DNA of 63,915 nucleotides, the filler included, from Licmophora abbreviata (taxonomy: Eukaryota), in assembly GCA_900291995.1 (NCBI GenBank). It is 8 parts of 8 records of this genome, joined end to end, with 100 filler letters (N's around TTAATTAATTAA, not from the genome) between each part and the next. Parts side by side here need not be neighbours in the genome. Positions count along the whole stretch, not along the records: positions 41,046 to 43,445 come from OLMU01000065.1; positions 43,546 to 48,155 come from OLMU01000067.1; 6 more parts are not named here. One strand, given 5' to 3'. Of the stretch, positions 1-63,915 are shown in pieces. The notes under the pieces are model-generated. The model was not told the origin of the DNA. It was given only the letters and a program-made list of their open reading frames with translations, and did not search any database. Made by a program: the position numbers and the translations under genes. Within the stretch, counting starts at the first letter, position 1. Each line of letters begins with the position of its first letter.

Positions 1-1280
1 GACACACAGGCAGCATATCAATACCAACGCATTCAAGCCTCAACGGCTACCCGCAGCTCACCTGTATGGTCGTGGAGCTGTGTGCCGGATCGGCGCCTAG
101 CTTTTTTAGAAGCAGTGGCAACACCGCACCTAGACAGATGCTAGTAAAAACAATCAACGCCAAAGCGGACGTAACGGCGATGCTTTCGGGAAGCGGCGTC
201 CGAAATGCCACTGCTCTGACAAAGCCTGCGGTGCTCAGTATGGAGCAGAGCGACGCTGCCATTTTCAATTCACGGGCCAGGAACTGGCCCTGCGTGCGCT
301 CATTGAGAGTTCCAAGTGCCAGACCACGAATTACTGAATTTGAGAATGCCGATGCAGTAGCGGATAAAGGTGAGGTAAAGATTAGGACACGAAGCAACGA
401 AAACAATCGTGCGCACGGGCGTCGGTACTAGGTACTTACCTCGCACACTAGCTTGATTTCCCGCATTGCCTCCCGCTCCAACCAGCATAGTGAGAAAGTA
501 GATAATGACAGGATGCCTGGCCAGCAGTAGCTCGTTGCGACTCAGTATCAGACCTGAGCACGATTGCAAGGCCAATAACCCCACAAGCCATATCGCTCGA
601 TCCCGCAAGGCTTGTCTAAACGAAATGGTGGGCTCGACGGGACATTGTTCATCATCATCATTGCACCATGAGGGCATATCTGCCTCTATTTCTTCTCCAG
701 GCATCGTAATTCCGTACGGCTCGAGTGGACGTTCCGTCGGCAGATCAGAAAACCACGCCCCGTCTCCCATTTGTTCTCGCATCTTATTTTCACCTTCAAA
801 GCTTTCAATGACAATTTTGCCAGCGTTTTGCTGCAAATATTCATTTTCCAACTCCAACTGGCGAATCATGTCACGCAACAATTCATTTTCGCGTTGGAGC
901 ACCTCATAGTGCTTTCCGCTTGTTTCCGCTTCGCTTGGGGGTAACGATTGTCGGCGATGAAGATTGTTCTTCCTACGAACGCGTGTGACCAGCGACGCAA
1001 TACTTCCCTGAAAGAGTCTGCGATGGGATTTACTTTCCGCCCTATCAACATCATCGCCACTACTGCTGTGAGATATCCAGACACGGCTTGTACGGCACTG
1101 CAATCCGCGCTGTGGCGGTGACAAAGGACCATGCAACAGGGCTGACGGACTCCACCCGAAAGCAGTGAGAATGTGGGCAAAAATTGACAGTCCAACGAGA
1201 CAGGACCGTTCTCTCCATCTCCTTGGCTGTCTAGCGGCTGAAGTTGAGCGACGCATTCGTTCCAGTCGAGATGCCGCCAT
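1..1280 (-). CDS. MgtE-family (integral membrane domain) divalent cation/Mg2+ transporter; 3' end runs off the window
   Basis: Motifs RAIWLVGLL, MLVGAGGNAGNQA and LGADPAHSSTTIQ match the MgtE TM domain (GGNxGxQ, DPA). Exons 1280-440 and 333-62. GT-AG intron 439-334 joins SVR|VIRGLA; the next donor GTGAGC is at 61. Confidence 0.85.
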
Positions 1281-1643
1281 GGTGATGTTCGATGTGATGG
1301 ATTTTGAGTGAGTCGATTATCGATGACAGCACCAAAGTTGGAATTGGGATTTTTCATTTTTCATTTTTCGGTGTGAATGACTCATCTCAGTCCCGAGTGA
1401 TCGAGCTATGAGGTCTCAAATCGAGAGAGACACCTCGAAGCTCATTCACGCAAACACCGAAGTGCCGAATGGAAGCAGACAGGCTGTTGTCACAGACCAA
1501 GACTAGCTGGCGTGTTTACCTGCATCGCAGCAAGCGTCTTTCCAATTGCTGTGGGTACAGATTTGATTTGGTGACCTGGTGGGATACAAAACTGCTAGAA
1601 CGAGAAGAAAATTGACCGAAATCGTCAAAAGCGTCGTCTCGGG

Positions 1644-3120
1644 ATGTCATCGTCGCCTTCGGAGATTTCCGTGCCAACGGTGGCCGCGAAACCTGCGGGT
1701 GGAAAGAAGCGTCGTCCTACCTTTCGCCCTGCCAGTCAGCGAAAGACGTCCAAGAAGACGGCTGGTCGAAAAGAATCGCCGAGCGAAGCGAAGAGTAGTA
1801 AACAGACTGATGGCGAACTTCCTGGTGCGCCAACCGGCGATGCTGCTTCAACTAGTACTGATGCTATGCCCAGGGTCAAGCATATCAAAAAGCGCAGTAA
1901 AGGACCAGCGGGAGTTTCGATCGGATTAAAAAGGTCGGGGAGGAATCGTCCGTGGGAGAACCCTTGCCGCTGGAAGCTAGCGTGACCGCAACCGAGGTCA
2001 GAAGTCCTACTGCGCCTGCACTTATTTTGGCCGCCACCGCTGCGCCCGCCACTTCTTTGGCGGCAGTAGCCACTGGGCAACGGGCGCTTTCGTCATTTTG
2101 CAGTACGTACAGAACGAAAACTCCAATGGAGAAAGGGGCAAAACCGAAGACGGGTGCGTCACCCGCCGCAACTGCTGTCAGCACCCCGACCAGTCGTGAG
2201 GCTCCGTCGAAGTCCGACGCGATAGCAGCGTCGACAGCGGGCCCCGTAGTGCAAGTCGTTAATGGTGAAATTGTCTTACAGGAGTCAAGCATGGTCGTTT
2301 CAGGAGCGCGACGGTCTGTTGAACAAGTGGAGGAAGAGTTCGAACAAGTTGTCGAGGAAGAGGGTCATTCTGCTGTGGTGGGTGCCTCATACAACTCGTT
2401 TGTGTCGCGTCGTGCACCGCAACATTGGTCAGTAACAGAAACGAAAAAGTTTTATCATGCGTTGAGACAGATGGGACCCGACTTTGGTACCATGGAGGCC
2501 ATCTTTGAAAATCGTACCCGAAAACAGTTGAAGCGGAAGTATCAGATTGAAAACAGCAAGAATCCGCATCTAATTGAATTGGCGCTGAACCCCAAAGCCC
2601 AAGTTCCGTTAGGTACGTCTAAATCCATGTTTGCACTTGCGATGATTTTCTTCTTTCTCATGTTTTCGTCGTTCGCCGTTCTACAGATATGTCCGCGTTC
2701 AAAGTGGATACAGTGGCTGCCAAGAAGGGCGGAAACTCCAACAAGATCAAAACGGCAGCATCGTCGGTGACTGCAGATCCAGCTGCTTCTCTTCTTACTG
2801 GTGGCGACACTTCCACTCAAATTAGCTCTGGGGGAGAGATCGATGAGGAGCAAGATGTGCCTGGTGCATCCACGAATCAAGATGATGTACCGACCGATGC
2901 CGAAAACAACACTCGTTTCGACATGGCGACGGCCGCCAACGCGGAAGAAGAGTTCGTCGATCCACCTCCCGAACCCTTCTTTGAAGACAATGAGCCTGTC
3001 AACTCCACTGTAGGTACAGCTGGTGCGATTCCGCTGGCGCCTGAACCGTCTACTAAGCCTCGTCCGGCTCCCAAACGACCCAAGTTCAAGGCGACCCGAA
3101 GTTCCAAACGGGGAAAATAG
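1644..3120 (+). CDS. BDP1: TFIIIB subunit B'' (Bdp1)-like SANT/Myb protein
   Basis: WSVTETKKFYHALRQMGPDFGTMEAIFENRTRKQLKRKYQIENSKNPHLIELAL is the Bdp1 SANT signature, preceded by GPVVQVVNGEIVLQESS. Intron 2613-2686 joins the 2689-3120 ORF. A frame break near 1926-1934 separates the first ORF (see findings). Confidence 0.8.
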
Positions 3121-3645
3121 ACTTCTTGACTTCAGTCAGCCTCATGATTGGAGAAGACCTAATTGCTGGATGGAATCATGATATCGGGTGGATTTATCGA
3201 CTATACCATTGCACAGACTTGTGTGACGTCCGCGTTGACTTGTCCCGCATCAAGCTTGCGTTCCCGCCATTTGAGCTCAAAACACGTAACAGCAGTAGCT
3301 GGTAAATATCTCACCATGCTACCTGGCTCTATCGATCTCGAATGAACTTAGTCAGGGAAACAGCTTCGAGTGGAAAGTTACGATATCATGTAGACCTAGA
3401 CTACGGTAGATCGTCCCGAGCCCCTTCTGCTCACAAAATACTCGTTCGAGCGGGGGACGGACAGCACGCTTTCTCAACGGATGAGGTCATCGCGCGGTCT
3501 TGCATGCCTCCCGGAGGGGTCTTTGGCGACAACGACGAGCGATGATGATAATGAAAGCCTGGGTTGTCTACACGGCGACACATCTCTGACTGAACCAACC
3601 TTCTTGTCGCTACATCGAACAATTCCAAGGAATAATTGAACAGCT

Positions 3646-6600
3646 ATGTCGGCGGAAGATAACAATCAAGAGAAGAAGGTGAGAAGATCTGGAAGATGTG
3701 GTCGGCCGATTTTCCAAACGAGTCTTACTTCTGGATTCCAATGTCAAAACACCATTGTACTCCGTCTCTCACTCGTTTTCACTTGAATTTCGCCGCATAG
3801 CCCGGGTTTGGTCGTAACTTCGGAGGGTTTGGTTTGAGCAAACTTGGGGAATCAATTCGCAGCCAGGCTGAGGAATTAAGTAGCAAGGCGGCTGCGTCTG
3901 TCAACGAGCTCAATGCCAAGGCCAAGCAGGCGGCGGAAAGCACGACAACTCCCAGAGGTGCATCCAATGGCGATGAAGCGACCAGTGTCACCAGTCCTAC
4001 TCCGTCGGTCACTGCATCGTCGACCGCGCTCAGCAAGTCCCCGCAGGACGTGACGAAGGATGAGCTACTTGAAGTGCTGCAGAAGATGAATAAGAAAGTC
4101 AAGGCGCTCTCAGCCTTGCGAGTGACTTTAACTGAGCGTGTCAAAATAGCAGAGGACGACAAATCTAGACTACTTACCTTGGTCAGGGAGGAGATTCTCA
4201 ACGAAAGCAACCTCGAATTGGACGAAAACAAGGATGAGATTGAGCAGCTGCAGGCGGCGTGGCGCGCATCCGACGAGCAAAATTCCTTGGCGTTGCAGGA
4301 ACTGCAGAGCGAATACAAGGTCATCACCATGCAATGTCAGGCTGAAGTGGAGAAAGTCAAGGAAGCGGCCGAAGCCGAAGCACAGGCCAAGTTGGAAAAG
4401 GTGCGGACGGATACGATTGCTGATGGCAACGAGGCATGGGAGATGATGCGAGAACAACTTGTGAACAAGCACCAAGAAGAAATGAATCGACTTCGAACGG
4501 AACTTTCGGAACAACACTCGTCAGAAATGGGATCACTGAAAGAGCAGCTCGCGAAGGAGATGGGGACTGAGGCAAATGGTGTCGCAAACTCTGATGAACT
4601 CCATGTCCAAGAGATCGAGAAAATTAAGACGGCCGCTGCTACGCAGCTCCAAACTTTCAAAAAGAAAGTCGCCGCGGCACGAGCACTGGAGATTGATAAA
4701 GTCAAGAACGAAATGGCAGAGGCCGCCAAAAGTGAAATGGCTGACAAGGTCGAAGAGTTGTCTAAGGCTCATACTGCCGAAGTTGCTTCGCTCCAGTCTC
4801 AACTGCAATCGTCGATGTCGAACGACGACATAGAGAAGCGTCACAATGAAGAGCTCGAGACTCTTCGGGAAGAATTGAAATCCGCCCATGAGATTGAACT
4901 AAAACGTGTGCGTGAAGAGCTTGACTCTGCAGCAAAGACATCACACGAACAGATGGTAGAATCAGTCAAGGCTGAGACTACCAGTGCGATCGAATCAAAG
5001 CACACCCGCATGGTGGACGAACTTCGCCAGCAACACAAAGCTCAGATTGAAGAATTGAAAGCTTCTTTATTGGCAGAATCGTCTGCTGCTACTGATCAAA
5101 CTTTGAGGGAAGCGAAAGAACAATTTGATTTGGAACTTGCTCGCAATCGGGATGAAATGAGGTCAGCTCACGAACTGGAAGTTGCAGGTGTACGCGAAGA
5201 AGTCTCCAAGAAATTCGAAGTATCGCAGTCGGAGCAGAGTGACACGAGAGAGAGACAAATACTGGACGATGCCGCGTCGCGACACTCTCGCGCAATCGAA
5301 GATCTGAAGAGTGCTCACGCCGAGGAGCTGGAGTCGCTACGCGGCCAGCTGGAAGAAGTGACAGCCGCATCAACCGTCGAAGCGCTTGATGCATCTGAAA
5401 AGCGTCATGAGAGTGAGCTTTCTTCTCTGCGAGAGGAGCTGAAGGGTGAGCATCAGCAGGAAATGGACCGTGTTCTAAGGGAACTGAGCGAATCCGCAGC
5501 ATCCTTCCATTCGTCGCAGATGGAACAGCTGAAGGGAGACCTGACTGAAGCTGCCGAAAAGCAGCACCAATCAAGAATTAGTGAGCTTGCGGCAGTCCAT
5601 GAAGCACAGCTCGATTCCCTTGAAAAGCAGCTGAAGGAAGCAGCTAGTACCGGTGCACGGAAGGCGCTTGAAGAGCGTGACAGCCAGTACCAGAATGATC
5701 TCGCTCGCGCCATGGAAGAGCGAAATACCGCTCACAATGAGGAAGTCGACAAGCTGCGAATGGAATTGAGTGCGCATGCTGATTCTTCTCGGTCAGACGA
5801 AATCAAAAAACTGAAGGTCATACATAGAGCCGAGGTTGATCGCATTAGAGAGGAGGCTGCTGATCTGCTCGAAGCTAAGGTGGAGCATGTGCGCCAGGAA
5901 GCTTCCGAATCGATGGAGGCGAAAGTCCACGATATTCAACAGAAGTACGCTGAGATGACGAAGAAGCGAGATAGTGACTTTGCACGACAGCTAGAAAGCG
6001 CTCAACAGGAAGCAGCCTCTGCTACTGATGATGCAGTGCAAGCAAAGAATGACCTTGATAAGACGTTAGCCGAACTCAAGTCGATTCGAAAGTCTGAATC
6101 AACTCAGATCGAACTTGAATCTAAACTGAACATTTCCGAAGAGAATGTTCGTCAACTCAGTGAAGAACTCCAGCTGGCCCGGCAGCAAGTGGAAACAACC
6201 GCTCAGGAACTCACGGCGGCAACAGGAAAAGTGGAGGCTGCAGAAAAGGACAAGGCGGCAGTACTCGCGGCTGCCAAAGAGGGCGAGGATATATCGAAAA
6301 GAAATCTAGAAGCGGCGCTTGAGAAGCAACGCATATCATTTGACGAGATACAATCCTCCTTGACCGAAAAGGCGAGAAAGGAGCAAGATGACCTACGATC
6401 TAGGCTGCAAGAAGCAACAGAGGCCAATCAGAAGACGGAAGGAGAGGTGGCACAGCTAAAAACAGAACTTGCTCTTATGGAACAGTCGCTCAGTCAAAGC
6501 GAAAAGGTAGCCCGAGACTCGTCTGAATCGGCGAACGTGGTTGAAGAAGAGCGGCGAGCGGAGTTGCTCGCGGTTCAACAAGAATGTACACAGCTGAGAT

Positions 6601-9600
6601 CGGCCCTTGAAGAGCTACAATTGCAGTACGAATTGGGCCAGGAGACGTTAGAGAAACAGTCCGGAGATGCTACTAGTTTACTGGAGCAGACGAAGGCGGA
6701 ACTGGCGACGTCACGTGAGAAACTCGCTGCCTTGGAAACTCACTATTCTACTGTTATTTCTTCCTCGGCCGCCAACCACGAGGCGAAGATTGAACAGTTG
6801 AATGAACTCTTAAGTGTTCGCGAAGAGGAGCTCCAACGATCCGTGGCTGCGGTCTCTGATGCGACTCGAAAGTACGAAGAGCAGCAAGAAACGCTTGCGA
6901 AGGTTGAGCGTGAGCTCTCCGACATCACGTCGGTGAACGGCGAAGCGACTTCTTCATTACAAGCGGATTTGTCTACCCTGACTGAAGAGAGGGATGCTCT
7001 AAGGACGGAAGTGGATCAAATGGTGACACAGTCAGAATTGAAAGTTGGTCAATACGAGGCTGCTCTCAATGAGGTCCGAATTGAACTGGCATCGGCGAGT
7101 CAGAAGGTCGAAGAACAACACCAGCTTGTTGAAAAAGCGACTGCAGGTCATGCGGCTGCCGACAACGAAAAGAAAAAGCTGTCAGAGAAACTGAACACAG
7201 TGTATGCCGATCTTGAGGCGGCGCAATCCCACCTTTCGTCTCTAGAAGATCAACACGCGAAAGAGATGGCAGTGTTGACCGAATCATTGAAAGTAGAAGG
7301 CTCTAAAGGTGAAGAGCAGGCCGCAGCATTCCATCAGCGGGTCATGCTCGCAAAGGACGCGGAAATTGCTGAGTTGAAGTCTGATTACGATTCCAAGCTA
7401 CAGGCAGCAGCGAAGGGCAAGCTGCAGGCAGTCGAGCTCGTGAAGAAATTGAAAGCGGCGAGTGAGCAGAGAATTGCGGCCCTCAAGAAGGAGCATTCAG
7501 TCGCACTCGAGCGCAAAACTGAAGAGAGAGTCGACCTAGAAGATCGTCTTAGGGAAGAGCATGCGGGGAAGCTCAAGGAAATGGAAGTTGCATCAGCAAG
7601 AGCCGCTGAAGAGTCTAAAGCAAAGTTTGAGGCGCTCATCGGCAGCCATTCTGCCACCGTGGAGACGTTGAGAAAAGAAAAGGACAGTTTAGAGTCGACG
7701 TTGAGAGCCGATTTCGAAGTGAAGCTATTGTCACTTCAATCTGAGTTGGATAAAGCGAACGCGAGATCTGGAGATCTGGAGCGGTCAAGCGCTGACAACC
7801 TTCAGAAGGAGTTTAATGCTCGTATAAGAGAGCTAGAGTCAAACCATGAATTAGCGCTCCAACAGACCGAAGAGACGAGCCGCAAAAGAATAATGGCACA
7901 AGCATCCTCTGAGCATGAAAGTGTTCTGCTTTCGCTCAATCAAGAACATGAGGAAGAGATCACCAGAATCCAGTCCGAAAATGAACATCGAGAAGAAAAG
8001 TTGCAAACCGACTTCGACCAGCAACTGAAAGAAGCAATTGCGGATCACTCTGCCGAGAAGGAGAAATTGAAGCAGCTCTTCGAGAAGCATTCCGACGACT
8101 TGAAAACCCGGTTCCGCGAGAAGATGCTCTCCGTACAAGATGAACTCAAGCGCACTGTGTCGTCCCTTCGGGAAGATCTCAAGACGAAAGAGACTGCCAT
8201 GGAAAAGATGGCAAACGACCTGAAGGCGTCAGTGAAGAAATGCTCAGAAATGGAAGCAGACACTGACACGATGCGGAACAAGCTAACATCAGAGAGCGTC
8301 GTTCAACAAGCTTTACAGAAGAAAATCGACGCCATGAAGACAGAGCTTGACGAGGTTGTCGCGACGAACTCTGCCACTCTGACGTCGCTACTGCAGGAGC
8401 AAGACAAGCTGAAGGCGGAAAGGGACCTGTTAAAGTCGCAGGTCGAGGAAGTTTGCCGTGAGCGAGATCTCAACACCAACATGGTCGAGGAGCTGTCAGG
8501 CAAGCTGAGAGCATTGTCGAACAATCTAAATGTGATAGCTGAAGAACGCAAAGACGTCGATGCGAAGCTTCAGGAGGCTGCCAAGCAGGAGGCTCATGCG
8601 AAAGCGGCGGAAGGAGAGAACTCGACTCTTCGCGAACAAATCAACAAGTTGAAGCTTGATCAGACGAAGACTGCAAGTCTGATTGCGCGTCTACAGGCAG
8701 AAAGTGACGCTAGCGAGCGCAAACATGGACAGAGGACCGCTTTGGTGGGAATGCTTGAGTCACAACTTGCAGAGTTGAACGAGAAGAACACTGACTCGAC
8801 ATCGAAACTCGAGGCAGCCATGTACGACCTTGGACAGAAAGACGAAGCTATCGATAGCTTGAACGACAAGCTTGAGATCGCAGAAAAGTCTCTGAAGCAA
8901 GCGCAGACGGCGCAGAAGCAGGCCAATGAGTCTCTCTCTAGCGCCCACAAAAATGTTGAAGCAAAGAAAGCGAAAATGGTTGAAAGCCTACAACGTGAAC
9001 TGCAAAATGTGCAGCAGCAGATGGCGCGAAAGAGCGCAGCAGCACAACGCCTTCTTCAAGAGAGAGAGGCGGAATGCGTAGAATTACGGAAGACAAATAA
9101 GACGTTGCAACAGGAAGTCGACAAAGGTAGTCTAAGCGATCGTCGTATATTTGAGCTGGCCGCAAAGCAGAGTAATCGGGAATCTGTTGCTGCGGGGGAA
9201 ATCGAGATACGAGATAGACAGATTGAGAGTCAAAAGGCGGCTCTCCTGGCCCGGGATGCCGATTTGGCGACTGCCGAGTACGATGTCCAGAGGGCCGAAG
9301 GGCAGGTGGAAGAACTTTGTCGAGTGCGAAGACGGGAGGATTTGAATGTGGACTACTTGAAAGGCATTGTTGTTCAATATCTATCAAAACCTCCAGGTTC
9401 GAGCGAGCGGGCGCAGCTTCTGCCGGTCCTCGCTACACTGCTACAGGTGAGCAATGTCGAGAATGAATCTGTTTCAGTTTATGCGCGTCCAATGATATCT
9501 AACGATTCTCTCTAATTGATATACGCAGTTCGATGAAAATGACTACATCCAGATTGAGGCAGGCAAGAGCAAGGTTAGCTGGCTCGGCTCTGTTGTCCCA

Positions 9601-9774
9601 ATCTTGATCACGCCGCCTACACCAACTCTGGCGCCTCCAATGTCGGCACCGTCTGTACCATCATCTGCCCAACAAGTACAACCTCTGCTCCACACCAAGT
9701 CTGCGGAGGTGCAGGTGTCAAAGATTACATCGGCAGATAGAGACACTCCAAAAGGGACATCGCTTCAGTTTTAG
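3646..9774 (+). CDS. Very long coiled-coil golgin with C-terminal GRIP domain (~1,970 aa)
   Basis: About 1,800 aa of E/K/A/L/Q heptad-rich sequence ending LNVDYLKGIVVQYL...LLPVLATLLQ|FDENDY (GRIP). Exon 1 is 3646-3678 (MSAEDNNQEKK). Introns 3679-3800 and 9447-9528 keep frame; stop TAG at 9772-9774. Confidence 0.85.
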
Positions 9775-9867
9775 ACTAGGAATTTCAGACTTTAAGCAAG
9801 TTGTATTAGAAGTATTTAGAATGCAGCCCCCGATGGCCACACTGCCGTTTCCTTTCGTGCCGCGCCA

Positions 9868-12397
9868 CTACGAGACAAAAGAAGGCATGTCGACAACAGA
9901 GACAGTGATATCGTCGTGTCTCGATCGGCGAGCCTGGCCATGAGGCAGCGACCTTAGCGCGCGCAAACTAGGAAATTTGCTCCCGCGACGAACCTTGTGT
10001 AGCAGTTGGTGAACGATCATATCTGCTGCTGAAGACTTGGGCAGTAGAGTGCGCTTCCTTTTTCGCGACGGGGTCAACAAGTCGCCCGAAGACGACTGAT
10101 CGTTCTTCTTCTGTTTCTGTTGCTTGTCGTCGGCGATGCGCTCATCCGAATAGCTGCGAGCCCAGCACAGAACATCTGCGCCATTGGCGTGATCCCAAAC
10201 TCCATCAGTACAAAGTACTAGTACACGATCGGACGATTTCGTGAGAAGCCTGGAATTCACTTCGGGGCGAGCCGTAATATACGGAACGGCTTTCTTGTAC
10301 GGTGGGAAGCTCAAACGCGATGTCTTGAGATACGCGTCGCCAAGCTGTGGCGAAGGGAAAAACGAAACAAGCAGTAGGAAACTTTAGCACATATTCGCCT
10401 CTTCAATAAATACGAGTACAATGCTTCTTACCGCTCGAGTTACAGCCAAGCTACCAGCGACCCGCTTGATGCCACCGACACTGTTTGTACAGATTGCCCT
10501 TGGAGCACCGTTACAACGTCGCAATACCGACTTTACTTCGACAGGATTGCATGCAGAATGATCCGTCGTGAGGTCGATAGCCCGCATAACTGACGTGAGC
10601 GGCAGCGGTTTCGTTGAAGTATGCTGATTGGCCGTTCCATCTGTAGCCGCCGCGGACACACCCCTTCGATCGCTCGGAGCAGGAGGCAGAGGAACGAAAG
10701 GAGAGTGACGATCGGGAGTAGAACGAAGCGCATATGAGCGTCTGGATGGCCGCTGCATGTAGCTCGACTCCGAACATGTCTCCTTGTTAAAGCTCCCGGC
10801 ATCATATCTCGGCACACAGTCGTCGTCGCCGCTCTCCTCATCGTCATCACTACAGCTCCAACAGTCCGCCTCGTCACTGCTGCTGTCATTGATTGAGTCC
10901 GATTCCCTCCCTGCCGGAAAGGCCTCTTCGACTCCTATTCCTTCATTTGGCATAATCTTAACAGTCAGAGGAGGGGATGTGCTCAGCATAACTGCTCGAC
11001 AATCGCCAACCCAGGCTGAGTACAACATAGCTGGATGCGAGCGATATCCATGACTCATGGACCCACCCGAAGGGCAAACACTAGGAGCGTCGTAGCTTGG
11101 ATCTTTCAGCGGTATCGAACGAGAAACATTCTCAGAGATTTTCGGGTCGTATCCCTCACCGCCGTCTTCCTCAGTCGCTGTAGCCTCGGATTCGGAAGTA
11201 GACCCATGCGAAGTTTTGCACACATCCGATGAAACTGGGCTCGAAAAGCCTGATACCCGAGAGTTGTCGTTTGGCCGTTTCTCCGAAAGTTCCTGTCCAG
11301 GCAAGTCGCTGGAGAGTAAGAGCAACCAGTGCACAGGCCCCAGCATTCCAAAGTCCGTTAGTTTCGCAGAACCTCTGTCGAGAAGTTCTAGAATCCACAG
11401 AATTGATCCAGCCTTCATCCACCGACAGGAAAGAATCTGTGACAGCGCTGGTTACTTTGGCAACCTCACAGGTCGAATGCATTCCCACGGATTCGTCTTC
11501 GACTTCGTGAGAGACGGAGGTGCTGACCGACGCACTCTCTGATGACAAGGCATGATCAACGTCGAGAGACGAGAGGAGGGAGGAATCTCTTTCCTTCGGC
11601 GCCGCAGTTGATGGGTGATATTTTCTCTCCTTGCTTTCACTACCCATGCGACTAGCAATCGCCACTCGTGCACAATTGCCGTCATCACTGTCACTACCGT
11701 CGTCTTCGCTCTCGTCACGAGGTGCGTGATATGGAAACGATCTAGCAGTTGTCATCCTCGAAGTATCAATGAGCTTGTCGAAATCTAGTGCATTCGCGTC
11801 GCGGAGTTCTCCATTGACCATACATACACCACGCTCCACGATCTCACACTCCAGAGCCTGCGATACGCTTGCAGCAATGTGCGGACACAAGACCTCGGAC
11901 ACATAGTCCGCCACAATGTCTCCACCATGACCGTCGATGACTGACCAGAGTGACAGTCGAATCAGCACATTATTCTCTGACTTTGGTCGTAACAGCACGT
12001 TGACAAGCGAAGAGTTGCGATCCTCCGACGGGGCGTTTGCAGCGTATGTCGACGTCCACATGCAAGTATGGGGATCAGAAAAGGTCGGAAGTGCGGCTGG
12101 AAGGTGATCGGGAATGTCAGATGGAGACACCACGAGGCGCTCTGTAGCTTCCGAATCTGGGGAGTGAAAGAAGGATTCGTCGGTCACAGTAGCGTCACGT
12201 CGGGGTGCATCAGGAAAAGCAGAGTAAACGGGCGATGGATCGGTCTCATCAATACTATCACACTTTTTGGAGCGGTCTTGATTCTCCGTCGATGGGTCAC
12301 CATGCAGCTCTGTTGAGGTTTCTATCATATCGTCGGGATGTTCCCTGGGCGCGTTTTCCCCGCCAATGCTGATGCCTACGGTTGGTGGGAAAGTCAT
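9868..12397 (-). CDS. PP2C (PPM) family protein phosphatase with long low-complexity insertions
   Basis: PP2C motifs in order: SEDR, VIDGHGG, AGACAL, WVGDCRAV, LTTDH, GSLAVTRA|LGD, LCTDGVWD, HDDITV. Intron 10431-10345. The frame change between ORFs 11171-12397 and 10384-11418 is resolved by a candidate 79-nt GTATCA...CTACAG intron (11256-11178). Confidence 0.88.
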
Positions 12398-13269
12398 GTC
12401 GTCGTCAGGACCGCCCTCTTCGTCAGAGTCTCCCCCCGCTCTCTGGACGTCCTGTCGTCAAAAATTAGACAAGGAAACGAAAAAGAAAATATAATGAGCA
12501 ACGCGTCATCTGAGAACAGCGGAATAGCTTGTTCACATTGAGACTTGGAACATGACGAATACGATGATGATGATGCCGCCACATCGGAGTGAGTCGCGAC
12601 AAGATCATTTTTCAATCGCGTTCCGCTTTCGCGCGAAAAACATCGCACGTCAAACGAGGCGAGGGACAGACGCTCTGATGTCAGCTGACCGTCTGTCCGC
12701 CACTGCGTGTCGCGCGCAAATCGAAAACGAAAGCAAGGCAAAAAAGTTTGCCGCCGACACGATGTGCCGCGTCCGAGTCTGCCGTACCTTGGAACCTGGC
12801 TGATTCGGGGGCGTTTCCCTGAAAGCCAAATCTACAGGGTGCATGGGACAGCGAACGGGGGTGACTGCACCGCTGGTAGCGACAACAACGAGAGATCGCC
12901 CGCGGCTTTCCGTGGCGCCATTGTGGTTGACTCCGTCGTGACTCTCCATTATTTCGTCGATTGAGCAGCTCGGATGTTCCACAGCACAGTATAAACACAC
13001 CAGATGAGATCTTTGAGGACAGTGAAGCACAACAGGGATCCCAAAAAGGCTGGAGTGACTTAGTTTCCTATCTCGAAGCGACGCGGCTCAGTGCAGCGTG
13101 TGTGACATCCGAAAGTGAAAGAAAGTCAACCTTCAAACGCTCAAAGCGCGAGAAAACTGCGCGCTCCAAGATCGCGAATACCTTGCAGAGGAGCTCGTCT
13201 TGTTTTCAGAATGTGATCGTCGTCGATGACGATGGTGTTGTCCACCCATCGTCAATCTGCATAATCATC

Positions 13270-13289
13270 GTGTGTGTGTGTGTGTGTGT
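13270..13289. repeat. (GT)10 microsatellite
   Basis: Perfect dinucleotide run, about 85 bp upstream of the ATG at 13375. Confidence 0.95.
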
Positions 13290-13374
13290 CTCACTCTATA
13301 CCTATATGCATCACATTCGCCAACGGTATACCAAAGCCATCAGTAGAGCAATAGACTGATTTTTAAGTTCCATC

Positions 13375-14490
13375 ATGATCATTTCCCGCCGATTGGCTCA
13401 AAAGAAACCATCCACTGGTCCCGCGAGCTACGCCGTGTACCGTTGGTTCTCTACGGCCCCTTCTCTCACGCCAGAAGCTGAACGCCGCGTCGAGACGCGT
13501 GAGCCCAATTCTGGGAATACCCCGAGTACTGCAACAACGTCTCTCCCATGCATTAGAAACGTCTCCTCCAGGCAACATCTTGTCCCTCGCCGCCCGACTG
13601 TTCGGAATTTGAAACCAAGTGAACCGTCTCCTCGACCCGTACAAAGTCCACCGAGGGCTCATGGTCTAGATCCGCCACACGGACAACGTCGCGAGATCAT
13701 CAAAAGGTTAAAGAAAGTGAGCAGGCCACCGAAAAGACCTATTTTCAAGTCGAAATCGCATGTCATGCCCAACCCTGAACAGAAAGCAGCAGGCGCAAAA
13801 GCACTTGCCATTTCAAGGAAGATGAGCCTTCCTACAAGTGCGTGGGTTGAGATATCGGGGATTCCTCCACTCTCCACGCTTGATGATATGTTGCGGAGTC
13901 TCGAAAACGCTCTCAACAGTGAGTACGAACGTGGTATAGTAGATCTGGATGCTCCGTTAGACCCGGAATCCAAGGACGAGCCTTTGCTGCAGCTAGACCT
14001 CTCTTCGACTGACTGGGTGCAGTCGGCACAGCTGTTGCTCGCCTCCGACTACCGACCAAGAGGCTGGCGCATTCAGTTCCTTAATCGGTCCATTGTTCAA
14101 GCTCTTGTGCAGTATCATCGAAAGGCTGGGCTGAAGTGTGCCTGGAAACCTGTCACAATAACGCTGGGGAGCAAGAACGGTCGGAAGAACAATAAGCAAG
14201 ATGCGAACCTGCCCTTTCCTGTGTCCGATTCCATGATTCGCGTTGACAATTGCCAAGAAGACATGACATTGGATCACGTGCGACACCTGTTCCGTCGTTT
14301 CGATTTGACCTTCGACGGAACAACCGTCATGGAGCACACGTACGTCGTGGACGGGTCGCCGGAGAAGATCTTCGTGGTCAATTTTCAGGATCCGTCCTGG
14401 GCCAGGGCTGCCGTGCGAGAGCAACAAGGGGTTCTCGTGGGCTTGAGGAATATACGGCTGATTCAATTTCCACGGCAGATTCTTTCGTAA
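13375..14490 (+). CDS. Hypothetical protein with two degenerate RRM-like domains, probably mitochondrion-targeted
   Basis: Intronless 371-aa ORF with an Arg-rich, acid-poor N-terminus (MIISRRLAQKK...YRWFST). RRM-like segments WVEISGIPPLSTLDDM and IRVDNCQEDMTLDHVRHLF...FVVNFQDPSWARAAVRE. Confidence 0.6.
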   Translation: MIISRRLAQKKPSTGPASYAVYRWFSTAPSLTPEAERRVETREPNSGNTPSTATTSLPCIRNVSSRQHLVPRRPTVRNLKPSEPSPRPVQSPPRAHGLDPPHGQRREIIKRLKKVSRPPKRPIFKSKSHVMPNPEQKAAGAKALAISRKMSLPTSAWVEISGIPPLSTLDDMLRSLENALNSEYERGIVDLDAPLDPESKDEPLLQLDLSSTDWVQSAQLLLASDYRPRGWRIQFLNRSIVQALVQYHRKAGLKCAWKPVTITLGSKNGRKNNKQDANLPFPVSDSMIRVDNCQEDMTLDHVRHLFRRFDLTFDGTTVMEHTYVVDGSPEKIFVVNFQDPSWARAAVREQQGVLVGLRNIRLIQFPRQILS

Positions 14491-14640
14491 GAAATGCGCA
14501 AGTGCGATATGAAAGAGCAACGAATGTGCCGATGTGCAGATTTCGACACGGACTGAAAAGAATCTCTTGATGGCATACAACATGAGAAAGTCGAATCTTA
14601 CCAGCTGAACTATAATAAATTGCATGCAATCTACTTGTCA

Positions 14641-16302
14641 CTATTTGTAGCTTGGAACATAAACTCCGGAGCTCACAGCGATCTCCGGTTCCGCGGTTGG
14701 CGCCGTCTGTTGCGATGATGCTGCAGGTGAGTCCATAGCTTGCGAAAACGGAGTGCTGCTAGCCGCTGGCTGAGAAGGCGCATACGTTGGAGACACTGAT
14801 GGCGGAGGCGCATCCAGCGCTTGCGAAAACGGAACGCTGCCTGTCGCTGGCTGGGAAGACGAATACGTTGGGGCCGATGGTTGACCATAAGGCGATCCAT
14901 ACTGTTGCTGCGATTGTCCATATGTCGAAGGCTGTGGTGGCGGATGCTGCTCTTCCTGTTCCTGTTGTTCCTGTTTCTTCTTGCGTGCTCTGATGCATAA
15001 AAACACGATGGCAGCCAGCGACACAGCGACGAGTGGAACAGCAATAGCAGGACGATAAAAGCACCAAGCCAACGCAATGACAAACAAGCTGATTGGCAGT
15101 GCGATCAAAAGTGCAATCGTCGGAAATATGCATTTCTCCATCCCTCCTTGCATACAATCTCCGACGAATGGAATAATGTCAACCGCGGTCGCCATAGGCT
15201 GCAGAATCAACAAAATCGATATCACCATGATTGCAAAGCCGACAAACCGAAGAATCCATGTGAGGCTCTCGTTGTCCTTCTCGGCCTGCACAAAGAGTTC
15301 TTCGGAACTATAGACGCCGCGCTGCATCAATAGGAGTTCTCCCCCGCGACTGGTGATGAATGGAATCAGCCGGCCCTGCCTATAGAGTGCAATGATGCTG
15401 ATGGTATCTGGCGCCACGGCGTAAAAGGCAATACGTGTATCACCCACCTGAGGTGCTTGGTTGGTGCCGTTTCCATAGTACAAGCCGTTACTGGTATAAG
15501 TTGTCACTTGCAGACGAAGCTGCGAGTCAGGGATGTTGGCTGTAGAAATGTCATTCAAGGGCTCGTACCAATCGATCAAATTTGTAACCCGAGTCGATAG
15601 AACTATGAAATTGCCAAGTAGAATGGGGTCCGCCACCAGACTCAACGATTCAAACGGCAGAGCGGCTGGATTCTGAGTTCCGTCATTTTGTCGTTGAAAG
15701 GCGTTGGAGTTGATGAGAGAACGGGACCAGACACGTTCGTAGGAATATGTGGTTTCGGTGCGCGTTCCACCACCGCTCGTCTTGACTTGGCGACTCTGGC
15801 TCCGCTCTGTCCACTGATACATTTCGACGGATCGTTGGAGTCGTAGTGCTTCTCCTTCTCCGACCGAGACATTGAAAATGGGATCTGACAGACTGGAATT
15901 GGTCGTGAGCGACCCAGTAATGTAAATCAACTTGCTTTCGTAATTTTCCGCCGCGACCACAGAGTCGTTCCGAAAAGTGGAAAGGTCGACTTCGACGACG
16001 TTCTCACGTCCCTCGTCAATATCCTTGTATCGTGCGACAGCTCTTCCTTCGTTGTAGAACAATAGTCCAATGCTGCCCGCAAACAACAGCATGCCAACAA
16101 CGACACCGGTACACGCATTCTTCAGCTTACTCCCGTACGACTGATAGCTGGATTCAGTGAATTCAAAGTCGCGACTCTTGTCTTCACCGTCTTTGACAGG
16201 ATCTGTCCCGTCGACGACATCAGTGATCGATGATGTAGGTCCAGCAGCAGCGGATGGCGACAAAACTTGCTCGTCGACGCTTCCTTCTTCGACGTCAGAC
16301 AT
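14641..16302 (-). CDS. TMEM43: TMEM43 (DUF1625) family membrane protein
   Basis: Motifs LFYNEGRAV, LRLQRSVEMYQW, PQVGDTRIAF, LTWILRFVG and ALAWCFYRP. One N-terminal and about three C-terminal TM segments; Q/P/S-rich tail. Confidence 0.85.
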   Translation of the reverse strand: MSDVEEGSVDEQVLSPSAAAGPTSSITDVVDGTDPVKDGEDKSRDFEFTESSYQSYGSKLKNACTGVVVGMLLFAGSIGLLFYNEGRAVARYKDIDEGRENVVEVDLSTFRNDSVVAAENYESKLIYITGSLTTNSSLSDPIFNVSVGEGEALRLQRSVEMYQWTERSQSRQVKTSGGGTRTETTYSYERVWSRSLINSNAFQRQNDGTQNPAALPFESLSLVADPILLGNFIVLSTRVTNLIDWYEPLNDISTANIPDSQLRLQVTTYTSNGLYYGNGTNQAPQVGDTRIAFYAVAPDTISIIALYRQGRLIPFITSRGGELLLMQRGVYSSEELFVQAEKDNESLTWILRFVGFAIMVISILLILQPMATAVDIIPFVGDCMQGGMEKCIFPTIALLIALPISLFVIALAWCFYRPAIAVPLVAVSLAAIVFLCIRARKKKQEQQEQEEQHPPPQPSTYGQSQQQYGSPYGQPSAPTYSSSQPATGSVPFSQALDAPPPSVSPTYAPSQPAASSTPFSQAMDSPAASSQQTAPTAEPEIAVSSGVYVPSYK

Positions 16303-16781
16303 GATTTCTTCTAAAGCTTTCAGTTCTCAAACCGAAGAGCTCTCATAATCGCGTTGCCTGAGAATGAAACTGTGAAGGCGGAATCAATCACTTGATGATT
16401 GCAGAAACGGGACTGTGGATACCGTGGGCAGTCGGCGACACAGGCGTCATGGATTGACGAAAAGGGTGCGATCCTGTCGCGGGCGGTCCGGCGCAGACGG
16501 CCCTGCGCGGTACTTTACTATATGTAATAATCTGTAACGTGGTTACACATTTATACATATGTACATTAAATCGGATAACATCTGTATTTACGTTTCTGAA
16601 CGAGGATTGACATCAAGCAATCACGGGATGGGCGAGAGATCGGCGACGAATCTCGTCACGTCAACTTTGAAACGGATGTTTCGAGTCTCGACCGAAGCGC
16701 TGCGTGATGAGATATGGCTTGGTCCATTCAAATGCCATTACTATCTTCCAAGAGACACATTCATGTTCACACAATGAAGTC

Positions 16782-18161
16782 ATGGCGACGCACAGATTGA
16801 CTGTTTTATGTGTTTTGTCGGCTGTTTTTGTTTGTTCGACTCCTCGAATCATCAGGGTTGATGCCTTTACCATCGCCACAGGCCCAGCAATAAAACGACG
16901 CTCTACTGGTAGTACACGTAATGCAGGAGCAGGATTCACCAGCAGTGAAGGCTACATTTCTGATGATGATACGATCCGTTCCATGCTGTGGAGGATGACA
17001 CGCTACTTCTTTTCCATGGTTGATGATGACACGTCTTCCGCCCGCTTCTACTCAATTTCGCGTCCTCAATCGGGTGAACGTATACATGTTCACTGTCCGA
17101 TACGAGACTTGGCGGCAGCTTGGGATACCACAACGGCGTTGCTATTTTGGGCTGAACATCATCGTCATCATGAGTGGTTAGATATTCACACAGCTGCCGA
17201 TCAGAAGTCCTTTGACAATCATCAGAAACGACTTCAAGAAGCAGTGTTAAGCACCATTCAAGCTTACAACGCTTCCTACGTACAGATCGGCGAAAATAGG
17301 GGCGGTGTCGCTCTGAATTCTGAGGTTTTACTGGAGACATCCAATGTAGCGCACTCCGCGTTGTGTATGTTAGCTTCAGCTGGCGCGATACGTTTGTCGT
17401 TGTTATCGTACGACACGATCCCACCAATGGACGCCCTGACTCGAGGCATTCTATCCAGGCAGCGCCACGACGGTGCATTTCAGATTGAATTCTTTGGAAG
17501 CGACGATGTGTATAAGGGGATTGAATTCTACCCTGGAGAAGCCATGGTTGCCTTGCTGGAGGTATTTCATCTGAGCGGAGACAGAATTCTATCGTCTTCG
17601 ACAAGACAGGCGATTCTTCCTGCAATGAAATGCGCTTTCCGATTCTACGTCGATCTGTTTCATCAAGGAAATATGGATGTGAACTATAACATCTGGCAAG
17701 TACAGGCCTTTGCAAGACTGTTTCATGCGCTGGAAATCAGCAACGAAAATGATCAAACTACGAGAGAGCAGGTTGCGGACTACGTCCTTTCATTGTGCCA
17801 AGGTATCGTCGAATCGATCTCGTGGAAGGAACTTGCCAGGGGCCGAAGTTTTTACCCCAACCTAGAGACGGTAGAGATTGCATGTGGTTTGGATGCTATT
17901 GCTCAAGGAATTCATGTAGCATTGCAACTATCCCGAGACGTGGAGGCAGAGTTGTTGTGGACTCACGCAACAAATGCCGTGTACTTTTTGCAAGCAATGC
18001 AAGATCAGGTGCCTTTCGAGGCAGCCATCGGAGGTGGAGGACTCGGCTATGGTGGCGTTCGGGTTCTTGAGCAGAGATTAGATGTTACAGGGCATGCCAT
18101 GAGTGCGTTGATCAAGCTAGTTCATGTGAAGAACGAGAGGAATGGTCTTGACGCAAAATAG
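16782..18161 (+). CDS. Hypothetical helical (alpha/alpha-toroid-like) protein with a predicted bipartite plastid presequence
   Basis: Intronless ORF. Likely start MATHRLTVLCVLSAVFVC...VDA|FT (signal peptide plus F at +1). Motifs RQRHDGAF, EFYPGEAMVALL and RLDVTGHA resemble bacterial six-hairpin-like proteins. Confidence 0.6.
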   Translation: MATHRLTVLCVLSAVFVCSTPRIIRVDAFTIATGPAIKRRSTGSTRNAGAGFTSSEGYISDDDTIRSMLWRMTRYFFSMVDDDTSSARFYSISRPQSGERIHVHCPIRDLAAAWDTTTALLFWAEHHRHHEWLDIHTAADQKSFDNHQKRLQEAVLSTIQAYNASYVQIGENRGGVALNSEVLLETSNVAHSALCMLASAGAIRLSLLSYDTIPPMDALTRGILSRQRHDGAFQIEFFGSDDVYKGIEFYPGEAMVALLEVFHLSGDRILSSSTRQAILPAMKCAFRFYVDLFHQGNMDVNYNIWQVQAFARLFHALEISNENDQTTREQVADYVLSLCQGIVESISWKELARGRSFYPNLETVEIACGLDAIAQGIHVALQLSRDVEAELLWTHATNAVYFLQAMQDQVPFEAAIGGGGLGYGGVRVLEQRLDVTGHAMSALIKLVHVKNERNGLDAK

Positions 18162-18310
18162 ATATGTTCAGATCCATCGTCTATCAACAACAAAATTGCT
18201 ACGGCTTTTGTGATTCGTTCGTAAGATCGCGTGGGTCTTGTCCGGCGACGTCACGACAGTCCATCGCCCTAAGTTGCCCCGCGCTACTGGTACCACTGAT
18301 CGAGAATAGA

Positions 18311-19198
18311 TCACGGCTGGATCAGAATAGCTGTTCGCCTATCCGTTTTCCCCGACTTCTTGTTTCTCACGCTTGAGAAAGTATAGCGGAGCTTCTTGTG
18401 CAGTCTCGCGACCTCTCCATTCGAACGTATCAGCTCTTCTTTCAGTTTCTTCTTCCCTGCCCTCAATCGAGCAAGCTCGTCCTTTGACTCTCGAAGCTCA
18501 TTTGTTCGATTTTGTAGCTTCTTTCGAAGCTTGTTCTTCGTCTGCTCTTTCGAGGCGACCGATCTAGCCAGATTTTCCTGCATCGTTCTCCACGTCATCT
18601 GCAGCTCACCATTTTTACCATCGACCTCTTTGAGCTTGTGCTCGAGGTGACGCTTTCCCTCTTCGGCAATGGACAGTTGACTGCGGACCTCAAAGCTGTC
18701 GAGCAAGAATTCCCAGTTCTCTTCTTCGACCACCTCCAGTTCCTTGGTAAGCAGCTTCTTTTCTCGTTTCATTCGAGAATACCGATCTTTCAGATGATCG
18801 TATTTTGGAAGGATCCGAAACAACAAGTCACTCTGGTCGTCGGACAGAGTTCTGAGGTCTCGGAGTCGCCTCTGAAGAAGTAAATTCTCAGTTCGAGCCT
18901 TGACCATGGCCTGTTCCATGTGCTCCGTCGACGGAGATATGTTCGAATGACGCTGCTGGGAGACTGTCAAGTACACCTTGTGAAACTTCTTCACTCTGCG
19001 CTTGCAAACGGGACAAGGAACTTTGCAGCGGCCATCAGAATGCCGTTCGTCCACGGCAGCTTCGTCATCAGCATGACGAGCCTCGACTCCTTCCTTCCAG
19101 CGTCGGAAGCACTGCACATGAAAGCAATGTCCGCATGGAACAGCAACCCCAAGGTTAGTGCTCATCTCATCAAGGCAAATGGCACACTTGTCCGTCAT
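18311..19198 (-). CDS. RING-H2 zinc finger + coiled-coil protein (putative E3 ligase, TRAIP-like layout)
   Basis: CAIC...PCGHCFHVQC...CPVC (C3H2C3) at the N-terminus, followed by about 170 aa of coiled coil. ATG at 19198. Confidence 0.85.
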   Translation of the reverse strand: MTDKCAICLDEMSTNLGVAVPCGHCFHVQCFRRWKEGVEARHADDEAAVDERHSDGRCKVPCPVCKRRVKKFHKVYLTVSQQRHSNISPSTEHMEQAMVKARTENLLLQRRLRDLRTLSDDQSDLLFRILPKYDHLKDRYSRMKREKKLLTKELEVVEEENWEFLLDSFEVRSQLSIAEEGKRHLEHKLKEVDGKNGELQMTWRTMQENLARSVASKEQTKNKLRKKLQNRTNELRESKDELARLRAGKKKLKEELIRSNGEVARLHKKLRYTFSSVRNKKSGKTDRRTAILIQP

Positions 19199-19695
19199 TG
19201 TAGCTGTCAATCAAACGGTTCCGTCGGGTTGAAGCAAAATCCATGCACAGTGCATGTCAAATTCGAAAATAATGATGGCGCGGGAAGAATGTTTTGCAAC
19301 GTCATCGGAGTCGTCGCGGCCGGTCTCGCGGCGAAAAGACGGCGCGCAGACGTTCAATTCCAGCTCGGACCATCAGATGGACACGGGACATCCGTGATTG
19401 AGACATCGTGAAAGTCTTCCCACGACGTTTGCATAGAAAAGGATTTATATTGGCGCAAGACGTCCGAAGCGCCAATTGGTCGTACCTTTGGACAGAAAAA
19501 GACCTTGGGCTTTTCAAACTCGGTCATACAAAGTCATAGGGCGTAATACATGCGAATCTACTTATTGAGAATGCCTTTCTAGTCATAGTTTTGGGCCCAA
19601 CGCTTATACGATTACGTATGTCATGTAAATGTCCTGATGTTCCCGACCATCACCAAATCTGCCTACACAATCATTAAAAAAACTGAACTGTTACC

Positions 19696-20901
19696 ATGGT
19701 GGTGAAGAAGCGGGGTTTCCCGCTGAGCTTTGACGGCAATGACAGCCGATACATACTTCCAATAACCCAGGACATGGGAAGCAGCGACAGAAAAGAGGAA
19801 AGGAGACAACATCGTCCATTGCACGAGGAAGGTGAAACTATTGAGGCGGATTTGGCCTCTTGGCCATCCAGAAACATATTGGGGAGGGGGCAAAGGGTCA
19901 ATGAGCCAGTGCTACCAACATTTTCATCGCACGGAAACCCACAGTCAGCAGATACCTCGCCTGTATACCAAAGAAGAACTATCGTGTTTACTGCCAAGAA
20001 ACGAAAATCAAGTCTTCATACCGTTTTGTGGCTCGCCTTTGTAATCAGTGGGCTCATTATGTATGCGAATGCTCGAACAGAGCTTCGCGTTGTCCTAGAA
20101 GAGGCCGCTGAGATGGATGGAAACAAAGAGACTATTGGTGTAGGCTGCACTAGCCATGAATTCGACACACGAGGGTTGGAGCGAGAGGTGTACAAGCTAG
20201 AAACTGTTCACTGGCGACGACTCGATGAGGTTGCGGAACTCCATGCTCGTGAGACCGCCAATTCCTTTCAGGCTCAGACATCAGCCGAGAAAGAAATCCT
20301 TGATCTGCAAAATAGAGTAAGAAATGAGAACGAGAGTGCTGATACTCTTCGGAAACACGTCCAACGCATCTCGCGCGATAGCATCCTATCAAAGTACGGA
20401 CCAGGCCCGCACAGAGTCGAGTTTACAGTCGATTTTGGTGAAGGCGACATCGGAACTTTTGTGGCAGAGATGGCTCCGCACGGCTTGATGCCCCATTCAG
20501 TGCAATCTTTCCTTGATATGGTTGCAGCAAAGCTTTGGGACTCTACATCTTTCATCGCCAACGAAGACACCTTGATCAAGGCCGCACCCGTCACCTACGA
20601 GGACGGTACTGCCGACGTTGACAAGCTCGAAGAATTCACCAAGCTCGGCTTGGAACACCTGGCCTTCACAGAGACCAGCTCTAAATATACTCACAAGAAG
20701 TACACATTGGGCTTCACTGGTGGGGAAACTCCAAGCTGGTTCATCAACACCGCTGACAATACGAAGACAAGGAAAGAACAACCTTGCTTCGCTACGATTG
20801 TTGACGGATTGGACACAGTCAAGAAGATCGAACAGAGCCAAACATACTCCGGTCACTGGCTACTGAAGCGAATCGGAATCAAGTACGCTAGAATATTATA
20901 G
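19696..20901 (+). CDS. Type II membrane protein with coiled coil and a degenerate cyclophilin-like domain
   Basis: TM segment VLWLAFVISGLIMYA, then a coiled coil, then GPGPHRVEF...EMAPHGLMPHSVQSFLDMV...HKKYTLGF...WFINTADN...PCFATIVDGLDTV (cyclophilin-fold pattern). Confidence 0.7.
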   Translation: MVVKKRGFPLSFDGNDSRYILPITQDMGSSDRKEERRQHRPLHEEGETIEADLASWPSRNILGRGQRVNEPVLPTFSSHGNPQSADTSPVYQRRTIVFTAKKRKSSLHTVLWLAFVISGLIMYANARTELRVVLEEAAEMDGNKETIGVGCTSHEFDTRGLEREVYKLETVHWRRLDEVAELHARETANSFQAQTSAEKEILDLQNRVRNENESADTLRKHVQRISRDSILSKYGPGPHRVEFTVDFGEGDIGTFVAEMAPHGLMPHSVQSFLDMVAAKLWDSTSFIANEDTLIKAAPVTYEDGTADVDKLEEFTKLGLEHLAFTETSSKYTHKKYTLGFTGGETPSWFINTADNTKTRKEQPCFATIVDGLDTVKKIEQSQTYSGHWLLKRIGIKYARIL

Positions 20902-21234
20902 ACGTGATGTCTCTTCCTCTAACACACAACATAGGATTACAATACCACAGCCACGATCACATCTACTAGTAGTACAAGAGCTACCTAGCAGCTGCTATTT
21001 TCCTTCACGCTTACTTATGTTAGACGACGTCATGTTCCTTACAGGAGGGACCACATTCTCGTTCCTGACTGATGAACAGGCATTTGCTTACAATGAAGCG
21101 TAGGCACAGCCCTATGCACTGCTCGTGAATGAACTTCGACGACGGCTACGCATCAACAAAGTCTTCGGGCTTCGGTCACTCGCCTGGCGTGCGTGCGACG
21201 GTTGGTTTTCAGCCAGTTTGGTGGACTCAAAGCA

Positions 21235-21250
21235 ACGTCATGCCACGTCA
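21235..21250. promoter_or_regulatory. Tandem ACGTCA (TGACGT) bZIP/aureochrome-type elements upstream of chlP
   Basis: ACGTCA at 21235-21240 and 21245-21250 (10-bp period), with a third at 21027-21032. The pair lies about 235-250 bp upstream of the chlP ATG. Confidence 0.4.
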
Positions 21251-21483
21251 TCAAAAACATTTGTAGTCGAAGGAGTCTTCAAAGTTGAGGTTTATGCTGG
21301 AATTTGGTACAAAGTCCACGCAGGATCTTCGCATGTAGGGTCTCTAAGAGAATAAACGTAAAATGATTGGGTTATGAGCGTTGTTGAAGTCTGAAAGCGA
21401 AGAAGAAAGATCGGAGGCTTGGATTTCGTTCTGCTTGGATCACAGTTTGTTTCGCAGTGCAGCAACATCAAGATACAACCAAG

Positions 21484-23245
21484 ATGAAGTTCTCCATCCT
21501 CGCGATTGCCGGCATGGCCTCTACGGTCGCGGCCTTCACGCCGTCCAGCTTCACTTCAACCACCCCGGTTGCACACCGTGCTGTTCAGTCGTCCAGCGCG
21601 CTCTGCATGAAGTACAAGGTCGCCGTCGTCGGAGGCGGACCTTCGGGAGCCTGCGCTGCCGAGATCTTCGCCCAGGAGAAGGGCATCGATACGGTTCTTT
21701 TTGAGCGCAAGCTCGACAACGCCAAGCCTTGTGGAGGAGCTATTCCTCTCTGCATGGTTGGCGAATTCGACCTCCCTGAGAGCGTTGTGGATCGTAAGGT
21801 ATGTTGTTCTTTGTTCTTGAACTTTGGTGTTGTGACCCTGAGTGAAGGCGTTGCGCTAGATAGAGTACACTGGAGATTACTGGATAAACGAGTGAAAGGA
21901 ATTGAAGCGCTCAAGGCTTTTCCACAGGAGCCGAATGCAAAATCACCAAGATCTTCATGGTCTGCCGTGCCTGCTTACACGGGGATGTCGATCAAGTTGA
22001 AGTCTGGAAATTTAGCCAGTATATTTTCTACAGCATGTTCACGTAGGCAAAAAAGCAAATCTTTTTCAGCTTCTCTTTTCGCGGCAACAAGCTGTGTGGT
22101 GGGTTCTTTTTCTTCGCGCATGTAATACTCATCCACCATGTTTTCTTCCTTTACAGGTTCGCAAGATGAACCTCATCTCCCCCACCGGTGTGGAGGTGAA
22201 TATTGGAGACACCCTTCAGCCCGATGAGTACATTGGTATGTGCCGTCGTGAGATCCTCGACAAGTACCTTCGCGACCGCGCCTTCGAGTACGGAGCCGAG
22301 TGTGTGAACGGCCTTGTCACCGCCATCGATGTCCCCGAGGACCACAAGACCTCGGAGAGCCGCTACACCATCAGCTATCAGGAGTACCAGGAGGGATCCA
22401 GTGCTGGTGTGCCCAAGTCTATGGAGGTCGACCTCATTGTCGGGGCCGATGGCGCCAACTCCCGCGTCGCCAAGGCTATGGATGCTGGAGAGTACAACTT
22501 TGCTATCGCGTTCCAAGAGCGCATCAAGATCTCCGATGAAAAGATGGAGTTCTACGAAGAAATGGCTGAGATGTACGTTGGAGACGACGTCTCCCCCGAT
22601 TTCTACGGGTGGGTCTTCCCCAAGTACGACCACGTCGGTGTCGGAACTGGAACTGTCTTGAATCGCCCTGCCATCAAGCAATACCAGAAGGCAATTCGCG
22701 ACCGTGCCGGAGACAAGATCGCTGGAGGAAAGATCATCAAGGTTGAGGCTCATCCCATTCCAGAACACTACCGCCCCCGCCGCGTCCAGGGACGCATGGC
22801 CCTTGTTGGAGATGCTGCTGGATACGTGACAAAGTGCTCTGGAGAAGGAATCTACTTTGCTGCCAAGTCCGGACGTATGGCTGCTGAGGAAATTGTGCAG
22901 CTCATGGATGGCGGAAAGAGACTCCCCACTCAGTCCGATATTGAGAACACCTACTTGAAGAAGTACGACAAGGCCTATGGTCCCACTTACTTTGTCCTTG
23001 ACGCACTGCAAAAGGTCTTCTACTCCAACAACGGAGCTCGCGAGGCTTTCGTTGAGCTGTGCAACTCCAAGTACGTGCAGCAAGTGACCTTCGACTCATA
23101 CCTTTACAAGAGGGTGCAGGGTAACAACCCACTTGATGACTTGAAGCTTCTTGGGGAGACTATTGGGTGCTTGATCAAGGGGTACTCGAAGGCCAAGCCC
23201 GATGCAGAGTTCTCGAACCCGGTCGAGAGCCAGAAGCGCCTCTAA
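21484..23245 (+). CDS. chlP: Geranylgeranyl diphosphate reductase, plastid-targeted
   Basis: Presequence MKFSILAIAGMASTVAA|FTP. Motifs VAVVGGGPSG, ERKLDNAKPCGGAIP, VGADGANS, ALVGDAAGYVTKCSGEGIYFAAKSG. Single intron 21799-22156. Strong C-ending codon bias. Confidence 0.97.
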
Positions 23246-23737
23246 ATAGACACAAAGAGCAAACGAACACTTTGTGAACAAGACGTCGCCTTGTGCCTCG
23301 TTCTTCTGCTACTTGGAAGGTGAGATTCTCATTGTAAACTAACGTCTTTCATGGCATACGCATTGGATTTCCACCCTCGTACGACTTTATAGACACCATA
23401 CTAGTACAAAGTGATCGCCCAGTATTGAGACAACAATGGTCATCCACGTAGCTTGTATGACTTACTCTCCGTCAGTCAGAGGGCTGTTGTCGCCATAGCA
23501 GGCATGAGCGATGTCTCCATCAACTAACTGGAGCGAACCGTAACGGGAGGCTCCGAGTAGCAGCTAACAGTATTCGCTAGCGAAGAATCACCATCTCCGG
23601 TACGCCACATGCTTATCATTTCGTCAGTTCTTTTTTATAGAGTTTACAGATTATCATTCGTCTATACTATAAGCACAGCCACTTGCGCCACGAAAAGCGC
23701 TCGGCGATAGGAGCGAGCAGTCGTCGTCTCCCTTCCC

Positions 23738-25204
23738 TCAGGACAACACCAACGCCGCCAGTGTAGCAATACTCATCGCCAAGGTGAGTGGGAGGAGTTG
23801 CAATGCATGACTCACCATCTGCAATGGGCTATGCCCACCTCGGCTGAGCTCATCTTCGCGGGGATCGTAGACGAGGCCGTCGTGCTCATATTCGGCAGCC
23901 GAGAGTACGCCCGAGCTGGATGGATCGGGTCGTCCCCGGGGTGTCCACTTGAATGTTGAAGGAAGAATAACGGCGAGAGTTGTAGACGTTTCGGTTCGGT
24001 TGTCAAAAACGCCGGACAACAAACCAGTAGTTTCGCAACTTGTGCCGCCAAAGTACGTTTGCGTGGAGTTGGGACATAAATTACAAGCGTACTCTGAGCT
24101 AATCTGTCGACCAAACTGTCCAAATGTTCCGGGAGGACAGAGAATGGCGTCGCAACCAAACTGGCCCACCTCTCCAAGGAACCATCCGCTCTGGCCGCAC
24201 AACTCAGGAGGGACACTGTCGATGAAGTTGTTTTGAAGGAAAATGCGAATGGCGTCAAAGCGTGTCAAGGCCACCGGCACTGCGCCACTCAACGTGTTGT
24301 CATTGAGCTCCACAACCATGACCGGTGAGAAAGTGCTGTCGACGGAAGTGAGAAAGTTGTCTGGAATCGCTCCGGAGAATTGATTGTGGGCCAGATTCAG
24401 ATAGAGCAGTACCGGCGAAGTTGCAAACTCCAATAGATTTCCTGAAAGTTGCTGATTGTTCAGGGAGAGGGAATGGAGAGATGGGAGCGTCCCAATTGCG
24501 GTCGGTAAAGCGCCGCTGAGTTGGTTGAAGCTCAGCGACAAGAGATTCAACTTCACGAGAGATCCAAGCGACGCCGGTATAGGACCACTTAGCATGTTTT
24601 GCGACAGTACGAGTGCCTTTAAATTCGAAAGAGCACTGATGGTGGCTGGAATCTCTCCGCTGATAAGGTTGTATGACAAATCCAGCTGCCGCAGGCGTGT
24701 TAGCGTTAGTGCCTCGGTCGGAAAGGGTCCAGTGATGGATGCGCCGGACACGCCCAAGGACCGGAGCGATCCAGAGAAGGCAGTATCGATTCCTTCCAAT
24801 GAAGTCACGTCGCAGTCGGAGAGATACAAGCGCTCAAGAGGAGCTGTCAGTGTCAAGTCCAACATCGAGAGGTCGACGCTGACTTTCTCGTTTCCAGACA
24901 AATCAAGTACCACCAAGGACGGAATATAGAACACTTCAAGTGGCAACAGACAGTCCAAGTTGTTGCTTCGCAATTCGACCGTTCGTACGGAAGCGTCGTC
25001 GTCGTGGCATCGAATTCCTTCCCATGTACATACACTTTCTTCGTTGAGCCAATCGCGCTGGTCTTCCCACGATGGACCGTCGCATGTGGCAAAGAGAAGC
25101 TCCAGAATTTCGCGTTCCGTCGGCTGCCCAGACACACGTGTTAGGAAGAAAAAGAGGCGAAACGCTAAGAGGAAGCCTCCCATGCGGCGTCGTGAGTGAC
25201 TCAT
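23738..25204 (-). CDS. Secreted leucine-rich-repeat protein (plant-type LRR) with a Cys-rich segment and hydrophobic C-tail (TM or GPI signal)
   Basis: Signal peptide; LRRNT cap (W...CTWEGIRC); about 10 LxxLxLxxNxLSGxIP repeats; CDAILCPPGTF...C..C; C-terminus LLPLTLAMSIATLAALVLS. Confidence 0.9.
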   Translation of the reverse strand: MSHSRRRMGGFLLAFRLFFFLTRVSGQPTEREILELLFATCDGPSWEDQRDWLNEESVCTWEGIRCHDDDASVRTVELRSNNLDCLLPLEVFYIPSLVVLDLSGNEKVSVDLSMLDLTLTAPLERLYLSDCDVTSLEGIDTAFSGSLRSLGVSGASITGPFPTEALTLTRLRQLDLSYNLISGEIPATISALSNLKALVLSQNMLSGPIPASLGSLVKLNLLSLSFNQLSGALPTAIGTLPSLHSLSLNNQQLSGNLLEFATSPVLLYLNLAHNQFSGAIPDNFLTSVDSTFSPVMVVELNDNTLSGAVPVALTRFDAIRIFLQNNFIDSVPPELCGQSGWFLGEVGQFGCDAILCPPGTFGQFGRQISSEYACNLCPNSTQTYFGGTSCETTGLLSGVFDNRTETSTTLAVILPSTFKWTPRGRPDPSSSGVLSAAEYEHDGLVYDPREDELSRGGHSPLQMVSHALQLLPLTLAMSIATLAALVLS

Positions 25205-25920
25205 TATGGAGAGAGATGCACTTATTATATCTGGGGCTTTTCGATTGTAGCTTCTGATGCGATGAATGGTATGTTGAATGTGGTCCGTGGTACTCCGATG
25301 TCAAGCCGTCAACATGCAAGAATCGATCGGCGGGAGCGTGTTTGAGACCAAGATCGAAGGTGCCACTTGTCCTGCACTTGCTGAGAGCGCCAAGAATGCG
25401 ATAGATAGCGTCACGGAGGAGAAAAGTCAAACTGCAGCGACCGCTCTACCTTCGGATACCTTTTCTGTTCGTCTTTCCCGCTCGATCAAGAGAGAGAAGA
25501 TTGAAGACGCTTCGCGGTTGACTTTGACTCGTTCCATCGATTTGAATTTTATTTGACCTTCATCTCTGGATTAATAGTCAATGCAGAAGAAAAGCGACTC
25601 AAACGACTCATATGTATCATAACCCATTCCTGACAACCATCCGTCTCTGGAAATGCCAAAGTTCAAAGTTCGATGTGGCGTCGTGTGCTCCTGGCGACGG
25701 CACACCGCGCGAGCGAGCGACGTGAATACACCGCGTTCGATCCACTGTTCTATCGCCGACACCCACATCAACACAGCGCCTCAGCACTTCGATACCGAGT
25801 CTACTTTATTCGACCCGTGTTCTACTGAGCGTTTATTCTTTTCTTTGTTGAATTGAGATAGACCGTTCAAAAAGCGCATCCTGAAATCAATCGAGATTAG
25901 AAACAAAACAAATTGCCATC

Positions 25921-26478
25921 ATGTCGACACCGCCGCCCTTTCCTGATGCCGCTGCCGCCATTGCCGACTCCAAGATCCCTCCTGGTGATGATTACGAAGA
26001 GATCCGTGAGCAGGTAAGTATCCTTTGTACTGAACTGTCGCTAGCTGACAGCGTAGACGGGAAATTTGGTAGACTATGCTTGGCAGATATGAGGACTGCC
26101 AAGTTGACACTGGCTCACGCTGTCTTCCGAACCGTCCCCTCTATCTATATTTCTTTACAGGACCGTTACTTGCCCATTGCCAACATCGCTCGCATAATGA
26201 AAAACACATTGCCGGAAAACGCAAAAATTGCCAAGGACTCGAAAGAGACTGTCCAAGAGTGCGTGAGTGAGTTCATTTCGTTCATCACGTCGGAAGCCAG
26301 TGACAAGTGTCTTCAGGAAAAACGCAAAACGATCAACGGAGACGACTTGCTCTGGGCCATGTCGACCTTGGGATTCGACAAGTATGTAGAGCCCCTCAAA
26401 CTGTACCTGTCCAAGTATCGTGAAGCGGTTCGTGGTGACAAGCCAGAAAAGCCAGGTCGGGGAATGGGGGAGGCGTAG
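25921..26478 (+). CDS. NFYB: CCAAT-binding factor subunit B (NF-YB/HAP3)
   Basis: [18 protein letters not shown]...[29 protein letters not shown]...[14 protein letters not shown]. Intron 26014-26160. Confidence 0.96.
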
Positions 26479-27087
26479 TATAGTCGAGACTAACCTTGGG
26501 AATGTAAACTTGATGTCACGAGGACAGGGGGCGACTCAGTAGGGTATTCCTGTCGTATAGTTCGCAAAAACACAAGAAGTATGACAAGCGCCGACGGGGT
26601 GAAGTTTATTTAGTGATGTTGCCGATGGAAATACGCTGTAGGAAGTCCCGTCACTGTTCTGTCAACTGCGATGTGTCCTTTGTAAATGTCATGATGCGGT
26701 GGACAGCTTCACCGACATCACGTTCTTGGAATCTAGTGTCTTCAGACTAATACAATCGACAAACTTCGTAGATCGGTGTAATGCTCCAATGACTGGTAAA
26801 TCAACTAATCTATCGGTATGCCATGGTCTCCCCGGTCGGTTCACGTAGATAGTGAACGAAAAAATTGTACCTGTGGTCCCCTGTAAATAGAAAGGAGGTT
26901 TCTTCCAAAGAGTGAGTGAGAGCAGTCGAGTCGAGACGCGCGGTTTGCCCTTCCCGCAAAAAAAATCGGCGCGATGTGAGAGGAGTTTCAATTTGATCGC
27001 GTCGCGACAAAAATTGACTTGCTTTGTCGATGCTACGTTTGACTAGTCAGCTATAATCCGCATATCCCTAGAGTCCGCTTGATTGAG

Positions 27088-29408
27088 ATGAATGCGTCGG
27101 GCGAGATGACGCCCAACGAAGCGTCCTTGGATTCTCCTCAAGAAGAGAAGAAGTGCGAGGTAGACGACAATGGCAGCTCAACCATGTTGACAACAATGAC
27201 AAAAGCCACAGCCAACACTGCTGCCTCCAATAGTGTCGACGATACGGAGAAACTGCGTTTACGGCAGACGTTAAAGAAGAAGAACGATACAAGCGAACCC
27301 GAACTTAAGAAACCGAAAACTACAAAGCGGGCGCCAAAAGAGACCAAAGTTGATTTTTCCTGGATATGCTGTGTCTGCCTAGAAGCTGAACATATTTCTG
27401 ACAAGGATGCCGATCTATTGCTCTGCGAAGGAAAGTGCAATCGTCCCTTTCACTATCCTTGTGCGGATCTTGCTCGGCTACCCAATGCTAATGAAAAATG
27501 GATCTGCGACGATTGTGAGAACGGCCGTCACCAGTGCGCTATCTGTCAAGAGTACGGGGAAGATGACGTCGACGTCTTTGTCTGTAGCAAGAAGGACTGC
27601 GGGCTCTTCTTTCATGAGTCTTGCCTCAGCATGCAGAACGTTGAGATCGACTTGCCGGATCCATCCTGCGACCATGTTCCTGCCAATCGCGCTCCAGTGT
27701 TCACGTGTCCAGCACATGCTTGCTGGACGTGCAATGAGGACTACATCCCGGATGACGAAGAAGCGGCAGAGGAAGAGAAGGTATCGTCGAAGAAAAAAAA
27801 ACGTGGTCGGAAAAAGCAGCGCAACAATTGTTTTCTGCCAAAAACAGAATCGCAGCTATATGTAAGTACGGCTGGGGCTTCATGCGATGAATCATGGCCT
27901 GATGCTCGATCTAACAACCGCTGTCTTGTGATTTACGGCAACAGCGATGTCTACATTGTCCCATTGCATATCACGTATCATGTATCCCTCCAGCTGCTCG
28001 ATTCCATGAGTTGGCTCTTCTCTGTCATGAACACTCCGCCAACCATAAGCTGCCGGATCTCGACTTGGAATCGTCGCTTCAGGGGGAAGTAGAAGCACAC
28101 TTCGAAGACAAGGTCGCCAAGATCAAGAAGCAGAGGGATTCGTGGAATGGGCGCCAGCCCAAGACAACTGACTTGGAAAACATGAATCCCTTTTTCCCGT
28201 GTGTCAGCAGCGATTGTCTCCCCGAGTCGGAGGAACTTTTTCTCGTTCATGCCGAGGAGATCCTCGTTGAACACAAGTATCGTCCGTTGGGAGCGACGTC
28301 ATTTTGTCTACCTTGCGACTTGAAGCAAGAAGTCCATTCCAAACCACCTTCGTATCGTCATGTTCATTCATTGCGTCATGATCCATCGAACAAACCAAAG
28401 CCGATCCCACCGACGAAAGATTCCTGCGACTGCAAGACGAAGGGGCGTACATCCTGTGGTGACGACTGTCTGAATCGCATGGTCATGATGGAATGCATCG
28501 GCGACAAGACTAAGTCGAACGGCGAGAAGAATCCTCATTGGAACTGTGACTTGGGGCCGTCCTGTGGGAATCGTCAACTGAGCCAGCGTGCAGCATCGAA
28601 GTGCAAACCTATGCGCGAGAAAGGCAAAGGTTGGGGTCTTGTCACGATCGGCGGTGTCAAGAAGGGAGGCTTGGTACAAGAGTACGTGGGAGAAATAATT
28701 GACGAGAAGACAAAGAAAGAGCGATTAGAAACATGGTCGCGCGAGCACCCCAACGATCCGAACTTCTACGTAATGCAGCTCGACACGGGGTGGTACATTG
28801 ACGCGCGCCACGAAGCCAACCTTAGTCGCTTCATCAACCACTCATGTGACCCGAACTGTCGCTTGACGCGTATGAAGGTCGGCGGGGGAATGCGAATTGG
28901 GATTTTTAGCCTCGCCGACCTTGCTCCTGGAGAGTTTCTTAGCTACGACTATCAGTTTGACACCAGTGACGGGGACAAGTTTCTTTGCCGGTGCGGGGCC
29001 GACAAGTGCAGAGGCACGATGAAAGGCGGCAAGGGCTCCTCTGACGTCGACGAGAACGAAAACAAGACGAAGAAAGAAGAGTGGGCCGAAGCAAAGGCCA
29101 ATCTGGAGCGCGACAGAAAGTTTCTTGAGGACGCCGCAAGTAGGGAACAAGGGGCGCGTTCTCAGGTGAGTTCGCTTGTTCCCGCGGCTGCTTACGATTC
29201 GGAAACGGTCGCCGCGGGAGCAAAGCGTTCTAGGGACGCAGCCGGTCCAAACGGCATCTTTCTGTGGCGCAGTGTTGCCTTGGGGGAGGACTTCTCGTCT
29301 CGGCATGGGTGCAAGAGGTCAAAGACAGTCAATGATGGGTCGAAGTTAACGGACCTCGCGACTGTAGACGTTTTGAGCCGGATGCAATCGGACAAAGCTA
29401 GCAAGTAG
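27088..29408 (+). CDS. NSD/ASH1-like histone lysine methyltransferase (PHD fingers + AWS + SET + post-SET), probably H3K36
   Basis: Tandem PHD-like Cys/His clusters; CGDDCLNR (AWS); KGWGL, EYVGEII, NLSRFINHSCDPN, LSYDYQF, CRCGADKCRG. Intron 27862-27944 joins the two ORFs. Confidence 0.92.
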
Positions 29409-29464
29409 GAACTTCATGTTGTGACTAAACCATGGTGACGTCTCAAATTATCTAAGATACCCCC

Positions 29465-30718
29465 TTACTCCGAATCCGAATCCTCCGTTAGCAAGGCTGC
29501 GAATTTGTTCGTGACTTTCTTTGTCGAGGTCTTGGTACCAGAGTCGCTCTGAAACCAGTGACAGGGCAGCAAGGCGAGATGAGCACGACAGAAGCACCTG
29601 GTAGACAGTATTTGTAAGTACGCAGTCACACGAGAAGGGCTTACCTCTTGAATCACGTGCGTAGGAATTGTCTTGGTAGCTGGTTTCTCTTCCACCGGCT
29701 TTGCGGGAGCATCTTCCTTTCCCTTGCTCCCACGAGAGCTGTCGCGACCAGACGACTGACGCCGACCGCGACCTTCCGCTCTGCCACGTCCACGTCCACC
29801 TCCTCTTCCACTGCGACCACCATCCGACGGCCGTCGTTCTCCATCACCACGTCCGCGCCCACCGTCCGACGGGCGCCGCTGATCCCACGCACCCTGTCGC
29901 GCTTTGCCTCCGCCAAATATGCTACTCTTGCTCGACGAATCGTTCGCATCGGTCTCGCCAGCTTCACGAGCTTTCGAGCGAGGCGCCAGCTTGAGGCTGG
30001 TCCGCGTTTTTCGTCCCTCGGAGCTTTCTGACGTGGTGCTTGACTGGCGTTGCATGCTGCCGCCTGGTTGGCGAGAGTGACGTCCTCCACGAAACTGCGA
30101 TCCGTCCACTTCTCCCCGGCTTGCGCCGCCGCCCCTCGAGTGCTGATGGCGATTGCCGTGAGATCCCCGGGGTGGTGGAGCGACATCCAGCTTGATAGTA
30201 CGACCCGAAAGAGAGGATCGACCATCGTTAAGTGACATGAGTAGTTTCAACTGATAAAGCAGGGTAAACGAGAGAGAGGGAGACAAGTCAGTGTTCCACG
30301 CCTACACTATCGTTCGATACGACGACTTATTGATCAGCAAACTTACATCATCCACAGTTTCGAATTCGACGTATCCAAAGCCCCTGGACTTGTTCTGCTG
30401 ACGATCCCAAGCGATACGGGACCCGACGATGCGAATATCTTGCTGCAATCGATCACGGACAAGATCGGTGATTGCCTCCGAGAGCTCGTTGCTATCGGCA
30501 ATGCAGAACGGCAAGTTACCGACATAGGCGGTAAAGGGTGGATCAGTGGGATAAGCGTACTCCTTGGGGGGAGGGGCGTCTATGGAGGCATCCTCTTCCT
30601 CGCCCAGCTCATCATTAGGAGTATCTTCGGGATGCACGGCTGCGCCCTGGTTAGCCTTGGCTGGATGGTAGCCCTCGTCTGATTCTTCGTCCGACGAAAT
30701 ATCTGCCCAGTTCTTCAT
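29465..30718 (-). CDS. eIF4B/eIF4H-like RRM translation factor
   Basis: MKNWAD..., PTDPPFTAYVGNLPF, KSRGFGYVEF, LKLAPRS, SIFGGGK, an RG-rich region and a C-terminal NKFAAL. Introns 30346-30251 and 29644-29549. Confidence 0.85.
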
Positions 30719-31279
30719 TTCTTTGGTAGTTTCTCCCTCACAGGCTTCTCTTCCGACTCCACACGAGACTTCAAAAACCGCAATACTAGCAGCGGCGTGT
30801 ACAACGGCGATGTATGCAAAGCAATGCAATGAATGATCAAGGTTCACGGCGACGGCGATGTGGTGCGAGGTCCATCACATCTCATCTTCAATCTCGCACG
30901 CGTTGATGGACAGGACACAAGATGTGGTTGGATGTAGCGTTCTACATGTTCAATACCACCGTAGTCTCTACACACATTTTGTACCAATTTGAAATTGGTG
31001 CGAGCTCCAATTGATTGATCCCTCGAGCTCGTAAATATATAGATGCCACCATAAACTTCCACGTGGAAAGATGATCATGATGCGTCCGGCTTCCATTCAT
31101 TCATCGGCGCGCCCAAGGACTTTGGTTTGGCTCTACCGGTATCGCCATGAGAAGATCAGTGCGCTCGCCATAATGATGTGGTTCTTCTAGCACAATCAGC
31201 CCGCATGTATGCATGCTGAGATGTTTCGAAAATACAGGCTCGATGGAGGTACGAGATTTGAGAAAGCGATTGGTGGACT

Positions 31280-31379
31280 NNNNNNNNNNNNNNNNNNNNN
31301 NNNNNNNNNNNNNNNNNNNNNNNTTAATTAATTAANNNNNNNNNNNNNNNNNNNNNNNNNNNNNNNNNNNNNNNNNNNN
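31280..31379. other. Assembly gap with six-frame stop linker (N44-TTAATTAATTAA-N44)
   Basis: Identical 100-nt spacer occurs seven times in the window; artificial. Confidence 0.97.
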
Positions 31380-31899
31380 TCTTTTGAGTTGCCGAGATAT
31401 CCGTGTGCCGAATATCGATCCAAAAAGGAACGTTTCTTATCGCACCATCTCGAGCAACATGATACCATTTTGGGATTTTAACCTTTCTGAATACAGAAAC
31501 GACCTAGTCAGTCGATGGCTATGCCATGACTTTATGCAAGCCAGAAGTCGAACTCACGCATCGCGATCTCAATTTTTCTCTGTCGTTGCGCTTTCGACAG
31601 GCCTGCCATGACATGAAAGTGAACGGACGTATAGGTGCGTTTCCAAATTCCTACTTTATTGTTTATCTCACAATCCAATCTTTCACTTGATGAGTCACCT
31701 TTTATGCATACAATATCTGACACCTCTAATGCTAGGCCAGCCTCGTATATCGCGGACGGTCGATGATCTGCCCATGTATGCTGATGAAAGAAAATACAGA
31801 ATTGCTCTGTATGCTAATTCGAACACATCTCATTGTTTCTCATGCTGCGCTGCTATACTCGTTTGTCTACAGGTGCTACCTTTTCGTCGAGGAAATGCA

Positions 31900-32791
31900 T
31901 CACACACTCTTGTTAGATAGTGTCCCATCAGCAGATTCCTGTGCATCCTTACTAGAACGCCATGTGACCCACAGCACTCCAACGAAGCTCCCAATGATCC
32001 ATCCAATCGTACTGGACAGTAGCAAGGACACTGGCCACCGCTGCACTTGAAATCCTCGGTCCAGAATTAGCAAAAGCTGGAACGGAATCATGGTCAGCAG
32101 TGTCCCGTAGATGCGACTGACTGATAGGATGAAATCTCGTCGGGAGCATAACATTGTAGGTTCAGATGGCATAGTAGAAGGTTCTTTTCTCCATAGCAGA
32201 ATTCTTTGTAGTTGCCGCCAGGAATCTTGATCTTTCTCCGAACAAGGCGGGATCGACCACAACAAGAGCGCGGCCACGTACAGGCATGTGAGTGTCGTCC
32301 GTTGAAAATTCCGAATGGGGTGAGCACCGCACGTTATGACTGCCACTATCAGTATGAAAGTCGTCAGTATGAGAGACCGAATGTGCTTGACGAGTGTCAT
32401 AGGCTCCCACCACGATATCGACGAGATTGTGGCAAACAAGACGGTCGCACCAACAATCACTGAGAGACGATTTAGAGGATACGGCGTTGCGATAATTTCG
32501 GTTGGATCCAAGTGAGCCTATGTGTATGATATAGAAAAAACGCGTTAGATCAGACAAGGAGGATACGATCCGACAGCGTAGTACGTGGCCCACATCGCAC
32601 TCGTCGCCGCACCACAGACGACTATCTAGACTACAGAGCATCCGTACCATTTCGATGGCCCATGTCTCCAATGGAGCCAAGAATGCGTATTGCATCCATC
32701 CATATAAGCATACACTACATATACAAGACTGTAGGAGCAGAGACAGGGACGATGTGGGTCTTCCAGGCACAAAACCAATCGCGGCCATCAT
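31900..32791 (-). CDS. PIG-F/GPI11-like GPI-biosynthesis membrane protein (divergent)
   Basis: Multi-TM protein with CGAHP...TTLTCLYVAALL and GTLL...LILDRGFQVQRWP...GWIIG (compare PIG-F GAP and LDWDRPWQxWP). Intron 32647-32518. Confidence 0.7.
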
Positions 32792-33084
32792 CGTCGTCGT
32801 CACACATCACCGTAAGAAAGATTTTGGGCTCAACTTTTTCGCATCCGTTCATCGTGCGACCTCTTTCTCTTTTTTATCAATCGGCGATGGAGCTCGAGAT
32901 GTATTGACTGGGTTCTATCTGAAGGACATATTTTCTCGTATCATACATATCAAAATGAATACTTCATAATGGCGCCGCGACGGCGCTTCGCTCGGTTCAT
33001 AGTCCGACCGCCTCGACCATGGGAATCGCGGCGGCAGCAACGGCAGTGTCTTTGTAGCTTGTTCTTCCATCTCTCCCTCCAAAC

Positions 33085-34926
33085 ATGCCATCGTTGGCCC
33101 TATGGAAGCGCGCAGCACTGGTAGCACCGCTACTATTTGCGCTGTATCTCTTGGCAGACGACAATGACGACACAGACAACAACATCAGCAGCACACACCA
33201 CCACTTGGCCGTGTTCACAGCGTTGCACCGTCATGCTCCAAGCCGACGCGTATATCGCGCTTTATCAGAGCTGACATTACTATTTGGAGGTGTTGCGGCA
33301 GCATTGTACATATGGTCCAAGACGGTCGGAAATGCAGTAGTGGGAGTGTTGTTGTTTCGACCGGCTGATGACGATGAGACAGACCTGCGCACAGGGTCGT
33401 CATATCAGCCGGTAGCAGCTTCGGATAGCGAAGACGACGAGGGGGGAAGCTGAGCAGGAGATGTCCCTGTCGCAGGTCTTGTCTGAAGAGGAGGCGCACG
33501 ACGCCTACTACGACAGCGACGGCGAGATCCCCGCACCTCACTACTCATCCGTATCAGAAATACCTCTGCCACCTTCTGTGCGCGACGCCGTCGGCGCCGC
33601 CCTGGATTCGCTCTTGCTGATACTACTATCGCTCTTTTGCTTTACGCTTAGTAGTGCTGAGGGTGGGCGGTACATTGAGGGCATGCCGGACGATTCCTGG
33701 TTCCAATCCATATCACGCGTCGCGGCCCCTGTGTTTCCACTTGTATTGTTTGTTGCTGCGGTCTTGCATACCCTACTTCCGTGGAAGAGGCGCAAAGGCT
33801 TCTGGAAGATCATCTCGTACACAGTTGGAGCTCCTTTGTACAATGTAACGTTTCGGTGAGTAGCAGGTTTTGTCGCGCGAGGTGAAAATCATTGGTCGGT
33901 CGTTTCTTACATACTATATGGCGGTCATGGCTCTCCTGCACCCACAACAGCGATGGATTCATTGGAGATATATTCACGTCTACGGTCCGTCCCATGCAAG
34001 ATATAGCATTTACAACGTTCTACATCCTCTCTGGACTCCGTGGCTGGTGGACACAATCGTACAACCTTGACGACGCTGCCATGCCATTGGAAAGTTCGTG
34101 GTTGCTGCATACTACAATTCTACCCGCCTGTATGGTATCGCCCCTGTGGTGGCGCTTCTTGCAGAATTTGCGACAATCCTATGAAACCAAGCAACGATGG
34201 CCGTACTTGGGCAACGCTGCCAAGTACTTTGTAGCCGCCCAGGTCGCCATGTTTGGAGTCTTCGATCCAACCAAGAAGGAGACGTACTGGTGGATATGTT
34301 GTTTTGTCGGAGCGACAATGTACCAGATATGGTGGGATGTCTTTATGGACTGGGACCTTATTCACTTTCAGGCGAATGGCATACCTAGACTACGTGCGAT
34401 GCGGCTGTATCCATCAAAATCTATGTATTGGACTATTCTATGCATCAACTTTGTCCTGCGCTTTGGCTGGACACTAAGCTTTCTCCCGACTCTCTATCTC
34501 GACCGCTCCGGGATCCTGAGCAGATCATTTCAGGGGGACTTTACGTCCGTGATTGGGCCCATTATTGCATCGGCAGAAATCGTACGACGAACACTTTGGG
34601 GACTGTTGCGACTTGAGTGGGAGGCCATTCAGAATTGTCGAGAAGACAAGACCGTACAATCCCAACTACATCGGTGTTCAGACATTCATGTGGTCGACAG
34701 CGAAGTGGAACTGCGGCCATTGTCCCAAACCCAGCCCATCGAGAGATCGCCGACAGTACCGGCTCTTGTCTCGACGGTAGTCTCATTCTCTCCGTCTCTA
34801 CCGTTTGAGCTTCGAAGCGACATGTCTGCTCGAACTGACCTGGAAATACTGGGCGAGCTCTGTCTGTGGGCTACCGCCTTTGCGACCTTGGGAATTGTTG
34901 CTGCATATCACCGGGAGACGATGTAA
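33085..34926 (+). CDS. EXS-domain membrane protein (ERD1/XPR1/SYG1 family) without an SPX domain
   Basis: VTFR|DGFIGDIFTS, PLWWRFLQNLRQ, YLGNAAKY, WWDVFMDWDL, LRFGW, EIVRRTLWGLLRLEWE. Intron 33856-33950. Apparent 1-nt frameshift in the G6 run at 33441-33446. Confidence 0.88.
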
Positions 34927-35213
34927 GTAGACTGTTGCTGTATATCTAGCTAGTGTAGCCGTTGTCACGATAGACTTCTTATACGGTAGATTCCTAGAAC
35001 ACGTCGTAGTAGAGTGACTGGAATGGCCGCATGTTTTGAATGTCGGAGGAGTCCGTACTCGAGCACGACTCGACTCATTCGACCATTTCCAATCGTGCTA
35101 TTTCATTCTTGCCAATATTTCATTCTTGCAGCGGCGTTGCAGAGCTGACCCGCGTTGATCGTTGATGTCGTTGATGCACACTTCTCCATCAATAGTATAC
35201 CATTCGAACAACA

Positions 35214-35723
35214 ATGGCTAATCCTGAACTCCTTACTGGCCTCGGTGCCGCCCTATCCATCTTTCTGACGAGTGCTGGCTCGGCTGTGGCTTCTGTTCAG
35301 GGAGGCAAGTACGCTGTCAAGGGGAGCGGCATCTTGTCGTTTGCCCCGATTGTCATCGCTGGAGTCTTGGCAATTTATGGTATTATTATCGCTGTGATTC
35401 TCGCCGGAAAACTTTCTCAAGACAACGACAAACTTGACGAGGCGAGCGGATACAAACACTTATCGGCCGGCCTTGCAGTGGGCCTCGCCTGTTTGGCAAG
35501 CGGATTCGGAATGGCGTCCTTTTTGAAGGAGGCCTTGACGCTTGAGCATGGCAGTGGTGAAGGAGTGGCTAGTACCACCATGACAGAGCCTTTACTCTCT
35601 GAACGCGGCAGTTCTGGCAACAAGCAAGTTGCTGTGACGTCGTGGCGCTTCTTGATGGTCCTTGTATTCCTCGAAGCGATCGGACTCTACGGATTGATCG
35701 TCGCCTTGTGCCTCAGCTCGTAG
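35214..35723 (+). CDS. V-type ATPase V0 proteolipid (subunit c-like), divergent
   Basis: Four TM helices; PIVIAGVLAIYGIIIAV, GYKHLSAGLAVGLACLASG and FLEAIGLYGLIVAL with the conserved TM4 Glu. Intronless. Confidence 0.9.
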   Translation: MANPELLTGLGAALSIFLTSAGSAVASVQGGKYAVKGSGILSFAPIVIAGVLAIYGIIIAVILAGKLSQDNDKLDEASGYKHLSAGLAVGLACLASGFGMASFLKEALTLEHGSGEGVASTTMTEPLLSERGSSGNKQVAVTSWRFLMVLVFLEAIGLYGLIVALCLSS

Positions 35724-36026
35724 TCGCAAAGTGGATCGACAAACAAGAGTGTGATACATGAGTTGTAGCCATTGGAGACAGTCGTTTATCCGATGTTGCG
35801 TATTCGTCAATTCTAGAACACATATTGCGAAACGAAAGAGTTCTTCCAGAACAGTACCAACATGATATGTTGTCGTCCGTACACTTTCAAGCAATCCGAT
35901 ACTGTAGTAGAGTGTGGTAGAGCAACAGCGCGAAAAACAGTTAAAACACCACGAAACATACTTATTTGAACATCTTCCTATCATTAAGACTTGATTCGCA
36001 AGGCACAGTTAGAAAGATGGCCGCGA

Positions 36027-37237
36027 TTAAAATACTCCAGAGGCAACAGCCGCTCCAGCTGCTAAGGTCGTCCCAGCTGCGACACCGCCCCACATCCATG
36101 GCGTCGATCGTTCACTGGTAAACTGATCCGATCCAAGAAAGTCGGCAATAACTTCTGCGGTTTCGTCAGGCTTTTCCAAGTGAGGAACATGGCCGCACTC
36201 CTCGATCCAGCGAAGCTGCGCATTGGGGAGCGTCTCGACAAACTACAGACGGAATAAGTGAGACATTCGCTTGAGCTCACTTGCTTAACCCCACAGATAA
36301 CTCATGATCAATCACATCGACTCACCTTATTCGCGAACTCCTCTCCATCCAGGATACCGTCTTCTCGTCCCCACATGACCAGGGCTGGTGCTTGAATCGC
36401 AGCTACCTTTTCGGACGGGGAAAACCCACCGCTGAGCATGAAGGATATCAAGGCGTCATTCCACCCGTCACGTAGGCAGTGCAACCGTCCAATACGGAGA
36501 GCATCGTCTGTGGCAAATGTCTCTTTGTCGAAGTACGACATCTGGTTGGCCGAACTCCGGAGCGGTACGCTCTTCAAGACTTGCACTCCGAGCTGGGCAA
36601 CTGGCTTGGGCAGCGACGCCATGGGACCCACGCCATCTACGAAGCCCTGAGCATCCATAAGAACTATCCCCTTACAAAGATCTGGACTCGCATAGGCGAG
36701 TTCAATTGACGCCGCGCCGCCGAGACTAGCTCCAGCGACACAATAACTCCGTCCTTCGAGTACGGTTGAGACGAACCCCTGGAGAGCCTCAACCTTGGCC
36801 TTAGCCGAGAAATCGCTGACGCTTTCAAGCTGTGTGAAGCCCCATCCCAGAAGATCTACTGCATACGTATCGATTCCTCGGGCAGCCAGTCTGGCTCCAA
36901 GTCGACGATACTCTAAGCACGACGAGTCGAAGCCATGTATCATTACAAGCGGCAGGCTGGATGTCCGTCGCCCTTGAGCAGGCCAGTATACATACGAGAT
37001 TCCGACAGTGCCAGAAGAGCTAACTTCCGAAGAAACTGGAACTGGGACTTGTTTCATGCGGGCTGCCGTCTCTCGGCATGCTTCTTCCTCGATGGTGCTA
37101 ACGTCCGGCGCCACAAACGTCAGATCTGGCTGGGCACGAAGGACACGAGCATTTCTCGCCGTATGGGGAGCCAGGAAAGCCTGACACACTGAAGCTGATG
37201 CCAGTACGATGAGATTCGCTATCCTGACCTGTCGCAT
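36027..37237 (-). CDS. Alpha/beta-hydrolase fold protein, predicted plastid-targeted
   Basis: Presequence ...ASVCQA|FLAP. Motifs IHGFDSS, DLLGWG, GASLGG nucleophile elbow, WGREDGIL, CGHVPHLE. Intron 36325-36243; stop at 36027. Confidence 0.9.
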
Positions 37238-37513
37238 GGCTCTATAAGCTCGGCAGCGACGGCTCAAATTGCTTGCCATTGGGCATGCCAGGTATTGAAT
37301 ATGATGTGGCAAATATTCTTTCGCCTTTGCGTCGGAGGTCGGCGCGCCAATGGAGGTGAAGACGCGATGAGAGAGACACGTCATCACACGGCGCGCCAAA
37401 AATGTTCAAAACAAACCCGGAAGTTGAAGTTTGGATTGGATCGCAAAACCGCCGAGATGAGCCTTTCGCCGCGCGATCAGTTGATGCTTACTCTTTCGCA
37501 ATCCATCTGCATC

Positions 37514-38240
37514 ATGAAGTTTGCTGTAGCGTGTCTCACCTTTGCTGTCGTCGCTCCGATGTCTCTGGCCTTTGCGCCATCTACTTTTGGTGTGCGTTTG
37601 ACCACAAGTTTGCAGGCAGAAATTCGCGGACCGACTGACAAGGCGGAAAAGCTGCGTTTTGGTGAGTGCCATGTGGAGGCTGATGGGGCATGCGCTGTAT
37701 GATCTTTGTCGTCATCTCATAGCTAGTGCTCTATTGGTCTCTCTCGTCGTAGGATGGGATGGAACGACCGCGAAGGGGGGTGCGGTTGAAGTGGCAACAC
37801 CATCTCGGATGCTCGATGAAATTCGCGCCGCGGGAGAAACGATCCCTCCTGATTGTGAAGTTTTCAACGCCAACGTGGAAATGAGTGCCGACGACTTGAT
37901 GTTTGAGGATGTCATTGAAATCATCGATACGCACTATGAGTCCCAGCTATTACAATTCAAGAACGGTGATCTTTTGAATGAAGCTGGTGAGAATGAAGGC
38001 TCTGCCAAACTGCTCAGCTATGCGGCTCTTAGCGACATGGACAAGGAAACAACATTGAAGCTCTGGGGACAGTACTACAGAGAGGTTTTGGCCGATCCCG
38101 ACGGTGACTCCCACCAGAATATTCGCAATTTCATGAAGACAGGATGGAAAGGCGTCCCCTTCGAGAACGGAATTGGACTTACGAAGAAAGCCGTCGGAGA
38201 CAACGATTGGGACTGGGACGCGGAGAGTTGGATCCCCTAG
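37514..38240 (+). CDS. HopJ-family ('type III effector HopJ') domain protein, predicted plastid-targeted
   Basis: Presequence MKFAVACLTFAVVAPMSLA|FAP. HopJ pattern FEDVIEIIDTHY...FKNGDLLNEAGENEGSAK...GQYYREVL...HQNIRNFMKTGWKGV. Intron 37662-37752. Confidence 0.85.
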
Positions 38241-38304
38241 GAAAAACAAGTGTAGAAAAGATGGACTTAGCTTTGACTTTTATACCGTTTGGTGTTAATG
38301 AGAT

Positions 38305-39906
38305 CTAAGCTGGGACCTCTTGGCTCACGAAATCTCGAATGGCAGCAAGATTTGAGCACAGATCTCGCACGATACGTCCTTCAACGATTGACACCGGTAG
38401 GTACGCACGGGGGCTTACTTCCACCGCATATGTCAGTCTCATTGCTTCTTTACCCGCTGGTGCACACCCGGGTAGTGGCTGCATGCGCCATACACCCTGG
38501 TACATTCGGAACTCTCCATCGTCGTTCTCGATGCTTTGCATTGAAATATCCCTTGTCGGTAGAGTGGACACTGCAAAGGGACGAGGGAACCTATATCTTT
38601 CTAGCTTCACTCTGGCGTGCGCTTCTGCTCTATCGTTTCGAGATTCTCCCTTATAAACAGATTCCTGGAAATGGGCAAAGTCCGGGAGGCCCTGGGGCCA
38701 CTCGCGAACTTCTAGCGTTGTACGAGCCGAGAAGTTAATTCCAGCGACCTTGGCACCACCGACTTGCTTCAGCAATGCGCCCTTCATCTGCTTGGATAGC
38801 TGCTCACATTGTTTTGTTTCAGGGATTGAATCATCAACTGAGATCGAGCTCAAAGGCTTTGCGTCGTACGTCTCCAGCACGTCATTCACCACAAGGTTCG
38901 GTACAACGTCCTGGAGCTTCTCGTATTTGGTGAGAAGATCCCACACCTCATCAACACTTCCCATGATATCAATTCCTGCAAAGATCCGTCTGGAGTTTTC
39001 TGGTGCTTTCTCGACACGCACGATGGCCTCACCTGGGACGAGACACTGTTCCTGGTCGAGAAACGGTGGTGCCATTTCGCTTTCGTGATAGCCGACATCG
39101 TCAAATTTGAGTTGGGACACATCCATGTCCACCGAGTCGTAAATATCGGCAAGGACCTTCTGAGAGGCCACCTCCTCGGCCGCTGCCACTGCTGTTGCCG
39201 CTCCCTGCGCCTGGGCGATCGCGGCCACCTGCACAGCCTCGATTGCCTGTGTAGCTTGTACTTTGGCTTCTTCCATGGAGCTCCTAGCCTTACTCAGTGA
39301 TACCTCCATGTCCAGCAACGAGTCCTCCATGGGCGCGAAGGCTTCCTCTACCAAAGCCGTCACATCAGACTCGACGTCTGCATTCTCAACTGTAACGCTG
39401 CCATTGGCTCCTCTATTTAGCTGCCGCGGTCGCCGGCTCAGAACTTCTTCGACCGCCATATCCATAGCTCCCACGGTCGCATCCTTCAACACCGACGCAA
39501 TTGCTCGAGGTAATGGAACCGTGGTGGCAATAGGACGCACGACGAATGTGTTGGCTAGCTTTTTGATTCGATTTCTTATCTTTTTTTGTCGGCTCAACTC
39601 CTCTTCGTCAGAGTTTGGTTCATGCGAGTCGTCTCCGCTGGTCGAAAGAAGCTTCGACGAGATGGGTCGGATGGCCAATTGTACCGACGTAGGGCTGGTT
39701 CGGCCTGACGAAACGGATGGCGACGTCAAGTAACGCAAAGATGGTTGCTGGTCTAATATCGCTCTGTGCTTTCTCAATTGTGGTGACGACACGAAGGCCG
39801 TCGCGTCTCTTGGAGTAAGCAGTCGCCCAGCAGAGGACTGACGTAAAGCGTCAACCCGCGCCACCCAGGTCGCTATCAGAAACGGAAACACACTGTGACA
39901 CCTCAT
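38305..39906 (-). CDS. SRPBCC/polyketide cyclase (START-like) domain protein with signal/transit peptide
   Basis: RRIFAGIDI...VWDLLTKYEKLQDVVPNL...LKQVG...FSARTTLEVRE...GEFRMYQGVWRM...LTYAVEVSP...LPVSIVEGRI; hydrophobic N-terminus. Confidence 0.82.
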   Translation of the reverse strand: MRCHSVFPFLIATWVARVDALRQSSAGRLLTPRDATAFVSSPQLRKHRAILDQQPSLRYLTSPSVSSGRTSPTSVQLAIRPISSKLLSTSGDDSHEPNSDEEELSRQKKIRNRIKKLANTFVVRPIATTVPLPRAIASVLKDATVGAMDMAVEEVLSRRPRQLNRGANGSVTVENADVESDVTALVEEAFAPMEDSLLDMEVSLSKARSSMEEAKVQATQAIEAVQVAAIAQAQGAATAVAAAEEVASQKVLADIYDSVDMDVSQLKFDDVGYHESEMAPPFLDQEQCLVPGEAIVRVEKAPENSRRIFAGIDIMGSVDEVWDLLTKYEKLQDVVPNLVVNDVLETYDAKPLSSISVDDSIPETKQCEQLSKQMKGALLKQVGGAKVAGINFSARTTLEVREWPQGLPDFAHFQESVYKGESRNDRAEAHARVKLERYRFPRPFAVSTLPTRDISMQSIENDDGEFRMYQGVWRMQPLPGCAPAGKEAMRLTYAVEVSPRAYLPVSIVEGRIVRDLCSNLAAIRDFVSQEVPA

Positions 39907-40066
39907 TGTTGATCCGGAAAGAAAGTGATCAGGAGCTCACTCCGACAACGGTAGCCGCATCCACGAAGCAGCTTTGCTGAATTGTGTTGTCAGTCAAAGA
40001 ACACTTGACCAAATGGAACGTGTCGCGGCCGGTTTTCTCTCTTTCGAGAAAAGGCGCGCCGCGCAA

Positions 40067-40076
40067 CTGACGTCAG
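40067..40076. promoter_or_regulatory. Perfect CRE-type palindrome CTGACGTCAG
   Basis: 10-bp palindrome with a TGACGT core, about 160 bp upstream of the SRPBCC gene ATG at 39906. Confidence 0.35.
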
Positions 40077-40223
40077 CCCTCAAACGCACGACGCAGAGAC
40101 CCTGCAAGGTTTTACAAAGGTGGCTGAAAATCATGCTATACAAACAGTAGGCAATTACTTCACATGACATGACTCGACTCCTGTAGTTTAGCTAAAGTTA
40201 GTAATCACACGCCAAAGAACTTA

Positions 40224-41988
40224 TCACTGAAGTGCTGCGTCTGATTTCTTGATACCGACTGTGCCACAATATAGAACGAAACAACAGGAGGTGAGCACGA
40301 ACGTGCAAATCAAGCGCCGGTATCCACTCACGTCACACCTCGAAAACAGCATGCTTACGCGTATTGAACGAATCCCAGCGATTCTCGGTGTCAACACCCA
40401 ATCGGATCCATTGAGTTACAATCTTCTTTTCGCCTTCAAAAACAGGACAGCCTGAGTGCTCAGTGAATCCAGTGTCCATTACGCGGCTTTCGGGATCGAC
40501 GTAGCTAAAAAAGATGGCGTTGCCTGCGACAGGTTTGACGTGAACACCTGCATTTCGAAAATTCGTCGCCCCGCCCGATGTAGGAAGGGTGCAGTACATG
40601 ACCATGGTCGCCATCCTGTGAGAATTATTGAGCACACAGCGTCAGCTCTCATCAGAGCTCGATTGGAGCGACAAATCGCATGCACTCATGTCTTGCGGCA
40701 GACAGAACAACGTACCTGGTCCCAGTTTTGTGTGGTAGACCTGTGCAATCACCGTCGCAGTGAGGGGTGTATCGATCGGGCTCTGTGTCATTCTTGCCAT
40801 GCCCAAAATACTGAATGGACATTAGATCTTCCTGGCCAAACTCTTCGATTCCGAGCCCTAGCACATGGTTCGTATAATCGTAAACCCTTCTGCTCAATCG
40901 TGCGATTGGGTCACCCTGTCGTGTGCAAATAAGTTAAACGTAGACNNNNNNNNNNNNNNNNNNNNNNNNNNNNNNNNNNNNNNNNNNNNTTAATTAATTA
41001 ANNNNNNNNNNNNNNNNNNNNNNNNNNNNNNNNNNNNNNNNNNNNGGTCATTGTGAATATGAAAGGACGACGAGACGCTCTCCTACGCGACACAGTGGTC
41101 TGATAATCTCACCTGCTCTTCCTCGTCCCATTGAACGGTGATTCCAGCCTGCATTGCTTTTCGATTCGGAGAAAGCTGTGATCCTCCCTTCCCGTCGGCG
41201 ACCGTGGCACGATGCAGTGTTCGGGCGGCTGTCGTTTCCATCGCTTCGCATTCCTCGACGGAGATAAAGTCTTCGATGACGTGAATCTTGCTTGAAGGTC
41301 GATCGTGTTTGATGTGGGCAGTTCGCACGTATCCGTTCCGATCCGTCCATGACTCTGTCTCTAGATCAGCCGTCGTGTCCAGTGAATCGTCAACGCACGT
41401 GTAGTTCTCGAGCAGTTCCGCCATATCCGTACGAACCGACGCCTGAAAGGCAATCTCCTCATTTGCCTTCTCCAAAGTACGAGCGACACCTGACTCGACA
41501 CAAGACGACAGCAGTTCCATCGCTTCCAGCGCAGCGTCTGCAGAGCCTCCTGATTTCTCAATGATCGACTGCGCCTTGGCTTGGCAGCGGTCGACGATGT
41601 CTTCCGCTTCGTCCTTGGCGGCCGTCTTGTTGTCAGTTTGCTCAATCACGAGTCCCTCCAGCACTCGTACCAGTTGGTCATCGTTCTCCGATACCACAAA
41701 AGATCCAGTACGGCAAGTCTGATCCGGAGTATTACAAACGCCCGTCTTTTCCGAAGGAGCTTCCCGAAATTCAAACTCATGTCCCACAAAGGAATTCAAG
41801 GGCATCGATGCGCCCTTGAACACAAAGGGCGTGGACATGAGAACACGCTCGCCTGTCTGAGCATTTATCCAATACACTTCCACATTGGAACCACTCTCGT
41901 TCAACATCCGGATGGAACGACTCATGGGCCGTCCCTGCACGATAGTAAACGCGGCCAGAGCCGCCACAAGGAATCGTAGCAACGTCAT
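40224..41988 (-). CDS. Secreted 2OG-Fe(II) prolyl 4-hydroxylase with an N-terminal VHL-beta-like domain
   Basis: Signal peptide; IHVIEDFISVEEC, YTPHCDG (HxD), RMATMVMY, GGATNF, TEHSGCPVFEGEKKIVTQWIR. Introns 41111-40916 (contains the assembly gap), 40715-40616 and 40358-40259. Confidence 0.9.
40946..41045. other. Assembly gap with TTAATTAATTAA linker (within a P4H intron)
   Basis: Same 100-nt spacer as the other gaps. Confidence 0.97.
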
Positions 41989-42502
41989 GGTCGATCTTCT
42001 CTTTGCTGCAATGTTGCTGTCGCAATGCTCGTGACTCGTGATTTAATTTGATACCGCGTTTCTACGTTAAATCTCAGTAGAGGGTCATTGTGATATTCTC
42101 CGCCATACTTTGGGCCTGATGAAGCCGGAGAACGAGGGGAGCCGCATAGCCGCTGCGACGACAATCCGACACCGACACGGTTCAGAATACCTTTCCCGCT
42201 AATTTCTGAAATTGCAACGGGCTCGACCAGTCGGGCACGTGTCACACTCGCCGATGCTATGTCGTCCCTCTTGCCGCACGTACGATCGCCGGGCTGGGCA
42301 CAAGCTCTTTTTCCACCGAAAAACTGAGCCTCGCTTCGCTTTCCGCTCGTTGTAGGACGAACCGCGCCATGCCTGGCATCAGCGTTTTCGATAGATCGAC
42401 CCAAGTCTAGAGTCCACCACCATGACTTGATGGAGCAGGCGTAAAAACACGGATGACTATAACTTAGATAACATCAAAATAGAGCATCGCAGTAGAGCCC
42501 GA

Positions 42503-44127
42503 TTACTTGAAGTCGGACTGCATCACGTTGAGAATATCGTCACGCACAATCAACTGCGGGTCAAACTCTTCGTCCTCTTCCATAGTCGCAGTTCGCATCC
42601 GCCGACGGATCTCAGTTCGGGCTCCGCTCAGAAGTATCTCACTGACGCGACCGTTGCGGTCATTGCGCCATGCGGCAGTTGTCTCCTGCTCGAGCATATC
42701 TGCAATCGTACCTTCTGTTAGATCTTCTGTGAGATCGAAGCCCTTCGCTTCGCACAGGTCGACAAAGACTCTAGACAGTTCGTGGCAGCTGTAGTCCGGG
42801 AATTCAAACGTAAGCGGAAATTTCTTGCGCAAATCGCTGTGGTAGGCCAAAAAGGTTTGCATCTCCACGGGGAAACCCGCAAGGATGATCAGTGGGTAGC
42901 TGTCGCCCGAGCTGGCCTTGGTACTTTCTTGCATGGAGTGAACGATCTCGGCAATAGCGTCATTGCCCGTGTCGAGACGGTTGCGTCTTGATGCCATTCC
43001 CAGCGTGTACGCCTCGTCGATGAAGAGAATACCGCCGCGGGCTTCGTCCAGAACTTCGCGCGTCTTGAGAATGGTTGTCTCGCGGTCTCGGCCAACAAGG
43101 TCCATGCGCTCTACTTCCAAGAACTTTGGTTTGCGGAGAAGACCAAGCTCGTGGTAGGCCTTGGCCAACAAACGCGCAACGGCTGTCTTACCAGTACCTA
43201 CAAGAAGAAAGAATGGACGAGATTTCTGAGCTCATGGACTGCTTCACAACCTACAAACGTACGACAACGCACAATGACATACCTGGATTGCCGACAAATA
43301 CCATGTGACCAGCACGGGGCCTGCCCGAGTCGTCCACTAGTCCCGGAGAAATCAGCGCAAGCGGAGAGGGACCTCGTGTCGTGCGAGAAGTAGCGGGAAT
43401 CAGTGACTCGCGGAGATCGCTAATCTCGGCGGAACGACGCAACCCNNNNNNNNNNNNNNNNNNNNNNNNNNNNNNNNNNNNNNNNNNNNTTAATTAATTA
43501 ANNNNNNNNNNNNNNNNNNNNNNNNNNNNNNNNNNNNNNNNNNNNGTACTGGTTGCGGACAGTGGCACCTTCGGGGTGACGACCGAGCAAGAGTTCCACC
43601 GTGTCGAGCGGTGCCTGCCACATGGCAGCTTGGTGAATTGGAAGGTTACCAGCGCTGTTGGGCTGTGAAGCTCCCCCGGGATAAGCCTTGAGAAGGGATT
43701 CGACCACATCGCCACTAGCTTGGAAGGAACATGCAGCGTGGAGAGGTAGATTGCCGCGCTCATTCAAGCGGGAAGCTTCTTCCGGAAAGGAAGGGGCCTA
43801 GAAGATGGCAGAGAAGGATGATGAGTAAGCAGTGCTAGTGATGTCTCTAGAACAGACAGTTCGCAAAGGTCGAACAGGACATAAACGATGCGATGCAGTT
43901 TGGCGATCGCAAGTCTTGGTTGCATGAAAGTCGCAACGCCTAATACAGTTTTGCGCCCCGCGTTCTTGCAAGCACACAGCATCATCGAGTTCGGCCACAA
44001 AACAGCCACCCACGAAAAGTTATATCTCCAGCCCCATTTCATTCCCAGGGATCGACAGGCTCACCTTGCTGCGGCTCAAGAGCGCTCCAAAGCCCTTGCA
44101 AAGGTCGTGCAGGGTGGTATCCGTCAT
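42503..44127 (-). CDS. Ankyrin-like repeat + CbbX/CfxQ-type AAA+ ATPase, copy A (middle hidden by a gap)
   Basis: Exon 1 MTDTTLHDLCKG...; intron 44064-43798; GNLPLH/GNLPIH ankyrin-like repeats. Walker A HMVFVGNPG|TGKT is split by intron 43282-43198. Walker B ILFIDEAYTL, then ILAGF, FEFPDY and RNGR. Confidence 0.85.
43446..43545. other. Assembly gap with TTAATTAATTAA linker (inside AAA copy A)
   Basis: Same 100-nt spacer as the other gaps. Confidence 0.97.
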
Positions 44128-44423
44128 GATGAGAAGCAGGTATTGCGTTTAGAGTTTACGTCAATCGGTTTCAGCTGCGACGCGACAAAATCAGAAGGTC
44201 CTACAGTTGACGAACAAGTTTAGGTCCGGAAAGGCTTCAGTTAAAAGACCGAAACCAATGGATTGGCAGCTTGAATGCACAACGACGACAGCAACACCAT
44301 TGATGGGCTTCTTGAGGTCTCTGTCTCCCGCCGTGACCTGGTGCATGCGTTGAGCGGCTAGCTTTTAACGCACCCAACGCATGATTTGCTAAGTCTTGGA
44401 TGTTATGTTATAAACCGTAACGG

Positions 44424-44440
44424 AATGTAATCATTACATT
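44424..44440. promoter_or_regulatory. Palindrome AATGTAAT-C-ATTACATT in the bidirectional intergenic region of the ANK-AAA pair
   Basis: Perfect 8-bp inverted repeat with a 1-nt spacer, inside an AT-rich patch (44400-44470), 94 bp upstream of the ATG at 44534. Confidence 0.4.
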
Positions 44441-44533
44441 TAGTGTATTTATACATGAATAAATGCAATTCTCCTTCCCAACGCTCGCCTTTCCGTTCAA
44501 GACACAAAATCACATATCGTGATCAAAGTCACC

Positions 44534-46615
44534 ATGGCGAGCAGCGATCTTGGAAGCACCGGCGGCGGGAGCGCTGTTGCCCCTTCGGGCGACTTTGTGG
44601 ACCTGCATGAACTCGCCAAAGGCTGGAAAGCTGCCATCGCGAGAGCGAAGGATCCAGCGACGAGGTAGGACGATGTGTGACTGGGACGATAGTCGGTGAT
44701 GCGTTCCACGCCATCACTCCGCGTGAGAATCCGACATGACCTCTGTAGCTCACTAGTGCCTTTCCTTTCACATGAATCGTCTCGCATTTTTATAGACACG
44801 AGACACAAGTGAAAAATGATCGCGGGAACCTTCCACTGCATTCTGCGGCATCATTTCGGGCTCCCCTTGAGGTTGCAGGTACGTGAACTCATTTTCCGTT
44901 TGGTCCAGCTTTGTGCCATGATCCAAGATTCAACGCTTACAAGTCGCTTCTCTTGTTTTTTTAATTTACAGAGGCCCTGCTTGATGCTTATCCCAATGCT
45001 GCATCGATTACAAACAATTACGGAAACCTGGCTCTTCACTTCACCGCCTGGAAGAAGGGTCCACTTGAGGTAGAAAAGTTGTTGCTCAAGGTGTACCCGG
45101 AGGGAGCTGCTCAGCAGAATAACCATGGGAACTTGCCGTTGCATTATGCTGCGCATTACAATGCTCCTCTTGAAGTCGTCGAGGCTCTCTACCACGCCTA
45201 CCCCGAAGGCGCCGCGCAGAAGAACAACGACAACAACACTCCTCTCGACTTGGCAATTGCAGATGGTGCCAGTCCCAACGTCGTTGCTCTCTTGCAAGGC
45301 AAGAATATCCCGCCAACAGACGACGAGGTCCTAGAGGGCGCCAAAGCTCGTTGTGAGCGTATGGAGAAGGAGTTACAGCGTCACATGGAAAGGCACGACA
45401 CCACTAACGACGATGTGGAGACTGTTTTGTCGCTGTTGATGGATGTACGTGACGGAATCCCACATGCGTTGTACTCGGCCGGAGTTGACCCGGGCAAGGC
45501 TGGCGACTTGGATACTCTCCTGGATCAGGTAAGAGATCGTGTTGAATTGATGGTGTGTACGGGTGTCGTTGTCGACATTCAAGTGATCTTACCGTTTGCC
45601 ACTTGTTCATGCGCACCAGGTTCGAAAGGCTGCTTCGGAGGACAAAGGGCTTGGTGGTGGCGACGAGTCTGCTTTGCACGCCTACGGACAGGCACATGAT
45701 GAGGAAGAGGAAGCTCAGATTATTCAGGACGCCCTCTGTCCTGCCGATGACGAAGTCGAATCTGCCCTCGCTGAATTGATTGGAATGGAGCCGGTCAAGA
45801 ACCAGATCCGTGGGCTTCGCCGTACCCTCGAGATGGAGAGCGTAAAGAAGATCGCCTCACGTCACATGGCGTTCGTCGGAAATCCCGGCACAGGAAAGAG
45901 CACTGTTGCTCGTCTCTTGGTACCTCTGCTCTATCAAATCGGAGCGGTCAAGTCGCCTACGATGGTGGAAGTCGGCCGCGAGGACCTGATTGATCGCAAG
46001 AGCGAAGCACGCACGGTCTTCAAGACTCGTAAGGTTCTCGATCGCGCCGCGGGAGGCGTCCTTTTTATTAATGAGGCCTACACGCTACTCCCATCTACTG
46101 GTCGTCCTCGTGGACGAGACCATGGCGCTGCGGCACTGCGTGAGATCGCACGGGCACTTCCCACCGGAAGTCCACTTGTTATTCTCACTGGGGCTCCTCT
46201 TGAACTGCAACGCATTCTCACGAGTGACATTGGGTTCAAGGGACAATTCTTGACTAGGATTGAGTTTTCAGATCCGTCATCGATGCAGATCTCCCGCATG
46301 TTCATGTCCAAGCTCAATGAGAAGGGGCTGGTGCCCGTGGAGGGCCTCACGACGGAGTACCTGTCCGAGCTGCTGGATACCAACACGGACGAGGACTGGC
46401 GATCAGAGCGAAATGGTCGTATTAGTGATTTACTTATTCAAGGTGTACGGACCGAGATGCGAAAGCGCAGGGCAGTCATTGACGATCAGTCCAAAGCATC
46501 GATGAGCCCAATGAAGATCTTGAGTCCAGGTTCGAACAAGATGCCCTCGTTTACACCAGAAGAAATCACAGTGACTGTGGAGGATGTGCAGAATGCCATT
46601 GTCAACGGCATGTAA
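44534..46615 (+). CDS. Ankyrin-like repeat + CbbX/CfxQ-type AAA+ ATPase, copy B (degenerate Walker B)
   Basis: Exon 1 ...DLHELAKG; introns 44665-44795, 44879-44971 and 45529-45619. GNLPLH/GNLALH/NTPLD repeats; LIGMEPVKNQI; HMAFVGNPGTGKS; VLFINEAYTL; RNGR. Confidence 0.9.
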
Positions 46616-46847
46616 AAATCCATCCATCGCGTTCGATTCATTTTCAGTGTGGAGCGTGCTAAGTAGTTTATGTTAGTAGCCTCGAACGTCATCAGTAGTT
46701 TCTAACTTGAGCAGTCTCTAACTAGAGCCCTCAGTGCCATGCCTCAATTGCATGTTTGCGTGCTCGATAGAACGACACATGTCCCGCCTCAGTTCTTCCA
46801 ATGGCCGGAAACGGTGGTGTCCTCCTTCAACTTCTAGCACGCAGCCC

Positions 46848-47836
46848 TTACATGGAAGAGATACTTTCCCCCTTTCCACCAAGCGAAATGCCACATGTGA
46901 CAACGACAATCGCGTCCAAGAGAAGCCATGCCATGGAGGGACCCTTGGCAAACTCTTCATCGGAGAAGAAGTTCGCCTGGATTTGCATAATTAATGCAGG
47001 AATCCAGGAATAACCGAACGATTGCATCGGATCGACTCCCCAGGCGAGACAAGCCTGGTAGATTGCAAGCCCAGAGATGATGTAGCCCCATGTCTTCGTG
47101 CCATTGCTCAGCCCAACCTCATCAATACCGCCCCAGGCTTCGGCGAGCTTGTCGGGGGCCAAGGCCATGGCCGCACCATTGACCAAGTTCCACACGGCGT
47201 ACGCCTTGACAGCCGTGTCGGCGTACGAAGCGCCACTAAGGCAGGCATAGGCGACGACGGCGATAATAGCAAAGACAAATGCCTGCTTGTCAGCAGGATA
47301 GCCGAGCTTCTCGGGATCCTTGTTCCAGAAGCACTTGACAAACTCCAGAAGCCTAAAATTAAGATTATCGGCAATGGGGTGTGAGTGGAGGATATGTTAG
47401 TTTGGTGGTCTCAGAAGTCTCCACGAGGTCTACACGGTAGTCTGCCTTACATAGGGATCGTGCTGATTCCGACAGCAGTGTTTAGGTCAGCGCCCTGAGA
47501 CAGAAGCTGATAAGCCAAGAGGGCGAAGCTCAACAGCGTAGAACCCTGACGCTCGGCGAGATTTTCGAGCAACGGACTGGATGGCAGCCCGTAGACTTCA
47601 AGCGTGCGAGACGGAGACATGACGGATAGGGCTCCCTGGGTTCCCACAAGTATGGTCGCCAGCTTGGCCGTGTCTGTCGGGTTGAGCGGCCCCGCGCCGC
47701 CCCGCACCGACAAGGCAATCTTCGGATCGACATGGTGGTTGTCATCAAGCCTGGACGCGCGCGGGAGAAAGGGACTCGCGTTACGACGAGCGGCTGTCAG
47801 TCCAAGTAGAACAAACAAGAGAGTACGTTTCAACAT
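46848..47836 (-). CDS. Hypothetical multi-pass membrane protein with signal peptide and an LSVRGG motif
   Basis: Signal peptide MLKRTLLFVLLGLTAA. Intron 47450-47353 joins in frame to ORF 46848-47195. Several hydrophobic segments. Confidence 0.7.
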
Positions 47837-48155
47837 AATGGTAACCACGGTAACAAGGGATTGAGAGGTCAGTTGTGGCAGACAGGAGTCGTTCAGGTAG
47901 TGATGGTGTCATCAAGGTCGTCGCGTCGTGTGTTCGTGTCTTGTTGAATGCGTGTCACGGAAAGATACCGCCGGCTCGCGCGACGTATGAGACACGATTC
48001 TGATGTCACGCGTTTCGACAGAAGCCTCTCCGCGCGACGAAAAGTAGCGTGATGTTTCGAAGACAAAAAAAGAAAGAGAATGTGATGTTCAGTGTGTGCC
48101 GTGCCGCGACTGCACATGATCGCGGATGCCAGAAGTCTTGAAACACATACTGTTC

Positions 48156-48255
48156 NNNNNNNNNNNNNNNNNNNNNNNNNNNNNNNNNNNNNNNNNNNNT
48201 TAATTAATTAANNNNNNNNNNNNNNNNNNNNNNNNNNNNNNNNNNNNNNNNNNNN
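48156..48255. other. Assembly gap with TTAATTAATTAA linker
   Basis: Same 100-nt spacer as the other gaps. Confidence 0.97.
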
Positions 48256-48303
48256 ATTTTCTTTGACCCCGCTTAGCCTCGTAAATCATCTCGAATTCGC
48301 ACT

Positions 48304-51002
48304 ATGTCATCCGGCGATATCTATGGTGCGATCTCGGCGGAAGGCGAAAGCACGGCGTATGGATTTTCGGGGCAGTCTATGTCCCATGGAGACGACGGCC
48401 GCTCGCTCCTGTCGACAGACGCTTCTACGGTTCCCGAGTTTCTCCAGTTGAACTACTTAACATCTAAAGCTTTCGCTCCAGCTGATGACTCGGTAGATGC
48501 CAGGACTGAATCAGAAGAGAGCTGGGAGCTCGTTAGAGAGTGGTTGCGATCTCATCCCGCATTGGAAGTTAAATCTGCTGCTGAACAGAAAGGCGAGAAT
48601 GGCATGACAGCCCTCCATTTTGCTTGCCGCAACGGACCTCCCATTGATGTCATTAATGTATTTCTTAGTGTCGCCGGCGAGACGGCGACTCGGCCTGATA
48701 ATTTTGGGTGGCTCCCTTTGCACTACGCGTGTGCGTGCAACGCAGCCCTCAACGTCATCACGCGGCTATCTTCCACCTTTCCTGAAACCAAGGTGGCGAA
48801 GGATCGACGGGGACGGACTCCTCTCATTTTTGCCGTCGAAATCAGTGGGAACAAACCTGATCTCGTGGCAGTTTTAAGTTCTACTGGAGCTGCAGCGATT
48901 CCCGATGACAATGGCATGTTGGTAAGTGCTGTCTCTATGGAACAGACGAGATAATCACCCTGAACATTTTGTCTCAACGAGAGTCTGGCTTCTTCTTCGT
49001 TTTTGTTCTCCTCTTGCACAGCCGCTCCATTATGCTGCTGCGACAGGTGTATCCGAGGAAACGTTGCTGGTCCTAACCCATGCTCATCACGACGCCATTC
49101 ATACGCGCGATAAGCGCAACCGGACACCATTACAGTTTGCATTGTAAGTGTGCTTGGTGGTGCGCTCTGGTAAAGTGCTCCTGATTGTGCTCACGTCTTT
49201 ATGTATCTGATGCCTCGCACTTGCAGGAGTAATGCTGGTCGACCAGCATCTCCCGGTGCTGTCCGTCATATACTGAATCTCGACCCCAATCTCGTCAACG
49301 GGGAAGAAGATAGCTCTCTCCCACTTCGCGTCTTGTCGGAATACGCCGCAACTTTAGGTCAGGACACTGCAGAAGAGTTGCAGTACCGGAACAACACATT
49401 TAAGTGTTTCGAGTACGTCCTTGAGGCCGACCCCCAACCGACGGCCGCCTTCTTTACAGCACTTCAGGGATTACCAAGTTGGCTCTCGGAGCGAGCGGTA
49501 GTCATCCCGGCTGTACAGGTTCTGCTCAACGAGAAGATATCGCAGAGGTTCCCCACAGCTGTCCAAATGCTCGATTTCTATTTCTTGATACTTGTTATTG
49601 TCGCCTACTCTGCGAACGTAATTGATGCTATCAACACACGCTTCGATGGAGACGACAAGAACGGAATTGATGGTATTCTACTCATTCTCCAGTACGTGAG
49701 CATTGCCTACTTTATCCTTCGCGAAGTAGTGCAAGTGATCTCTCTCATCAGTCTAAAAGCCCTCAATGTGTGGTTTAAAGCCACTTCGAATTGGCTGAAT
49801 CTCGTTTTCATTGTCCTCGTGTTGACCATGAGTATCCTGATGGACTCTGGAAGCGGCGACAACTTCACGTTCCGCACCGCAGCGGCCGTTGCCGTCATTT
49901 TCATTTGGCTCAAGGTATTTGTGTACCTGCGGAATTTCTCGGTCGATTTTGCCGTCTTTGTCGGAGGCGTGTTCTACATTGCTAGACGCCTTGTGGCGTT
50001 CCTGGTGTGTTTGGGCATTATGCTGGTTGCGTTTGCGCAAATGTTCCGTACCGTCTTTCAGCAATCGGATATGTGTATTGACAGCGAGCCATATCGACCC
50101 ATTGAGCTAGTCCGGTGCGAAGAACAGACAGATTCGAGTTTCCCTTATTGTCGTGCTTGGCCGGCATTTCTCGATGTTTACACGATGCTTTTGGGAGAAG
50201 TCGACGAAACGATGTTTACGTCGGATCTCTTCGCCACGATTCTGGTGAGTTGAACGGGAATTACTTCTTTTAAAATTTGCGAGGGCCAGTGTGAACTCAC
50301 CCTCGTCGATCTTTCACTTTCCTTACACAGTTCATTTTGTTCATGTTCTTGATTGTAATTTTGCTCGCGAACGTCCTTATTGCGATTGTGACGGACTCTT
50401 ATAAGGTAATTCAGGATCAGCGCGCGGCAATCGTCTTCTGGACAAATCGTTTGGATTTCGTTGCTGCCATGGATGCCATTGCGAACGGACCTTGGAAACA
50501 GCGTATTGGCTTGCCTGACACCGCAGAAGTGACGATCGAACCCGAGGCTTCCATAGGATCGGACCTCTGGAAAAGGATTATTGATCTATTCGAGGATGAA
50601 ATTGACGGCGGCGTCACGTCAGTCGAGTTTTGGGTTATTCCTGCGTTTCGAGTCTTGACAGCGGTTGTCATTGTTCCGTTTTGGCTCGCTCTCGGTATCC
50701 TATCATGTGGATGGCTATGGCCCCCGCAAATTCGTGAAGCGATTTTTACAAGCGACGTGTCCAAACACTCTTCCGAATCCGCTGAGCAAGATGACCTCCG
50801 AAAGACGCAAGTTCAGAATCTTACGAAGGAAGTGAAGGAGTTGGAGATTGACTTTGAGAAGGAGCTGGCCATGGGCAGGACGCAGATTGTTGAAACCAAG
50901 TCTTCGATTGCCGGACGAAAGGCTGATATTTCCAAAGAAATGAAGGATATCAAACGAATCATCGCCACTCTGTTTGAGCAGCAATCGTTCGTCGGTACTT
51001 AG
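48304..51002 (+). CDS. Ankyrin-repeat TRP-like cation channel (5' end possibly across the gap)
   Basis: Ankyrin repeats (GMTALHFAC, GWLPLHYAC, GRTPL, PLHYAA); six TM segments; pore YTMLLGE; S6 FMFLIVILLANVLIAIVTDSY; TRP-box-like FWTNRL; C-terminal coiled coil. Introns 48922-49021, 49144-49226 and 50245-50330. TTGAC...TTAG at ~48263-48276 looks like an acceptor for a missing upstream exon. Confidence 0.87.
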
Positions 51003-51345
51003 CTAGAAGAAGAGGAAGAGCCCGTCTACGCCCTATTGCCATTCAGCTCATATTGACTGTGGACGCTGCAGTTGCGTTAACCTAAAGATGCGCTACTGTA
51101 TGTTAAGCTTTACATCGTCGTTCCTCTGTAGTACCTATTCAGGTAGGACCGTATAGGCGTGAACGTTGCGAGCGGTTGGGTCTCGCTTGCGTCGTTTTGG
51201 TAGTCTACCGGCAGGACACACGAATGAAATACGAGCTGCGGACTCGAGCTCGTACTATAACATTTTCACGCGGTGACAGGCCTCAACAGGATGTTTCGCT
51301 GCAACCTCACATTTTCCTTGAGGCCAGGCCATCGTGTGCTCCACC

Positions 51346-54300
51346 ATGTCTACCGCAGCCGCAACTCCCCTTGACTTTGCTTCTCTCCTATCTCGGAACA
51401 ATCGTCCTGCACGAGTGACTCGATTGATCCCACAAGAGGCGTTTAAAGAACTCGATCCGAATGAGAAACATCCGTCGCATCAAGACACAACTTCAGCCGC
51501 CGCCGATGAGCAGCAAGAAGCCGCGTCCCTCGCTCGCGATTTACAAGTGTCCAAGCTTGTCATGGAGCTTGTGTCCAAGACACCTGCGTATAGTCGGCAT
51601 GTAGAGAGTGGAACGAAGTTAGTGCCGAATTCATCTGAATGGATCGACTCAGTTGAAAAAGTGCCAAAACCACCAACACACGAATGGGAGAAGCTTCCTC
51701 CCTCACTGCATGAAGTCGAGCTGGGAGATTGGGAAAAGAATATTCGATGGGGTGGTGCGGAGGAAGAAAAGCCAGATGATGCGAAAAGTGAGGATGCTGC
51801 CGCCCTGCTGGGAAAACGGCGGAACCCTTACTTGGAGGCGCTTGTGTTTGACAAGTCCAACATCAACTGGGAGGGGTCTCGTGAAGATGCCATGGAAAAG
51901 GCTCGTCGAGTGCCACTCATCCTGGAAATAGGAACTGCCGGTCAGTCGATTGCCCGCCAAGTATTACCAGTTTCTCGACCGGCTCCCTTTGGTCAGTCCA
52001 AAGAGTACTTGCAGCGAATGGAAAAGGAATGGTCAACGCCTGCGACATCTTCTGCAGAACTAGCTCGAGGAACGCTGCACGCCGATCGCGACCAGATGAA
52101 CGCGCAAATTGAAGCCCGACAAAAGCGACGAGAGAAACTGGCGAAGGATAAGAGGCTGCGAGTGACGGAGGCCATGGGTACGCTTTCACTGGGAGCAGGG
52201 AAAGGACGTACGATTACGTCTAGTTTGATGGGACCGGGTGGGACAGAGCGGACGGGTCGCCCCACAAGATTCGGAGGATCGACCTCTCACGATATGGAAT
52301 ACATTGAACAGCTCGATCTGGTGTACAACTACACACTCGTAAAGCCTGATTTGCGCAAAGTGGAGCTACGGCAATATCATCGACCGCGTCTGCCTTTGAA
52401 CGTAGTCCGAAAGGAAAGGCCGTGGCAATTCCAGATCAGATACATTGATACCGGGAAAAAGACGGACCCGACGAATAACTCGTCGTCATATCAATCCATG
52501 ATGATAGGAAGTCATGTGGGAGCTACATCTCAAGCCAAGATTAGGAACGAGGCGGATCTGAGTCCGTCCGAAGGGAAACTCGTGCTTCTCGAATATTGTG
52601 AGGAACGACCGCCGATTCAACTCACGAGGGGCATGGGCAGCAAGATTGTCAACTTTTATCGAGGCGAGCGATCAATGTGTCCTGTATCAGCAGGCGGTGG
52701 CGACCGGCCGACGCGTCGCAAGAGACGAGAAAATGCTGGTGCCGCCAAGGATACGGGATCAGGCAAGGTAGAGAGGCCGCCGCGCCTGGTTGGTCCGAAC
52801 GAAGCCGCCGATACTACCTTGGCGGACTGGATCGGAAAGCCCCCGAAGAAAGCATCGCGAGAGGATCGCAGTGATAAACCGTCGGTCGACGTCATCCCGG
52901 AAGGCGTAACGGAAATCTTGCATAGCAAGGTTCATGGACCTTTCATTGGCGAAATCGAAGAAGGAGTGACGCAGACTGGGCTTGTCAGCAACTTGTTCGT
53001 GGCGCCAATGTTTCGTCACGAGTCTGAATCGACTGATTTCTTGATGGTTCTAGGAAGAAAAACCGCTGGTGCTCGTTTGTCCGGCTCACCTCAATCAATG
53101 GGTGTCATATTGAGACCCTTGCCAACCAGTCTTTTTGCGGTGGGACAGATTGAGCCACGTACCAGAGTGTACGCCCCGAACACGACCGCCGAGCGCAGTT
53201 TCACGACACCTTTCATTTCGTATCAAATTGCCAAGGCATTGACGCTCACTGAATCTGCGGAGGGACACGGCCTTCGTTTCGATGAGATCCAGGATGCCTT
53301 GTTTGCGAACACCCACATCCAGGGGAATGCGCTGCGGCAGCGTATCAGGACTGTCGCCATCTACGACAAGAATACGCAGATATGGACCTCCAAACCAGTG
53401 GGCTTTGAAGAGTATCCTGGCGTGGAAACTCTTGGTCGACGTTTCACTCCGGAGGGTGTCGCTGCGTATGAGATGGAATGTAGCGCGATGAGACGTCTGG
53501 CGGACCTCGGAATCCACGAGATCTTTTCCGGTGCAAACAGCGTCGCTGCGGTGGGACTTGTCATGTTGTACCTGACTGGTCAAATGAATGCTACTCGTGA
53601 GATGTCTCGGAAAATGAAGAAGTCGTTTGAATTCGTCAAGACATCGAAGAATAGCACCAATACTCAAGTCGCGCTTTACCAAAAGGCTTCGGAAGATCTC
53701 GCGGCGGCATGGAAAGATATCCGACGGAAGCACGAAGTCGCCAAATTTATTTATGAAGAGCTCCAACTAGCCCCATGGCATGTAACAAACGAATTCATCG
53801 AGGTCCACAAAAACGGCCAGGTACGTACGGCACTTTGCACTTGATGGTTGGCGTCGCAGACCTCTACATGCACTAACCGTATCGGTCATTCAAAAATTAC
53901 AGGGAACCGGCATGATGCAGTTGACCGGCCTTGGTGACCCATCAGGACTAGGAGAGGGCTACAGCTTTCTTCGCGAGATCGATACCAAGCCGAGCAAGAT
54001 GGGAGCGAACACCAACGGGGCACTGAACGCCCAGATTAAGAAGATCACCGGCACCGTGAACGATCTGAGAAAGCTTACTATGAAACAGATGGCTAGCCTC
54101 CTCCGATCGTACGGACTACAAAACAAGGAGATAGACAAGTTGAAACGATGGGATCGTGTACACGTGATCCGAGATCTGTCGACTAAGGCCGCAAGCGACG
54201 GTATGGGTGATGGTCTAGAACGATTTGCTCGTGGGGAGAAGATGAAACTCAGCGATCAGAAGCGCATGTACCAGGCACGAATCCAAGAAATTTGGCGTCG

Positions 54301-55975
54301 CCAGAGGGCAACCCTTTCGACAGATGGGGGCGATACTACAGGGAGGACCGCTGGAGCCTCAGCTGAAGGTGTATCCTCGGCGGCATCTGAGGTCGAGACG
54401 ACAACCACAACCAGTGATGCACAACCAACCTCCAGGGAAGTCGAGAAGAAAGAAACCGATTCCGACTCCGACGGTGATGACGACGACCTTGCCGCCATGC
54501 TAGAAGAGGANNNNNNNNNNNNNNNNNNNNNNNNNNNNNNNNNNNNNNNNNNNNTTAATTAATTAANNNNNNNNNNNNNNNNNNNNNNNNNNNNNNNNNN
54601 NNNNNNNNNNGGTGATGACGACGACCTTGCCGCCATGCTAGAAGAGGACTTAAAAGATGTGAATGTTCGACAAACCAACCAGCTTGTGGCTGAACAGATG
54701 CGTGGAAAGACCGGCGACGAAGAAGCATCGAGAGGCCTTCTTGGCCAACAGATCCGTGAGGGCGGAAAGGACTACAGCAAGGATGCAAGGGAGCTTGCTG
54801 CGCTGAAACGACAACGGGAGGAAGAGCGTGCCGCACAGGAAGGTGGAATTGGTGGTCCCGAGACGTCTCCGAGTGTAGGGCGCGATCTATCCATGGTCGA
54901 CAAGAAGGTTGTTCGCCGACGAATCACTAAGACGTTCCCTGACGGTCGGCAGAAGACTATATTCAAGTTTGTTATTGCGCAGAACGAAGTCGAGAAAGTC
55001 AGCCAGCGGAAACAGGAACGAGCGCACGAAGACGACACCGGAAAGAAGAAGTACGTGTACAAGCCAGATCCACGACCCGTCGGACATGCCATCTTCGAGG
55101 ACGAGGACGACGTGGATCACCACCGATCTCGCTCTGGCTTTCGACTTCAAGTGCAGAGACGAACGATCCATGGGGCCTCTGGGACGATGAAAGCGCCATC
55201 ACGGTCCCAGAAGGGCGCTGTGCGAATGGGAAAGCTCAAACATAGAGTTTCTCACGAAAAGCGACTGAAGAAAAGAAAGCGCGAAGAAGAGGAAGCTGAT
55301 CTCTATGTGGCAGCGTCAAAGCGCTTGGGAACAAACAACAGAAGACAGCGTGGCTCGGCAAGGGAGAGAATGCCGCATGTCAAACTGGCCGATAGGCTAG
55401 AGTCGATTCGAAACAGGGCCGAGAAGGAGCCTGGTTCCGAGCCATTTCATCGTCCAGTCAACCGACGTGCGCTTCCTCGCTACTATGAAGTTATTCACGA
55501 CCCAATCGATCTTCAGACAATACGTGATAAGAACCAGAGGTAAGGGAACACTTTCAACGCATTCTGCGCGCTGAGCGGCAGGGCGACTCACCATGTCTGC
55601 TAACAATACACTGCTTATAGGTATGAATACAAGACTGCCGACGCTTTCCTTCGCGATTTTGATCTTATGAAGAGAAACGCTGCCAAGTTCAACACAGCAA
55701 CCAGCGTGCTCGCGGGAAACGCAAATAATATCTACGAGTTTGTGCAGGCCGAAATCGAGAAAGATCGAAGTGAACTCACGGACTTGGAGGAGGCCGTCAA
55801 GGAGCAGCTCAGCGGCAAGAAGAAGAAGAAGCGCAAGAAAGCCACGGCGAAAACCAAGCCGAGTCCTGGCGGCGTCAATCAAGGCGCAAACGTGGTCGTC
55901 AACAAGGATGGAGTAGCCGTCAATCTAGGAGATATTTCGGGTGATTTCAATTTCGCTGACAGCGATAGCGACTAA
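51346..55975 (+). CDS. TAF1: TFIID subunit 1 (TAF1) with DUF3591 core and one C-terminal bromodomain
   Basis: LRQYHRPR, LEYCEERPP...GMGSKIVNFYR, SNLFVAPMFRH...TDFL, EELQLAPW, LTGLGDPSGLGEGYSF, TGTVNDLRKL, LKRWDRV; bromodomain PFHRPV...YYEVIHDPIDLQTI...NAAKFN. Introns 53821-53902 and 55540-55620. Confidence 0.95.
54511..54610. other. Spurious assembly gap inside TAF1 (flanks overlap by 38 bp)
   Basis: 54473-54510 is identical to 54611-54648. Confidence 0.95.
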
Positions 55976-56061
55976 GGCACACTATATCTGGTTTCCACGA
56001 AAATGCAGACTTGGAATTTCATGGAACAGAACTTTCTATCTTACTGGTTGTCTAGTTCCAA

Positions 56062-58041
56062 TCAGTTTTGCCACATCTCGTCAACTTTAATGATTTCGTC
56101 GCCCTTCTTGATATCCTTCGTTGCCACCATGAAAACATCGAAACTCAGTCGGTGACGCTCATAAACAGGAGAGTAGGATGGTCTTGACCCAGATGGATGA
56201 GACGGGATCCACCTTCCGACGTTGCCTTCGGCTCCGGCCTCTTCACTATCCCGCATCATGAAAGAAGCCCCGATTTCGACGACGTTGACGCCGATACCCT
56301 CGGCTGAGCTTGGGTGCCCATTGAAGTCGATGAAACCAAGTAGCTCTTCAATAACAGTTACCTTGCCGGTTCCTTCAATTTCTGTATTGCGCTGCAAGTT
56401 TTCGATTGTCCGGTCCGTAATGAGGAAGGAACTTGCCAAGTGGTGGGGCATAATGTACGATCCGATTGGGATATCCTTGGTCGCAAAAATCTTTGTGAGC
56501 ATTTCTCCGTCGACCTCTTCCCCCTCTACCCGAAATGAGCTCGCTTCTTCGTCTTCTAAGGCAAAGTCATGCAGCTCCTTTTTCGGGTCCAACCAGCGAT
56601 ACGCGCATTCAAACGGTATCGGTTCTCGCCGGCAGTACACCGACTCCCATGCCTTAGGCGGGAAACGGTACGAGCGTTGGGTGCCTCCATCAAAATGAGC
56701 AAGCGCGCGCTTCTTGGAATGCGTACGCAGAATGCGATCGTAAATTTGGTAGTCCACCACATCAATCTCTGCGTACCAGCGACTGCGGCACTCTGCGCTC
56801 CTGCAAGCCACTAGAAATGAGTGAGGCTCATTGAAACCACAGTGGGCTTCTTCGTACACGAGAATCGCAGCAACTTCGCTATTTTGTTCCAACATGTTCG
56901 TCAATGTCTCACGTTTGCGGTACATTCCATGCGAGGCGTCAGGGTCGTTCACATTCGGCGCTGTGCCCACTTGAATTACCAACACACCCTCGTCCGACAG
57001 GCTCGAAATAAGACTCGACAAGAAATTGGAATTGCTGTACAGATTGTCGGAAATGTCTGTAATTTCATCTTCCGGATCCAGCGCATCGACAACAATAACA
57101 TCAATAGGATCTTTCGGCGCCGTTTCGGACGGCTGTGGCCCGTAGCGATCAATGAACCATTGCATGGCGTCCTCGAAAATAACAGTGGAGAGGTTGTCGT
57201 CAAAGCAGTTGTCGGCGCGACCCTTGAGATCGGTACAATTCGAGAATTCTGGCAAATACTGGCGGGATAAATCAATCAGCATGTGGTCGATATCAATCAT
57301 GGTGGCTGACTGAACCGTGCTGTGTTTGAGAACTTCGCGAAGCGTGGCGCCCTCGCCTCCTCCCACAATGACAACATTCTTCGGTCCCGGATGAGCAAAC
57401 ATTGCCGGGTGCACCAAGGCTTCGTGATAGACAGCTTCCGACGATCTTAGACTCTACAATGGAAAGAGACAGAAGAATCGAAAGCTGAGTCTATGGCAAC
57501 ACGATAAAAATCATTCATCACTTGGTCGGTTTTGTATACACACCTGAATAGTACCGTCTAGAAACAGGAGTCGATCAGGAGAAGAAAGTTCGGGGGTATT
57601 CCAACGTGGATCGCCCGGCTGAAGATTATGACGAAGCGCGTCTTCGTAAGATGGAGTGTCGTCACTCTCGACGAGATCCCAGATATCAATCTTCTGATAT
57701 GGACTCTCGACCGATACTATGAGTTCCTTCTTGTATACGTCCAGGGGCGATAGAATCCACGATGTCAAATCGCTCTGATTGTCCAGGTAGTTGTGTTCGG
57801 TCTGTTCTCGGAATCCTCGGAGCTCATGGGCCCATTGCGTGGTCGGATCCTCCCCGATGGCAAAGAGCTTTTCAATGGTGGGGACGACTGGAAGCAGAGG
57901 CGAATTGCCGCACGTGAACAAGTCGAGTGTAATGACACCTTCGTCGGGCCACGTGTGAAATGAAATATGCGACTCCAGCAGGACCCCAACGCACGAGACG
58001 CCGGCGGGAACGAGAGAATGGCAATGATAGCTCAGCAGAGT
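56062..58041 (-). CDS. AdoMetDC-aminopropyltransferase-SET-like fusion (putative long-chain polyamine synthase); 5' end truncated by a gap
   Basis: GVSCVGVLLESHISFHTWP...TLDLFTCG (prokaryotic-type AdoMetDC, E|SH pyruvoyl site at 57975-57967). SPYQKIDI, LFLDGTIQ|S, YHEALVHPAM, VGGGEGATLREVLKH, VVDALDP (aminopropyltransferase). IFATKDIPIG...VATKDIKKGDEI (SET-like). Intron 57543-57454. Confidence 0.9.
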
Positions 58042-58141
58042 NNNNNNNNNNNNNNNNNNNNNNNNNNNNNNNNNNNNNNNNNNNNTTAATTAATTAANNN
58101 NNNNNNNNNNNNNNNNNNNNNNNNNNNNNNNNNNNNNNNNN
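58042..58141. other. Assembly gap with TTAATTAATTAA linker (hides the 5' end of the polyamine fusion gene)
   Basis: Same 100-nt spacer as the other gaps. Confidence 0.97.
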
Positions 58142-58703
58142 GCCAAGACTTCTCGGTCTCTGTAGCGTCCCTTTATCCCTGATCCCCAAAACTACAACTC
58201 AAGTGGTTGCGTAGCCTTTGAGAATAGCAATTCAAAGCGAAGGTAAGAGACGACAGTCACACAGAGTAGATAAGTGCAGCTGTCTCCTCTCGGCGTGGAC
58301 ACGACACACGACGCAGCTTCGCGCTTTCAGTTCCAAAACTGAAGAAACATTGATAATAGGGCCTTTCTACGCGATTTATTACCGGCCCAAGCGTAGATAA
58401 GAAAGTAACCGGATCGGTCATACGATAAATCTGGAATGGCTCCACGAGGTCGAACCCGAAATCAATATTGTTTCGAGCTCACACATCTGTGTTGAGCCAT
58501 TATGTGCTCCTCTCAACTACGTCGTAAGTACTATATCAACTCTTTTTCCATGTTTAAGAAGGAAAGTAGTGCAGTTTCAATGTGCAAGTGCAACCCCGAT
58601 GATAAGGTCAACGTCTAGATAAACCTCGTAAAAACGCACTTCGAACAGAGCTTGCTTGGATGTAATCTATCGAACTACCATAGCACATAGCTCGACTCTG
58701 AGA

Positions 58704-59849
58704 TCATTGTTCCTCTTGCGCCTCGACAGCAGTTTCTGTGATACCGGTCTCCACCAACGCGTCTTCTAGTCTCTTGTCGAGGGAAGTGGCATCATTCTCG
58801 GATTCTACTGGCTCTGCGTTCAAGTCGTCGTTGCTTGTGTCGTCTTTCGTTGTCCCGTCTTCATCCTCCTTTTCTACCCGCTCTGCACGCACCTCTTCGT
58901 TTGTGACATCGTTTCCATTTATCGAAGGCTCCTGTAGCTTCATCGATGGTCCTTCGTCCCTGTCTGCTTCCCCGTCTGCGGATTTTTCGTCCGCGTCAAT
59001 AGCCGTCGTTTGCAACTCCCTTGTAGCTGCCTCCACCGCTTCTTCGTGATGCAGCGGTTCGTCAACAGGAGATGTTTCCATTATGTCAGATTCCTGCTCG
59101 CCCCCTTCTCCTGCATGGTCTCCTCTCATCTCGTCAATTTGCTTCTTCTGCAGCTCGATTTTAGCCGTCATCTCTTCAATCGCATCGTGCAGCTCATCGA
59201 GGTAATAATTCATTTCTTCTTCGCTCAGTTTCTCCTCGCTTTTCTCCGCCTCCGCTTCCGCTTTGGGCCCAGGTGAATTTACCACGCTCTGAATCTCCTC
59301 CTTCTCCTGGTCCAGTTCCTCCTGGAACTCCTCTTCGGCTTGTCGTCGTGCAGTGTCAATGGCGACCATTTCATTCATGAATTCAAGTTCAATCTTACTT
59401 TTCTCTTCGACGACACCGTTCATGGATTCCTTGAGCGCTTTGACTAAGGAACTGCTTCCCTCTTTGACAAATTCCATCTGATGCTCCAGAATACCCATGG
59501 AATGCATGGCCTTGCAGAGCTGCGACTGCATTCGCAGCACGTAGGACGATTCGACACTGTCCGGCGCTGCCTCCCGAAGCACCTCCGCATAGGCATGCAG
59601 TGATCCATTCTGATTCTGTACTTCCCGTTCGAGCTGCTGCATTTCGCGTCTTCTCTCCTCCCCGATCTTGGTCATTTTGGAAACTTCTCGTCGATACTTG
59701 AGTCGATTGTCGGAAGACTCGGCTCGTAGACGCGTGAGTTCCTCCCGGACCTTGGCCATTTCATCCTGCCGACTCTCAATATTGCTCTTGACCTGTGAGA
59801 TCTTCCTGTCGCGATCATTGATCATTTGCTGTAATAGTTCCTCTTCCAT
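58704..59849 (-). CDS. Uncharacterised coiled-coil protein, paralog A (acidic tail)
   Basis: Intronless 381-aa ORF; shares the YV..QSQL.KAM...HQME.V domain with 60514-61392. Confidence 0.8.
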   Translation of the reverse strand: MEEELLQQMINDRDRKISQVKSNIESRQDEMAKVREELTRLRAESSDNRLKYRREVSKMTKIGEERRREMQQLEREVQNQNGSLHAYAEVLREAAPDSVESSYVLRMQSQLCKAMHSMGILEHQMEFVKEGSSSLVKALKESMNGVVEEKSKIELEFMNEMVAIDTARRQAEEEFQEELDQEKEEIQSVVNSPGPKAEAEAEKSEEKLSEEEMNYYLDELHDAIEEMTAKIELQKKQIDEMRGDHAGEGGEQESDIMETSPVDEPLHHEEAVEAATRELQTTAIDADEKSADGEADRDEGPSMKLQEPSINGNDVTNEEVRAERVEKEDEDGTTKDDTSNDDLNAEPVESENDATSLDKRLEDALVETGITETAVEAQEEQ

Positions 59850-60513
59850 GATTAGAGACGCAGAGAGAGAGAGAGGTATGGTAGTCTACCACGAGCAGCG
59901 TGTGTTTGGTAGGACGGTCGCGCCAATATGCCGCAGTTTCCTTGATTCAAGACCGAATCCGGCGTAGTTTCCAGCCTGATCCTCTGTATAGTCACAAAGA
60001 CGATAACGGCCCCCGCAACACAGACTTTAGAGGGAGATGTTGGGTCCCGTTGATCTCAGACACATGGATGCAACGTTGTGTGTCATCGCCGTCTTGTGTG
60101 CTGTGTGGTGTCGCTTCCCGGCATCATCACACGCGCCGGCCGAAACCCGCACGGCCAACTCGTGACTGAGTAAACTCCCTATATCTGCCTTATGTTTCGT
60201 AGTCCAAACTATAGTTTTCTTTATTCCAGTTTGGGTCATTGCCAATAATTCTTAGCAGCGTCATCGCGATGACTCTCGGAGTAAATTCGAGGGCAAGAAA
60301 AGCTTTTTGTGTGCTCTCTGTAAAAGATGATGTGATGTTGTCTTGCGTCGCGTCTTGGGATATATAGTACGAATAGCGCTTATTATTGTTGTTGTCAGTA
60401 CAAAGGCGACCGCGTTCTTGAGTTCCTCCTTCTTATTACACTTGCTCCAAGAGGCTAGGCCAATACGTGTGATAACAAATAGAAGCTCATCCGCCGTCAA
60501 ATAAACTGGAACC

Positions 60514-61392
60514 ATGATTCGACAGCTGACGCAACGTCTCTCCACTCGCAACATGCTCGCGACGGGCGGCGATTCCGGAAACGACTCGCAGGATCCCACT
60601 ACTAACAGCCCAGAGCGTTCACCCCCTCGACCGACGTTTATTGTCGAGGACGATGAAGAGGAAGGGGATGGCGGTCGCGGAACGCTCGAGAAAACGGTGA
60701 GGGCACGGGACGCCACTATCATCACGCTCGACAAGGAGCAACATGAGAAGGAACAAGAACTGGCAGAACTGCAAGCGGAACTGGAGCAGGAGCGTTTGAA
60801 GCAGATGCAAGAATCAATCTTGCATCGACTCGAGACGGATCGTCTTCAGAAGCAGACCGACGCGATGGAGGAGCGCTTACTGGCCTTGGAACGTGATATG
60901 CAGGACAAGGATGCGATCCACGAGTACGCCAACTTGATCAAGGGGGTCGCTCCCACCAGCGGTGTGGACTCGCAGTACGTTATGAAGCTACAGTCGCAGC
61001 TTGCGAAGGCTATGAAGAAGATGGAGGCGACGTCACACCAGATGGAGCTGGTCGAACAGAGCTGTCATGAAGTCGTTGGGTCACTCAAGACGGAGATATC
61101 AGAGGTCGTCGAAGATCGCTGTCGCACTGAGCTGGAACTCCGTAAGCAGTTGGAGATCTTGGAATCGCAGAAAGAAACGATACAGAAGGACTATGATGAC
61201 CAGATCCGTAAAAATCAGGAAGAAATGGAGCGCCTCAAGCAGAAGGAAGTCCTTGCAGAAGAACCCGCAGAAGAGATAGAAGAACCGGAACTTGCTGCAG
61301 AACTCAAGGAGGCCGAGGCCCACCTCGAAGATTTGAACCGTACGTACGAATCTCAAGAGGAGACAATCAAACAGCTTTCAGAAGACATTTGA
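60514..61392 (+). CDS. Uncharacterised coiled-coil protein, paralog B
   Basis: Intronless 292-aa ORF; shares a ~70-aa domain with 58704-59849. Confidence 0.8.
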   Translation: MIRQLTQRLSTRNMLATGGDSGNDSQDPTTNSPERSPPRPTFIVEDDEEEGDGGRGTLEKTVRARDATIITLDKEQHEKEQELAELQAELEQERLKQMQESILHRLETDRLQKQTDAMEERLLALERDMQDKDAIHEYANLIKGVAPTSGVDSQYVMKLQSQLAKAMKKMEATSHQMELVEQSCHEVVGSLKTEISEVVEDRCRTELELRKQLEILESQKETIQKDYDDQIRKNQEEMERLKQKEVLAEEPAEEIEEPELAAELKEAEAHLEDLNRTYESQEETIKQLSEDI

Positions 61393-61518
61393 GAATGAAA
61401 GATAAGCAATGAGGAAAGAGAATCAGCTTTGACGGTAGCAAACCAAGTGCTCGATATGACTATCTCTTTATAAATGTAATATGGGTCGTATGAATACTGG
61501 GTATATGGATATTATCGC

Positions 61519-63576
61519 TTAGTGTTCAACACGGAATGGAAAGCTTTTGGAGTCCTCGATATAAACGCTCATCTGTGAGCCAGATACAATGCTCTCGTTC
61601 TCTCCGGTCACTCGAGTATTGATAGCTTGACTGCCATTCACAATCGAATCCTCCTCGTCGACCATTTCCGTCGTCTGCTCGGGGGGCTGTTTGGTGGTAC
61701 CGTCAGTCACTCGCAGATTGACCAAAACCTTTCGTAGTGTCTTAATCCGTTCTCCCTTCACAAAGTTTTCCTCTGTAAGGCAGCGCGCCTCCCTGGCAAG
61801 CTCCTTCACACTCTTTGCAAGACTGGAAGCGGCCTCTCTCGCTTCCGGGCATTCGTTCGTCTCCCGCTCGAGTTCCAGAATTCGGATCGACTGTCGCTTG
61901 TTTTCCATCTGGAGCGTTGAGATGCTCATCTTGTCGAAGCGAGCCTTGCGCTTTGTCTCATCCTGCACCTGGCTTACCTCCCGTTTCAACGCTTCGATCT
62001 CGCGTTTATCGAGATGGCTTCCATTTTCTAGGAGGCGAACTTTTTGTTCAAGCCACTGGACCTGTGCGGACTTGGACTGTTGACTGTCTTCACAATCACT
62101 TGTTTGGTGACCAATCTCGACAACCGCNNNNNNNNNNNNNNNNNNNNNNNNNNNNNNNNNNNNNNNNNNNNTTAATTAATTAANNNNNNNNNNNNNNNNN
62201 NNNNNNNNNNNNNNNNNNNNNNNNNNNGGGGGAGTGCTTGAAACATCGACTGTGTTGTCATGCTCTCCCTGAGCACGACGAAGGTTATCTTGCAATTGGA
62301 GAATCCTGAGAAGAAACTCCTCGTTTTGGTACTTGAGCTGTTCGTAGCAAACTTTGGCTCTGTGTTTGTCTCGTTTGTATCGAGCCTCCATTGTGATCAG
62401 GTCGGAGCGAAGGCGATCGGCGTAGTCCTTGGAAACACTAGGTTCGAAGCGGGCGGAAGCTGCAAAGTCTGTTTGGTCGGGAGATTGGAGACCATGAGAG
62501 GACATACTACCAATAAGACCTGTCTTGCTGCTTCTCCTCCGAAAAGGAAGGAACCGCCCAAAGCCACTCCTCTTGTCCGGTGGCAGACTGGAGTCGAACG
62601 AGTGAGACCGTTTCATTCCGTTAAGCGGGGCGCTGGCGGTGTTGCTAGCGACTTTCGCCCTCTTCTTTAGCTCTGATAGGAAGCGGCAGTCGTGTGTTTC
62701 CAAGTCGATTTCCAGTTCGACGATACGTCGTCCCTTGTCGTTGTTATCGCAAACAAGCTCATCACTTTCCCGGTTCTTCGCCAGCATCTCGTATTCAAAG
62801 CGTTCGAGCTGTTCTGCCTTGGAAATGGACTCCTTCTTCAGCCATTCAACCTCATGCTGTGTTTCCGCTAGCTTCTTGTTCAACGCAGTGAGCATTTCTT
62901 GGTAGTTTTCGGGGAGCGTCTTGGTCTCCCCGTCACTGCGGTCGATACACTCATCGGCATTGTCGTTCTCTTTCATCGAGTGGCGAAGCATGCCAAGCTC
63001 CCTCCGAAGCGACTCATTTTCCAGCTCGATTGTTTCAAGTTCAGCCTCAAGCGTGACCTGGATCTTTCGTAGCTCTGACAATTCCTCTGTTTTACGAACA
63101 AGGCGATGCTTGAGGGTAGATGCCGCTTCACTAAGGGTTACCAGCATGCCCTCGTTCTCCGGAGTGGATCGCACGCGCTCATCGAGATGTCCATCTTTGT
63201 CGCGAAGCTTGCGACGAATTTCAATCCTCTTTGATAAAGAGGATCTCGACTTGTGAGATCCTCTCCTAGGTTGAATTGGCGCTTCGTCGGATGTATCGTG
63301 CGGAGGCGGAGGAATCATCGAAAGATCGAGCTTGCTCGACGTTTCGGTTGCAGAATCGCTGCCACTAAATCGAAAGATGTCAGAGAACGAGTCGCGTTCT
63401 GGACTAGTGATGGCCGTAGAGTTGGTCACATCGTCAATGTCTTTTCCGATACTGAGCTCGCGGTTCATGCGGGTCAATAAATCGGGTGTCGGCGACTCTA
63501 CGCGGACCTTGTCTGATGCATTCTTCGATTCCGAGCCAGCGTCTCCTTGAACTAAGATCTCCATTGGCACTTTCAT
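61519..63576 (-). CDS. Uncharacterised coiled-coil protein interrupted by an assembly gap
   Basis: ORFs 62176-63609 (ATG at 63576) and 61519-61989 are on the same strand with similar heptad composition on either side of the gap. Joining them is inferred. Confidence 0.65.
62128..62227. other. Assembly gap with TTAATTAATTAA linker
   Basis: Same 100-nt spacer as the other gaps. Confidence 0.97.
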
Positions 63577-63915
63577 GCCGTAAAATGCACGTGGTTCTCG
63601 GCGGATCAAGTGCTTTTAGCTTTCTTTTCTGGGGTTGGGGAATGTTGCCGCCTGTTGTTGAAATTGTGAGCACATGCGAGGAATGTGAGCGTCCGGGCTT
63701 TCGACGCCTTGGCGCGCCCCGCTAAATTGACATTTATGTTCCCATGTTGAGATATATCGACTGCGTGGCAACTCAACATACCCTGACGTTCGTCTGGCTA
63801 TTGAACAGAGTTTTGTAATTGTTTCCAAACTTTGACAAATTCGCTGGACGTCAGGTCTTTTCGGAACAAGATTGGTTAGACTGCATCTCATAATATATGA
63901 ACAATTAAGTGTGAT

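Follow-up and report, generated by a model that had tools for sequence, protein, structure and literature searches.

Here, we show that in the diatom Licmophora abbreviata two genes, copy A and copy B, each encoding an ankyrin domain followed by a AAA+ module, are arranged head-to-head, and that this divergent A-B arrangement is conserved in diatoms, a finding new to this work. A full catalytic site in copy A and the predicted loss of catalytic residues in copy B suggest a two-part protein-remodelling machine. The pair occupies positions 42503-46615 of the window, that is, the whole stretch of 63,915 nucleotides analysed here, which consists of eight parts of assembly GCA_900291995.1 joined end to end.

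The original prediction of a head-to-head ankyrin-AAA+ gene pair was confirmed when the gene ends, the 406-bp spacing of the start codons, and the named motifs were checked. Copy A runs on the minus strand from its ATG at 44125-44127 to a TAA stop codon at 42503-42505, and copy B on the plus strand from its ATG at 44534-44536 to a stop codon at 46613-46615. The features of the locus are as follows.

42503-44127, minus strand: copy A, predicted ankyrin plus AAA+ protein of the catalytically intact type (gene model, Pfam, and orthologue alignment)
44065-44127; 43546-43797 (open into the gap); gap; 43283-43445 (open from the gap edge); 42503-43197, minus strand: copy A exons (splice model)
43198-43282, minus strand: copy A intron of 85 bp, GT..AG, splitting the Walker A codons between GNPG and TGKT
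43446-43545, no strand: assembly join inside copy A (44 N, TTAATTAATTAA, 44 N)
44128-44533, no strand: shared 5' intergenic region of 406 bp, presumed bidirectional promoter
44534-46615, plus strand: copy B, predicted ankyrin plus AAA+ protein of the degenerate type, 588 aa (gene model, Pfam, and orthologue alignment)
44534-44664; 44796-44878; 44972-45528; 45620-46615, plus strand: copy B exons (splice model)
46054-46074, plus strand: copy B Walker B, LFINEAY, with Asn replacing the Mg-coordinating Asp
46232-46249, plus strand: copy B GFKGQF, aligned to CbbX GFRSRI and EccA1 GLRSRF, with both arginines replaced

In both copies, Pfam identified Ank_5/Ank_2/Ank followed by AAA (PF00004); AAA_lid_6 was not reported in either at E<=0.01. 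The motifs on which the prediction was based were all located, namely LHDLCKG in A and LHELAKG in B, GNLPLH in both, HMVFVGNPG-TGKT and HMAFVGNPGTGKS around Walker A, GGILFIDEAYTL and GGVLFINEAYTL around Walker B, and WRNDRNGR and WRSERNGR towards the C-terminus. All introns of the two gene models are of the GT..AG type with consistent phases, and both splice models align to orthologues over every junction without indels. The sole other match inside the window is an ankyrin-only stretch at 48526-48930. Among the sequencing runs listed for this stretch there was no RNA run; its DNA occurred, in small shares, in marine, seawater, and oyster metagenomes; the metagenome contigs on 43546-46700 are short (151-357 nt), and none of them bridges the gap or covers both genes.

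Copy A is interrupted by an assembly join. Seven such joins, all identical, occur in the window, and the 100-bp length of this one is therefore nominal. The segments of copy A on either side of it match the A-type orthologue P0122 (q1-105 and q314-595) at 84-95% identity. In A-type orthologues, the stretch between the positions corresponding to the two gap edges has a median length of 206 residues (range 181-237), and about 0.6 kb of copy A coding sequence is therefore likely absent from the assembly. By this alignment, the join hides about 206 codons, specifying the remaining ankyrin repeats as well as the helical region in the middle of the protein. A single metagenome contig (run X2) reaches into the gap by 174 nt beyond 43546. 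The intron within Walker A is confined to copy A, as had been noticed originally, and Walker A of copy B lies inside a single exon. In other diatom loci the match to the A gene continues uninterrupted across Walker A, and this intron is therefore lineage-specific.

The AAA modules of copies A and B share 40% identity over 202 aa (E 9e-47) and the ankyrin domains 46% (E 6e-21), which identifies them, at the level of these alignments, as diverged paralogues with a similarity far beyond chance. We assembled a family set of 130 sequences including the two from the window (85 A and 45 B) and built a tree on 92 of them, the A sequences having been subsampled by taking every second row. In this tree of 92 sequences, A and B fall into separate clades with a split support of 100, in support of the earlier proposal of an old duplication that has stayed linked. 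Named members, a minority of the sequences bearing taxon names, include Corethron, Aulacoseira, Coscinodiscus, Odontella, Chaetoceros, Attheya, and pennates. From this phylogeny, A and B are two separate diatom orthogroups, the early-branching lineages Corethron, Aulacoseira, and Coscinodiscus included, a distinction that is new here. The ankyrin domain of each subunit comprises four repeats and a cap helix at its N-terminus, and in both proteins this domain is the best-conserved part of the alignments: mean pairwise identity is 0.83 in the ankyrin domain and 0.78 in the AAA core for the A family, and 0.81 and 0.65, respectively, for the B family. Judged by these values, the B family is still under strong constraint.

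Conservation of the arrangement was examined in 55 metagenome loci fetched for their B-family alignment. An A-type gene was found upstream of B on the opposite strand in 17/55, and the divergent arrangement was present in all 17 loci with at least 800 bp of sequence upstream of B and in 17/18 with at least 700 bp. The B proteins of these 17 paired loci are 48-69% identical to copy B of the window, the A-B spacing in these other loci ranges from 352 to 915 bp, and 15 distinct intergenic regions remained after removal of two near-duplicate pairs. In Mayamaea, the B and A orthologues lie on a single 1.59-Mb contig and their locus tags follow one another directly, which, together with the 17 informative loci, supports conservation of the divergent order. 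Open reading frames flanking the paired loci are common to subsets of loci only. An 8-mer search of 16 distinct intergenic regions yielded no convincing shared promoter motif; the best 8-mer, AACAACAA, occurred in 8 loci compared to a shuffle maximum of 6 and is of low complexity.

The two families differ markedly in their catalytic residues. In the A family, the Walker A Lys, the Walker B Asp and Glu, and the first finger Arg are each present in 85/85 sequences, the third finger position is Arg in 67/85 (Lys in 14), and the sensor-2-like Arg of the NGR motif is found in 82/85. B-family members retain the Walker A Lys in 43/45 and the Walker B Asp in 37/45; the first finger position is Arg in 2/45 (Lys in 42), the third position is Arg in 1/45, and the sensor-2-like Arg occurs in 17/45, including copy B of the window. 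We provisionally take the NGR motif to be sensor 2 from its position in the sequence and not from a structural alignment, the PDB alignments ending before it, and the CbbX finger to be R192 or R194 by residue count; B lacks both, so the conclusion is unaffected by this choice. All eight B sequences with a residue other than Asp at Walker B (Asn in six) belong to the 10-member clade of the window's copy B, in which the GY signature is also missing in 10/10. The family-wide defect of B is thus the loss of the arginine finger, with the loss of the Walker B Asp limited to the window's clade. Accordingly, the pairing of an active with a pseudo-ATPase copy, as originally put forward, fits the residue counts, whereas the Asp-to-Asn exchange at Walker B does not qualify as a B-family trait, residues other than Asp (8/45) being confined to one clade. 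The Lys at the B finger position might partly stand in for Arg. In the pore loop, the residue aligned with CbbX Tyr114 is Asp in 83/85 A sequences and Lys in 42/45 B sequences, and any aromatic residue in this loop is found in 0/85 A and 1/45 B sequences.

We propose that A and B form a co-regulated, cytosolic, hetero-oligomeric specialised chaperone composed of active A and pseudo-ATPase B subunits, a proposal to which we give about an even chance of being right. Conserved linkage, the two diatom orthogroups, and the complementary catalytic make-up lead us to this reading, together with the constraint on B, the precedents of CmN/CmP and of the SpoVK clade, and the CbbX/Skd3-like fold. In such a machine, A would be the catalytically competent subunit and B a degenerate, pseudo-ATPase-like one that would still fold and probably still bind nucleotide. 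B could not give an arginine finger to the neighbouring site and, in L. abbreviata, is also devoid of the Walker B Asp; it would therefore have a structural, pacing, or regulatory role, like CmP in the red-algal CbbX hetero-oligomer. In this red-algal activase, CmP tolerates a Walker B mutation whereas CmN does not (PMC5437159). The ankyrin domain of each subunit probably recruits a dedicated client, and classical pore threading is unlikely because the pore-loop aromatic is missing in both subunits. A bolder version, which we offer tentatively as less likely than not, is that diatoms possess an ancient two-subunit AAA+ chaperone whose subunits, one active and one an integral pseudo-ATPase, are obligately paired and each have a nearly invariant ankyrin domain of their own. 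This chaperone would act on a dedicated cytosolic client, possibly one specific to diatoms, and would not thread it through the pore. Its genes would have been kept head-to-head from a time before the diatoms radiated, owing to the need for a fixed proportion of the two subunits.

Some observations speak against a hetero-oligomer. By its residues, A has all that is needed for an active homo-hexamer of its own, and the intergenic regions yielded no shared promoter motif. In SpoVK, finger and Walker B mutants are dominant-negative when co-expressed with the wild type (PMC11513918), so a finger-less B might, by analogy, poison an A ring and could simply do so unless the geometry of the mixed ring is fixed. 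The fully canonical make-up of A would also suit two independent homo-oligomeric machines having only a bidirectional promoter in common, either needed together or serving related clients via their ankyrin domains; most B proteins outside the pennate clade retain Walker A and Walker B, and ankyrin domains that are 47% identical between A and B but more than 80% within each family would fit two clients. We consider this fairly unlikely, since a B homo-oligomer would be left without an arginine finger at any interface, Arg being so rare at both finger positions, and, in the window's clade, without the Walker B Asp as well. Such a B ring could hardly be active, which is at odds with the strong conservation of B. 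Alternatively, B might be a pseudo-enzyme regulator instead of a ring subunit, which caps, sequesters, or targets A or competes with it for the client. Progressive decay of the B ATPase site, with the ankyrin domain, middle region, and C-terminal element being kept, is in line with such a role, as is the poisoning of mixed rings by finger-less SpoVK subunits reported in the same study (PMC11513918). However, retention of the whole AAA fold including the Walker A Lys (43/45), modelled with high confidence, exceeds what a pure adaptor would need, and we judge a regulator of this kind unlikely. The linkage itself could be a selectively neutral leftover from an old tandem duplication in inverted orientation, with unrelated functions of the two genes: duplicates originate side by side, the 8-mer search detected no shared promoter motif in the 16 intergenic regions, and some local synteny outside the pair exists in subsets of loci. 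Still, the pair was kept in 17/17 informative loci in which B has diverged to 48-69% identity, flanks are common to small groups only, and the A-B spacing stays short throughout, which makes a neutral remnant quite improbable in our view.

Among NCBIfam models, strong matches of the AAA modules were restricted to SpoVK, EccA, and CbbX (95-138 bits), the next being RuvB with 15.9 bits, and the best PDB sequence matches were EccA1 and CbbX. The AAA module is thus nearest to these three families by sequence, and neither copy belongs to any of them. Scores reached 98.6-138.2 bits for SpoVK against an equivalog cut-off of 422.95 (TIGR02881), 100.1-104.5 bits for EccA against 466.65 (TIGR03922), and 94.8 (B) and 94.5 bits (A) for CbbX against 459.25 (TIGR02880); in addition, the N-terminal domain of A and B is ankyrin, rather than the SpoVK N-terminal domain or TPR. 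That A and B might be cytosolic or plastid Rubisco activase-like CbbX paralogues is suggested by CbbX being the best PDB match in both fold and sequence. Besides the low CbbX scores, the Asp (A) or Lys (B) at the position of Tyr114 argues against this, and, in keeping with the original statement that they are not Rubisco activases, we regard it as highly improbable. Tyr114 is needed for CbbX activase function (PMC5437159), and in a Tara Oceans study SpoVK-annotated branches lie outside the CbbX branch (PMC8119650). The A and B genes are of nuclear type with introns. Their products have no evident hydrophobic N-terminal signal, as had been claimed, although this rests on a crude hydrophobicity proxy (median best 10-aa Kyte-Doolittle mean of 1.20 in A and 0.64 in B).

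Paralogue pairs that have stayed head-to-head throughout a eukaryotic phylum are, to our knowledge, uncommon, and the proteins they encode tend to be required in a fixed ratio. With one AAA+ subunit canonical and the other naturally devoid of the arginine finger, the pair would offer a natural experiment on the use of pseudo-ATPase subunits in AAA+ assemblies. It also points to a putative, strongly conserved client pathway in diatoms, which are major primary producers, and is directly testable in transformable model diatoms.

A description of a diatom ankyrin-AAA+ family was not found in literature searches combining ankyrin with CbbX or SpoVK or using diatom EccA and sporulation protein K names. 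The silica-morphogenesis proteins dAnk1-3 were considered and set aside, having ankyrin repeats only, with no occurrence of "AAA" in the main text (PMC9894196). The combination of ankyrin and AAA+ as such, though, has precedents in Skd3/CLPB, an ankyrin-AAA+ disaggregase of animal mitochondria with a solved structure, and in a land-plant cluster with Ank and AAA in the Atlas. Among the matches listed, Skd3/CLPB is the only natural protein spanning the whole ankyrin and AAA length of the model (551-557 columns), and it is among the Atlas feature neighbours (0.90). However, its AAA module is a ClpB NBD2 of the AAA_2 type, whereas A and B hit PF00004 and not AAA_2 in Pfam, and the fold match is low (TM 0.27-0.29 on query). 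Skd3 is homo-oligomeric and threads substrates by means of a pore-loop tyrosine. The land-plant cluster, presumably of the Arabidopsis AT3G24530 type, carries AAA and Ank on 100% of its members and, with a score of 0.97, ranks just behind the two diatom clusters, but its proteins are shorter (433 aa); in the literature found, AT3G24530 appears in table entries only. In a profile search of a library clustered at 50%, the best 150 matches were mostly proteins with multiple matched stretches, and P0242, P0243, and P0257 were the only end-to-end matches among them, alongside some partial ones. The six multi-stretch proteins scanned among these 150 had either tandem AAA or ankyrin only and none had both; distant Ank-AAA relatives, e.g., those of plants, would rank below the best 150.

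EccA resembles A and B in that a CbbX-like AAA module comes after a scaffold of helical repeats, and EccA1 is the top PDB sequence match for B, but the repeats are TPR in EccA and ankyrin in A and B, and the host is a eukaryote without a T7SS. The name "EccA3" borne by a Seminavis orthologue is an automatic label. CbbX is the closest fold to the B-type structure model (TM 0.69-0.75 on target; mean pLDDT of the model 78.8), and CmN/CmP set a precedent for a division of labour between two paralogous subunits, one catalytic and the other mainly structural. Unlike CbbX, A and B possess an additional ankyrin domain (about 190 aa) and a helical region (about 100 aa), and have no evident plastid-type presequence by the crude hydrophobicity proxy.

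In sequence and fold, the AAA module is most similar to the SpoVK-EccA-like clade, whose members likewise have only one AAA module, preceded by a variable N-terminal domain that serves recruitment. The members described are specialised chaperones of narrow target range, and they recruit substrates through these variable domains (PMC11513918). The fusions listed there (TPR, beta-helix, beta-prism, and SF-1 helicase) do not include the ankyrin domain of A and B, and AAA_lid_6 was undetected by Pfam in A and B. Of the residues characteristic of this clade, GY at sensor-1 is GF in A (85/85) and is kept as GY in 34/45 B sequences, with GA in copy B of the window. The Asn at -4 is mostly replaced, by Gln in A (Q 52/85, N 29/85, and His in the window's copy) and by Asp in B (D 36/45, N 1/45, and Asp in the window's copy). 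The first arginine finger before strand 5 is present throughout A (85/85) and is Lys in nearly all B proteins (K 42/45, R 2/45). The clade also keeps a second arginine, at sensor 2; at the NGR motif provisionally assigned to it, Arg stands in 82/85 A and 17/45 B sequences. A and B would add an ankyrin-fused eukaryotic branch to this recently defined clade of specialised chaperones.

Two divergently transcribed genes of the window, copies A and B, have start codons 406 bp apart. Their splice models were drawn by eye and then checked by script, and alignment with orthologs revealed zero indels at any junction.

44125-44127 (ATG) to 42503-42505 (TAA), minus strand: copy A
44065-44127; 43546-43797 (open into the gap); 43283-43445; 42503-43197, minus strand: copy A exons
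Between 43283-43445 and 42503-43197: copy A intron, GT..AG, 85 bp, splitting the Walker A codons
42506-42570: copy A C-terminal element, ...IVRxDVENVIRxDFK
44534 (ATG) to 46613-46615 (stop), plus strand: copy B, 588 amino acids, four exons
44534-44664, 44796-44878, 44972-45528, 45620-46615, plus strand: copy B exons
46550-46612: copy B C-terminal element, ...VTVEDVQNAIxNGL (residues 573-587 of the B-type model)
31280-31379, 40946-41045, 43446-43545, 48156-48255, 54511-54610, 58042-58141, 62128-62227: joins, each 44 N, TTAATTAATTAA and 44 N

Pfam reported ankyrin families and AAA (PF00004) in both copies and AAA_lid_6 in neither. Between A and B, identity is 40% for the AAA module (E 9e-47) and 46% for the ankyrin part (E 6e-21). 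The original description of a divergent ankyrin-AAA pair is thus accurate as to gene models, Pfam domains and A-B identity. An ankyrin-repeat coding stretch at 48526-48930 (plus strand), directly right of the 48156-48255 join, is 27-36% identical to the A and B ankyrin domains; no AAA module was detected beside it.

All seven joins are identical, with TTAATTAATTAA forming a six-frame-stop linker, so that the length of the 43446-43545 gap within copy A, as of every join, is nominal; genes crossing any join may lack sequence. In A-type orthologs the gap edges are separated by a median of 206 residues (181-237); against P0122, its nearest ortholog, copy A covers residues 1-105 and 314-595. Copy A is likely intact, as its reading frames are open as far as both edges, though none of the aligned metagenome contigs bridges the gap; one extends 174 nt into it from 43546. 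An A-gene intron near residues 310-315 (about 312 of P0122) was seen in the metagenome loci L005, L008, L013, L015, L016, L026, L028, L034, L045, and L051 and was absent from L002, L004, and L053-L055. The contig break in copy A coincides with this site, A resuming at residue 314. The Walker A intron of copy A was absent from all loci compared, with or without the other intron.

In protein searches, the AAA exon of each copy matched full-length ankyrin-AAA proteins of about 500-690 amino acids. The matches listed (each listing cut at the best 120) yielded 130 ankyrin-AAA sequences including the window's two, most of them unnamed, 85 A-type and 45 B-type, with identities among the rows shown of 70-87% within A, 55-72% within B, and about 40% across types. 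A FastTree phylogeny of 92 of the 130, A being subsampled to every second row, separated A from B with support 100 and placed P0257, a Corethron protein, on the A side. Every source name seen is a diatom (Mayamaea, Seminavis, Epithemia, Nitzschia, Pseudo-nitzschia, Cylindrotheca, Chaetoceros, Attheya, Odontella, Coscinodiscus, Aulacoseira, and Corethron), which supports a diatom-wide distribution of both families, names being known for a minority of the sequences. Many members derive from culture transcriptomes (MMETSP names), and both families are therefore transcribed in other diatoms. In the ESM Atlas, a Streptophyta cluster whose members all carry both Ank and AAA (score 0.97) ranked next behind the two diatom clusters; we take it to be the Arabidopsis AT3G24530 type, and AT3G24530 was found in the literature only as a table entry.

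The head-to-head arrangement had been noted from the window alone, and it is conserved. A B-family alignment was used to scan metagenome contigs, which gave 55 loci; the genes were then located by tblastn, using one A-type and one B-type protein as queries. In 17 loci an A-type gene precedes B in divergent orientation, its first exon facing the 5' end of B; in the remaining 38, no more than 705 bp of sequence precedes the B match. The pair was present in 17/17 loci with at least 800 bp upstream, 17/18 with at least 700 bp, and 17/19 with at least 500 bp; L041, with 705 bp, gave no A match. Spacing between the matches is 352-915 bp, and near-duplicates (L013/L016 and L053/L054) leave 15 distinct intergenic regions. 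B in the paired loci shares 48-69% identity with the window's copy. As a control, flanking ORFs were common only to small groups of loci, whereas the A-B pair was common to all. In Mayamaea pseudoterrestris, B (MPSEU_000250400) and A (MPSEU_000250500) have consecutive tags on one 1,593,779-bp contig. The refuting condition set originally, unlinked orthologs in other diatoms, thus does not refute the pairing in the informative loci or in Mayamaea.

Left of copy A, an ORF at 41083-42042 (minus strand), listed together with 40336-40641, has a signal-peptide-like start (MTLLRFLVAALAAFTIVQG...). Its relatives in L008 (5900-9238) sit downstream of B, not of A; the neighborhood is rearranged between the window and L008, with the A-B pair retained. 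(CAA)n-like words are mildly overrepresented in the A-B intergenic regions (44128-44533 and the 15 loci). AACAACAA occurs in 8 of these 16 regions, compared with no more than 6 after shuffling, an excess that is probably a low-complexity 5'-UTR feature.

The two families differ in their catalytic residues, at positions set by alignment to CbbX and EccA1.

Catalytic residues in all 85 A and 45 B sequences
Walker A Lys: A 85/85; B 43/45
Walker B Asp: A 85/85; B 37/45 (Asn 6, Ser 1, Pro 1)
Walker B Glu: A 85/85; B 43/45
R-x-R first Arg (aligned to CbbX GFRSRI): A 85/85; B 2/45 (Lys 42)
R-x-R third position: A Arg 67/85, Lys 14; B Arg 1/45 (Asn 23, His 12, Ser 5, Gln 2, Lys 2)
NGR-motif Arg, taken as sensor-2: A 82/85; B 17/45 (Tyr 16)

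Judged from these alignments, the lesion that B shows across its family is the missing arginine finger. The Walker B Asp-to-Asn change originally put forward for B is present in the window's B but is not family-wide. All eight B sequences without this Asp fall in a 10-member clade (support 99) that includes the window's B and the named pennates, in which all ten members have also lost the sensor-1 Tyr; the substitution is thus a late, lineage-specific step. The window's B is very probably catalytically dead: its finger positions hold Lys and Gln, its Walker B has Asn, and its sensor-1 reads GA. Despite its catalytic losses, B is strongly conserved, with a mean pairwise identity of 0.81 in the ankyrin domain and 0.65 in the AAA core (A, 0.83 and 0.78).

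The original interpretation, a co-regulated hetero-oligomer of an active and a pseudo-ATPase, finds partial support: the divergent pairing is conserved and the residue counts fit an active and a pseudo-ATPase, but the Walker B change in B is not a family trait. The most likely reading, to which we give an even chance, is a single cytosolic assembly under co-regulation; A would provide ATPase activity and arginine fingers, and B would serve as a structural or pacing subunit, like CmP in the red-algal CmN/CmP activase as the available text portrays it. The two near-invariant, differing ankyrin domains would recruit one or more dedicated clients. A conserved short strand and helix at the C terminus of both families, modeled in B at pLDDT of about 81-84 behind a disordered linker, may be a docking element.

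Two independent homo-oligomers sharing one promoter would also fit a conserved head-to-head pair; with a finger-less B, we find this doubtful. B as a pseudo-enzyme regulator outside the ring would suit its catalytic losses and seems unlikely. In the accessible part of PMC11513918, finger and Walker B mutants of SpoVK are dominant-negative. This shows that mutant and wild-type subunits assemble into mixed rings and that ring activity changes with a finger-less member, which cuts both ways for the role of B. Neutral linkage is very unlikely, the pair being found in every locus with at least 800 bp upstream. A Rubisco-activase role, which the likeness to CbbX might evoke, is scarcely credible. 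Where CbbX has Tyr114, A carries Asp (83/85) and B carries Lys (42/45), and the pore loop lacks any aromatic residue in 85/85 A and 44/45 B sequences. In CbbX from bacteria and red algae, Y114A removes the activase function but leaves the ATPase activity, according to the available text of PMC5437159; CbbX-style threading of peptide through the pore is thus unlikely for these proteins.

Literature searches found nothing joining ankyrin and CbbX, and as far as they reach, the conserved divergent pair and its catalytic asymmetry are new. In its accessible portion, a Tara Oceans AAA-domain tree has SpoVK-annotated branches beside diatom CbbX, dropped without further comment (PMC8119650); its supplementary figures may display A/B family sequences themselves. 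The silica proteins dAnk1-3 are described solely as ankyrin-repeat proteins in the available text of PMC9894196.

The strong NCBIfam matches were SpoVK, EccA, and CbbX only, at 95-138 bits, far below the equivalog cutoffs of 423-467, and the top PDB sequence matches were EccA1 (9lur) and CbbX (3zuh, 3syk) with both a single sequence and the family profile. Two proteins of about 2200 amino acids, P0241 and P0244, were top profile-search matches; they carry six tandem SpoVK-like AAA plus AAA_lid_6 modules without ankyrin repeats, an unusual multi-module branch within the SpoVK-EccA-like clade. The Mayamaea B ortholog, modeled with AlphaFold from a 35-sequence alignment (mean pLDDT 78.8; ankyrin domain and AAA core mostly above 90), begins with a cap helix bearing the LHELAKGW motif and four ankyrin repeats, followed by a helical middle region of ~100 residues, AAA alpha/beta and lid domains, and the C-terminal strand and helix. 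CbbX was its first-ranked Foldseek match (TM 0.69-0.75 on target); Skd3/CLPB, ranking after CbbX, was the sole natural protein among the matches listed that aligned along the full ankyrin-AAA length.

The SpoVK-EccA-like higher-order clade is defined in PMC11513918, whose available text gives as markers a sensor-1 GY, an Asn at -4 relative to the first arginine finger, and conservation of the sensor-2 arginine, and lists TPR, beta-helix, beta-prism, and SF-1 helicase, not ankyrin, as N-terminal domains. By overall similarity A and B fall with this clade, yet each appears to deviate from its signature differently: A, which keeps both arginines, has GF in place of GY (85/85), and its -4 residue is Asn in 29/85 sequences and Gln in 52; B, which lacks the finger, has GY in 34/45 and Asp at -4 in 36/45. 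On these sequence grounds, the A/B pair is an ankyrin-fused, paired newcomer within a known AAA+ clade.
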